Assembly: GCA_038087875.1 (NCBI GenBank)
Contig: CM075978.1
Span: forward strand, 178,498,001-178,562,000
From: Malacoraja senta
Taxonomy: Eukaryota
Reading direction: 5' to 3'
DNA length: 64,000 bases
Part shown: positions 1 to 64,000 of the stretch, one piece after another
Layout of the letters: every line of letters begins with the position of its first letter
Position numbering within the stretch: position 1 is the stretch's first letter
Translations under genes and position numbers: made by a program
Notes under the pieces: generated by a model
Seen by the model: the letters and a program-made list of their open reading frames with translations, nothing else
The model's database searches: none
Told to the model about the DNA's origin: nothing

Positions 1-294
1 TGATTCTTATTTTTCAAAGTCTCTCATAGGAAACAATGAGCGTATAGAGCCCAGGGAGAGGGGGAGAAAGGGACGTACACTCACAGAGGCAGAGTCTCTC
101 AGCCTGTGTGAGAGGGAGGGAGGGAGAGAGAGACACACACACAAGGTGGATGTGAAATCTCACCTACCTGTTTCAGTGACAGGCACCCGCAGCCAGTGAA
201 TGAAGACACCCCCATCTGTCTCCCCCTCCTCTCCCTCCACTCTCCACCCTCTCTCCTCTACCCCACCCCCTCACCCCCCCTCCCCCAATTTGGA

Positions 295-352
295 AATGTC
301 ATCCCATCACCCATTCCTTCTCTCCAGAGATGCTGCCTGCCCTCTGAGTTAA
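295..352 (+). repeat. Penelope-like element terminal fragment
   Basis: cccattccttctctccagagatgctgcctg matches the terminal segment of the Penelope element at 21800-21865 and the copy at 15275-15371. Confidence 0.55.
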
Positions 353-379
353 AGAGTTCCCACTTGCAGCAGCAAAACA

Positions 380-690
380 GGCCAGTAAACACAATACTCA
401 TAGATAGTATACTAAACAAAGAAAATATATTAAAAAATCCAGTATTATTGCAAAAATCCCAAAGTCCTTAGTGCAACCAAGGCAGTTTGTAGTTCATAGT
501 TTAGTTAGCATTTGTTGCGTTCAAAAGCCCGATGGTTGTTGGGAAGAAGCTGTTCTTGAACCTGGAGGTCATGGTTTTCAGATTCTTATACCTTCTGCTC
601 AGCAGGAATGAAATGAGAGCATGGCCAGGGTAGTGTGGGTCCATGACAATGCTGGCTGCCTTTTTGAGGCAGCACCTCCTATAGAACCCT
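380..690 (-). mobile_element. Decayed Rex1/Babar-like non-LTR retrotransposon 3' fragment
   Basis: gggaagaagctgttcttgaacctgg...gctgcctttttgaggcagc resembles the antisense 3' end of Rex1-type elements; no ORF left. Confidence 0.4.
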
Positions 691-1126
691 TTGATTCAGT
701 AAAGTTCAGTAAAGAGATCGGGAATCTGGCATCATGGCTTGAGAATAAAACCCAGCCTTTAACATCCGCATAATGAAAGAGTTGGTGTTGTCCTACGGAA
801 CAGGGGTGCAGGAGAGGTGAACACATCCCTGTCTTCTTCAACAGCACTGGTAGAGATGGCTTCTGGACGTGACTGGCAAACCTCAGATTAGGCTGCCATG
901 AAGTGTCATAAAATGTTCTCACGCTGTTCCTCAATACTGGTTTGTCTTAAGGTTGTGAGCTCAGTCCCAAATACACAACATTTATATATAAACTTAAAGC
1001 AATTTTTTCTTTTCTACCCACTCTGTCACCTTATCAATAACTTACTTAACTTTGTTAAGCAGAATTTGTCTTTAAAAAGTCTAAGTAACTGATATTTCTG
1101 TCCCTGATTATTGTTTCTAAAAAGAG

Positions 1127-1432
1127 TTCCCACGGTAGACTCACGAGTCACAGTTAAACGCACGGGCCACTACGTTCTTACAACGAGTTTAAAATGTTTC
1201 AAATTTTAACCTCAAGAGTACATTTTACTCGTGGAAAAGTTCAAACATGTTTGAACTTTTGCAAGAGTTAACAAGTTTCACGTGTACCTCCCGTTAGCGC
1301 CAAGAGTCGCTAAGTTGCGTCCACGAGTTCCGACGTTCCCGCTACGTTAATCGTACGTGATTACCACGAGTTAAATTTGTTTTAAACTCGGGGTCACTCG
1401 TGGGTCAACTCGCACAGTGAGACAGACCTTTA
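1127..1432. mobile_element. Palindromic, CpG-rich MITE remnant
   Basis: Perfect 26-bp palindrome aaaagttcaaacatgtttgaactttt at 1235-1260; repeated cacgag/ctcgtg motifs on both arms; TIR-like right end cagtgagacagacctttaa. Confidence 0.55.
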
Positions 1433-2276
1433 AGCACTTTAGAGGCCATGGGACTGATGAAAATTGCAGACAATGTAAAAAGTAATAAAAACAATGAACT
1501 TCAATTGGCTGGGAAGTAATTATTATAGTAGAGTAATGCAATGAGGATTTGTTGTCCTTTTGGTGAAAGTGCTCCTATAGAGGTCTTGGAGAATTAGACC
1601 CGGCGACAATAGAGAAATAATGACTTTTTAAAAAAGACTTGGGAATGGGGGTGAGGTGGGTGACCTGCAGGTGATGGAATTGTCTTGTGCTTGCTTGGTG
1701 GTAGAGGGCATGCTGTTGGAATAGCCTAGGTGAGCAACTGCAAATCACTGTAAATGGTCCACACTGTGTATTAGTGGTGGAGGGAGTGAATGTTCACCAT
1801 ACAGATGCTAGTCTCACAGACTGTTTTGTTCTGGATGATGCCGAGTCTCAGGAGAGTTGGAACTGCACTCGTTCAGCCAAAGGGAGAATATTTCATCACA
1901 CTCCCGACTTGGCTACATCAATCAAAGACATTGGATTAGCTTCAGATTGACAATAATTACACTTTACACATCAGAGGTGTTATCTTAGCAGGGTCTCAGT
2001 CAGCACTGTGCCGCAAAGGTGCAAAGACCCTGTGGTAGCGGGATTGGCACCAGGTCAACCTGGGCCAGATTTCCCTAGCAAACTCCGAAGGCAGCTCAGA
2101 AAGTGATGTAACCTGGCATGTTTCAGATATCCAAACGCAACTCCTGCTGGGAACCATTCAATTATAAATCCATAATGATGCATATTGATCTAGAAAAAGT
2201 CTTCTCATTTCACTCAATAGTTAGCTCATCTCCAATAAAGTCGCATTCTTTAATCCAAGCTCCTGAATTTACTTAG

Positions 2277-2413
2277 TCAAGGGATATGGGGGAAAAAGCA
2301 TAAACGGGGTACTGATTTTGGATGATCAGCCATGATCATATTGAATGGTGGTGCTGGCTTGAAGGACTGAATGGCCTACTCCTACACCTATTTCCTATGT
2401 TTCTATGTTTCTA
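2277..2413 (+). repeat. CR1 LINE 3' tail
   Basis: gatgatcagccatgatcatattgaatgg followed by (ctatgttt)n, as at 4750-4839. Confidence 0.85.
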
Positions 2414-2955
2414 GTAGCTTGCATGTAATATCAATAGTCCAAAACCTTTGTGAATCAGTATGGTAGGTTTTTACAGGGTGTATTAAGAAAGTTGAAGTGA
2501 GACATGGGTTTCCATGCTGTATCACTCTGACTCCAACAGTGCAGAGCTTGTGAAACAATTCAAATCAAACAGAATTAGAAGAGTGTAGATATCTCAGGCT
2601 TTAGGGCAAAAGACTCTTTCAAAGAGAAGTAAAACAATAGAAGGGTTTGAAAGGATAAGTATTTTCAAGAAGCACAGCCACCACGGTTGGTCAGTCATCG
2701 AATGATGGGTTAACAGGATTCGGCAAGTGGGCTCAATTTAGAGAGAGATGGATGTTGGAGAGGAACTGAGTTAGTATTTGATGGAAGTGGAAACTTGATT
2801 AGAGAGAATCAAATTGGCACTAGCAGGAAGGGTGGAAAGTGTGCAGAGAGAAGGGAGGTTGTAGATTGGCCTTAACGTGCAACTCCGGAGGAGCTAAGGG
2901 CTTTAAAGTAGAGGACATGCAATGAAGACAGATTTAGAAGAGGGAAGATTTAGAA

Positions 2956-4839
2956 GAAAGAAAACTGGCAGGGAACATAAAAACTGACTGCAAAGGTTTT
3001 TATAGATATGTGAACAGAAAGAGATTAGTTAAAACAAATGTAGGTCCCTTGCAGTCAGAAACAGGTGAATTGATCATGGGGAACAAGGACATGGCAGACC
3101 AATTGAATAACTACTTTGGTTCTGTCTTCACTAAGGAAGACATAAATAATCTGCCGGAAATAGCAAGGGACCGTGGGTCAAATGAGATAGAGGAACTGAG
3201 TGAAATCCAGGTTAGCCGGGAAGTGGAGTTAGGTAAATTGAATGGATTAAAGGCCGATAAATCCCCAGGGCCAGATAGGCTGCATACCAGAGTACTTAAG
3301 GAAGTAGCCCCAGAAATAGTGGATGCATTAGTGATAATTTTTCAAAACTCTTTAGATTCTGGAGTAGTTCCTGAGGATTGGAGGGTAGCTAATGTAACCC
3401 AACTTTTTAAAAAGGGAGGGAGAGAGAAAACGGGGAATTACAGACCAGTTAGTCTAACATCGGTCGTGGGGAAACATGCTAGAGTCAGTTATTAAAGATG
3501 GGATAGCAGCATATTTGGAAAGTGGTGAAATCATTGGACAAAGTCAGCATGGATTTACAAAAGGTAAATCATGTCTGACGAATCTTATAGAATTTTTGAG
3601 GATGTAACTAGTAGAGTGGATAAGGGAGAACCAGTGGATATGTTATATCTGGACTTTCAGAAGGCTTTCGACAAGGTCCCACATAAGAGATTAGTATACA
3701 AACTTAAAGCACACTGTATTGGGGGTTCAGTATTGATGTGGATAGAGAACTGGCTGGCAAACAGGAAGCAAAGAGTAGGAGTAAACGGGTCCTTTTCAGA
3801 ATGGCAGGCAGTGACTAGTGGGGTACCGCAAGGCTCAGTGCTGGGACCCCAGCTATTTACAATATATATTAATGATTTGGATGAGGGAATTGAATGCAAC
3901 ATCTCCAAGTTTGCGGATGACACGAAGCTGGGGGGCAGTGTTAGCTGTGAGGAGGATGCTAGGAGGCTGCAAGGTGACTTGGATAGGCTGGGTGAGTGGG
4001 CAAATGCATGGCAGATGCAGTATAATGTGGATAAATGTGAGGTTATCCACTTTGGTGGCAAAAACAGGAAAGTAGACTATTATCTAAATGGTGGCCGATT
4101 AGGAAAAGGGGAGATGCAACGAGACCTGGGTGTCATGGTACACCAGTCATTGAAAGTAGGCATGCAGGTGCAGCAGGCAGTGAAGAAAGCGAATGGTATG
4201 TTAGCATTCATAGCAAAAGGATTTGAGTATAGGAGCAGGGAGGTTCTACTGCAGTTGTACAGGGTCTTGGTGAGACCACACCTGGAGTATTGCGTACAGC
4301 TTTGGTCTCCAAATCTGAGGAAAGACATTCTTGCCATAGAGGGAGTACAGAGAAGGTTCACCAGATTGATTCCTGGGATGTCAGGACTTTCATATGAAGA
4401 AAGACTGGATAGACTTGGCTTGTACTCGCTAGAATTTAGAAGATTGAGGGGAGATCTTATAGAAAAATTCTTAAGGGGTTGGACAGGCTAGATGCAGGAA
4501 GATTGTTCCCGATGTTGGGGAAGTCCAGGACAAGGGGTCACAGTTTAAGGATTAAGGGGAAATCCTTTAGGACCGAGATGAGAAAAACATTTTTCACACA
4601 GAGAGTGGTGAATCTCTGGAACTCTCTGCCACAGAAGGTAATTGAGGCCAGTTCATTGGCTATATTTAAGAGGGAGTTAGATGTGGCCCTTGTGGCTAAA
4701 GGGATCAGGGGGTATGGAGAGAAGGCAGGTACAGGATACTGAGTTGGATGATCAGCCATGATCATATTGAATGGCGGTGCAGGCTCGAAGGGCCGAATGG
4801 CCTACTCCTGCACCTATTTTCTATGTTTCTATGTTTCTA
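2956..4839 (+). mobile_element. CR1-A (HER1-like) LINE, 5'-truncated, frameshifted ORF2 (RT domain)
   Basis: ORFs 3010-3495, 3571-4491 and 4479-4742 give [31 protein letters not shown] and FADD; ends in (ctatgttt)n; nearly identical to 48702-51958. Confidence 0.95.
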
Positions 4840-7750
4840 ATAGCAGCAGTGATGGGAGGACAGTTCACAACATCATCTAATGTGAGAGCAATGGAGGAAT
4901 TTTGGATAGCTAGCAATTTAATTGGAAGAATATTGAGGGAATATGAGGTGGGTTTCTTGGGATAAGATGACTTCAGAGAGGAAGGTCATGTGGTGGTGGG
5001 GGGGGGGGAGATAAAAAAAAAATAGGAGATGCAGGTCAGGGTGAAGCAAGGCTAGTCTTCACCTGGTGGACTGATGCGAGTGAGAGAGGTGGGCAGGACA
5101 TCAAATGGATGGCCTTAACATTGGTGACAATTTTCATGTGTTTCTCGATAGGAGCAAGAATGGAGGATACAAGGAAGGGGGAATTCTGAGAATAGTAGAA
5201 AAATTGTTTCAAACTGATTATTCTACACCAGGAGTTCCTGGAATAGAGATTATTCGAAGCAGTTGTATAAAATGAATATACTAGGGAATATTGCTGAATG
5301 GAGAAAGCATGTCTGGCATGTACACATAATACCTACATCTCAAATCTCAGTGATGAATGCTTTACATGTGCAAATAACCAGAGTAGATCACACATAGGCT
5401 TTAATGGGTACAATGCATCACCCATTTGGGGATGAGCAAGAATATGGTTGGACAGACCCGAAACCGCACAAACATTGTGATCAATACAGTGCCAAAGTTG
5501 AGAGAAATACAGTTGGACACTAACTGAAAAAGAGTAAAACACCAGCGTTCATTTCCAACTCTGGTTAACAAAATGGTGGGTGTTGGCAGAATGGATGAAG
5601 AGAGTTAGTTCAGTGGACATTTGCGGTGGTGGATAGCAGGGAAAGCCAGAAGGAGAGATAGGCAAGACAGGCAGGAGCAAGGTAAGAGCATGGAGTTGCA
5701 AGTCTTCTGGGTGTTTGGTGAGTGAACATTAAAAAGCATTGACACTGCGCTACTTCTCAGTGATGCTTACAAACTGACACCAATATTTGAAAGATAAACA
5801 AACCCATCTTAGAAGGAAGAAATGCTTCATCTGACAATACCTGCTGGGAAAACATTTCGACTGAGCACATTGTAAATTTATCATACAAATTTGGCTTCAT
5901 AATTCTATATACATGAACAAACAAACAATTTACATGGTATAAGTACAACTTGTTTGATGATTAATTGTGAGAATTGCTTAAACGATGCCTCAAGTTAGAT
6001 TCATGGCAACTGGACATAGACACTATTGAAGCAAAGTATTCCCAGAAGCCAGACAGATCTTATCAAATGTCTCATCACCAGGCTGCTCAGATATCACCCT
6101 TCAAGTCATTTTTCTATGGCACAGATGCACAATGAGATGTCATAAAATAATCTAGGCTGGCTGGGAAACACGCGCTAAGTGATACAATCATTGCCTTGAC
6201 ATTTGAAGACCATGAGGTCAATAAAATAATTTCTGCCACTAAACATTTTCAGAACGGCAGCGAGGCGATGCAGTTCTCCTCAAGTGGAGGGGGGGGGGGG
6301 GAAGAGTGTTGGTGGCAGCAGTGAGCAAACCTTCAAGGTACAAGGTTAAATGGCAGTTATTTAAAATGGAGATTCAGTCGGTTAGTAACAACTCATAGCC
6401 GACAGTGGCGAAAGCTGTAGAATTTTGAGAGGTTTGACAACAGGGCATGTTTGAAAGATCAAGGAATTGAGGGCTGGGGAACTATCACAGAGGAAATTAA
6501 GCAACATAGTTAGGGTCAGGTTGAAAGGCGGACTGGTTTAAGGAAGCCAGTGGCCCATTCCGGTTTCAATCTTCTGGTGTTCTTGTGCTAGTGTTTTACA
6601 AATTGCTAGAGGAAGATACCAATGAAGATGGGCGAGGCCAAAATAATCCAAAGTTACGGCCATTTCCCTATACTATACTACTCCATACCTCTATGACTCC
6701 AAAGCCCGCTAAAATTAACACTAAAAGTGGAGCCAAAAGGAGGTCGAAGTTAGAGAGATCTTTGGCCACAAATGATTCTGCCTATGAGATGAAAGGTAGA
6801 GCTTGCAGGGGAATTGAAAAATGGGGCAGAACATCCAATTGTGGATATTGCAAAGTTAAGCATAATCTTCCAACCTTCCTTAGAAATACAACAGGGGCCA
6901 GAGAATTGAAAATGTTGCACAATCGTTTAAAAGGGAGAGATGATAAACCAGACAATTAAGTATAAGTCAACCTAATGTCAGTTAGTTATTAACTGGGAGC
7001 TTGGAAAATTGGGATAATGATCAAATCAGCAAATCCCCATGCATTAACGTTGGTGTCAATAGACAAAGTGAATTATCACTGATGCAGATCATGAATCCAA
7101 GCACAGATCAGAGAAAGATTTCTGTTTATCATTTCTCCCTGCTGAGCCTTGGGCTGATGCAACCAGCTACATAACAGAGATGAAGCAAGTCTTTATCAAC
7201 ATGAGAAATGATAAGCACTATTAAGTGACACCAACTCCAATTGCGCATATTATTACTACTGTAGTTGTAATTGTCTCATCATTAGTGAATGTAAGGAAAT
7301 AAAAATTTGTCCTCATAATTTAAACCTATTAAAGGTCAGTGTCATTATGGTGAATCAGTTCTGTGATGACATGAAATAAATGCATCCATCAAAAAGGTTT
7401 GTGCTCAAAGCTGACAGGTATACTCCAACTAGGTTTGACTGACTTTCTGCAACTAACTATTTCTACTGTCATGTGATATAGGCCAGCAATTTATTCGACA
7501 ACTTAATGGACTGGTAAAACTTCAAAATGAATTTCTAAGAGATTGCCCTTATATCTTGTCAAGAATTATCAATTCAACGTAAAACTCCCATTTGAAAGCA
7601 TTTCCACTGATTAGGTGGAATGCCAATCTGTAAAGATTTACAATTTAGACCTTTACAACTGGCAGAAGAGACCATCAAATAAAGTATTTTAATCTACATT
7701 GCAGAGGGCAATAGTCTATTTCCAAGGGGCTACGGCAAACTCTGGGAGTT

Positions 7751-7857
7751 AGAAACATAGAAACATAGAAAATAGGTGCAGGAGTAGGCCATTCGGCCCT
7801 TCGAGCCTGCACCGCCATTCAATATGATCATGGCTGATCATCCAACTCGGTATCCTG
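7751..7857 (-). repeat. CR1-A 3' tail (about 105 bp)
   Basis: Reverse complement of 4735-4839. Confidence 0.9.
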
Positions 7858-9702
7858 GATCATATCCAATTCTTGGGAATAAACTGGTTTGACGACAGCT
7901 TGGAGAAAGAAGCATTGGTAATGTTAAAGGCTAATGACCTCTCATCAGAACCAGGAAAAAAGGTACAACACCTTTTCCCAAGTTGCAGAGAAGGGGAGAG
8001 CTAGCAAGTGGAATGAGAACAAGGGGAATGTTCTAGGGAGTAGATCAATAAAGACTTGTTCATTGTAGTCAAACTATTGGGAGGTGAATGCAGGTGAGAG
8101 ATGAAAAAACATGCTGGAACTGCGAGATCCAGAACAAATTACTTGAAATCTGAAATAATAAGAATGTCTAGAAAGACAGCAGGAGTGGAAAGAGAAGAAA
8201 ACTGATTAGTATAATGGTTAGATGACCATAGAAACAGGAGCAGGTCATTGGTCCTTTGGACCGATTGTATTTTTACCGCAGCACCCTTTCCAACACATTC
8301 CCTACATCTCAACTTAGAATCAGATTGCATAGCACAGAAGTGGCCCCTTTGGCACATGTCATCCATGCAGACCGTGATATCTATCTACACTTATTCCATT
8401 TGCATGCATTGGGCCTCCATCCTTCTATGTCTATCCAACTCGTCTCTATCCAAGAGCCTTTTTAACATTGTAATCATGCCTGCCACCTCTCCTCTGGCAG
8501 CTTGTTTTGGAAAACCACTGTCTTCTATGTGGAAAAATACCAGATGGTGGGAAGGGATGTGGTGAAAGGATAGAAGGAGCATCTCCTGTGATTGTAACGG
8601 GAGGACTGTGGTCATTGGTGGAATAAGGAGGTTGGAGGTCATGAGGGTGGGGGGGGGGGTACAATTCCTTTGCAATGCTGCAAGGGAGGGGAAGATGTGG
8701 AGGTGGCATCTCATGAAACATTGCACTAGTTAGAAGGGACAGGAGCTTGTGCAGCATTACCTCTGAGTTCAAGGAAAACCTCATCCCATCAACCACCAGG
8801 CTTTTGAATTACACTGCACAACCCTAAACCTTCCTCAACACCAAATTACAATGGATTTTGTAGAAGGTTGCAACATTTGATTGGCAATATTATGTTCTGG
8901 TTACCTAATGTAACCAAAATATATTGTATTATTGCTTATGGCACGTCTATTTGTTGCATTAATGAACCTGCAAGGCTGCAGCAAGTAAGAATTTAATCGT
9001 TCCAGTCCCAGTGCAAATGACAAGTAAATGCTCCTGACTGGACTCATTATGTTTGATGGCTTGAACGTGGAGGGGCGAGGAGAGAAAGATGAGGTTTGCT
9101 CTTTACATCCACTTCCCTCAAATATGTACCCGTCCACGCAAAAACAACATTTAGTACGTCAAACCTGTAAGAGGGCTTGTTACCCCCATCACAATGTATG
9201 TCACCAAAGTGGCTTTGGCGAGTGCCAAACTGTGCATTGCCTTCAGTAGGACAATTATTTTCTCCCAGCTTGAGAATAAGAAACTTGTGCAGAGGGGAGA
9301 CAGAGGAGAGGAGCAGAGACGACAATTTTTGAAAAGCATTTACAAGGAGCTTTCACCGACTGTTGAAAAGCATTTATAAATATTCAATTTTGCCACTCAG
9401 GCATCTGGTTGCTGGCAGCACACACAAAGCTACCCATTTGCAACCTGTCATCAGTCGAGGTCAAATAAAATTATTGAAAGTGGGGGGGAAAAAAACCCAA
9501 AACATGTTTATCAAACTGACTAAAGGAAAATTGCTGCAGGTTAGGGAAGAGACAAGCTGCAAGATGGTGCTGACACTTTATCAGACAGTTTGCAGCTCAT
9601 GCCGGCAGCAATCTCCATCCAATCCACTGCTACTGTGCTCTCCCCAGGCACACAGAAAAGACGCGCGCGGGGAGATATATCCTGACTCGCCCACCAACTC
9701 AC

Positions 9703-9917
9703 CTCAATTACAGCTGGCAATTAATTTTCAACACCGATTATAAACCAAGTTTCTTCAGGCCCAACCTTAAAGGAAAATAGATGCTTCCTTCAACATTAAT
9801 AAGTCGAAGGCAGCATCCATTTTACAGATTATTCTTCAATGGAAGTTGCAAAAATAAAATGCTTATTTGTTGCCTTCAGTCGGGCAATGATTTTCTACCA
9901 ACTTGAGAAAAAGAAAC
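9703..9917 (-). other. Candidate non-coding exon of the minus-strand host transcript
   Basis: Acceptor cccgtctcccctctgcgcag| at 9918 and donor GAG|gtgagt at 9702-9697; stops in all three frames. Confidence 0.3.
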
Positions 9918-10696
9918 CTGCGCAGAGGGGAGACGGGTTGATCAGCAGAAGAAAAATCCTTGAGTGTGTTTTCAACTGAGCTTACGTGGTTCTGCTAAAA
10001 TTACCTCGGTTCAGAGGCCTGGGAAGGGAATGGCTACTTATGGATGGATACAAATCTCAGTGGCTCCTGATCATCTGCATTTTGGCACGTTCTCTATAAT
10101 TGGACACGCTGCATCACATATTGTATGGGGTAGGCACTATTCTAGGCAAGACCATGTCCAGTTCCCTGCCATACACTTTGATCCCAAATTACCCAACACG
10201 TTTCACTTTCAGATCTTTACCAAAGTATAAGCTCATTCATCATAATAATAATGTTTCCAAATGAATTTAGAAAAAACAAAATGTTCTTCCATTCCTCTTA
10301 CAAGCTTGGCAACATCGACTAGAAGAGGATGGGACAGTCTGCCTTTCATTACAGTTCCATTAATATGGGGCCATTGACAATTACTATATCCCATGTACAG
10401 ACACAGCATCTGCTGCTGCTGCTTCACAGAACCGGAAGCCATCCCAGAACCAGCAGATACCACTTGGTATTAAATGACAGCAGAGAGCAGTACATTGGTC
10501 GGGCAAAGAGGTTGGGTGAACACTTCATCTACAAATAAGCTAGACCAGATGTCAAGGTGTTGACGTGGAAAGCATGCAGCAATGGTGCAGTGCTCACTTG
10601 GAAGCAAAGCTGGTTGTGATGCTACCACATTGTCCACGGTTTCCATTATTTCCACTGCCTTACAAATGGTAGAAAGGCCTTGCAGAGTTGCTCACG

Positions 10697-11092
10697 ATAT
10701 GATACAATAGAACTTTATTTATCCCAGGAGAGAAATTGATCTGCCAACTGTCATAAAACACAAAATTTAATTAAAGTGACAGGTGGAAAGGATTGGGGAT
10801 GTGCAAAGATTGGGGGGTGGGGGGGGGGGGGGGGGAGGGGGACTCAGTCTGCCCCACGACAGAAGGGGGAGGTGTTGCACAGTTTGATACCCAGAGGGAA
10901 GAATGATCTCCTGTGGCGTTTTGTACTGCATCTTGGTAAAACCCGTCTGTTGCCGAAGGTACTCCTCAGGTTGACCATGGAGGGGGTGAGCTGTAATATC
11001 CAAGATGCTCTGCAGTTTGAGGAGCATTCTCCCCTCTTAGACCGCCTCCCAGGAATCCAACTCTGCCTCCAGGACGGAGCCAGCCTCCCTGA
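10697..11092 (-). mobile_element. Rex1/Babar-like LINE 3' fragment
   Basis: Translates to LKLQSILDITAHPLH...RHRRSFFP.GIKL; tail ataaataaagttctattgtatc; same family as 13038-13384. Confidence 0.75.
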
Positions 11093-13037
11093 TGATTCCT
11101 CACTGTAAGCTATGCGGCTGTTAACTTGCTCTTGCAGCCGCAGTGTTGTCTGGTTGAGCCTATCGAGTGCTTGGTCAGTGATGGCCAACCACCCATGCCC
11201 CACAGGATATTAGGGGTAGGTGGTTAGATATCCTCTCGTAGCAATGTCTGCAGAAGATATCTGTAGTGCATTACCAAGGCTGGATGGTTGCAGAAATCTA
11301 GAAAGTGATGCAATGTGTAGAATTCCAGCTAAAGTGCTGCAAGGTTCAGCTCATGAGAACAGAGATGCAGATATGTCATTTGTTAGTTTGATCTCGCCAT
11401 CTCTGGCCAACTTTGGTTATTGACTGTCCGTGGAATTCAATGTTTCCCGTTCTATGTGTGCACCTTTGCCTGAGAAAATGGTATAACAGAGTCAAACATG
11501 ATTGTTAGTTAAAAGTGCTTAGAAAGAGGCGAAAGACCAGTTTGCTTAAACAGATCAGATTACCTCAATAAGAGGTTATCTTAACTTGAATGCAGCGGGT
11601 GTGGAGACATTTTGAATACAAACCCAATGTGAACACAGTGCCATTGAAATTACTTTTTCACTTGAATCACATTGCTGCAAAGTAACTCCATTACAACTAC
11701 TGAGACGGAGTCTGGCCACATGGAACGCAAATCAAACTAGATTGGTAACATATTAAAAAATAGCTGACATGTCAGAATGGAAAGGTGTTAGAGCTGCAGC
11801 TTTATTTGCTGATGTTTGAAGGAAAGGGCTGTGCGGAACTCAGTATTTAATCAAAGAGGAAGTTGCAGTTGCAATTATTAATCCCAAGCCAGCTTTACCA
11901 GCGCCCAAGGTACTACAATGGGAAAGGGTGACTTGACCAGTCGCCTGGGAGGTGTGCCTGAGTGGATTGATTCTGGGACTATTGTGAGCATACATAAGAT
12001 TCAACTCCGAGCATAATGGAGTAAAGAGAAAGGTATCAGTGTCAAGTGTTATATGGTTACTATAATCTCTTAAAATCAAATCGAGGTATTTCAGCACAGA
12101 GTAAAGAATTCTACTTTTTAATCATCATTCACCAAAATCCCAAGTCAGGGCTTCTGCTGATGCACAGCGCTACCATCTATGTGTAAGCTTGCTGCTTTGG
12201 AGGCATTCCAGATAACAGTAGGTTTAGTGGGCTGGTCACTGACTATCTTGAGCAACGCCATTCTGCAGAAGTTGCTTTCGGTTTACCGGCCCTTCTCCTA
12301 TCAGGAACCTTTCTTTTTTACTTGCTTTTGGTAGCTCCACTTGACTTTCATTTAAGAACACATTTTAAACAGATGGTGCACCAATTCCTATCTGAATGCT
12401 TAGCATCTGCAATATTGAACTGAGCTCCTTTCAGTTAAGCTAAGGATTTACATTCATAGTCCTCTTGTCTGCTGGCCCCAACACAATATCCAGGAAGCAA
12501 GAATAGATCACTCAGCTCCTTACTTACTGCACCCACATACTATCCTTCTGCCAATTATATGCTCAGACACACAGATCCCTCTTCATTATTGAGTGCTGCA
12601 ACCTTACAACATTTAGTGTATTATGAAAAATACTTTTCCATTATTAAACATGATTTCCAGATCTTTTCACTCACTTATCTACATCCTTCCATAGCCACTT
12701 TAAATCCTTTTCACAATTTACTTGCCAACCATTCATAAAGTTTCAATCGAATGACCAGAATCCGCGAACAAAATGTTTTTCATCATTGAATGCGTCTTAT
12801 TCTCCAAACTTTTCCCCGTTTGGCTTCAGAACTGTTTATTTCTGTCTGTCGATGTCATTTTTGATTTTCTTTGGTACAACCTGGCCCGCTGCACACAAGT
12901 CACACCCTCAACATTAACAGCACACAGCACAGACAAGGCTACTTAATCGGACCTTCATGGCTACATTAGGTCAGCTCAGACATATTCCCTTTGTTCCACC
13001 CATCTCCAGTTCTGACAAGGGGTCTCATCTCGGAAAT

Positions 13038-13384
13038 CAGGAGGTGGTCAAACTGCAGAGCATCCTGGACTATACAGCTCACCCCCTCCATGACACACTG
13101 ATCAACCTGAGGAGTACCTTCAGCAACAGGCTGGTTCTAGCAAGATGCAGGACAGAACGCCACAGGAGATCTTTCTTCCCTGTGGCTATCAAACTGTACA
13201 ACTCCTCCCCCTTCGGTCGTGGGGTAGACTGAGACTGACTATCCCCTCCCCCCCAATCTTTTCACATCCCCCAATCCTTTCCACTCATCACTTTAATTTA
13301 AAGTTTCATGTATTTTGTGTTTTTATGACTGTTTATGATCAACTTCTCTCCTGGGATAAATAAAGTTCTATTGTATCGTATCGT
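13038..13384 (+). mobile_element. Rex1/Babar-like LINE 3' fragment inserted into a Penelope tail
   Basis: KLQSILDYTAHPLHDTLINLRSTFSNRL...RSFFPVAIKLYN; AATAAA plus (tatcg)n tail; flanked by aaat at 13034-13037 and 13385-13388. Confidence 0.8.
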
Positions 13385-13649
13385 AAATGTTAGCTTTTTC
13401 TCTTTCCACAGATGCTACCTGTCCTGCTGAGTGTTCCCACATAACATTATTATATCATTTTAACATCCCTTTTCACTTCACCCACATTGGTCCTCTGCCA
13501 ATTGACCTATTTTGTGCATTTATTTGTTCCTCATCTTTTTCCATAAATATTCTAAGCATGATATACTAAATATCAGTGCTCCGTTCAAAGCTCCGATATC
13601 TTGCAATAAATGAGACAGCAATTTTTGGTTCCCGAACACAATTAAACCT

Positions 13650-14097
13650 GTTGGATATGCAGGGAATGGAGGGATATTGATCGTGTGGAGGCAATGTTCT
13701 TTTAGAAAGGTGATGAGGATAAATGTCTTTAGTCAGAAGGTGGTGAAGCTGTGAAAGTCTTTGCCACAGAAGGCTGTGGTGGCCAAGTCAGCAGATATTT
13801 TAAGGCAGAGATAGATTCTTGATTAGTACAGGCGTTATGGGGAGATGGCAGAAGAATGGTTCAGAGGGGAATATAGATCAGCCATGATTGAATGGTGGAG
13901 CAGACTTGATGGGCCGAATGGCCTAATTCTACTCCTATCACTTGTGGCATGTTATGACATGTGGACAAATATATGGATAAGAAAAGTTTAGAGGAATCTG
14001 GACCAAATGCAGGCAGGTGGGACCAATGTAGATTGGCCATCTTGGTCGACATGGGTAAGCTGGACTGAAGGGCCTGTTTCCATGCTGTATGACTATG
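13650..14097 (+). repeat. Cluster of decayed CR1 3' ends
   Basis: gatcagccatgattgaatgg...gggccgaatggccta and gaagggcctgtttccatgctgtatgactatg tail motifs. Confidence 0.7.
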
Positions 14098-14299
14098 CTA
14101 ATTGCTGCATGAACAGCAAAATTAATGTACAAAATAGGTATGTTCCTAGGACATGTTTGTGATTCATTCCATTTGGTCCTTCGAATGATTAGATGAACCA
14201 AAAGCTTAATATATATATATATGTCGATAGTTTGCAAATTTTGAGAGAATTTACAGTAATACCGACAACCACTCACTCAGTCTGTCACTAGAGTAACGC

Positions 14300-14578
14300 A
14301 GCAGCAGTTTGTACCATCGACAGCATGCACTGCAACCACTCACCAAGAATCCTTACACAGCACCTTCCAAACCCATGACCTCTCCTAGCCCAAAGGACAA
14401 GGGCAGCAAAAGTATGAGGTACCACCACCTGGAGGTTGCGCTCCAAGCCACACACCATCCTGGCTGGGAAACACATCACCTATCCTTTACCATCGCAGGG
14501 TCCTGGAACATTCCGCGTGTCTTCACATCTCACGGACCGTGGCGGTTCAAGTAGCAGCTCACCATCATCTTTCTCAAG
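14300..14578 (+). mobile_element. Decayed CR1/L2-like LINE 3' region
   Basis: cagcaccttccaaaccc...gcggttcaagtagcagctcaccatcat; related antisense fragments at about 1660-1910 and 22900-23330. Confidence 0.55.
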
Positions 14579-14778
14579 NNNNNNNNNNNNNNNNNNNNNN
14601 NNNNNNNNNNNNNNNNNNNNNNNNNNNNNNNNNNNNNNNNNNNNNNNNNNNNNNNNNNNNNNNNNNNNNNNNNNNNNNNNNNNNNNNNNNNNNNNNNNNN
14701 NNNNNNNNNNNNNNNNNNNNNNNNNNNNNNNNNNNNNNNNNNNNNNNNNNNNNNNNNNNNNNNNNNNNNNNNNNNNNN
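14579..14778. other. Assembly gap (200 N)
   Basis: Run of exactly 200 N; the true distance is unknown. Confidence 1.
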
Positions 14779-15274
14779 TGATTAATTGGTTTGGTTGTCA
14801 GCACACATACTATTAATGGCAAAAGGATAGCAATCAACCCATTAAAAAAGTACATTAAGCAATACACAACAATTACTGTCTGGGGCAAACTGTGAACCAT
14901 GTTTACTACTTCATATATATTGTTTTTCCTGTCTCATCAACATGAAGGATGACGGTTGAAGAGAATGGAATTTTTTTGTTCCGGCCATCAATGGTTAAAT
15001 ACAATACTGCCAGACAATAGCTGTTCTTCAAATCTATTCGATTAGCACCCTATATCCAAAAAACAAGCTCCAGCTCATAGGTGTAACAGTCATTTCCATT
15101 ATCAACCACCTTGCAGGATGTAAAAATGTTAAATAATTTAGTCCTAGTTTCTTTCCTTTTGTGATGCCTCAAGTATGAGAGTCTCATTTAGAGAGTGCTC
15201 GTACTCAGAGCTCTAAGCTGAAACAAATTTCTGGTGACAACCCAGTCAGCTGTTGAATAGTATGGTGTAAACCG

Positions 15275-15371
15275 AAGATAGACCCAAAAAGCTGGAGTAA
15301 CTCTGCAGGACAGGCAGCATCTCTGGAGAGAAGGAATGGGTGACGTTTTGGGTCGAGACCCTTCTTCAGAC
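15275..15371 (-). repeat. Penelope terminal fragment with degenerate hammerhead-like core
   Basis: Reverse complement reads gtctgaagaagggtctcgacccaaaacgtcacccattcc. Confidence 0.75.
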
Positions 15372-16367
15372 CTCCTTACTGCTGAATAGACCTCCTTGCC
15401 AATGTGGTGGACCCAAATCAAATCTGTTTACATTATATCTTGGCAGCTTAGAAAATTAAGTTTTCAAATCTTGAGTTCTCCTTCCTCCAATTTGGTGGTC
15501 TCTCAGGATAAAGGGCATCTTGCCTCCACTCTAGCTCTGTGAGTTCAAAGTGCCTGATGGGTCTTGCGTTGGATCCCGAGTTTGTGTACAGGTTGAGCTA
15601 CATCGGGCAAGCAGGTGGGATGTTCACTCCCACCTCCAATTGCACTTGTCATCCACATACTCCCATCAAAGTTGTACTCAATGTCTTCCTACTTTGATTA
15701 GTCGTGGATCCGAGATTCCCACGAATCAGAGGATATGGGCACATTTTTGAGCAGACATTTTCTTGGTCTTCCTAGTTGATCGTCTTACATTCTGGTTCTG
15801 TGGGTTCCAAGGCAGTTGTCGAGACTCTTCCACAGGTGGGCTGAAAGGAGGCTGACAGGGCGAGTGTATGGGCAGTTTGTGAGATGGTGGACTCCATCCA
15901 CTGTTCAGGTGCAGATCACGTGTGCTCGGGATGACATTGAGGTTCTCAATACCATACCCAATGCAGCTTATCCACTTAGAGCAGCCATATGGCAGTGGTC
16001 CCCAGAAGTTCCCAGGATCAGCTAAGATCACTTCCCACTGCCATCAGACTCCTGAACTGACCTCTCATCTGATAAAGATGAATTCCCAATCTTCCAATCT
16101 ACCTTGTGACCCTTGAACTTTATTTTTATATACTGAGAGGCATAATGGACGTCAGAGTCTTATTCCCAAAACGGCGGCGGTTCCGCTCCGTACTACACGC
16201 CAGTCCGTTGGTTTTTGTAGGAGTGGTCTATCTTGCTCCTCTAGTATCTTTGATCTGAACCTTCGATGCAGTTGTAACAATGCATCCTGCACTGCTCACT
16301 TTTTCTTTTGTACTGACTGATGTGCTGATGTCTGATATGATTTGCCTGGTTTGCATGCAAAACAAAG

Positions 16368-16460
16368 TTTGAAGAAGAGTCTCAACCCAAAATGTCACCT
16401 ATCCATGTTCTCCAAAGGTCCTGCTTGACCTGCGGAGCTGCTCCAACACAGTGTCCTTTT
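16368..16460 (+). repeat. Penelope terminal fragment, decayed
   Basis: tttgaagaagagtctcaacccaaaatgtcacctatcc resembles 21773-21810. Confidence 0.65.
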
Positions 16461-16729
16461 GTGTATTAACCAACATCTACAGATTTTTGTTTCTACAAAA
16501 TAAAGATTGGTTTATTATTGTCACGTATACCAAAATCAATACCAATAAACTTTCCTTTCCATAGAATGATTATCTTGGTTATTTATTTACTTGTCATGGA
16601 TAAATTGGGTTACATATTCCCTAATCCAACAGTGACTGTCCTTTTATAAATGATCAGTGATAAAGCACCACAAGACATCAGAGATTCTGTGAGATATTAT
16701 TTAAATATTGGATCCTTTAAACCATAGTG

Positions 16730-16916
16730 CAGGGGTTCCCAACCTTTTTCGTCCCGTTTACCCCTGGCACATAAGGTATTTCACTTATTTATGAACTAAT
16801 GATGAATAGGTACTGGTATGCCAAACACAGTCAGTCAATGAGAAAAAATGTACAAATCCAGAATCAACAAATTTACCACCTGGGTGGGTAAACTTACCCT
16901 AGGTTGGGAACGCTTG
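16730..16916. mobile_element. hAT-type MITE (187 bp)
   Basis: TIRs caggggttcccaacct / aggttgggaacgcttg; 8-bp TSD ccatagtg (16722-16729) and ccatagta (16917-16924). Confidence 0.85.
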
Positions 16917-18770
16917 CCATAGTAAGTATTGATCTGAAAGACGCAGGTTCTGTGCAAAAAAAAAACGAGGCCAAAAACAGATGTGGGGTAGTGCCTTCAG
17001 AAGCAGATGGAAACAATGGAATGCAGCTAATTAGTGAGAAGTATGATGCTAGACTGGAGAGAGATGGAGTCCCACAGGGATGAACTTGGACTGGTTTTGC
17101 TTTAAATTAACAACTAAATGAGCTGGAAACCAAAGTAAGCTGTAAACAGCTATATTTGCTGGTGACATTGATATTGGAAGAACCATGACAGATTCCTTTG
17201 CTTAAAAGTTACTTAACTGTGTAGACAAGTGGCATTACAATTGGTAATTGTAAAATAGTTACACACTGCAGATGCTGGAAATCTGTAATAAAATGAAGCA
17301 GTGCTAGACATACTCAGCATTTGCTGAGCACTAATATGTAATAATAATCATAATAATAATACATTTATTTTATATAGTGCTTTTCATGTAGGCTCAATCC
17401 CCATTTCTAAAGAGTCCATTTATCATGAATCAAGTTTTAAGTTTCAGAGCAAGTATGTTGTTGCAACAGATAGCATATCGGGAGGGGCAGGGAGAGTAAA
17501 AGGGAAAATCTATTGATAGAGCACCAAATTGAAACTGTTTTTCCTCTCTCTCTCCACAGATGCAGCCTGACCCAATAATCGCTGCAATTCCGTTGTCATT
17601 TCAGATTTTCATCCCCTGCTGCATTTTGTTTTTGAACCTTCCCATAGAATCGTCCCTTCGCCTTCCTTCTACCTGGCCAACTTGTTCAAATAAATCAATT
17701 TAAAATGCACAGCCGTTTGGAAACTGGCGAGTTGAGACAATGAAGGACAAGCAGGCAGCTTGTTACAGCTGCAATTATAAACACCTGGCTATAGCAAGTT
17801 TTCCCAGAAAAAAAGTAATTTGATTGCATTTCCACTTTTCGAAATCGTCCATTTTAATTTCTGGGCAGGGTAATTAGCATGAAATAATATGTTTAGATGA
17901 AAATACGAATTAGTTTTGAAATTATAAGCATCTCTAAAGTAATCCATGTGGCACTTGGGCCTCTGTGCTCATATGAAGACGGCTTGCCTTGGTGTTTCCT
18001 CAATGCTCGCTGGGTTACATCACAGGGTATTAAGAGCAGGCACAATTATGCTGACACTAATCAGTGAATCACTCAGATTGCTTTTAATGTAAAATAACAG
18101 TTTTCCTCAAATTAGCAAATAGCTTCATGAAGTGTCTCAGCTGCTCTGGATTGATATGCTGTATATTTTGCACCAAGAAGGTGTCATCCTTGGCCCAAGT
18201 TGAACAAGCAGATCTCAGTATAATTACAGCATCACTCGCTATCGAAGATTAGAAAGAGCAGAAGTCAGAATCAGGAAGTGGCTTCAATCCATTTGACAAA
18301 CAGATCTGTGGACGTTAAACACAAGTCCAGTGTTAACCTGCACCACAATCTGCTAAATTTGAATGTATCCTTGTCTAAGAAACTTATCAATATTTCCACA
18401 ATTCCTTATATCAGAGGTTATTCCAGTCCGTCAAGTCTACGCCAGCTCACACAACGTTCCCTCTCTCCCACTAATTTGCTCTACATTCCCCGTGCATTCC
18501 CGTCAATTCCTCCCCGATTCTACCACTCAATGACACAAATAAACAATAATAAATTAGAAATACGAGGCAACCATACCATAAAAGTGCAAACCCAAAGTAC
18601 TTAATGCAACCAAAAGCAAACTCCATGGTAGATCGCAGCTCAGGTAGAGGTGCGGGTCTATTTTTATGATTGCAGTGGAGCGTGGTGACCTTTTGCCAGC
18701 TGTTAAACTAGACAAGATTAGATATACCCATTTTAAACCATTTATGTTATGCACATAACATGTTATAATT

Positions 18771-18992
18771 GTACGGAGGTTGTACGTTCTCCCCGTGACC
18801 TGCGTGGGTTTTCTCCAGGATCTCTGGTTTCCTCCCACATTCCAAAGACATACGGATTTGCAGGTTAATCGGCTTGGAATAATTGCAAATTGTCCTTAGT
18901 GTGTAGGATAATGTTAGTGTGCAGGGATTGCTGGTCAGCGCAGACTCGGTGGGCTGAAGGGCCTGTTTCTGCACTATCTCTCTAAACTAAAC
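18771..18992 (+). mobile_element. HE1-like V-SINE, 5'-truncated
   Basis: V-domain gttctccccgtgacctgcgtgggttttctcc...ggtttcctcccacattccaaagac, CR1-derived tail gaagggcctgttt and (ctaaa)n end. Confidence 0.8.
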
Positions 18993-19614
18993 ACAACAGC
19001 ATAAAATCGGTGCGGTAACAGATAGGCAGGTTTACTAATGAAAGTTCGATCGTCCGAAGATCGCAGAATTGTCAACCCTGCAGCTTACATAAACCGCAAG
19101 CACAGCCAGACAGGTCTCCAGTGCCCAGAATGGTGGTCATCGTGGTGACCCGCAAGTAAGAATGAAGCACCAAGGACTGGGTCAAGTCTAGGAAACTCCT
19201 CCACAAATGGTGTCTTCACCGGAGGAACAGTGACAATTCACTAAGACAATTGAAGATTAGGGGTGGGGGAAAGAGGAAGAAATGCTAGCCTTCCCAAACA
19301 CACCCTAAATTCCTAAAAAGAGATCAAGATAGATAAAAAATAATCTGTATCCTGGTTCAGCATAGCAACAATCTGGTTTATGATTGGAAGGATCGAATTA
19401 AGAAACTACCAACCTTTAAAATATCAGACTGAGAAAATTCCATTGATAAATACACATATTTTCCAACCTTTGAGCCAAAATAAGAGCAACTCAATGGGGA
19501 TGAAAGTTATTGGTCAATGCAAGGTGTAAAACAAATTCACTGGACAAGATTCCTGGGCCAGATACTGAAGAAATAGGAGCATTTGGCCCTTCAAGCTTGT
19601 CCTGCTATTCAATA

Positions 19615-19759
19615 GGGTATGGGGATCAGAGGGTATGGAGAGAAGGCAGGTACGGGATACTGAGTTGGATGATCAGCCATGATCATATTGAATGGCGGTG
19701 CAGGCTCGAAGGGCCGAATGGCCTACTCCTGCACCTAATTTCTATGTTTCTATGTTTCT
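19615..19759 (+). repeat. CR1-A 3' tail inserted into an older antisense CR1 tail
   Basis: Matches 4700-4839; aata at 19611-19614 and 19760-19763; the flanks rejoin as ctattcaata-caatcatggctgat. Confidence 0.85.
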
Positions 19760-20494
19760 AATACAATCATGGCTGATTTGCTCCAGGCCACAACAACTCT
19801 CCTACATTGCTACTCATGGGCCTCAATTCCCTCATCTTTTAAAATAATGTCTACCTACTTAAATACATTCAGTTATTTAGTCTGCCCAACCCTCCAAGAT
19901 ACAGAATTGCAGAGATGTTTCTATGCACCTTGGTTTTAAGTGACCACACCTTATTCTTGTAGCTGTGACCTCTTACTCACAATTCCACCACAAGTGAAAA
20001 CATCTCCAAATCTCCAGTCATAACTTTTCAGGACACACGTTTCAATCAGACTCTCTCTTTCTCTTAATGCAAATGAATGATGGAAGCGCATTCAAATCTC
20101 CTTGCAATGAAGGAATATTTAGATACCACATTTTCTTAGGAGATTAATTGTTTGGTTTAGATGTGTGGTAGAAGAGTTCACGTTAATGATGGAGCTCCAG
20201 AATTTGACATGAGCAGCCCAATTCGTTTACAGCTTGAAATTTCTTTCAAACTAAATAAATCCAGGATTCAAATAATTTCATGCTGAGCACGGACAATCAC
20301 AAAAAACTGTCACGAGCAAGTTTACATTGGCATGTTCAATTATAAATGTGGACATAAGTGTATGATGGAGCATAAAAAGGGGAAAATATTTGACTTCAAC
20401 ATGGGAACAGAAAAGTATATATGCACGTTAGCCCAAATATATTACTGCAGTTGTTTTTCACTTCTTGAAGTACATTATATTGCAGGGCGTATCC

Positions 20495-21865
20495 AAATCC
20501 AAGGCGTAGCTATGGGAACACGCATGGGCCCAAGCTGTGCCTGCCTCTTTGTAGGGTACGTCGAACAATCCTTGTTCGAGACGTACCATGGCCCTATCAC
20601 CGAACTCTACCTCCCCTACATCGACGACTGCATTGGTGCTACCTCCTGCACCCATACAGAACTCACTGACTCCATCCATTTCACCACTAACTTCCATCCG
20701 GCACTCAAATATACCTGGACCATTTCCGACTTCTCCCAACCATTTCTAGACCTCACTATCTCCATCGCAGGTGACAGACTACTGACCGACATCTACTATA
20801 AACCCAATGTCTATCTGGACTACACCTCTTCCCACCCTGCCTCCTGTAAGGACTCCATCCCCTACTCCCAATTCCTCCGTCTACACCGCATCTGCACCCA
20901 GGATGAGGTGTTCCAAACCAGGGCATCGGAGATGTCCTCATTCTTTAGGGAACAGGGGTTCCCCTCTTCTACTATAGATGAGGCTCTCACCGGTTTCTCT
21001 TCGATACCCCGCGACTCTGCTTTCACTCCCCTCCCCCCCCCACTCGTAACAATGGCAGAGTCCCCCTTGTCCTCACCTTCCACCCTAGCAGCCGTCACAT
21101 ACAACAAATAATCCTCCAACGGGACCCCCACCACTAGCCACATCTTCCCATCTCCTCCCGTTTCGGCTTTCCGCAGAGACCGCTCCGTCCATAACTCCCT
21201 GGTCAATTCGTCCCTTCCCACCTGAACCACCCCCTCTCCTGGTACTTTCCCTTGCAACCGCAGGAAATGCTACGCTTGTCGCTTTACCTCCCCCCTTGAC
21301 TCCATTCAAGGACCCAAGCACTCTTTCCAGGTGCGGCAGAGGTTCACCTGCACCTCCTCCAACCTCATCTATTGCATCCTCTGCTCTAGATGTCAGCTGC
21401 TCTACATCGGTGAGACCAAGCGTAGGCTTGGCGATCGCTTCACCCAACACCTCCGCTCGGTTTGCAATAACCAACCTGATCTCCCGGTGGCTCAGCACTT
21501 CAACTCCCCCTCCAATTCCGAATCCGACCTTCCTGTCCTGGGCCTCCTCCATAGCCAGAGTGAGGCCCACCGTAAATTGGAGGAGCAGCACCTCATATTT
21601 TGCTTGGGTATTTTACACCCCAGCGATATGAACATTGACTTCTCTAATTTCAGGTAATCCCTGCTTTCTCCTTCTTTCCCCTCCCCTTCCCAGCTCTCGC
21701 ATAGCCCACTGTCTCCGCCTCTTCCTTTCTTCTCCCCCCCCTCCACCCCCCCCCCCTCCACCCCCACATCAGTCTGAAGAAGGGTCTCGACCCGAAACGT
21801 CGCCTATTTCCTTCGCTCCATAGATGCTGCCTCACCTGTCGAGTTTCTCCGGCATTTTTGTCTAT
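20495..21865 (+). mobile_element. Penelope-like retroelement, 5'-truncated (RT plus GIY-YIG endonuclease), disrupted
   Basis: GVAMGTRMGPS and YIDD in ORF 20332-21111; NLIYCILCSRCQLLYIGETKRRLGDRF (GIY-YIG) in ORF 21331-21657; pyrimidine-rich 3' UTR. Confidence 0.92.
21771..21805 (+). ncRNA. Minimal type I hammerhead-ribozyme-like motif in the Penelope terminal repeat
   Basis: CTGAAGA (21774-21780), extra A, stem II GGGT-ctcg-ACCC, GAAAC, then GTC (putative cleavage after 21801); stem I is only about 2 bp. Confidence 0.55.
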
Positions 21866-24653
21866 CTTATTTTGCAGGGAAATTTGTGATCCGTTCCATT
21901 TCAAAATTAATGAAAAATTTCTTAAATTGCCAGGTAAGGGAAGCTCCATGGAGCACATCTGCAATGAAAATATTTGCAGGGCAAGTTAATTCACAGCTTC
22001 ACTAAAAGGCATTTAGAAAGGCCATCAAAACCAATCCCTACATGTTTTGCACTGTAGCCAAAGCAGCAGCTCACATCAGTGGATGAACTTCTAACAATGG
22101 AGGCGGTGCAGGAAGATTTTCTTAAATTGCTGGCCTAATAGAGAACTAATGCCATCCGTTGTATAGAACCTTGGATGCTCTTTGGGATCTAATGGGGAAT
22201 CCACACTAGTTAAATAGAGGCAGAGTCCAAGCTAAAAAGGTCTCACTAAGCATTTCCTGGCTAACAGCAATGAGAAATCCAAGTTCCTTTCTGCACGTCC
22301 CCAACTGCATGAGAGGGGAGAAGCTTTGCTTGATTGTGTGCCCTGTGTGTTATCATTCATGCATTGTCCCTCTCAAAAGGATCTCTTGCACTCCAAGGGT
22401 CCTTGAGCTCAGGTTATGCGGGCTTCTTGGAACCAGTTGGCTCGAGATGCTGAAGCACTGAGTAACCCTAGTATAGGGAGTCTGTAAATCCCCAGAAACC
22501 ACTCAAGGCCTGCAATATCTGAAGCTCAATACAACACCTCAAAATTACTCCCCACAAAATGCAGCTTTTTAAATAAAACAAATATTTAAATGTGCTCACT
22601 TCCCATTGATGCACATTGCTGGCCCAGTGTGGAGAACAGCCAGGTGCTACAATGCTGCCAACTATTTTAGTTTAGTTTATTGTCACGGGTACAGAGGTGC
22701 AGTGAAAAGCTTTTGTTGCGTGCTAACCAGTCAGCAAAAAGACAATCCATGATTACATTCAAGCTATCTACAGTGTACAGATACTTGATTATAAAGGGAA
22801 TAATGTTTAGTGCAAGATCACATAGTAGTACCAATGGGCACCATTTGGACATAGAAATAAACGTATCCAACAGTCCCGAAACAATAGTCTCATTCATTTA
22901 TGGGATGCGGGTGATGGCAGTGAGACCAAACATTTATAGCCCATGTCCAACTGCTCTCAAGATGGTGAGCTGCCTCCTTAAACTGCTACAGTCATTTAAG
23001 AACTCCCACAATAATGTTAAGAGCTAGTTCCTGAATTTAGACTGAATGATAATAAGAGGACAGTGATATTTAATTCAGAATGATGTGCAACTGATGGAAA
23101 CTGGAGGTAGAGACACTCCCATACACCTAATGTCTGTGCTTTTTGGCATTAGAAGCTCTGGATTCAGATGCTGGTGTTGAACTAGCCTGGCCGATTTGCT
23201 GCAGTGCATTTTTTAGATTGGAGGGAATGGGTGTTGACAAGTCTAACAGCTTACTTTGTCCCTAATGTTGTCGAGCTTTGAGAGTCAAGAAGATCCCACC
23301 AGAGTCCTGGTTTGCAGCTGGTGGAAAGATCTTGTGGTGTCAGGGGGCGAATCACACCCAGTCATTATCAAGGAGTGTGTTCCTTGAAAATTGGCTGGTC
23401 CACAATTTGCTGTAACAGGAAGTGCGTCAATTCACATCAATTCAACTCAAGATTACAGCCATTACCAACCAAGGGTTCTTCTCCAAAAGAACATTAACTT
23501 CAGGCAATTTAAGCTATTCACTGCAATTTCTCAACTGGTATGCTGTGAAAGTTGTCTTTATTCCCACAGGCGTGGTGTGAACAGCATCCAGAACTGGAGC
23601 ACACACAGGGCTGTGAATTTGGCCGTCAATGATGATTGCTACCAGGAGCACTGCTAACGCGAGCTGGGCCCCTCCCCAGTGGGAGCTCAAGTCTTGATAA
23701 CTGAAATGATCAACTGTGAAGCAAAGTCTGTTCATTTTACAGGTACGCTGAAAGGATACTTTTTTTTTTTTTAACTGGATGACATATGGAGAGGGGTATG
23801 GATGGGCAGAAGCAATTAGCAGTAGTTTATAAGTTAAACAGTCCCTACATGAAATGCAATCAGTACCCTCAATTCTAATTTAGCTGTTTGAGAAACCCAG
23901 GTTGCAGCAAATTGGTGATTACGGATTACTGCAATTTCTGACTTAACGAAGCCGCACTATCCTGGCAGCATCAACGACTGGGCTTGCAACAATGTGTCTG
24001 TTCCTTAGCAGACATAGCATTCTGTGTCTCCACATACCATCACCTTCTTCACAGATTATTGGCCAATGACTAGTAGATTTTAAAACAAGAAGCTATCTCA
24101 GCTGTAATTGTACTTGGACACCTTGCAAAGTACAATAAGAAAATAGATGGAGCAACCCACTCGGCCCTCCAACACTGCCCTGCCATTCAATACAATCATG
24201 ACTGATCTTCCCCCGTTCCCAACACTTCCCCAAAGCTTTCAATTCGTGAATTATGAAAGTATAGGTCTTCTCCTGGTTATGAAAGGATTCGGTTCCCAAG
24301 AACTTCGAATGGGAAGTATTGCTGCCCAGTAATATATGTAAATAAAAACATAGGCTAATGAAGGGCCACATGTGGGTTAACCCAGGACGTTTAACTTAAC
24401 CATTTAATGTCTCTGCAAGATGTAATGATTTTGCTGTGAAGACAGTTCCTTCATGTTGGAAGTTGATTCCAGCCAGAAAATCCATCTCATCTACCTGCCA
24501 AACGCTCACTCACATGAGCTGTTCATAAGACTGAGGAGGACGTGCCCTTCATTTATAGATTACCAGGGATCCTACCTCCATTACCCTCTGTGGTAGAGAA
24601 TTCCAGAGATCGACCACCCTCTAAGAGAGAAAGTTTAGTTTAATTTAGTTTAG

Positions 24654-25147
24654 TGGAAGTATATTCTTGCTATTGAGGGAGTGCAGCGTAGATTCAAGAG
24701 GTTAGTTCCAGGGATGGTTGGACTATCATATGATGAAAGAATGGAACGACTGGGCTTGTATTCACTGGAATTTAGAATGATGAGAGGCGATCTTATAGAA
24801 ACATATAAAATTATAAGGGATTGGACACGCTAGATGCTAGTTGGGGGAGCCCAGAACCAGGGGCCACAGTTTAAGAATAAGGGATAGACCATTTAGAACT
24901 GACATGAGGAAAAACCTTTTCACACAGAGAGGTGTGAATTTGCCTCAGAAGGCAGTGGAGGCCGATTCACTGGATGCATTCAAAAGAGAGTTAGATATAG
25001 CTCTTAGGGCTAGTGGAATCAAGGGGTATGGGGAGAAGGCAGGAACAGGGTATGGTTGTGGATGATCAGCCATGATTACATTGAATGGCGGTGCTGGCTC
25101 GATGAACTGAATGGCCTACTCCTGCACCTATTGTCCATGTATCTATG
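24654..25147 (+). mobile_element. CR1 3' fragment inserted in the tail of an antisense HE1-like SINE
   Basis: RTRGHSLRI...KRELDIAL; the SINE (tttag)n end lies at 24632-24653 and the SINE body resumes at 25148. Confidence 0.85.
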
Positions 25148-25355
25148 AGATACAGCATAGAAAACCGGCTCTTCTGCCCACCGGCGACCTCCCACACACT
25201 AAAACTATCCTATACTCACTAGGGACAATTTACAATTTTACCAAGCTAATTGGTCTACAAACCTGTGTGTCTTTGGAGTGTGGGAGAGCTCCCAAAGAAA
25301 ACTCATGCAGTTCACGGGAGAATGTAAAAACTCCATACAGACAGCAGGCATAGTA
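25148..25355 (-). mobile_element. HE1-like V-SINE
   Basis: gtctttggagtgtgggag...cacgggagaatgtaaaaactcc is the reverse complement of the V-domain at 18771-18992. Confidence 0.75.
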
Positions 25356-26500
25356 AGCAACAATGTGAAGTATACCATTTAATCCAATTGCAACGCATCA
25401 ATTTTTAAAAGTAGCAAAAAGCATAAAATTGCTTGAGTGAAAAAACTGGAGTGTTTACAAAATCTGGACAGGCATCAGACTCAAGGTCACCACTGACCCT
25501 TGTTGAGGAAGCAAAATTTTGCATGATCAAAGAAATACACACAGTTGCCCTCAATGATAACACCTTGAGATGCTGCTGTGCACGTTCTGTTTAGGGTAGG
25601 AGACTATTCTTGGCTTGGGTGCAAACAGCACGAAGCTGCAGTTTCCCCGTGTGGATTGTACCTTTCAGAAGATTATTGCAAAGTGGCTTGTTATCCTGCC
25701 AAAACAAGTGTGCACACTGCAGCATTACGGTTAATGACTATATTCTGGAGTGAATTGTGCATTACTGATAAAAGCATTTGGAAAACTGTTTTAGTGCAGT
25801 ACGTGTTTACTTGAAAACTCCATTTGCTGTAATTATTGATCCAGGTACATGGAAACACATGGGCAGCCTGTTGTCAGATATACTCTCCAGAACTGGGCAG
25901 CCAGGTGAGCTCACACCTTCCACACCAGGTATCAGGTAAAGTACAACATTTGCAGGCCAGTTTCCTTGCTGTAAGATTTAAGTCCCTATTTAAAGAATTA
26001 GAGAAATTGACAAATGTGAAACAAAAGTATTGTAAAGAATGACAGAACATTGGAGTGAGACTCGTGCCTTTCCTCAGAGGCAGTGACTCAATCAACCATC
26101 GGCATCACCACTTGAGCACAGTCTCCATGACATTATGTCAACAGGATCTCGAGCCTCCACTCCACTCCACTGATGGGCATGTCACGAACACCCCATCCAA
26201 CCGTCTCCCATCTGTCTCCAACTTCCACGCTTGGATCTGGGAGCTGTCGGTGTGTAAACAGGCTGATAGTTGCAGCGCTCTTTGGGAGCGCTGGCCACCA
26301 GTCAGCACACCACAGAACCCCGGGTCCAGTGACTGGGAGAGCCCCTCACCTGCGTCCACTTTAAGCCACCTGTCGCGGTCTTGATCTCAAAATGAGATTC
26401 AGCAACACCCTGTTCCTGGGCTGACTGGTGAAGATAACTCTGTGGCCCAGAAAGAAACATGCCAGACTCAAGACTTGAACTTCCTTGAAGCTTACTACCC

Positions 26501-28109
26501 CCAGGTTAGCCGGGAAGTGGTGTTAGGTAAATTGAATGGATTAAAGGCCGATAAATCCCCAGGGCCAGATAGGCTGCATCCCAGAGTATTTAAGGAAGTA
26601 GCCCCAGAAATAGTGGATGCATTAGTGATGATTTTTCAAAACTCCTTAGATTCTGGAGTAGTTCCTGAGGATTGGAGGGTAGCTAATGTAACCCCACTTT
26701 TTAAAAAGGGAGGGAGAGAGAAAACGGGGAATTACAGACCAGTTAGTCCAACATCGGTAGTGGGGAAACTGCTAGAGTCAGTTATTAAAGATGGGATAGC
26801 AGCACATTTGGAAAGTGGTGAAATCATTGGACAAAGTCAGCATGGATTTACGAAAGGTAAATCATGTCTGACGAATCTTATAGAATTTTTCGAGGATGTA
26901 ACTAGTAGAGTGGATAAGGGAGAACCAGTGGATGTGTTATATCTGGACTTTCAGAAGGCTTTCGACAAGGTCCCACATAAGAGATTAGTAAACTTAAAGC
27001 ACACGGTATTCAGTATTGATGTGGATAGAGAACTGGCTGGCAGAACGGGGGTTCAGTATTGATGTGGATAGAGAACTGGCTGGCAGACAGGAAGCAAAGA
27101 GTAGGAGTAAATGGGTCCTTTTCAGAATGGCAGGCCGTGAATAGTGGGGTACCGCAAGGCTCAGTGCTGGGACCCCAGCTATTTACAATATATATTAATG
27201 ATTTGGATGAGTGAATTGAATGCAACATCTCCAGGTTTGCGGATGACACAAAGCTGGGGGGCAGTGTTAGCTGTGAGGAGGATGCTAGGAGGCTGCAAGG
27301 TGACTTGGATAGGCTGGGTGAGTGGGCAAATGCATGGCAGATGCAGTATAATGTGGATAAATGTGAGGTTATCTAAATGGTGGCCGATTAGGAAAAGGGG
27401 AGATGCAACGAGACCTGGGTATCATGGTACATCAGTCATTGAAAGTAGGCATGCAGGTGCAGCAGGCAGTGAAGAAAGCGAATGGTATGTTAGCATTCAT
27501 AGCAAAAGGATTTGAGTATAGGAGCAGGGAGGTTCTACTGCAGTTGTACAGGGTCTTGGTGAGACCACACCTGGAGTATTGCGTACAGTTTTGGTCTCCA
27601 AATCTGAGGAAAGACATTCTTGCCATAGAGGGAGTACAAAGAAGGTTCACCAGACTGATTACTGGGATGTCAGGACTTTCATATGAAGAAAGACTGGATA
27701 GACTCGGCTTGTACTCGCTGGAATTTAGAAGATTGAGGGGGGATCTTATAGAAACGTACAAAATTCTTAAGGGGTTGGACAGGCTAGATGCAGGAAGATT
27801 GTTCCCGATGTTGGGGAAGTCCAGGACAAGGGGTCACAGTTTAAGGATAAGGGGGAAATCCTTTAGGACCGAGATGAGAAAAATATTTTTCACACAGAGA
27901 GTGGTGAATCTCTGGAATTCTCTGCCACAGAAGGTAGTTGAGGCCAGTTCATTGGCTATATTTAAAAGGGAGTTAGATGTGGCCCTTGTGGCTAAAGGGA
28001 TCAGGGGGTATGGAGAGAAGGCAGGTACGGGATACTGAGTTGGATGATCAGCCATGATCATATTGTGGTCCTACTCCTACACCTATTTTCTATGTTTCTA
28101 TGTTTCTAT
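26501..28109 (+). mobile_element. CR1-A LINE, 5'-truncated, with internal duplication and deletions
   Basis: ORFs 26442-27062 and 27403-28038 are nearly identical to the 1032-aa ORF2; (ctatgttt)n tail. Confidence 0.95.
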
Positions 28110-28274
28110 GTAAATGGCAGTTTCAATCCCATGAAATCTTTTGTGCCGCACTTTCATCTAAGCAGCTCATGCTATGAACTCTTTGCTGGTTCCATTGGCC
28201 ATTCCTTGGATCACATTGCAATGTGGAGAAGGATGGCCTTCATGGCTGTTTTGGTCACCCTGCTATAGTAAATA

Positions 28275-28720
28275 AATTGGAAGGAGTGCAGTGAAGATTT
28301 ACAAGGATATTGCAATGTCTCAAGAGATTGAGCAATATGGTGTGATTGGACAGGCTTTATTCTTTGGAGTGTAAGAGACAGGGTAATTTTATAGGGGTAT
28401 ATAAAATTATAAGGGAGATAGGTTTTCCCCAGATTAGGGGAATCAAGAACTGAGTGTATAGGTTTGTGAGAGAAGATACAATGGGAACCCAGGGGGGCAT
28501 TTTTTCCCCACCCAGAGCGTGGTAGGTATATAGAATCAACTACCCAAGGAAGTAGTTGAAGCAGGTTATAAAACAAAATTTTAAAGGCATTTGGATAGGT
28601 ACATGATTAGGAAGAGTTGAGGTGGATAAACGAGGGCAAATGGACTTGCTTAGGTCGGGCATCTTGGTCAGTATGAATGAGTGGGGCTGAAGGGCCTGCT
28701 TCATGCTCATGACTATGTCT
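28275..28720 (+). repeat. Decayed CR1 3' region
   Basis: gtgcagtgaagatttacaaggatattg...gggctgaagggcctg. Confidence 0.65.
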
Positions 28721-30003
28721 CAAACCATTCAATTACTGAGAGTCATTACAGGAGTGGACCCAGAACATTAACGGAGTTCATAGCAGGAGCTGCTTAGATG
28801 AAAGTGCAGCACAAAAGGTTTCATGGGGTTGAAGCTGCCATTTGGGGTCGTAAGCTTCAAGGAAGTTCAAGAGAACCCAGAGCATTAACTGATACAACAT
28901 GATCAACACTTAAAGGCAGCAAATGCACCTTTAAGGCCTCAGCCTTTCAAAGTTAATCTTGGATTTTGAAGCAGAACTGTTTTCCCTCACAGGCAGAACC
29001 TGCTGCCTGAAAACATGCAAATCCCCACGCACTGACAGAAGGCAGAAACCTTGAGCTCAAAACTGCATGATAAAGCTGCCCTTCAACATCTGGCTGTAAT
29101 TATTTTTTCCTTTGGCGTGAATATTAAAATCACATTAAATTACATGAATTTCCTTCTAAAGATGAGATATCCCTGATAAATCTCGCAGAGCTTTCATTTT
29201 CAAACTCAAAACAATTATTTCAAATGCAATTAAACTGAACAAGCTCAACTTTTAACAACTATTTAAAACAAATAATTCAAAAAGGGTTTACATTTAAGTA
29301 TGCCCACAATCTACAGTATTATTTTGCAGAAGTTATACATCTGGAGGAACTGAAAGTGCGAGGGTCAAAGACAATGCAGGGAGGAACACACATACACACA
29401 AACACACACGATGAACCTAATTTGGCAATAATTATTGGCCAAATTCCTATAATTGCTCAAACAATTCAAAACCAATGTGAAAACAGAAAATGTTGATTTC
29501 TATCAAGAAGAGGAGGCAAAAAAGAAAATTGCTAATTTCTCATTACATTGCACAAATCTAATGCAAAATATTGCCTTCAGAAATCCATTCATGATCTGTA
29601 CAGAGTTCTTACACTTCAGAAGTCCCACAAAAGGTTCATCTCTTGCCTGGTTGAAGACAGGCAAAGAAACAGACAATCCAGGACAAGACTCCCTTCAATT
29701 ATGAATCCATCCCCACATCAGCATTCATTGCTCCAATACCAAAACACCCTCTCTGCACTGTGTACCATGTACAACATGAATTTCAGTAACCAAGGTGTCA
29801 ACACGAGCATCTCCTAAACTCTTGACATCAGCTAACCACAAGGACAAAGGCATGCTGGCACATGGAACAATCACTATTTCTCGTTATACATCAACCAGGC
29901 TTAAAGATGGTATTAGCAACATGTGGAGGCTGGATAAACTTGGATTGTTTTCTCTGTAGCATTGGAGGCTGTGAGGAGATCTGATGGAGGTATATAAAAT
30001 TAT

Positions 30004-31461
30004 TATTATTCTTTTTAAAAATATTTTTATTATAAGCAAACATATTATAAAGTATAGTAACATATTATAGTAAAAAAAAACTTTTCATATACATCAAGCA
30101 TACATTATTAAAATTGTCAATTGTCGATTAATTCTGCTTCTAGTGTTTTTTTAAATATATAGATGTAAAAAGAGAGATAGAAAGAAATAATTACAAATAT
30201 CAAAAAATAGAGGTGGAATGAATTACTTATAATACGTCATTGGAGATAAGTTCGTAGGTTATGAAGTATAATTTTACATCTAATCCCGAGTTCAAGCTTC
30301 AGTTGGGCTTTCGTGCTGGGCCAAACTATCCCTTCAGATAGTTAATGAATGGAGCCCATATTTTAACAAAAAGTTCTTGTTTGTCCATTAAGACAAGTCT
30401 AATTCTTTCTAGATGTAGGGTCTCCGACATTTCCACAATCCACATTTTAATTGTGGGGGTTATAGGGACTTTCCAAAATTTTAATATTAATTTTTTCCCA
30501 GTTATTATACTGTAGTCAAGGAAGTTTCTTTGGCTTGTTGTGAGTGTTAAACTTTGTTCTGTTATCCCAAGTATTATTAATTTTGAGTCTGGATCCAATT
30601 TAGTATTAACAACTTCAGAAATTATTTCAAAAATATCAGTCCAGAAATGTTTGTACAATTTGCAAACGTATGTGTTAAATTGGCCTCTAGATGCAGACAT
30701 TTATCACAGAAAGGAGAAATATGTGGGAAGATTCTATTTAGTTTTATTTTGGAGTAATGTAATCTGTGTAAGACTTTAAATTGTATTAAAGCATGTCTAG
30801 CATTTAACGAACATTGATGTATATGTTGTAAACTTTCGTCCCAAATATCTTTCGTTATAGGATGACCTAACTCATTTTCCCATGTGTGTTTATACAGTTC
30901 CATCGGTGGTACCTCGTTGTTTAAGAGGGTGTTATAAATATAAGCTATTCATTTTTCAGTGTTAGGATGCTTATTCAAACATTCATCAAGAATTTCTGGT
31001 TCCCTATAAAATTCTGTATTAGATTTAACATAATCTCTAATTTTTAGATATCTGAAGAAATTATTTGAGTGCAGTCCATGATTCTGTTGTAACTCTTGAA
31101 ATGAAAGAAAAATGCCTTTCCTATAAAGATGTCCAATCTTTTTAATTCCATAATTTTTCCATTGTGTGAAACCTTTATCCAATATGGATGGCTTGAATAA
31201 AGGATTATTTACAATGGGAAGACATAGTGGTATATTATTCAGTTTTAAAGCTTTTTTTAATTGTTTCCAAATTTGTATTCCACTATGTATTATAGGGTTT
31301 TCCTTATAGTTTTTTTTTATGCAGTTTTGTGGGAGCAAATATAATCGAACCAATTTCAAAAGGTAATCAGTCTTCCTTTTCCATCCTTAACCATTCTGGT
31401 TGTTGATCCATTTCTTCCAGCCAGAAATTCATGTTTTTAATATGGACTGCCCAAAAATAAA
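30004..31461 (-). mobile_element. L1-clade LINE, 5'-truncated (ORF2 C-terminal region plus 3' UTR), inserted in a CR1 fragment
   Basis: QFKVLHRLHYS...CDKCLHLEANLTHTFANC zinc-binding region and KIWAPF C-terminus; A-rich tail; 10-bp TSD ataaaattat at 29994-30003 and 31462-31471; CR1 sequence on both sides (29925-30003, 31462-31810). Confidence 0.85.
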
Positions 31462-31899
31462 ATAAAATTATGAGGGGGAAAAAAAATAGCGTAGATGATC
31501 AGAACCTTTTACCCAGAGCGGAAATGTCAAAGACTTGAGGGAATAGTTTTAAGGTGAAAGGGGCAAAGGTTAAAGATGAGCAGGTCAAGTTCTCTTTTTC
31601 TTTTAAACAGAGGGGTGGGTGCCTGGAACACGCTGTCAGGGATAGTGAGAGATATGATAGTGGCATTTAAGAGACTTGTGGGCGCATGGATATGCAGGGA
31701 ATGGAGGGATATGGATCACGGGCAAGCAGGGGAGATTAGTTTAACTTGGCATCATTTTTGTCATTGACATTGTGGGTCAGAGGGCCTGTTTGTGTGTTGT
31801 ATTGTTCAATGTTTAAAAATATATATATTTTACAATCATCTGAATCAAAAATCATTAAAATGACCTAAACCATTGATAGCAACACGGCACAAATACCGA

Positions 31900-33200
31900 C
31901 CCGTGGGTTCAATCCATGTACATGGATCAGTGTCTCGTAAATGTAATTGTACCTGCCTCTACCTCCTCTGGTAATTTGTTCCATGTACCCACCAGCCTCT
32001 GTACGAAAAGTATTTTAATCTTTTCCCTCACACCTTAAACCCATGCACTCTAGTTTTAGACTCTCCTACCCCCAGGAGAAGACTGTGACCATTCATCTTA
32101 TCTACACCTCTCCTGATTTGATATACATCCTTAAGGTCACGCCTAAGCCTCCTATGGTCCAAGGAAAAAAAGGCCCAGTCTATCAGGCCTGTCCTTATAA
32201 CTCAGACTAATATTCTCGCGAATGTTTTTGCACCCTTTCCAATTGAACAACATCCTTCCTGTAGAAGGGCGACCAGAAATATACACCATACTCTAAATGT
32301 GGCCTTATCAACATCTTGTACAGCATGACACGACTTCACAACTCATGTACTCAATACCCGGCCGATGCAGCCAAGTGTGCAAAATGTCTTCTTATCCACC
32401 CTGTCGATCTCTGTCATCAACTACTTGGAATTATGCACGTGCACCGCCTGATCTTCCAGACTCCTTCAGGCCCTACCATTTACTGTGCAAGTCCTGCACT
32501 GGTTTGTCCTACCAAAATGCAATACTTCATTTATCCGATCTGGATAACTTCATCTGCTATTTCTCTACCCCATTGTCCCATTTGATTAAGATCCCATTGT
32601 AATCATAGTCTTCTTCACCGTCCACTACACCGGCAATTTGTGTAATTTACAAAGGTAATCTACATTCACATCATTAATATAAATAACAAATAACTGGATC
32701 AGCACAGATTCCTGTGGTACACTTCTTGTTACAGGTCTCCAGTCTGAAAAACTACCATCACCATTGCCTACCTTCAAGCCAATTTTGTACCAATTAGCTA
32801 GTTTGCCTGGAATCCCATACCTTTATATAGGTCTTGCTAAAGTCCATGTAGCCAACATCGACAATACTGCCCTCAATCTATCTTCTTGGTCACCTCTTAA
32901 AAACCCCGAAAAACCCCAAACCCTGAAATATAATCTCCTACACATAAAGCCATGCTGCCCATCTCTAACCGGTCCTTGCCTAAACACATGTAGATTGTAT
33001 CTCTCAGAATTGCCTCCAAAAACTGACCCGCCACTGATTTAAGACTTAAATAGAGACATTTAAAGCATCCTCCAGTTTTCTGGAACTTCACCTGTGTGCA
33101 AATATCCCTGCCAAGGACACTGCAAGTTTTTCCCTGGTTTCCCACAATGTCCTACGATACACAGGCAGAATCTGGTGATATATCTACCTTAAGATATTTT
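31900..33200 (-). mobile_element. Old decayed CR1 ORF2 fragment
   Basis: Antisense CR1 landmarks such as gaccagaaatatacaccatactctaaatgtggcc and aagtccatgtagccaacatc; no intact ORF. Confidence 0.65.
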
Positions 33201-34149
33201 CAGACCACCAGCACCTCTTCTGTAATATGGGATTATTTCCTCCACTGATGATTTTCCACCACCTTCCCGTGTTCAAATAGAGAAGGCAGTCAGTTTTGAT
33301 AAAGAAAAACTCACCTTTGTTGAAGGCTCATGGGCTGAAGCCTGCATCTGGACTGAGTACAGAGACTTAAGTTGATAATGCAAATGTAAGTGTGGTGCAT
33401 TAATAAAAGATGCTAAAGCAGCCTTAAAAGCCAAGTCTGTTCAAATTGATGCAATAGGTTCCAGGCACCAAATGACTGGGACTCCCTCAACCAAGTTGTT
33501 TTTTCCCCACTAATGGTCACAGAATCTTGCTGCATTGGGGATTGGATTGTGTGCAATTAGCTGCCACACTTGCACATGAAGCTGTAACCACTTCTCAAGC
33601 AGTACAAGAGCTTTAAGGTTTATTTCATCATGCTGTGGGCCACGAGAGGCAACATGCAAACAGAGGGCTCACATTTAGCCAGCAGCTCCGCTGAAGTAAA
33701 ACTTGCATTCCAAGGTAATATTAATCTAAAACATGACTCAAGAATTCAGTTTTATCATTCAGCTAATTAGAAGACGATGGAGGTAGGGAAATAAAGCCAC
33801 CTTTAGACATCGTCTGAGCAAAGCCAAATTTCCAGCAGCTGATGAATACCGTGAAAGTTTCACACAGTCCAAAGATCCAAGAGCCACAAACCTGCACCTC
33901 TCTTCCTTCTGCCCATATCCTGAAAAACCTGGATTGCAAATACATCTTAGTCTGATGCTTCCACGTGCCTTCAATATAATTGTGAAAATGTTGAGACCAA
34001 TTGAGCAATTTAAAAAAATTAGGTGCAAAATTCATGTCCAGTCTTTCAAAGAAATGTACCTTGCCAATAGGCGGAGGGGAGAAGTCCTAGAGTCATACAG
34101 AAGGTAACATTGTGTTGCTGCTCAGCATCAAGGACCTATCAAGCGATCC

Positions 34150-35330
34150 AAGGAAAAGCCTGGGAACGCTGGACCAGTGACCCCAACAGCTGTGACAGGC
34201 AAGTTACTGGAAAGGATTATGAGGGATAATATATATATGCATTTGGATAGACACAGAGGCTGATGAAGGATAGTCTGCATGGTTTTATATGTGGGAGAAC
34301 ATGTCTAATCTGCTTGAGGTTTTTGAAGAGGTAACCAAAAAGGTTGATGAGGGAAAGGCCATTGATGCTGTCTTTATGGACATCAGCAAGGCCTTGGAAA
34401 AATATCCTCATGGAAGGCTGCACTGGAAATTTAGATCGCATAGGATCCAGGGAGAGCGGGGTGACTGGGTAGATAATTGGCTTTATGGGAGGAAGCAGAG
34501 GATGGTGGTGGAAGGCCGCTTTGTAAATTGGAAGCTTGTGACTTAGAGTGATTCAGGGATCTGTACTGGCTCCATTGCTGTTTGTGCGAGGCATGATTAG
34601 CATGTTTCAGATGACACTAAAGTAGGTGGCATCATAGACAGTGAAGATGGTTATCAAAAAATTGCAACAGCATTTTCATCAGCTGGGAAAGTGCGCTGAG
34701 GAATGGCTAATAGAGTTTAATACAGATACGTGTAAGGTGTTGCATTTTTGGAAGTCAAACTAGGACAGAACCTTCTGTGAATGTTAGGGCTCTGACACAT
34801 GTTGAGCAGAAGGGATGTAGGAGTGCAGGTATATACAGTAGTACCACAGGTAGAGTGGTAAAGATAACTTTAGTACATTGACCTTAATCAATCAGGATAT
34901 TGAATAAGGCTGCATTTATGCATTGGGGTCAGGTTTGGTGAATCTGCTATCGGAAGGATATCATTAAGTTAGAAGTGAGTTCAGAGAACATTTACAAGGA
35001 TATTTTGAAAGGGTGAATGCACAGAATCTTTTACCCAGAGCAGAGGAAATCAGGAGGACTAAAGGTTTCATTTGAGAGGGGAAAGTTTTAATAGGAAATG
35101 GAGGGACACCTTTTTCTTGCAGACGGTGGTGGGTACAAGGAACGAACTGCCAGAGGAGAAAGTTGAGGAAGGCACTGCAACAGCATTTAAGCGACACAGA
35201 TAGTACATGGATAGGAAAGGTAGATGGATATGGATCAAATGCAGTCAAATGGGACTAGCGTGGACGGTGTATCTTGGTTGTTATGGACAAATTGGGCCAA
35301 AGGACCCATTTCTGTAATGTATGATTCTAA
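34150..35330 (+). mobile_element. Old decayed CR1 ORF2 fragment with 3' tail
   Basis: NLLEVFEEVTKKVDEGKAIDAVFMDISKA in ORF 34289-34546. Confidence 0.8.
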
Positions 35331-36211
35331 CTCCTTAGATCACATCACAACCCACCCCCTCCCCAGGCACTTTCCCTTGCAACCACAGGAGATGCAATAC
35401 CTGGCCCTACCCCTCCTCCCTCCAGCAACCCCTTTGTGCTCTAAGACTATGATCCTCATACCATGTCAGAGGGAGTCAAGAGGCCGCAGGTGCTGGATTC
35501 TGGAGCAAAACAATGTTGAAGGAATACTAATTGTCTATCCTTGAATTTTGCTGGTAACTTGGCTTTTGAACCTTTTATCCAAATACTACTTAAATGTTAA
35601 ATCTGGATGCAGATTTAAAATAATGGATTAAAGGGGATAGCAACTAGAGAGTTGACACCAAAGTGCCGGGGCTGTAAAACTTGCTGCTTTAAGCAAGTGA
35701 TGGGAGCAGAATACCCTCATCACCTGGGCGAGCATTTCACATACAATTAAGTTACAAACTTACAGATCAATCACTTAAAATAATATACAAACTGCAGATG
35801 CTGGCAATCTAGCACAAAAACATAAAATGCTGGATCCATTCAACAATTCAGGCAGCAACCATAGGAGGAGAAACAGGCAACAATCCAAGCCCCGGATCCT
35901 TGAAGTGATCCAAGAGCTATACTAGGGGATAAAATAGATTGAAAAGTATGTACAAAATGGGCCAAATGGATTAATTCTGTGCTACGAATGATTAATCTCA
36001 TGCCATTCATTAGCTGGATTTCCTTTACAATCCAGCAATTTGTTTCTACAATATGAAAGTTTGTTAATGAAAGCACAGCTATTCTAGATTATAATATGCC
36101 AGACTATGTTTAATATAAATGCCCTTTAGCAATCACCCCTAGAGTTGTTCACATTAAAACCAAGTTGTTTCATACTATATAAAAAGGAAAGGATCTTGCA
36201 CAAAGTGTTTA

Positions 36212-36355
36212 AGTCTGAAGAACAGTTTCGGCCCGATACGTTGCCTATTTCCTTCATCAGTCTGAAGAAGGGTTTCAGCCCAAAACGTTGCCTATTTCCT
36301 TCACTCCATAGATGCTGCTGCACCCGCTGAATTTCTCCAGCACTTTTGTCTACCT
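36212..36355 (+). repeat. Penelope terminal fragment with tandemly duplicated hammerhead-like unit
   Basis: agtctgaagaa...cgttgcctatttccttca occurs twice with a 47-bp period (36212, 36259). Confidence 0.8.
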
Positions 36356-36669
36356 TTGATTTGCACAAAGTGTGCCATGGTATTCTTTTCATGCAAAATA
36401 GGCCCTGTATTTCCAAATTTCTGCCAGGAGAACAAGGTTTTACATCTGTTTACATTCATTGACGTGCAAATAAAATCCATATCAGAATTTAGAATGAAAT
36501 GCCAGTCTTCCAAAGAAAAAAGTGTGGTATTTCAGGTTAATCACAAATTACAGACTATCCAGCCGTTAATTCACCTCCTGCTGCCAGCATTCCTTTGCAC
36601 TGTAAATAACTGGCTGTGCCAATTTGTCCAAATCACAGAATGCAGGGAGTAACCCTATCGCTCTCTTTT

Positions 36670-36805
36670 TCGAGATAAGTAATGATGATAAAGGAAACAG
36701 GCCATTGTTAACTGTTTGCTGGGTGAAAACGAGAAGCTGGTGCGACTTGGGTGGGGAGGAATGGAGAGAGGGAATGCCGGAGTTACTTGAAGTTAGAGAA
36801 ATCAA
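36670..36805 (-). repeat. Penelope 3' UTR / ORF-end fragment
   Basis: ttacttgaagttagagaaatcaat is the reverse complement of the IDFSNFK-stop type ORF end seen at 21635-21657. Confidence 0.65.
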
Positions 36806-37339
36806 TAATCAATAAATGCAGGCATCTGTCTGGCTAAATACTCCTATTTATGCATTTTTTCATATTTTAAAAAAAGCTAATCAATAAATTCTAGCAACCA
36901 AGTTAGCCTTCAAATCTTTTAAAACTCCAATCCTGTTAAACTGTGGGATGAATGTTTCCTTCTATCTGATCAAGAAATGTCACTAGCGGCAGCACTTAGC
37001 CATGCCTCCTCATTAGTGGTCAGAAGGATGCAGAGATTCACCAGGATATTTTCTGGGATGCAGTGTTTCAGTTCCGAGGAGAGACTGGGAAGGTAATCCA
37101 TTTTCCATGGAGCAGAGGAGGTTAAGAGGGGACACCTTAAGATATATAAAATTACATGGGGTACAGATAGGGTAGACTGCAGGAACCTCTCTTCATCACT
37201 CCCCCCCTCCCCGCTCCCCACTAATTTCAACAATCAGACTTCCATAGCCTGACCTGAAACATCATCTATCAATGTTCTCCAGAGATCCTGCCTGACCTGT
37301 TATGTTACTCCAGCACTGTGTGTCATTTTTGGACATAAT

Positions 37340-38190
37340 GTAAATGGGTTGGCAAGTACATTTGCAGACAATACCAAGATTGCTGGGGTCCCAGACAGCA
37401 AGCAACGCAGCCAAAGTATTCTCTGGGATAAGAGATCAGCTACAGAAATGGCAGATGGAGTTTAATCTGAGCAAGTGAGAGGTGCTGCACAAGGGGAAAG
37501 TATACAGTTAACAGCAACCCTCTTAACTGATCTTGGGGTCGAAGTCCACAGCTCGCTGAAGTGGCAGCACAAGTAGATATAGTAAAGGTGGAATATGGTA
37601 TGCTTGCCTTCATTGGTCAGGGCTCATTTCAAGAGCCAGGAAGTCATGATTTAGCTCTGCAAGACTTTGGTTCAGCCACACTTGGACCATTGTGTGCAGT
37701 TGTCTCATGCCGTGGAGGCTTTGGAGACAGGTGCAGAAGAGGTTTGCAAGAATACTGCCTAGATTAGGGGGCATTAACTATAAGGAGAGGTCAGGCAGCC
37801 TTGGATTGCTTTCTCTCTGGCACCGGAAGTTGATGGGAGACCCGATTCAAGTATATAAAATTATGCAAGGCATAGATAGGGTTGAAAGAACCCTTCTCCC
37901 CCAGGGTTGAAATGTCAAAATCTAGAGAGCATAGTTTTGAGAGGAAAAAAGCTTTAAGGAGTTGCAGGGGCATTTAAAAAAAAAACATATAGTGTTGTGG
38001 GTGCCTGGTACATGCTGCCAGGGGTAATGGTGAAGACAAAAACAATAGTGGCTTTTAATAGACTTTTGGATGGACACATAAATATGCAGAGAATGGAGGG
38101 ACATTGATAAAATGCAGGCGGGTGAGATGAACTTGTCTTGGTGTTATGTTTGGCACAGACATTGTGCTGTATTGTTATATGTTCTGTACT
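37340..38190 (+). mobile_element. Old decayed CR1 3' half
   Basis: YGMLAFIGQG and QVQKRFARILPRLGGINYKER remnants. Confidence 0.75.
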
Positions 38191-41100
38191 ATGTTCATAT
38201 GGTTCCCACTCATTTTACACAAACCTACAGGTCAGACCTTTATTACACACAAGCAGTACATAAAAGCCACTTACCACTTATAGCAATATTGGCTCTTGAG
38301 CAGAAGATTTCATCACATCATTTGCTGGCCTATTGAGGTTAGTGTAAGGAATGTCCATTTCTGCAATGCTTCAGATGTCTTTGTATTGATGTTGGTTTAT
38401 TATTGTTAGGCTTACTATGATACAGTTAAAAAAACTGTTTGCATTCCATCCAGTCAAATCAAACTACACATGATTACAATCAAGCCATACACAAGTATAA
38501 TGCAAAGAGAAAAACACCAGAGTGGAGAACGTGTTACAGCATGATAGTGTAACAATTACAGAGGAAAAAGTGCAAGGTAGGTTGGAAGATAAGGCTGCAC
38601 CCTAGCCAGAAGGTACAGAAGCTTGTAAGCATGCACCACCAGACTCAGAAACAGCTTCTTCCCCTCTGTTAGCATGCTTCTGTATGGTTCTTCCATAAGC
38701 TAGGGTACTTCCCAATTCACTTCTAACCCATTGCAGACATTGGAAATTTGTCAATGAAACGGAGGCATTACAATGCCACGTACTATATTCTGCACATGCA
38801 TATATCTTCCCCTTGGCTCTATCTATCATACTGGAACTTGACGATTGTATTTATGTATCGTGTTATGTGATCCGATTGGATAGCATGCACAACAAAGCTT
38901 TTCACTGTACATCAGTGCACGTGCCAATCATACGCCTAAACCTATCCATTTTGCTGGTGACTGCCTGTCAAGTCTCTGAAATCTATCAGTCCAAGAGTGT
39001 TGACTTCACCTGAGCCAAGCACAGTACTTTTGGATCCAAGGTGGTCTTGCCTTCAAACTCCATTCAAGACCTGCAACTGTATGGTGCTTACTGCCAATTT
39101 TCTGTAATAAAACCACACCCAAGATTATTTTTTGATTTTGGGGTGGATAGAACAACTCCCAATAAATTACTAAATGAGGAACAGATCGGCTCAACTGATG
39201 TTAAAGTCATCGACAATTCCAAAACCACGACCTCGAGTATGTTGTTGCAGGACCAGCAAATGCAGGTTTAAATCTCACAAAGCAGAATGCAGTCTTAAAA
39301 TAATTAGAAAACGTGCTTATAACAAAAAAATTATTGATGTCAAACAGTTCGGCTTATACACGAGGCTCCAAGAGAGGATAATAAAGATATTGCATATTAG
39401 AAATAGTGTTTCCTGCAATCAATTGTTAGTTACAGGATATTTGCAAAAACGGCCTTTTATTTAAAAAAAATACAGCTGTCATCTTGCTGAAAAAATATCA
39501 TGTAGACGACTTCGAACTGGAAGAATATGTTGTTTTGAGAATAAGATAATAGTTAATTTTTTCAACATGACGAGAAGAATTTAATTCTGTTTCTTGTTGA
39601 CTCTGGCAATTGAATGTCATACTGATTGTGTTGCATGGTTTGACTGGATAGTACAAAGCTTTTCAATGTATCTTGGTACATTTGACAATAATAAACTAAT
39701 ACCAATAAATATGGCTTTCCCATGTGCAATATATGGTCTTATCTGCAGATTATACTGGCCTAGAGATAACATTACACAAAAAAAAATTACAGAAGCATTG
39801 GAATTCTGGGAAAATCAATTACTGCCTGAACTTTGTGTGGGAGTAAAAAGGATAGTTAAATGTACTGGAGGAGTTGCTAAAGAACAAAGTTCTGCCATCA
39901 ATTTGTTCTCAGTCAGTCCTCATAAAAAAGGAGCTATCATCTTCCTGGCAAACTGCTTCCTAAACCATGAAGGCATGCCACACTCGGTGTCTCAGTCACT
40001 TTGTTGTTTTTGCTTTAATCAATGGCTTGGAACACAAGTGACATAAATGGGGAAAGTGGGCTGCAGACAGGACTCTGTAGTCATGGCAACACAGTATGTG
40101 CATCAAGACTCACTCTAACTAGCAGCTTTGACTAGCTCTTTAAAACAAATGCAGAGCGATCAGAACATTGCTTAAATGCCCACAGATACTTTTCTTACCA
40201 TTTATAATTGCATTGCCATTTTGAAAATGCTTTCCCAAGTAGCAAACATACCAAATTCAAGTAAAAGTCTAATTAACTGCATGTTCCATCTGGAGTTAAA
40301 TTCCTGATCCAAGTAATACCATGAGGCTCCTGAAACTACTTTGGGTTGTATAGGAATTGCACGATGGGCAGAAAGTGATAAATTAGTACATGATCGCAGT
40401 GGGTCAATGAGTCCCGCATACTTGCTCCACCATTCAACCAGATTGTACGGCCACTCACATTAAGTTTCCACTACTAGCCCAATTCCCAGCTTAATATCAT
40501 CAGAAAGCTTGGATATTTTACACTTAATCACCCCATCCAAACCTTTGGTATAGATTGTGAACAGCAGGGGCACCAGCATGGGTCCCAGTATCCCTCCACC
40601 TATTTGTTCCCATTTTCTGCCAGATCACCAACCCTCCAATCACTCTGATGTATCACCCACAATGTGTGCACTCTAATTTTGTTACATAATAATTTATTTT
40701 GCCTTGACATGACTAACTATGCCGAGGTGACTACGGAGACATAATACAAGAGTGTGATTGATACAAGTGCAAGTACAAGTTCATAACTTCTAGGAGCATA
40801 ATTAGGCCATTCGGCCCATCAAGTTTACTCCACCATTCAGTCATGCCTGATCTCTAAGAGGTCCTGAAAGGAGAATTTAGGGAGTTGGGAGGAGAGTTAA
40901 GGAGAAGGACCGCAAAGGTAACAATCTCAGGATTACTACCTGTGCCACGCGACAGTGAGAGTAGGAATGGAATGAGGTGGAGGATAAATGTGTGGCTGAG
41001 GAACTGGTGCAGTGGGCAGGGATTCAAATTTCTGGATCATTGGGGCCTCTTTTGGGGAAGGTGTGACCTGTACAGAAAGGACGGGTTGCACTTGAACCCG

Positions 41101-43067
41101 AGGGGGACCAATATCCTGGCGGGGAGATTTGCAAAGGCTACTGAGGAGACTTTAAACTAGAACGGTTGGGGGGAGGGACTCAAATAGAGAAAGCTAGTGG
41201 AAAATGTGGGAGGCAGGAGGCAGAGAAGGGAAGCACTCGGACCCAAAATGTAGGGGAGAAAGAAGTAAAAGATAATAAACAGAGAATAAGTGGTGGTGGG
41301 TTTCTTAAATGTGTACATTTTAATGCTAGGAGCATTGTAAGAAAGGTGGATGAGCTTAGAGCCTGGATTGACACCTGGAAGTATGATGTTGTGGCGATCA
41401 GTGAAACATGGTTGCAGGAGGGCTGTGATTGGAAACTAAATATTCCAGGATTTCGTTGCTTCAGGGGTGATAGAATTGGAGGGGCAAGAGCTTGTCAAGG
41501 AAGATATTACAGCAGTGCTTTGGCAGGATAGATTAGAGGGCTCGTCTAGGGAGGCTATTTGGGTGGAACTGAGAAATGGGAAAGGTGTAGCAACACATAG
41601 GGGTGTATTATAGACCGCCAAATGGGGAGCGAGAATTGGAAGAGCAAATATGTAATGAGATAGCAGATATTAGTAGTAAGCACAAGGTAGTGATTGTGGG
41701 AGATTTCAATTTTCCACACATAGACTGGGAAACACATTCTGTAAAAGGGCTGGATGGTTTGGGGTTTGTAAAATGTGTGCAGGATAGTTTTTTGCAGCAA
41801 TACATAGAGGTACCTACTAGAGAACAAGCAGTGCTGGACCTCCTGTTAGGAAATGAGACAGGGCAGGTGGCGGAGGTATGCGTTGGGGAGCACTTCGGGT
41901 CCAGTGATCACAATACCATTAGTTTCAATATAATTATGGAGAGGGTCAGAACTGGACCTAGGGTTGAGATTTTTGATTGGAGAAAGGCTAACTTTGAGGA
42001 GATGCGAAAGGATTTAAAAGGAGTGAATTGGGACATGTTGTTTTATGGGAAGGATGTAGAAGAGAAATGGAGGATATTTAAAGGTGAAATTTTAAGAGTA
42101 CAGAATCTTTATGTCCCTGTTCAGTTGAAAGGAAATAGTAAAAATTGGAAAGAGCCATGGTTTTCAAGGGAAATTGGACACGGTTCGGAAAAAGAGAGAG
42201 ATCTACAATAATTATAGGCAGCATGGAGAAAATTAGGTGCTTGAGGAGTATAAAGAATGTAAAAAGAATATTAAGAAAGAAATTAGAAAAGCTAAAAGAA
42301 GATATGAGGTTGCTTTGGCAGGTAAGGTGAAAGTAAATCCAAAGGGTTTCTACAGCTATATTAATAGCAAAAGGATAACAAGGAATAAAATTGGTCCATT
42401 AGAGAGTAAGAGTGGACAGCTATCTGCAGAGCCAAAAGAGATGGGGGAGATATTGAACAATTTCTTTTCTTCGGTATTCACCAAGGAGAAGGATATGGAA
42501 TTATGTGAGGCAAGGGAAACAAGCAGAGTAGTTATGGAAACTATGAGATTCAAAGAAGAGGAAGTACTGACACTTTTGAAAAATATGAAAACGGATAAGT
42601 CTCCAGGTCCTGACAGGGTATTCCCTTGGACATTGAGGGAAGTTAGTGTAGAAATAGCAGGGGCTATGACAGAAATATTTCAAATGTCATTAGAAACGGG
42701 AATAGTGCCGGAGGATTGGTGTACTGTGCATGTTGTTCCGTTGTTTAAAAAGGGTTCTAAGAGTAAACTGAGATGATATATGCATGTGCCTTTAATATAG
42801 TGACCTCATCACTACTAACCACTCCCCATATCACAAGTATAACTACAACCTCCCCACCCACAGATCGCTCTCTAGTTCCTGTGACAGACCACGTACAGCT
42901 AGTGCAATATGTAATGCTCCAGTATGAATAAAGATAGTAAAGTAACGATGTGTCGTTAGAACTTCTTTACATGGTGTCATACCTCTTACCTTGCGCCTCC
43001 TGTCTATCGGTTTATCATTTAATTTTGTCCCAGTTTTTTGTTTCCCCAACCTTCTCATTTCCTCGTT

Positions 43068-43907
43068 ATGGCCACTTCTGCCCGTAAGCCTGATGTGCTC
43101 ATTTTCGATTCTGACATTGCCCATCGATGGGATGTCTTCAAATGTGACTTTGACCACTATGTCACGATCACTCATCCTGCCACCACCCCAGAGCTCACAG
43201 CCTCTCTGCTTCTCAACTTGGCTGGTCCCGAGGCCCTGGCTCGCTCAGACTTCTTCGTCTACGCTGCGGGAGAATCTGCTCGGGACCCGGTATGTCTGGT
43301 GGATAAGTTTATTGCTATTTGTGACATTCCAACAAACTGCATCTTAGAACGTTTTAATCTGTTCGCGCGGCGTCAGCTCCCTGGGGAATCTGCAGAGAAC
43401 TATGTCGCTGCGCTGCGGCACCTGGCCAGGCGGTGCCGCCTCAACACGCTGACCCCCGAGGAGATTATTAGGGACCTTCTGGTTTACGGTCTCCGCGACG
43501 ATAAGCTCAGGGCCGAACTTTTGCGGAGGCCCGATCTGACTTTTAACGATGCAATGCACGCCACTCGCTTGGCTGAGGCCGTCACCTCGGCGGTGTCACC
43601 GGCTGACCATGAGATTAACCTTGCCAGCACTTCCAGCCGTCTGATGAACACGCCCCGGTCGCGACCCCCGGGGTCACTCACTGCTCAAGGAGGACGTGCC
43701 CCGGGGTTCGGAACTGCTCCCGGGGGACGTGCCCGGCAAAGGTGCCCTAATTGTAACTTCACCACTCATCAATACAATGTATGCCCTGCCTTGGGTAAAA
43801 CGTGTAATGTCTGCAAGAAATTGAACCACTTCGCTGCGGCCTGTCGTTCCCATGGGAAGCCTTTCGCTGCACCGAGGTGCATTTTAAAACAACTTGGTAC
43901 AAGCTGA
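43068..43907 (+). pseudogene. gag: Gypsy Gag (two Cys/His knuckles), cut off from protease by a +1 lesion near 43885
   Basis: ATG at 43068; ERFNLFARRQLPGES; CPNCNFTTHQYNVC and CNVCKKLNHFAAAC. Confidence 0.9.
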
Positions 43908-46900
43908 TAGTGAGCTCAGCTCCCCGTGCTATTTCGACGGACAGTCTGTATCTGAATCCGACTCCTCTCAGGGGGAGAACAGCCTGTTTACTGTGTTGGA
44001 CGCACCTGCTATGATAACAGACCCTTCAGTTCGAGTAACTGTGAACAACTCGATCTTCACTGCTAAGATTGATACCGGGGTGGTTGCGAACATTATGTCA
44101 ACAACACTCTTCAACAAGATAAGAACTAATGAGCAGGTTTTTTCTGACAGCTCAACTTTGCATGCTTACGGGGGAGGGGTGCTTACTCCTGTGGGAAAGG
44201 CTACGCAAGATACTGGAGTCCTCTCGGCCCCTCACTTTCTATCTCCTCGATCAATAATGCATTACCCTGTTGGGTATCCAAGCATGCCAGGAAATGGGCC
44301 TGGTATCCTTCCACCGTGACATTCACCAGGTGCAGGCCCTCATGGACCCGTTGGCTGAATACCCCGACCGCTTTGATGATGAGCTGGGCAAACTGCCCTG
44401 CAACTACAAGATTGCAGTAGACCGCAAGATCGAACCAGTGGTCAATGAACCTCACCGTGTCTCCTTCGCCATGAAGGCCAGAGTGGAGTCGACGCTACAC
44501 AGCATGGTAAAAATGGGCATCCTAAAGGCGGTCATCGAGCCCACCAGGTGGGTCTCCACCATGATTGTTGCCGCGAAAAAGGACAAAAGCGAGATACGCA
44601 TTTGCATCAACCCCAAAGACCTCATCCTGGCCATTAAACGCCCACACTACCCTATGAGAACGGTAGAGGAAGTCGCTGCACAGGTTGGTCCGGCAACGGT
44701 CTTTTCTGTCCTCGATGCCAAAAGCTCCTTCTGGCAAATACCACTTGACGAGCAGTCCTCCATCTTGACAACTTTCGCCACCCCCTTCGGCAGATTTCGG
44801 TTTCTCCGAATGCCATTCGGAATCAACTCTGCCAGCAAGGTATTCCCACGGACAATGGAACAGCTGTTTACCGATCTACCGTGCGCCATCATCGTTGACG
44901 ACATCCTCGTTTACGGTAAGGATGTCGCCGAACACGACTTCAGCCCCCGCCAGGTCCTAGACCGGGCCCGGAAAATCAACTTGAAACTGAACCCCAAGAA
45001 GTGCCGATTTCGCGTCCCGGAGGTCACCTATGTTGGACATGTATTCACCGCCGAGGGGCTGAAACCCAACCCGCAAAAAACGGCTGCCATTTCCGGGATG
45101 CCTTCTCCTACTGATGTGGCAGGCCTACAACGCTTCCTGGGCATGGTGAACTACCTGGGGAAGTTCATCCCCAACCTCAGCGAGCTCAGCGCTCCCCTGA
45201 GGGATTTGATAAAAAAGGATACGTCCTGGGTTTGGTTCCCCCACCACCAGGAAGCCTTCGACTTCCTTAAATCCAAGCTAATCAGTACCCCCACACTCAA
45301 GTTTTTTTACCTGCAGCGTCCCATTGTCCTCACCTGCGACGCCTCTCAGTTCGGACTCGGTGCCGCCTGTCTCCAGGACCATGACGGCCTACAGCTGCCT
45401 GTCTCCTTCGCATCCCGCACCATGACCGCCACCGAACAGCACTACGCGCAGATCGAGAAGGAGCTACTGGCCGTGGTGTTTGCCTGCTCCAAATTCAAAG
45501 ACTACATCCTGGGCAACACTTTCACCATTGAAACTGACCACCAGCCGCTTGTCACCATTCTCAACAAATCGATCCATGTGGCCTCATCCCACCTGCAGCG
45601 CATGATGCTGCAGCTCCAGCGCTTCACTTTCAACGTGGTTTATCGTAAGGGCAAGGACATGTTCGTGGCCGACACGTTGTCTCGCGCCCCGCTAATGTCC
45701 ACCGTTCGCCACCCCTATGAGATGTCTGATCTGATGGGGCTCCAAGTGAACATCGTCCCTTCACAGCAGATGAAGTCCCTGGTTGAATACACTGCCAATG
45801 ACCCTGCCCTGCAACAGCTTTCTGCCGTCATCCAGCGGGGCTGGCCCGACCGTCGTTCCGCTTTGCCGGCTGGCGCCGTGCCCTACTTCCTGGTCCGTGA
45901 CGAGCTCGTACTACACGACGGCGTGGTGGTGAAGGGTCACAAGGTGGTTGTGCCTGCTGCACTGCACGACCACTATTTTCAGGTCGCTCACCGCGGACAT
46001 CCTGGGGCCGAAGCCACCGTGTCTCACGCCCAGAGCCAGTTCTATTGGCCTGGTATGGCCCAATACATCCGGGAGAGGGTCTCCTCGTGTTCCACCTGCA
46101 ACAGTCTGGCCCCCCACCAGCAGCGTCAGCCGCTTCTGCAGCAGCCTGCCCCCGAACTGCCCTGGATGGCGGTTGCCGTAGACATTTTCGAGTGGCGGGG
46201 CAAACACTTCCTGGTTGTCGTTGACTCCTACTCCAGCTGGTTCGAGGTCGACCAGCTGCACACCCTAACCTCTTCGGCCGTCATCGACAAGTTAGGCCAT
46301 CATTTTTGCACTTTTGGCCCCCCGGCAAGCCTGCAGTCGGACAATGGCAGCCAGTTCACGAGCTCCGAGTTTAAAGCTTTCGCTTCCAGATGGAACTTCC
46401 ACCATTTCACCTGCAGCCCGGAGTACCCGCAAAGCAACGGTCTGGCCGAGCGCGCCGTCCGCAGTGCAAAGAACTTGCTGGAACAATGTCGTTTATCCAA
46501 CTCCGATTTCTATCTGGCCCTCCTCAATCTCCGCAATATCTCCCGCGACTCTGCCATGGGTTCCCCTGCTCAGCGGCTCATGTCTCGCGCTACCAGACTC
46601 CCGCTCCCTGTGGCCCAGCGCTCCCTCATACCGTCTGTCCTCACGCCTGCTGCTGTTCAGAAATGCATTGCCTTCAGGCACGATGTCCAGAAGCGTTCCC
46701 ATGACAGGTCCTGCCACCCACTGCCGCGCCTCTTCCCCGGTCAAGTTGTCCGCATGCAGACCCCTTCCGGTCACTCCAAGCTCGCTACCATCATCGGCTC
46801 TGCGGGGTCGCCCAGGTCTTATCTCGTCGACCATGCGGGAACCATTTACCGACGGTCCCGCCAGCACCTTCGGCTCGTCAACGAGCCGCGGCCGCCTGCC

Positions 46901-47221
46901 GCGGATCCCTTTGCTCCCCCACTGCAGTTTCCGCGTCCGGGCGATGCTCTGCCCGTCCTTCCTAACATGCAACGGTCTACACCACCTCAACTCCTTCCGT
47001 CCCACCCTACTCCGGCTAGTCCTCACTCGCCTGCCTGCGCTCTGCCCGCATCACCTCCGGTTCTGGTGCCGCGGTCTTCTCCGTCTCCTCCCGTTTCCCC
47101 CTTTCCAGTTCGTCTGTCCCCATCGGTGCCTCTTCATCCTGCCGGAAGGGAGGATGGCGAGATGCGAACCCGGTCGGGACGTGTTGTCAAACCGCCTGTC
47201 CGCTATGGCGATTTTGTTTAA
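43894..47221 (+). pseudogene. pol: Gypsy Pol: protease (disrupted), RT, RNase H, integrase
   Basis: IDTG protease motif; frameshift near 44205 and in-frame TAA at 44255; then 983 open codons with LDAKSSFWQI, MPFG, VDD, DAS/EKE/TDH, HHCC and D,D,E (AVD, SDNG, AER). Confidence 0.93.
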
Positions 47222-48701
47222 CCGTCCTAGCGCATGAGCCGTGGTCGCCCTGTCACTATTGTATTTGCCGGTCGTTTCCAAGGGGAAGGATGTAGATGAT
47301 ATATGCATGTGCCTTTAATATAGTGACCTCATCACTACTAACCACTCCCCATATCACAAGTATAACTACAACCTCCCCACCCACAGATCGCTCTCTAGTT
47401 CCTGTGACAGACCACGTACAGCTAGTGCAATATGTAATGCTCCAGTATGAATAAAGATAGTAAAGTAACGATGTGTCGTTAGAACTTCTTTACATAAACC
47501 TAGCAATTATAGACCTGTTAGTTTGACGTCAGTGGTGGGCAAATTAATGGAAAGGATACTTAAAGATAATAGATATAAGCATCTGGATAAACAGGGTCTG
47601 ATTAGGAACAGTCAACATGGATTTGTGCCTGGAAGGTCATGCTTGACTAAGCTTCTTGAATTTTTCAAAGAGCTTACTAGGGAAATTGATGAGGACAAAG
47701 CAGTGGATGTTGTCTATATGGATTCAGTAAGGCCTTTGACAAGGTTCCTCATGGAAGATTGGTTAAGAAGATTCAATTGTTGGGTATTAATGGTGGAGTA
47801 GCAAGATGGATTCAACAGTGGCTGAATGGGAGATGCCAGAGAGTAATGGTGGATGGCTGTTTGTCAGGTTGGAGGCCGGTGACTAGTGGGGTGCCTCAGG
47901 GGTCTGTGTTGGGTCCACTGTTGTTTGTCATGTACATCAATGATCTGGATGATGGTGTGGAAAATTGGATTAGTAAGTATGCAGATGATACTAAGATAGG
48001 TGGTGTTGTGGATAATGAAGTAGATTTTCAAAGTCTACAGAGAGATTTAGGCCATTTGGAAGAGTGGGCTGAAAGATGGCAGATGGAGTTTAATGCTGAC
48101 AAATGTGAGGTGCTACATCTCGGCAGGACAAATCAAAATACATGGTAAATGGTAGCGAATTGAGGAATGCAGTTGAACAGAGGGATCTAAGAATAACTGT
48201 GCATAGTTCCCTGAAGGTGGAATCTCATGTAGATAGGGTGGTAAAGAAAGCTTTTGGTGTGCTAGCCTTTATAAATCAGAGCATTGAATATAGAAGTTGA
48301 GATGTAATGTTAAAATTGTACAAGGCATTGGTGAGGCCAATTCTGGAGTATGGAGTACAATTTTGGTCGCCTAATTATAGGAAGGATGTCAACAAAATAG
48401 AGAGAGTACAGAGGAGATTTACTAGAATGTTGCCTGGGTTTCAGCAACAAAGTTACAGAGAAAGGTTGAACAAGTTAGGTCTTTTTTCTTTGGAGCGCAG
48501 AAGGTTAAGAGGGGACTTGATAGAGGTCTTTAAAATTATGAGCGGGTTAGACAGAGTGGACGTGGATAAGCTTTTCCCATTGAGAGTAGGGAAGATTCAA
48601 ACAAGGGGACACGACTTGAGAATTAAGGGACAGAAGTTTAGGGGTAACTTCTTTACTCAGAGAGTGGTAGTTGTGTGGAATGAGCTTCCAGTGGAAGTGG
48701 T

Positions 48702-51700
48702 ACATAGATACATAGAAAATAGGTGCAGGAGTAGGCCATTCAGCCCTTCGAGCCTGCACCGCCATTCAATATGATCATGGCTGATCATCCAACTCAGTAT
48801 CCCGTACCTGCCTTCTCTCCATACCCCCTGATCCCTTTAGCCACAAGGGCCACATCTAACTCCCTCTTAAATATAGCCAATGAACTGGCCTCAACTACCC
48901 TCTGTGGCAGAGAGTTCCAGAGATTCACCACTCTCTGTGTGAAAAAGTTTTTCCTCATCTCGGTCTTAAAGGATTTCCCCCTGATCCTTAAGCTGTGACC
49001 CCTTGTCCTGGACTTCCCCAACATCGGGAACAATCTTCCTGCATCTAGCCTGTCCAACCCCATAAGAATTTTGTACGTTTCTATAAGACCCCCTCTCAAT
49101 CTCCTAAATTCTAGCGAGTATAAGCCAAGTCTATCCAGTCTTTCTTCATATGAAAGTCCTGACATCCCAGGAATCAGTCTGGTGAACCTTCTTTGCACTC
49201 CCTCTATGGCTATAATGTCCTTCCTCAGATTTGGAGACCAAAACTGTACGCAGTACTCCAGGTGTGGTCTCACCAAGACCCTGTACAACTGCAGTAGAAC
49301 CTCCCTGCTCCTATACTCAAATCCTCTTGCTATGAAGGCCAACATACCATTCGCTTTCTTCACTTCCTGCTGCACCTGCATGCCTACTTTCAATGACTGG
49401 TGTACCATGACACCCAGGTCTCTCTGCATCTCCCCATTTCCTAATCGGCCACCATTTAGATAATAGTCTGCCTTCCCGTTTTTGCCACCAAAGTGGATAA
49501 CCTCACATTTATCCACATTATACTGCATCTGCCAAACATTTGCCCACTCACCCAGCCTATCCAAGTCACCTTGCAGTCTCCCAGCATCCTCCTCACAGCT
49601 AACACTGCCCCCCAGCTTAGTGTCATCCGCAAACTTGGAGATGTTGCTTTCAATTCCCTCGTCCAGATCATTAATATAAATTGTAAATAGCTGGGGTCCC
49701 AGCACTGAGCCTTGCGGTACCCCATTAGTCACTGCCTGCCATTGTGAAAAGGGCCCGTTTACTCCTACTCTTCGCTTCCTGTTTGCCAGCCAGTTCTCTA
49801 TCCACATCAATACTGAACCCCCAATACCGTGTGATTTAAGTTTGTATCCTAATCTCTTATGTGGTACCTTGTCGAAAGCCTTCTGAAAGTCCAGATACAA
49901 CACATCCACTGGTTCTCCCCTATCCACTCTACTAGTTACATCCTCGAAAAATTCTATAAGATTCGTCAGACACGATTTACCTTTCGTAAATCCATGCTGA
50001 CTTTGTCCAATGATTTCACCACTTTCGAAATGTGCTGCTATCCCATCTTTAATAACTGACTCTAGCAGTTTCCCCACTACCGATGTTAGACTAACTGGTC
50101 TGTAATTCCCAGTTTTCTCTCTCCCTCCCTTCTTAAAAAGTGGGATTACATTTGCTACCCTCCAATCCTCAGGAACTACTCCAGAATCTAAAGAATTTTG
50201 AAAAATTATCACTAATGCATCCACTATTTCTGGAGCTACTTCCTTAAGTACTCTGGGATGCAGCCTATCTGGCCCTGGTGATTTATCGGCCTTTAATCCA
50301 TTCAATTTACCCAACACCACTTCCCGACTAACCTGGATTTCACTCAGTTCCTCCATCTCCTTTGACCCGCGGCCCCCTGCTATTTCCGGCAGATTATTTA
50401 TGTCTTCCTTAGTGAAGACGGAACCAAAGTAGTTATTCAATTGGTCCGCCATATCCTTGTTCCCCATGATCAATTCACCTGTTTCTGACTGGAAGGGACC
50501 TACATTTGTTTTAACTAATCTCTTTCTCTTCACATATCTATAAAAACTTTTGCAGTCAGTTTTTATGTTCCCTGCCAGTTTCCTTTCATAATCTATTTTC
50601 CCTTTCCTAATTAAGCCCTTTGTCCTCCTCTGCTGGTCTCTGAATTTCTCCCAGTCCGCTGGTATGCTGCTTTTTCTGGCTAATTTGTACGCATCATCAT
50701 TTGCTTTGATACTATCCCTGATTTCCCTTGTTATCCACGGATGCACTACCTTCCCTGATTTATTCTTTTGCAAAACTGGGATGAACAATTTTTGTAGTTC
50801 ATCCATGCAGTCTTTAAATGCCTTCCATTGCATATCCACCGTCAACCCTTTTAGAACTAATTGCCAGTCAATCTTGGCCAATTCACGTCTCATACCCTCA
50901 AAGTTACCTTTCTTTAAGTTCAGAACCGTTGTTTCTGAATTAACAATGTCACTCTCCATCCTAATGAAGAACTCAACCATATTATGGTCACTCTTGCCCA
51001 AGGGGGCACGCACAACAAGACTGCTAACTAACCCTTCCTCATTACTCAATACCCAGTCTAGAATAGCCTGCTCTCTCGTTGGTTCCTCTACATGTTGGTT
51101 TAGATAACTATCCCTCATACATTCCAAGAAATCGTCTTCCTCAGCACCCCTGCCAATTTGATTCACCCAATCTATATGTAGATTGAAGTCACCCATTATA
51201 ACTGTTTTGCCTTTGTTGCACGCATTTCTAATTTCCTGTTTGATGCCATCCCCAACTTCACTACTACTGCTAGGTGGCCTGTACACAACACCCACCAGCG
51301 TTTTCTGCCCCTTAGTGTTTCGCAGGTCTACCCATACCGATTCCACATCCTCCAAGCTAATGTCCTTCCATTCCACTTCGTTAATCTCCTCTCTAACCAG
51401 CAACGCTACCCCACCTCCTTTCCCTTTCTCTCTATCCCTCCTGAATATTGAATATCCCTGGATGTTCAGCTTCCAGCCTTGGTCACCCTGGAGCCATGTC
51501 TCCGTGATCCCAACTATATCATAATCATTAATTGCTATCTGCACGTTCAACTCATCCACCTTATTACGAATGCTCCTTGCATTGAGACACAAAGCCTTCA
51601 GGCTTGTTTTTACAACGCTCTTATTACGTTGAAAAGTGGCTCTTTTTGATTTTTGCCCTGGATTTGTCTGCCTGCCACTTTTACTTTTCACCTTGCTACC

Positions 51701-51958
51701 TATTGCTTCCGCCCGCATTTTACACCCCTCTGTTTCTCTGCTCACCCATTTAAGAACCCCACCACCTCTTATTCTCTGTTTATTATTGTTTTCTTCTTTC
51801 CCCCCTACATGTTGGGTCTGAGTGCTTTCCTTCTCTGCCTCCTGCCTCACACACTGTCTAATAGCATTCTCTATTTGAGTCCCTCCCCCCAACCATTCTA
51901 GTTTAAAGTCTCCCCAGTAGCCTTTGCAGAACTCCCCGCCAGGATATCGGTCCCCCTC
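48702..51958 (-). mobile_element. CR1-A LINE, young, truncated within ORF1, inserted antisense in CR1-B
   Basis: Tail at 48702-48790; tggt at 48698-48701 and 51959-51962 (4-bp TSD); the flanks rejoin to match 63950-64000. Confidence 0.95.
48794..51892 (-). CDS. CR1 ORF2, uninterrupted 1032 aa (APE endonuclease plus reverse transcriptase)
   Basis: [43 protein letters not shown]; the annotated start is TTG, not ATG. Confidence 0.93.
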   Translation of the reverse strand: MGGGTQIENAIRQCVRQEAEKESTQTQHVGGKEENNNKQRIRGGGVLKWVSRETEGCKMRAEAIGSKVKSKSGRQTNPGQKSKRATFQRNKSVVKTSLKALCLNARSIRNKVDELNVQIAINDYDIVGITETWLQGDQGWKLNIQGYSIFRRDREKGKGGGVALLVREEINEVEWKDISLEDVESVWVDLRNTKGQKTLVGVVYRPPSSSSEVGDGIKQEIRNACNKGKTVIMGDFNLHIDWVNQIGRGAEEDDFLECMRDSYLNQHVEEPTREQAILDWVLSNEEGLVSSLVVRAPLGKSDHNMVEFFIRMESDIVNSETTVLNLKKGNFEGMRRELAKIDWQLVLKGLTVDMQWKAFKDCMDELQKLFIPVLQKNKSGKVVHPWITREIRDSIKANDDAYKLARKSSIPADWEKFRDQQRRTKGLIRKGKIDYERKLAGNIKTDCKSFYRYVKRKRLVKTNVGPFQSETGELIMGNKDMADQLNNYFGSVFTKEDINNLPEIAGGRGSKEMEELSEIQVSREVVLGKLNGLKADKSPGPDRLHPRVLKEVAPEIVDALVIIFQNSLDSGVVPEDWRVANVIPLFKKGGREKTGNYRPVSLTSVVGKLLESVIKDGIAAHFESGEIIGQSQHGFTKGKSCLTNLIEFFEDVTSRVDRGEPVDVLYLDFQKAFDKVPHKRLGYKLKSHGIGGSVLMWIENWLANRKRRVGVNGPFSQWQAVTNGVPQGSVLGPQLFTIYINDLDEGIESNISKFADDTKLGGSVSCEEDAGRLQGDLDRLGEWANVWQMQYNVDKCEVIHFGGKNGKADYYLNGGRLGNGEMQRDLGVMVHQSLKVGMQVQQEVKKANGMLAFIARGFEYRSREVLLQLYRVLVRPHLEYCVQFWSPNLRKDIIAIEGVQRRFTRLIPGMSGLSYEERLDRLGLYSLEFRRLRGGLIETYKILMGLDRLDAGRLFPMLGKSRTRGHSLRIRGKSFKTEMRKNFFTQRVVNLWNSLPQRVVEASSLAIFKRELDVALVAKGIRGYGEKAGTGY

Positions 51959-53759
51959 TGGTGGAGGCAGGTTCGATGTTTTTCTTTAAAAATAGATTGG
52001 ATGGGTATATGGACGGGAAAGGAATGGAGGGTTATGGTCTGAGTGCAGGTAGATCGGACTAGGGGGAAGTAAAAATTTTTTTTTAAAAGAAAAGAAAGTG
52101 TTCGGCACGGACTTGAAGGGCCGAGATGGCCTGTTTCCGTGCTGTTATGGTTATATGGTTATATCTATCTTTCCCACTCAACCCCATTCTCCTGCTTTCT
52201 ATCCATAACCCCCAGGCATCCGTACATATTAATAATCTGTCAATTTCCACCTTAGAAATGTCCATTGACTTGCCCTCCACAGCTGGTGGACAAGCAGGTC
52301 TTAGCCACTCAAACCTCAATTGTATTTATTCTGATTGCTATCGCGATTTAGAATCAGACAGCACAGAAACAGACACTTCAGCCCACACCGACCATCAACC
52401 ATTCCCCATTTTATACTCCCACTGATCCCATATAATTCTCCTCACATTCCAATCAACTCCCCCCCAGATTCTAGCACCCAGCAACAATAGGGATTATTAA
52501 CAGCCACCAATTAACCTGCATCTCCTTAGAACGCGAGAGGCAACTCTCATATCCAGGAAGGAGAATGTGCAAACTCCACCTAGACAGTGAGGTCAGGATT
52601 GAACCCAAATTAAGATAGCATTTCTACTCACTACACCCCTGTGTTGCCCCATATTAACCTTTCACCCCCATCTTTATCAAGTACCCGATTGCATATATCT
52701 ACCAGTTGCCAATATGCTTGGGATTTTTAGGGACAGTGGGAAAACTATATTCATGAAAAATAAAAAAGATATTTAATCTAGTGTAACCGGTCTGCACCTC
52801 TTGGGCAGGAGAAAGTTCCTGACAAGCATCATTTATAGCCCTGTCTTGGAATCATCTCACAACTTATTGGTTGTACAATCACTACCTTGAAGCCAGTGTG
52901 CGAGCCAACATTTACAATGTATTCTGGGCGAGCGGGCGGGGGAGGGGGGGGGGAGTTGGAATACCCAGACACACAAACTGGAAAAGTTAGATGAAATGTA
53001 ATAAAGAAAAACCGTGCACGAGACTAGAAGCTGAACTAAGAAATTAGTAAGAAAATAGGAGAGAAGTATGTACAGTCATGGTGACTAGTTCAGTTACAGG
53101 AGTTCAATGCAGTGGCCTGGCCTAACTCAGACCTGCTCCCTCAGTTCTTACCCATGTACTTTGATAACTTTCCACCCACTTTTGTGACCTATCTTGGACC
53201 CTTTATTAGGCCACCCTTGCAAGGGATACATTAGCTACCAACACACGAGTCTATGGTCATTTCACCAACACACAAGTCTATGGTCTTCTCCAACTTCACT
53301 TCCTACTTTGGGCAGGAGTGGTCCAAATGTCCCCTCATGCTACTCTGCCATTTAAGAAGATTATGGCTGATCCAATTAGAATCTCAACTCGATGTGCTCG
53401 ACTATTGCTGGTAACATTTCCACCACCTTGTCAAAAATCTACCAACCCCTGCCTTAGAGTCAAGCCTTTCATTTTCCCGCAGTCTGAGGTAGAGTTAGAA
53501 AGAGTTGTGACCATCAGAAAAATAAAATTTGCTTGTCAGGTCTTAAACAACCCTAGTCCTAAATTCTCTCAAAGGATCAAATCTCCTCATATTCACCCTT
53601 TCAACAACCTCAAAATTTTAAGGTTCAATCAAGTTTCCTAACCTCTTCTGGACTGCACAGAATGCAAGCCAACCTGTTTAACAATTCAAAGCCCCAATTT
53701 CTCCGAATTCATTTTATCTGTTCTAATGACTGCACCCTTTGATACCAATGCTTCGGAGT

Positions 53760-54360
53760 AGTTTTCCTTAATCTTGGTTTCCCCTCTGCCAGAATTTACA
53801 AGGTACTTTGATCTCCCTCACCCCATTATATCCCATCAATAGCAAAATTCCCTTGACCTCACCTTCCAAATTCCACACCCAAGAGATCATCCTCCAATTC
53901 CTGACATCTCCAATCACCGGACACGCCTTTCCTTCAGCATTCCGATGAGTCGCTCCCTCCACAGCTCCTCGATCTGCTGGTCTCCCTCTACCAGTACCTT
54001 CTTCCCATCCCACTGGAAGGTCACAATCACCTGATGCCCCTCACACTTAACCCCCTTCTTTCCTATCGGACAGGGACCCAAACACTCATTCTCAGGTGAA
54101 GCAGCAATTTAGTTGCACCTCGTCCAATTTAGCAAGAGAGCATTTCATGTTTACCAAGGTTTCCTCTGCACTGGAGGAGCCAGAGTGTGTGACCACTTTA
54201 CTCAGTCTACAAAGGCGACAACAAGCCCACAGTGCCTGTTACTTTAATTTCGTACTCATCAATTTCTATTTGTAGCTTTCGACACTGTTCCAACAAGGAA
54301 TAGCACCTCATCTTCTGACTTGACACATTATAGTATTCCGGACTCTATTTTTAGATGTTC
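53760..54360 (+). mobile_element. Heavily decayed Penelope-like fragment
   Basis: caggtgaagcagcaatttagttgcacctc and agcacctcatcttc parallel 21328-21600. Confidence 0.55.
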
Positions 54361-54784
54361 AGCTATTCCAGCCTTCCTGCACAGATTTCCAGTGTTCAGT
54401 TCCACTACCACCCTTAGTTCAGATTTCAGGAGTCTCATCCTGCTTAAACTGCCTCTCACCCCCACGCCACCAAAACTGCATTCTTCTCTACCACCCCTCC
54501 TTCAGCCAGCACCCCTACCACCTCCAACATTTACTCTTGCCTGCTTTCTATCCTGTCACAGATCTTCCATTTCATTTTGCCCCTTCTGAAGATAAAGCTC
54601 TGCTTTACAGACGCTGCCCTGCTGGAAGATTTTTAGCACTTTATATTGTGGTAATTCAGGATTGAATGAATGCATGAAAATTAAGTTGCTTACCTTGTTG
54701 CCAGTGCAAGCGTCAGAAGGGGTGATTGGATCACCTTGCAAAACAACATTGCATCGTCAATGGAATACAAATGAAATCACTTAC

Positions 54785-54858
54785 CTTGTCGTCTTGTATA
54801 GTTCCTCCATTTAAAAATGTTTCCCCACCTCAGGACATTACAAGGTGCAATTCCACAG
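54785..54858 (-). other. Candidate small exon (ends ATG GAG GAA CTA TAC AAG ACG ACA AG|gtaagt)
   Basis: Consensus donor at 54784-54779; possible acceptor cccttgtag at 54859; a second AAG|gtaagc donor lies about 90 nt further on. Confidence 0.25.
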
Positions 54859-57800
54859 CTACAAGGGACTCACTAAATGATTATTTCAAAAACAATCCTG
54901 TCTCAAACATTAACAAGGCTCTCCACACTGAATGCAACTGGAACCAAGTCCACTTGCATCTTCACTAAACATCACCCTGATAGTTTCCCAAGCAAGACAA
55001 CAGCACCACTGTAGTGAGTAACACAATAATCTTTAAAACAAATAGGGTTAGGGTTATTTTCATTGAAGGATCACTTGTTTGTTCCGAAGGTATCCGATTC
55101 AGAGTGTTTCCTCCTCCCCACACATGACGGTTGAGCTTCTGCGAGTTTTTAAAAAATAGAAACTGGAAATCCTTATCTCACAACCCAACAGCTTATTTTT
55201 TTGATAATTAATAAAACAGAACCTGGAAACTGAACAGGAAATGCTGAAAACTCAACAGGTCAGACCAGTTTTGCCTGCCAACTTTCTTTCCTTTTATTGC
55301 CCTTTCAGTTGTATATTTTGGCCTGCTGGACATATCCCAGACTATGCAACATGATCTGGACTTGGCAACATCAGCATCTTGTTACACAGACAAAAGGAGC
55401 ATAACTGCTCCTGAACCGTTACATTACTTCACTCCAACAATGAAAAGTCCTTTGTTCAACCCACTGTCAACCTCACCCCAAGTTATCTGCTACCTAGACT
55501 AACTCACATTTGCTCTCAGCTCTAAAAGGTATTCAAACACAGAAACATTGACCATTTCTCTTTTCACACGTACAGCCTGATGCCGTTTCAAGCTGACAGA
55601 CACTTGAAAGTAAGTACCATTAGATTCAAAAACTGTTTCTTCCCTGCTGTTGAATGGTCCTCTCATATGCCAAGCATGCATTCCCAATCTGTCATTGTGG
55701 CCCTTGCATTTAAAAAATATATAAATGTACTTTCGCTTTAGACATAATACCATATTCTGCACTGTTTCCTTTCTCTTTTGCACCACCTATTCATGAATTG
55801 ATTATAATGAAGTACGGATAATTTTCCTGAAAAACGTTTTCCACTGCTTCTTGGTACAGGCGACAATAATAAAACTAAACCATGCTGCATTTTTCCAGCA
55901 TTTTCTAGTTTTATGGCCGATTTTTTGATTGGTGGTGGTAACAAGGGATTGGAGTTACTTCTGGATCCGCCAGTTAAGCTTGTCCCGATCCGTACACTTT
56001 TGCACTGAACTATTGGGTGAACTAATTAACAAACAGTAATGGAAATCTACACCGATTTGCAGCTTGATGACACTTGTTGAAACTCACTCGAGTCCGAGCT
56101 AAGACTGAGCGATTATAATGGTCAATGGCATGACAGGTTTAGAGGAGAGTCAGCTTTAATCCCAGCAGGTTCAGATGTTTAATTTGAATAGGGAAATATA
56201 TGGAAATATAAATAGCAACATGCAATGCCATACTACATGAGACAGCATGGAGCAACCGAAAAATAAAGAAACAACAGGCATGGACATTTCACCGGTTAAG
56301 TTATTCTGCAAGTTAACCTGTTGCAACCTGAAATTATAGCACATTAACAGGAGTACATCAAATCTTCATCAGAATCGCAAAGGTAGCTTTTCACTGGACT
56401 TCACAAGTTGAGCTTTATACCAGAAAATGAAAATGCAAACTGCTGAGCGGTTTTCAGAATCTTATCTGGCTTCGGTTGAGAGCAGAATCTCTCAGTGTAA
56501 AGCATTCATGTTTCATTTACAACAGAAATATTTGACTACTAGTGCCCAAATACAGTGTGGGTAACACACCATTAAAGACAGTCTCCCCCACCCCACTGCA
56601 GTATGGAAGTTAGTAAGAAAGTGGTCAACAATGATCCAGTCAGCTAAACTTAAATCTACAGATTTCCCCAAAGCATTTGCCTTTTCCAAACAATGGAAAC
56701 ACCGCATTGTTAACTTTTTATCAAATATATTCAATTATGCACATCTATAATTGATTTTTTTAATCAGTCAGCGACCCATGTTGTTTTTCCATTTTAAACA
56801 TTCGCATAGTGATATTTCACTTCATTATTCATTTTTAATTGTAATTCATTTTTTTTTTTTAAACCAACGCAGAAATAAGCATTTTACATTCGGCTACAGT
56901 CTGTTTGAGGGTGTCCACTACATTAGGTTTCATCCTTTTCATATGTTCATCAGATAAAAAGCTAAACTCAATCCAAATGTTTAACCTATTCAGATTTAGC
57001 CAATTTCCCATCATACTTATTTTTGTATTAGATCTGGTTTATAAACAACCAGTTTATCCATAAATCATAATACAGTACACTGCCCCTCTTCCAAGTAATA
57101 TTGATGCACATGACTCAATCAAGGCTGGTAATGGTCCATTCAAGTGATATCCACGGCTGGTTTCACTCAGTGTTAAAACCAAATGTTTCCTTGAATGGTT
57201 TCCAGCTCTGTTAATATAACACTAAGTTAAACAAAGTCTAGAGAATATAATTTGGGTTTGTATCTTGTCTGATGCTGGAATGGTTATCTTAGATTATGAT
57301 ATTATTAGAAACACGGATGCTTTATCATTCCCCGCCAACCTATTATTACCTTGTAGGTATCACCGCAGTGTATTCCACTGAAGGATCAGGTTAGACGCAA
57401 ATTCATCTGCAATCATCACTGGATTATTATTTTTTTTTAAATCGCAGTTCTGCGAACAAAACAGTTCAAAAAGAAGTTTCGCACAATATTCAGTTATCTT
57501 TGTTACAAGTGTACATTTTATGTGATCGCAAAGTGAACTGGAAACCGTGGTCCATTTCCACGGGCAACAGACAATCCGTCTTGCACGTTGGTCGCTTTCG
57601 TGAAGCGCCTCGTAAACAAACAGAAATCATAAAACACGGTTCTTTGCAATAATACGGGCAAATGCCAGGCGGATATATAAACCTACCTTTATCAGAGCTC
57701 ATTCAAAACGCGAAGCATTGAACTATCGAAATCCCAGAGCGAGTCAGATAACTGTTGGCTGCGTGGTGTAGTTACTGTATTCGCCGCTAACGGGCTGAAT

Positions 57801-58285
57801 ATCTCGTACACATTGTACCGCATCATCATTGCTTCTCATTAATTATGAAGCACGCAGAGAGCCCCGTTTTGATGTATTGTTATTAAATAATTTGATATGC
57901 TTAATCGCATTAAGCTCCAAATATAATTAAGCTGCGCCAAAGCTAAGCTTCTCAAATCAAAATTGTTCAGAATGGGCAATTATATGCAATAGCACCCATT
58001 CAATCTTACTTCCGTTAACAAGTGTAATTAAGCAAGATAAATACATTTAGCTGGTTCCTTTCATCAGCATTATATATATTTGGGTCTGTGAAGTAACCGA
58101 AATATATGTATTACTCAACCTTTTGAAGGGTTGTAAATTTATGCTATCAATTGGAGTAAATTCCAGCTTTCTCTGGTAATTACCTGCATTAAACATAAAA
58201 CGGCTGGTAATCTGTTTACCAAGGGACCCGGTAGCTTTCAGGAATTTGTGTATATTCCATCGTGCACACAAAAAATCCTACTTAC

Positions 58286-58301
58286 ACTGCGCCCGAATCA
58301 T
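58286..58301 (-). other. Candidate 16-nt microexon ATGATTCGGGCGCAGT
   Basis: Preceded by ttgtttgtttctgttatttattgattgtcacttttcag and followed by gtaagt, inside a TE-free block. Confidence 0.5.
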
Positions 58302-59629
58302 CTGAAAAGTGACAATCAATAAATAACAGAAACAAACAAGTGATTTTTGATTGGGTGGGGACTGCAAAAGATTCCAAATCTATAATCCAGCTCTTCGGTC
58401 ACTGATCTGTTAACCATCAGGTAACAGTTCAGCAAACTAATTAGAATTGCAACCAGCAAGCTATTCCGCAATTCCCTACTAAACTACCGCCTCTCTGTTC
58501 AATTCTAACTGCTTGAAATCTGTTCATTCTAACTCGGAGAAACATTTAATTTACTTGGTGATCACCACCGTTCATTGGGAAAGTTTTAAACAAGGATATC
58601 GAAACAAACGTACTCCTGCCCGTTTGTTTTGCATTTCCTAACAGATTTTAAGCGTAATTTGCATTTAAAAAAAATACTAGCAAATAGACATGTGAATTAA
58701 CACTTCCATCAAATATTCGTCGAGCAATTAATTCCTTAAATGATAACACAGTTCCAATATCATGAAATTATATCTTTAATACGCTCAATTAATATACATC
58801 AGGAAGAGTTGTACAGGTTACTTGACGTGCAGTTTACACTTGTTTTATTTCGTTTCAAATCCGGATGCGTTTTTGATCGTTGTAACATCCCAGTCAATAA
58901 AAAAAAACAAGAAACGAGAAGTGGTCTCTAACTGGTAAACCTTCATCCAAGACGAGGAAATCCCATAACAAAATGGAAAAAAAGTAGTGCTGATGTATGC
59001 GTAAGCAAGACTAATCCAAAACAGTTTAAAAAGAGAAACATTTACATTAGCCTCTTAAGCCGTCTGCTAGCAAGTTATTCCTTCAACATTTCCAAATAAT
59101 TTTAAAGCAAGTTTTCCACTTCGAAAAAAAAATCCAAAAAAGTTAGGCATAAATCTACACAAAATCACTGCTGCAAGACAGAGCTAAAATACAACAGGGA
59201 AGGAGAAGAGGACCGGGTGGGGGAGCAATTATTGAAATGTTCCACCTTTTTCTTGGGGAAGAATGTAAGAAAAGCGCAAAAGCGGCTGCACTTAAAATAA
59301 ATACAGACAGGTTGCAATACAAATGTTTTCCACACACTGCATTGCGCCTCAGTGCCACTGGTGTGAAGTAAATTTATATTTTATAAAATAATTTATGCAC
59401 GAACATACATTCCATATTAAAAGAAAAAAAAGAAAAATCCCACAAAAATATTGGACTATATAATTCTGGCAAAAAGCAAAAAAAAAACCCATCTCAGCCG
59501 TTTGAAATTTCAAAGGCAAAAAAAAAAGTGACCTATTGCATTAATATTTCAACAAGGAAAAAAATACATTAAAAAAAAAAGAAAAAATAGCGAGTTTTGT
59601 TTGATTGTCAGTTGCCTCTTGCTACTCAC

Positions 59630-59723
59630 CAGCACGGGTTTTTAGTATCTAGTGCAGGCTGGTTGTTACAGTGTATTGTATGGAGCACACACTGGAAAAG
59701 AGACGCCAGCGTCAGCTTTAAAA
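59630..59723 (-). promoter_or_regulatory. Candidate core promoter and first exon (about 59693-59630) of an unidentified host transcript
   Basis: TATA-like TTTTAAAG starting at 59723, Inr-like TTCCAGT with its A at 59693 (30 nt downstream), donor CTG|gtgagt at 59629-59624; CpG-enriched, TE-free region. Confidence 0.45.
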
Positions 59724-59859
59724 TGGCTACCCAGTTTCTAACCATCAATTCGGGCAACCCTTTCCATCTCGCCGTGTAGCGTCACCGGTGATGGGAGGTG
59801 GAACTGATATCTCTGCTCATGTCCGCTGGGGCTTTGTGACACAAGGATGGCGCGGCTGC

Positions 59860-59897
59860 CAGGACTTGAGACAGGCAACAGGACTTGAGACAGGCAA
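59860..59897. repeat. Perfect 19-bp tandem duplication
   Basis: caggacttgagacaggcaa x2. Confidence 0.95.
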
Positions 59898-60229
59898 GCG
59901 TTTCACTGTCATAAACAATGGCACTGTAGATTATCCTGATGATTTTTAAACCTCCCCCTTCAGATCTTTATCATTTGTGTCCCTGTACTTGAAATCCTTG
60001 TATGAGCACGTTGTGAATTGCAGTTTGCACAGCACAATAATGTCATGCCATGGCAGCGAATTATCCTTTTAAGTGTAGTAGTGGTCCTTTCAGAGTTGTT
60101 TATTCAAGGTTTGCTGAGTACATGTAAAAGATGTAGAGTCTATGTTAACAAAGAGTGTGGGTTGGGAGATTCAAGTCAATTTGCTTTTACAAGTATGGTG
60201 AGGAATAGGTATCATGAAAATTTTGCTTG

Positions 60230-60272
60230 CAGGCACATACACTCGAACACAGGCACATACACTCGAACACAG
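60230..60272. repeat. Perfect 20-bp tandem duplication
   Basis: caggcacatacactcgaaca x2. Confidence 0.95.
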
Positions 60273-60849
60273 AAAACATAAAATACACGTACATTTTGTT
60301 GGACACTTAAAATGAAAAATACTGCAAAAAAATCCCAAGTTTATTTACAACTTAGTTTATTGCCACGTGTACCGAAGTACAGTGAAAATCTTTTGATGCA
60401 TTATATCCAGTCAGCTGAAAGACAATACATAATTACAATCGAGACACTTACAGTGTATAGATAGGAAAAATAATACTTTATTGTCACATGTGATACATAA
60501 ATGATCCATGATAGGTGCAAAATACAATTAGAAAACAAGTCCATGAGATGGTCCGTGGTGTTTTTACCTGAGGAGTAGAGAGTTTGAATGTGTCGCTGGG
60601 TGAGAATGAGAATGAGGTGAAGAGTCTATTGCAGGATGGCTTTTCCACTGCTTGTATGGTGAGCCTCAATCAGGGACTGAAGCGCAACAAAGTGTTTGCA
60701 TTGACAATGTGGCATCAGAAGTAGGAGTAGGGGATGGTCTAGTTTGGAGGATGGACAGAATCCCAAAGGCCTGCAGGGTGCCAGCGTTCAGGACTTTTCC
60801 GAGGGGTTAGAGTGGAAGGGGAAAGATCCATTTGCAGTGGTCCATGTGC

Positions 60850-62036
60850 TGGCAATCGATGCCGATTTTTAGAGCGCACCTTTCCAATCTGCGCTCCCAG
60901 CAACAACGATCAATGCTTCACTGCTTAGCATGTAATACCCAGTCTTGTTTTTCAATATCCCGTCAATCGGATACCAATTCTGCGCAGGGCCTTTAACCCA
61001 ACTTATCTGAACGGAACAATTTTTTTTGTTTTCGCCAGCAGCTACAGCTACCAACTACGACCATGTTTTACGAGAGGGCCTTTAACCCAGAAAAGAGGGC
61101 CTTTAACCCAACTCTGATGTTATTATGGACCTTTGACCCAGGAGGGCCTCTAACCCCAAAAGGCACCAACGCCCTCAGTGCTTGCTAGACTTTGTTCTAC
61201 GATCTCGTTGGGACCCTTTCCCAAGCCTGCGAATGCTCGATCTGCTCCGACTAGCAAAGTGACGAAAATCAGTGCGAAAACTGCACCGTGGCGCTGATTA
61301 CTGCACTCGCGATTGGGAACAGCTCAACACCCTTAATAGCAAACTTGTGTTTGGGGGTCTGTTGAGATCCCGGACGAGCCCCCAATGTAAATAAGCTCTT
61401 TCTAAGCTTCCCCCCAGTCTAAGTCAATCAATAAACCACAAATGCAAGCACTGGAACAACTATACTTTATTTTTAGAGAACACAACAAATCACCTTATAC
61501 GATACCTAAACCACTGCAGTTTCGATCCTTGTATCTGCTTGGCCAAGCTCTTTAGCCTCGTGCAAGCACAAACACTCCAAATGGTCACGCAGTCCCAAGC
61601 GCTCTTCCAGAAGATTGACAACGGACCTCGTGGGGGCTGCCTTATATAGGTCCCCAAACCTTGAGAGGCTGAACTACAGAGGGGTGGTATATTTACAATC
61701 CATTCAAGTATAACAAATTACAATAATACATTACTGACAGGTACACAGGCCAGTTCCAGAATCTTCTCACATTGTTGCAGGTGAAGCTTCTGGAAGAGGC
61801 TAACAGAACCTTGGATATGCAACATTTATCCTGGGATTCAAACAAACCAGTCAGGGCTTAACATTTCAACCAATCAACACTTATCAGGGTAACTGTCTCG
61901 CAACATTATTTACAATATATACAAGGCTCTTGCAGAGAACCTATCAATTTTATGCATTTTGTTTGTTTGCAGGGATTATATACATTTTATCAATTAAGGG
62001 GAAATGAGGAGAACACCTGGATCCTTCAGCCTTACA
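60850..62036 (-). mobile_element. Truncated endogenous retrovirus-like element: 5' LTR, PBS and leader
   Basis: LTR 62036-61386 (TGTAA...TTACA), TATATAA 61648-61642, AATAAA 61471-61466, then a tRNA-Pro PBS; left boundary approximate. Confidence 0.85.
61367..61384 (-). promoter_or_regulatory. Primer-binding site, tRNA-Pro
   Basis: TGGGGGCTCGTCCGGGAT, the 18-nt MLV-type tRNA-Pro PBS, 1 nt after the LTR-terminal TACA. Confidence 0.93.
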
Positions 62037-62279
62037 TATCAATCTGATGCCCAGACTGGTCATCGCCATCCACAGCCTGCAAATTTCCACTGTCAAAGGT
62101 TATGCAATTCTGACAAATGGAGGGATCCTCCATTTTATGGTGTCTTTAATTTGGTCAATATTAACACATGTAGCAACTAATGACATGGATAGGGCAGAGA
62201 TGGAGATTCTGCTAAAACAAAATGAACATGAAGGGTCCAAATTACAAGGCAGAACATGAAACATAACAATCTCAGCATT

Positions 62280-64000
62280 GATCCAAAGGGTTTCTACAGC
62301 TATATTAATAGCAAAAGGATAACAAGGAATAAAATTGGTCCATTAGAGAGTCAGAGTGGACAGCTATCTGCAGAGCCAAAAGAGATGGGGGAGATATTGA
62401 ACAATTTATTTTCTTCGGTATTCACCAAGGAGAAGGATATGGAATTATGTGAGGTAAGGGAAACAAGCAGAGTAGCAGAATAAGGGAAACAAGCAGAGTA
62501 GCAATGGAAACTATGAGATTCAAAGAAGAGGAGGTGCGGACACTTTTGAAAAATATGAAAACGGATAAGTCTCCAGGTCCTGACAGGATATTCCCGAGGA
62601 CATTGAGGGAAGTTAGTGTAGAAATAGCAGGGACTATGACAGAAATATTTCAAATGTCATTAGAAACGGGAATAGTGCCGGAGGATTGGCGTACTGCGCA
62701 TGTTGTTCCGTTGTTTAAAAAGGATTCTAAGAGTAAACCTAGCAATTATAGACCTGTTAGTTTGACGTCAGTTGTGGGCAAATTAATGGAAAGGATACTT
62801 AGAGATAATATATATAAGCATCTGGATAAGCAGGGTCTGATTAGGAACAGTCAACATGGATTTGTGCCTGGAAGGTCATGTTTGACTAATCTTCTAGAAT
62901 TTTTCGAAGAGGTTACTAGGGAAATTGATGAGGGTAAAGCAGTGGATGTTGTCTATATGGACTTCAGTAAGGCATTTGACAAGGTTCCTCATGGAAGGTT
63001 GGTTAAGAAGATTAAATTGTTGGGTATTAATGGTGGAGTAGCAAGATGGATTCAACAGTGGTTGAATGGGAGATGCCAGAGAGTAATGGTGGATGGCTGT
63101 TTGTCAGGTTGGAGGCTGATGACTAGTGGGGTGCCTCAGGGGTCTGTGTTGGGTCCACTGTTGTTTGTCATGTACATCAATGGTCTGGATGATGGTGTGG
63201 AAAATTGGATTAGTAAGTATGCAGATGATACTAAGATAGGTGGTGTGGTGGATAATGAAGTAGATTTTCAAAGTCTACAGAGAGATTTAGGCCATTTGGA
63301 AGAGTGGGCTGAAAGATGGCAGATGGAGTTTAATGCTGATAAATGTGAGGTACTACATCTCGGCAGGACAAATCAAAATAGGACGTACATGGTAAATGGT
63401 AGAGAATTGAGGAATGCAGTTGAACAGAGGGATCTAGGAATAACTGTGCATAGTTTCCTGAAGGTGGAATCTCATGTAGATAGGGTGGTAAAGAAAGCTT
63501 TTGGTGTGCTGGCCTTTATAAATCAGAGCATTGAATATAGAAGTTGGGATGTAATGTTAAAATTGTACAAGGCATTGGTGAGGCCAATTCTGGAGTATGG
63601 AGTACAATTTTGGTCGCCTAATTATAGGAAGGATGTCAACAAAATAGAGAGTGTACAGAGGAGATTTACTAGAATGTTGCCTGGGTTTCAGCAACTAAGT
63701 TACAGAGAAAGGTTGAACAAGTTAGGTCTTTATTCTTTGGAGCGCAGAAGGTTAAGAGGGGACTTGATAGAGGTCTTTAAAATTATGAGCGGGTTAGACA
63801 GAGTTGACGTGGATAAGCTTTTTCCATTGAGAGTAGGGAAGATTCAAACAAGGGGACATGACTTGAGAATTAAGGGACAGAAGTTTAGGGGTAACATTAG
63901 GGGGAACTTCTTTACTCAGAGAGTGGTAGCTGTGTGGAATGAGCTTCCAGTGGAAGTGGTGGAGCCTGGTTCGATTTTATCCTTTAAAAATAGATTGGAT
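62280..64000 (+). mobile_element. CR1-B LINE, 5'-truncated, runs off the window
   Basis: Nearly identical to 42337-42768 plus 47500-48701 plus 51963 onward; YADD at about 63218; short tandem duplication at 62455-62503. Confidence 0.93.

What the first reader, a model, noticed from the sequence alone, without database searches (positions are those of the whole stretch)
41142..41200. In-frame U_UUA_AAC slippery site at the CR1 ORF1/ORF2 junction: candidate -1 ribosomal frameshift making an ORF1-ORF2 fusion
Seen: ORF1 ends ACT TTA AAC TAG (TTTAAAC at 41151-41157). A -1 shift gives TTT AAA CTA GAA CGG TTG GGG, which is exactly the ORF2 frame. That frame has no AUG before or within the first part of the endonuclease domain, and in this copy it is closed by TGA at 41142-41144. 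The independent copy at 51907-51898 (minus strand) has the same TTTAAACTAG in the same phase. The AUG just after its stop is in the wrong frame and reads ACG in the other copy. A G-rich tract (TTGGGGGGAGGG) starts about 8 nt downstream, where a stimulator would sit. Established: UUUAAAC is the X_XXY_YYZ heptamer used by coronaviruses, whereas L1 ORF2 is made by termination-reinitiation. Inference: these vertebrate CR1 LINEs may express ORF2 as a retrovirus-style transframe fusion. I cannot check whether this has already been published.
Basis: partly seen in the sequence, partly recalled or inferred. Interest (0 to 1): 0.8.

Follow-up and report, generated by a model that had tools for sequence, protein, structure and literature searches.

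The report
Ribosomal frameshift site in CR1 LINEs
A very common jumping gene of sharks, rays, reptiles, birds and other animals (the CR1 LINE) ends its first gene on a virus-style slippery sequence, and in some families its second gene has no usable start codon, so the copying enzyme is likely made when ribosomes slip back one base, a route not yet tested in the lab.

Summary
The site is real. ORF1 ends X-TTA-AAC-stop and ORF2 continues in the -1 frame. Two details need correcting: the upstream TGA is a private mutation, and copy 2 is a sister subfamily (about 88% identical at the junction) with an in-frame AUG 63 codons on. Wider evidence is strong. TTTAAAC is in phase in 98 of 103 junction-bearing loci from four families of this skate-like genome, ahead of all three stop codons, and in two families only 32-36% identical. 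In the window's family the first ORF2 Met lies past the endonuclease motifs (codon 267-268). ORF1 homologues from fish to birds end in Leu-Asn; a distant group ends in Gly-Asn, and both such DNA loci read G_GGA_AAC, another slippery heptamer. A G-run follows at +8 to +12. Against: no stable stimulator fold, no amino-acid constraint on the linker, a UAAUG stop-start in one family, no experiment. Best reading: programmed -1 frameshifting to an ORF1-ORF2 fusion (0.83). Precedent: Dictyostelium TRE LINEs. Ten searches found no CR1 report, but key older papers were not held. The scan noted this in two other genomes.

The parts
40858..41160 (+). 3' part of CR1 ORF1 (SGNH/GDSL esterase domain, ends ...ETLN*), copy 1, 5'-truncated, family A
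   Evidence: ORF list; Pfam PF13472 E=2.4e-06, below the curated cut-off
41151..41157 (+). Slippery heptamer U_UUA_AAC in the ORF1 frame (ACT TTA AAC)
   Evidence: 29 of 30 family-A loci
41158..41160 (+). ORF1 stop codon TAG directly after the heptamer (TAA in family C, TGA in family D)
41142..41144 (+). TGA in the -1 frame; private to this copy (TGG in the other 29 family-A loci)
41168..41177 (+). G-run (G6-A-G3) starting 11 nt after the heptamer; position-conserved candidate stimulator
   Evidence: no stable fold
41151..41531 (+). Start of ORF2 in the -1 frame: AUG-less linker (56 codons) and first endonuclease motifs; this copy is then broken by indels
41591..42770 (+). Further broken pieces of copy-1 ORF2 up to an inserted LTR retrotransposon
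47496..48774 (+). Remainder of copy-1 ORF2 (RT pieces) after the inserted element
   Evidence: ORF pieces 47469-47801, 47693-48148, 48301-48774
51898..51907 (-). Heptamer plus stop of copy 2 (subfamily B), 5'-truncated about 55 nt upstream
48794..51907 (-). Uninterrupted ORF2 of copy 2 in the -1 frame, 1037 codons from the heptamer (endonuclease + RT); first in-frame AUG at codon 63 (51718-51716)

Best explanation
CR1 LINEs with an esterase-type ORF1 carry an in-phase slippery heptamer at the ORF1 stop with ORF2 in the -1 frame, and they likely make their endonuclease/reverse transcriptase by programmed -1 ribosomal frameshifting as an ORF1-ORF2 fusion. Shown: heptamer, phase, open -1 frame, absence of a usable AUG in three of six families, swap to another heptamer in a distant group, G-run at fixed distance. 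Inferred: most ribosomes stop at the codon after the heptamer and release ORF1p (about 311 aa); a few percent slip with tRNA-Leu and tRNA-Asn from UUA-AAC to UUU-AAA and read on, giving a fusion of about 1,300 aa (junction ...ETLN-LERLGGG in family A). Inferred and weakest: the G-run 8-12 nt downstream is the stimulator, as a protein-binding site or a G-quadruplex rather than a hairpin or pseudoknot.
For: TTTAAAC in phase in 98 of 103 junction-bearing loci of 107 fetched from the own genome (A 29/30, B 16/16 of 20 fetched, mixed A/B 12/12, C 26/30, D 15/15) and in 13/14 and 2/2 loci of two distant families. The preceding residue (T, D, V, F, Y) and the stop (TAG, TAA, TGA) vary while the seven bases stay. 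Chance of the needed synonymous codons from each family's own codon use: 0.006, 0.026, 0.020, 0.15, 0.12, 0.009; 8e-6 for the three most distant alone. TTTAAAC occurs nowhere else in 3.6 kb of six elements. First ORF2 Met at codon 267-268 in 7 of 7 long-open family-A copies, after NARS (57), ETW (84), GDFN (189), SDH (256-257); in Inv1 and Inv2 the first Met follows NARS and the frame is often shut 3-6 codons before the heptamer. Of 209 ORF1 homologues with a 20-50 aa tail, 162 end LN and 10 GN; the residue before LN avoids K/E/Q/M/W, which have no NNT codon (1 of 36 dereplicated tails against 16% background, p=0.013), while 9 of 10 GN ends follow Q. Both GN-type DNA loci read G GGA AAC (L135, L136). 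U_UUA_AAC and G_GGA_AAC are named among the most shift-prone heptamers (PMC5009743, passages). Linkers of 38-111 codons, reshuffled by recombination, stay open and in frame only in the -1 frame. G5+ run at +8 to +12 in all six families and L135, against 0.3-1.3% per 5-nt window.
Against: No frameshift product was measured. No stable local structure and no long-range partner shared among families. Family C has TAA-TG, an in-frame stop-start AUG, in 21 of 21 in-frame copies; B and D have an in-frame Met at codons 63 and 35; D has CUG over its stop. Shared variants in the A/B linker show no amino-acid constraint in the -1 frame (2 synonymous of 24, 25% expected; 0 stops, not significant). 26 of 71 dereplicated ORF1 tails end in neither LN nor GN, and three weak relatives (L137, L138, L141; 23-26% identity) show no in-phase heptamer. 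The two GN loci end too soon to show ORF2. Family A loci were found with a query that holds the site, and profiles A2 and A7 were built from LN-ending proteins, which inflates those counts.
Confidence: 0.83

Rival explanations
1. Termination-reinitiation: ribosomes stop at the ORF1 stop and restart nearby, at the UAAUG in family C, at a downstream AUG in B and D, and at a non-AUG codon in the AUG-less families, as proposed for SART1 and L1. ORF2p would be a separate protein.
For: UAAUG in family C; CUG overlapping the stop in D; TTG at codon 6 of the -1 frame in A. SART1 uses UAAUG (PMC3708506 and PMC3894237, passages); AUG-independent initiation is thought likely for L1 ORF2 (PMC5009743, passage).
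Against: Reinitiation does not explain the fixed synonymous codons of the heptamer or the change to G_GGA_AAC. The family-C ORF2 also amplified behind A-type and D-type junctions that lack UAAUG. In B the in-frame AUG is 180 nt from the stop behind four out-of-frame AUGs. Inv1 has no near-cognate start in its first 10 codons.
Confidence: 0.09
2. Leu-Asn is a needed C-terminal protein motif of ORF1p, the heptamer is a by-product, and ORF2 is made by internal initiation (IRES-like, perhaps involving the G-run) or from a separate or spliced RNA.
For: LN is invariant at the protein level in most homologues; IRES-like initiation has been suggested for LINE ORF2 in general (PMC3894237, sections read).
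Against: A protein motif would not fix Leu as TTA, Asn as AAC and the previous codon as NNT; L136 continues past GN by one residue. In one polyA RNA run of a related animal none of the listed joints, indels or start pile-ups fell at the junction (only 15 of 281 joints were shown and about 6% of the run was read, so weak).
Confidence: 0.05
3. The fusion is made at the RNA level: RNA polymerase slippage or editing adds one base at the T/A runs.
For: It would also need an open -1 frame; some families have T4-T6 runs there.
Against: Family A has only T3-A3, too short for slippage by my knowledge of the field; G_GGA_AAC fits tRNA re-pairing rather than polymerase slippage; no indel at 10% or more of RNA reads was listed at the site.
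Confidence: 0.03

Closest known systems
Dictyostelium TRE5-A and TRE3-A (APE-type non-LTR elements)
   Same: A review figure legend states that both need a -1 frameshift to translate ORF2 (PMC5911963, passages). Two ORFs, APE + RT in ORF2.
   Different: Amoeba elements with an unrelated ORF1; I did not see the primary evidence, the shift site or a stimulator. Here: animal CR1 clade, esterase ORF1, conserved X_XXY_YYZ at the stop, G-run.
Retroviral and LTR-element gag-pol -1 frameshift; coronavirus U_UUA_AAC; PEG10/PNMA-type sites
   Same: Same heptamer class and phase, structural ORF fused to polymerase ORF at a low ratio (PMC5009743, passages).
   Different: No pseudoknot or stem found 5-9 nt downstream; no protease to cut the fusion; non-LTR element.
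Arterivirus (PRRSV) protein-stimulated frameshift
   Same: An unstructured short motif at a fixed 11 nt from the shift site (CCCANCUCC bound by nsp1beta and PCBP; PMC5009743); here a G-run begins at +11 in five of seven lineages.
   Different: G-rich rather than C-rich; no binding protein identified; analogy only.
Synthetic G-quadruplex-stimulated -1 frameshift at UUUAAAC
   Same: G4 placed 5-8 nt after UUUAAAC gave up to about 7% (PMC3919603, passages); A, B, C and D can form two-tier G4 patterns.
   Different: Three-tier G4s were used; Inv1 and Inv2 have a single G-run and no G2x4 pattern; natural use was stated as not known in 2016.
SART1 UAAUG and L1 ORF2 reinitiation
   Same: Family C has UAAUG with the AUG in the ORF2 frame.
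   Different: Five of six families lack it; all keep the heptamer.

Membership tests
CR1-type LINE with esterase ORF1 | ORF1 with SGNH/GDSL esterase domain | tested here: met
   PF13472 on the window fragment (under the curated cut-off) and on most homologues
CR1-type LINE with esterase ORF1 | ORF2 with APE endonuclease then RT, no LTRs | tested here: met
   PF03372, PF14529, PF00078 on 48797-51985
CR1-type LINE with esterase ORF1 | RT phylogeny in the CR1 clade | not tested
   No tree with named reference LINEs; the CR1 label rests on domain layout, 3' microsatellite tail and ORF1 homologues in birds, turtles and lizards
Programmed -1 ribosomal frameshift | X_XXY_YYZ heptamer in the zero frame | tested here: met
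Programmed -1 ribosomal frameshift | Downstream ORF in the -1 frame, open from the heptamer | tested here: met
   open in 28/30 (A), 12/12 (B), 11/12, 15/21 (C), 15/15 (D), 8/8 (Inv1), 1/1 (Inv2) in-frame copies; the other two frames are open in none
Programmed -1 ribosomal frameshift | Nucleotide-level conservation beyond coding need | tested here: met
Programmed -1 ribosomal frameshift | 3' stimulator (structure or bound protein) 5-11 nt downstream | tested here: inconclusive
   position-conserved G-run but no significant fold or shared partner
Programmed -1 ribosomal frameshift | Heptamer-dependent transframe product | not testable with these tools
   needs reporter assay, ribosome profiling or mass spectrometry
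UAAUG coupled termination-reinitiation (SART1 type) | Overlapping stop-start with AUG in the ORF2 frame | tested here: not met
   absent in the window's families A and B and in D, Inv1, Inv2; present only in family C

The most novel reading that the evidence does not exclude
The whole esterase-ORF1 branch of CR1 LINEs, from invertebrate hosts to birds, makes its reverse transcriptase only as a Gag-Pol-like ORF1-ORF2 fusion by -1 frameshifting, driven not by a pseudoknot but by a conserved G-run 11 nt downstream (a host-protein site or the first natural G-quadruplex stimulator), so standard CR1 ORF2 annotations miss the N-terminal third of the protein.
Probability: 0.4. Interest if true: 0.88.

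Novelty: new variant of a known kind. Interest (0 to 1): 0.74.

Why it matters
How LINE ORF2 is translated is described as an open question in the reviews read. CR1 is the main repeat of birds (11.8% of chicken chromosomes) and abundant in this genome (about 25,000 ORF1 candidates). A conserved frameshift would answer the question for this clade with a one-plate assay, predict an RT tethered to the ORF1 coiled coil and esterase, explain why ORF2 often has no AUG, and point to a stimulator type without classic RNA structure.

Tried and rejected
Viral-contig scans with three alignments found no relative. Own-genome searches with P0012, P0020 and P0015 used thresholds that were too strict and returned nothing, so other families in this genome were not sampled. 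A search of three host-containing MAGs with a GN-type protein gave only LN-type loci already seen. The look-up of sequencing runs listed no holder on record as RNA: no RNA holder listed. Local folding and a duplex scan of the +4 to +30 segment along 20 longer stretches gave no shared stimulator. Linker codon test gave no sign of purifying selection. Search for longer proteins found 1 esterase+endonuclease fusion among 2694 candidates (P0333, stingray gene model reading ...GGFKLDVQG...), best read as a single copy with a base gained upstream, not an in-frame family. Literature: ten searches found no CR1 frameshift report; Kojima 2005, Kapitonov and Jurka 2003 and one guessed PMC id for the L1 translation paper were not held; Haas 1997 and Kajikawa 1997 were seen only as citations or recalled. 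No supplements were opened.

Full report
Observation. The window holds two CR1-type LINE copies that include the ORF1/ORF2 junction. Copy 1 reads ACT TTA AAC TAG at 41149-41160 and continues in the -1 frame as FKLERLGGG into the endonuclease motif NARS. Copy 2 has the same ten bases at 51907-51898 on the minus strand and an unbroken 1037-codon -1 frame with endonuclease and RT domains. The host is a cartilaginous fish: the closest named ORF1 is 88% identical and from a skate. The TGA at 41142 is found in 1 of 30 family-A loci. Copy 2 shares ORF1 and about 170 nt of linker with copy 1 and then switches to another ORF2; 16 of 20 loci fetched with its downstream part reach the same junction, so it is a recombinant subfamily, B. 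Its ORF2 frame has a Met at codon 63, behind four out-of-frame AUGs.

Own genome. Five searches gave 107 loci in four families; 103 reach the junction and 98 have TTTAAAC in phase (A 29/30, B 16/16, mixed A/B 12/12, C 26/30, D 15/15). A was found with a query that holds the site, B with downstream DNA only, C and D with ORF1 proteins. The esterase parts of A, C and D are 64-66% identical. The codon before the site is ACT, GAT or GTT and the stop is TAG, TAA or TGA. From heptamer to NARS the linker is 56, 111, 67 or 83 codons; it is open in the -1 frame in most in-frame copies and in neither other frame in any. In 7 of 7 long-open A copies the first Met is at codon 267-268, past NARS, ETW, GDFN and SDH, so an AUG start would give an ORF2 without endonuclease. 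Family C has TAA-TG, an in-frame stop-start; B and D have a Met at codons 63 and 35. The C-type ORF2 sits behind three different junctions (B, C, D), two without UAAUG, always in frame.

Distant DNA. A scan of prokaryote genomes returned 22 loci, mostly animal-host contigs binned into MAGs, at 32-36% ORF1 identity for the best. Two families, Inv1 and Inv2, read TTT or TAT, TTA AAC TAG, then a G-run. I kept 14 non-duplicate Inv1 loci and 2 Inv2 loci that hold the ORF1 end: 13/14 and 2/2 have TTTAAAC. Their ORF2 frame has no Met before NARS and is shut 6 or 3 codons upstream in 7 of 14 and 2 of 2 loci. Hosts are not named.

Proteins. Three searches gave 299 hits; 228 have the DGxH motif and 209 a tail of 20-50 residues: 162 end LN, 10 GN, 37 otherwise. 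Dereplicated at 70% tail identity: 36 LN, 9 GN, 26 other. Two of the searches used profiles that I built from LN-ending proteins. LN ends occur in named sharks, rays, teleosts, frogs, lizards, snakes, turtles and birds with tail lengths of 22-39. The residue before LN avoids amino acids without an NNT codon (1 of 36 against 16%, p=0.013), while 9 of 10 GN ends follow Gln, as G_GGA_AAC would need. The metagenome scan gave 15 loci; two hold a GN end and both read G GGA AAC (GCG GGA AAC TAG in L135, CAG GGA AAC TAC TAG in L136). Both contigs end before ORF2 can be seen. Three weaker relatives (L137, L138, L141) have no in-phase heptamer; whether ORF2 follows them was not checked. A few other tails (SKN, FFR, FFH) would fit further heptamers but have no DNA here. 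Frameshifted gene models from a stingray and a tortoise show F-K-L at the same place in the -1 frame. From each family's own codon use the needed three codons have joint chances of 0.006, 0.026, 0.020, 0.15, 0.12 and 0.009; the three most distant lineages alone give 8e-6.

Stimulator. A run of five or more G starts at +11 in A, B, C (17 of 30 copies; 12 have a shorter run), Inv1 and Inv2, at +8 in D and at +12 in L135; such runs start in a given 5-nt window with probability 0.3-1.3% elsewhere in these elements. Folding of six downstream segments is no better than shuffles and no pairing partner is shared among families. Two-tier G-quadruplex patterns exist in the vertebrate families but not in Inv1 or Inv2. 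A protein-bound motif 11 nt after the shift site is known in PRRSV, and synthetic G4s stimulate shifting at UUUAAAC (PMC5009743 and PMC3919603, passages). Which, if either, applies is open.

Results against. Among 55 colinear A/B copies, 24 shared linker variants include only 2 synonymous in the -1 frame (25% expected) and none that makes a stop; on the ORF1 side 13 of 30 are synonymous in frame 0 (27% expected). So the linker is kept open but its residues are free. One polyA RNA run of a related animal covers the junction about 990-fold with no listed joint, indel or start pile-up there, but only part of each table was shown. No product was measured.

Mechanism. Most likely (0.83) a programmed -1 frameshift yields a minor ORF1-ORF2 fusion of about 1,300 residues next to abundant ORF1p. 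Reinitiation (0.09) may act as well in family C but explains neither the fixed synonymous codons nor the swap to G_GGA_AAC.

Known work. A 2016 recoding review names only HeT-A among non-LTR elements as needing a frameshift and treats L1 ORF2 as unusual initiation (PMC5009743, passages of the first 300,000 characters). A 2013 commentary calls ORF2 initiation an open question (PMC3894237, parts 1-2 of 3). A 2018 review legend says Dictyostelium TRE5-A and TRE3-A need a -1 frameshift (PMC5911963, passages); this lead came from scan note e1-8041403. Passages of PMC11835228, PMC4255032, PMC6609765, PMC2734521, PMC5006619 and PMC3708506 mention no CR1 junction frameshift. Ten searches found none, but the original CR1 papers were not held, so an earlier remark in print cannot be excluded. 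Two scan notes report the same site in other genomes; they are not counted as evidence. Verdict: a known mechanism in a host class where I found no report of it, with an unexplained stimulator: new variant of a known kind, interest 0.74.

Noticed in passing
window 42771-47495 (+): A Ty3/gypsy-type LTR retrotransposon with two identical 202-nt direct repeats and a 987-codon open RT-RNaseH-integrase frame sits inside copy-1 ORF2; it looks like a young insertion. Its gag, protease and pol parts lie in different frames.
   Followed up: partly
L032-L050, L081-L092, L150-L164: CR1 families in this genome are modular: one ORF2 type is joined to three different ORF1/junction modules, with crossovers in the linker near GGTTTCTTAAATG, always in frame.
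   Followed up: partly
L051-L080: Family C carries both the slippery heptamer and a UAAUG stop-start, a natural test case for two routes to ORF2.
   Followed up: partly
L093-L107 (G001-G003); P0023, P0293: Animal LINE DNA is binned into bacterial MAGs, and LINE ORF1 proteins are filed under Pseudomonas aeruginosa and Klebsiella pneumoniae: likely host contamination in public records.
   Followed up: no
P0030, P0333, P0287, P0308, P0297: CR1 ORF1 pieces are built into host gene models under host names (40S protein S24, hydroxyacid oxidase 2, NUBP1, steryl-sulfatase, beta-parvin): annotation artefacts or exonised repeats.
   Followed up: no
window about 20287-21657 and 30326-31386: Other retroelement fragments: an RT piece followed by a frame that looks like a GIY-YIG nuclease (Penelope-like, by eye) and L1/Tx1-like ORF2 pieces on the minus strand.
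   Followed up: no
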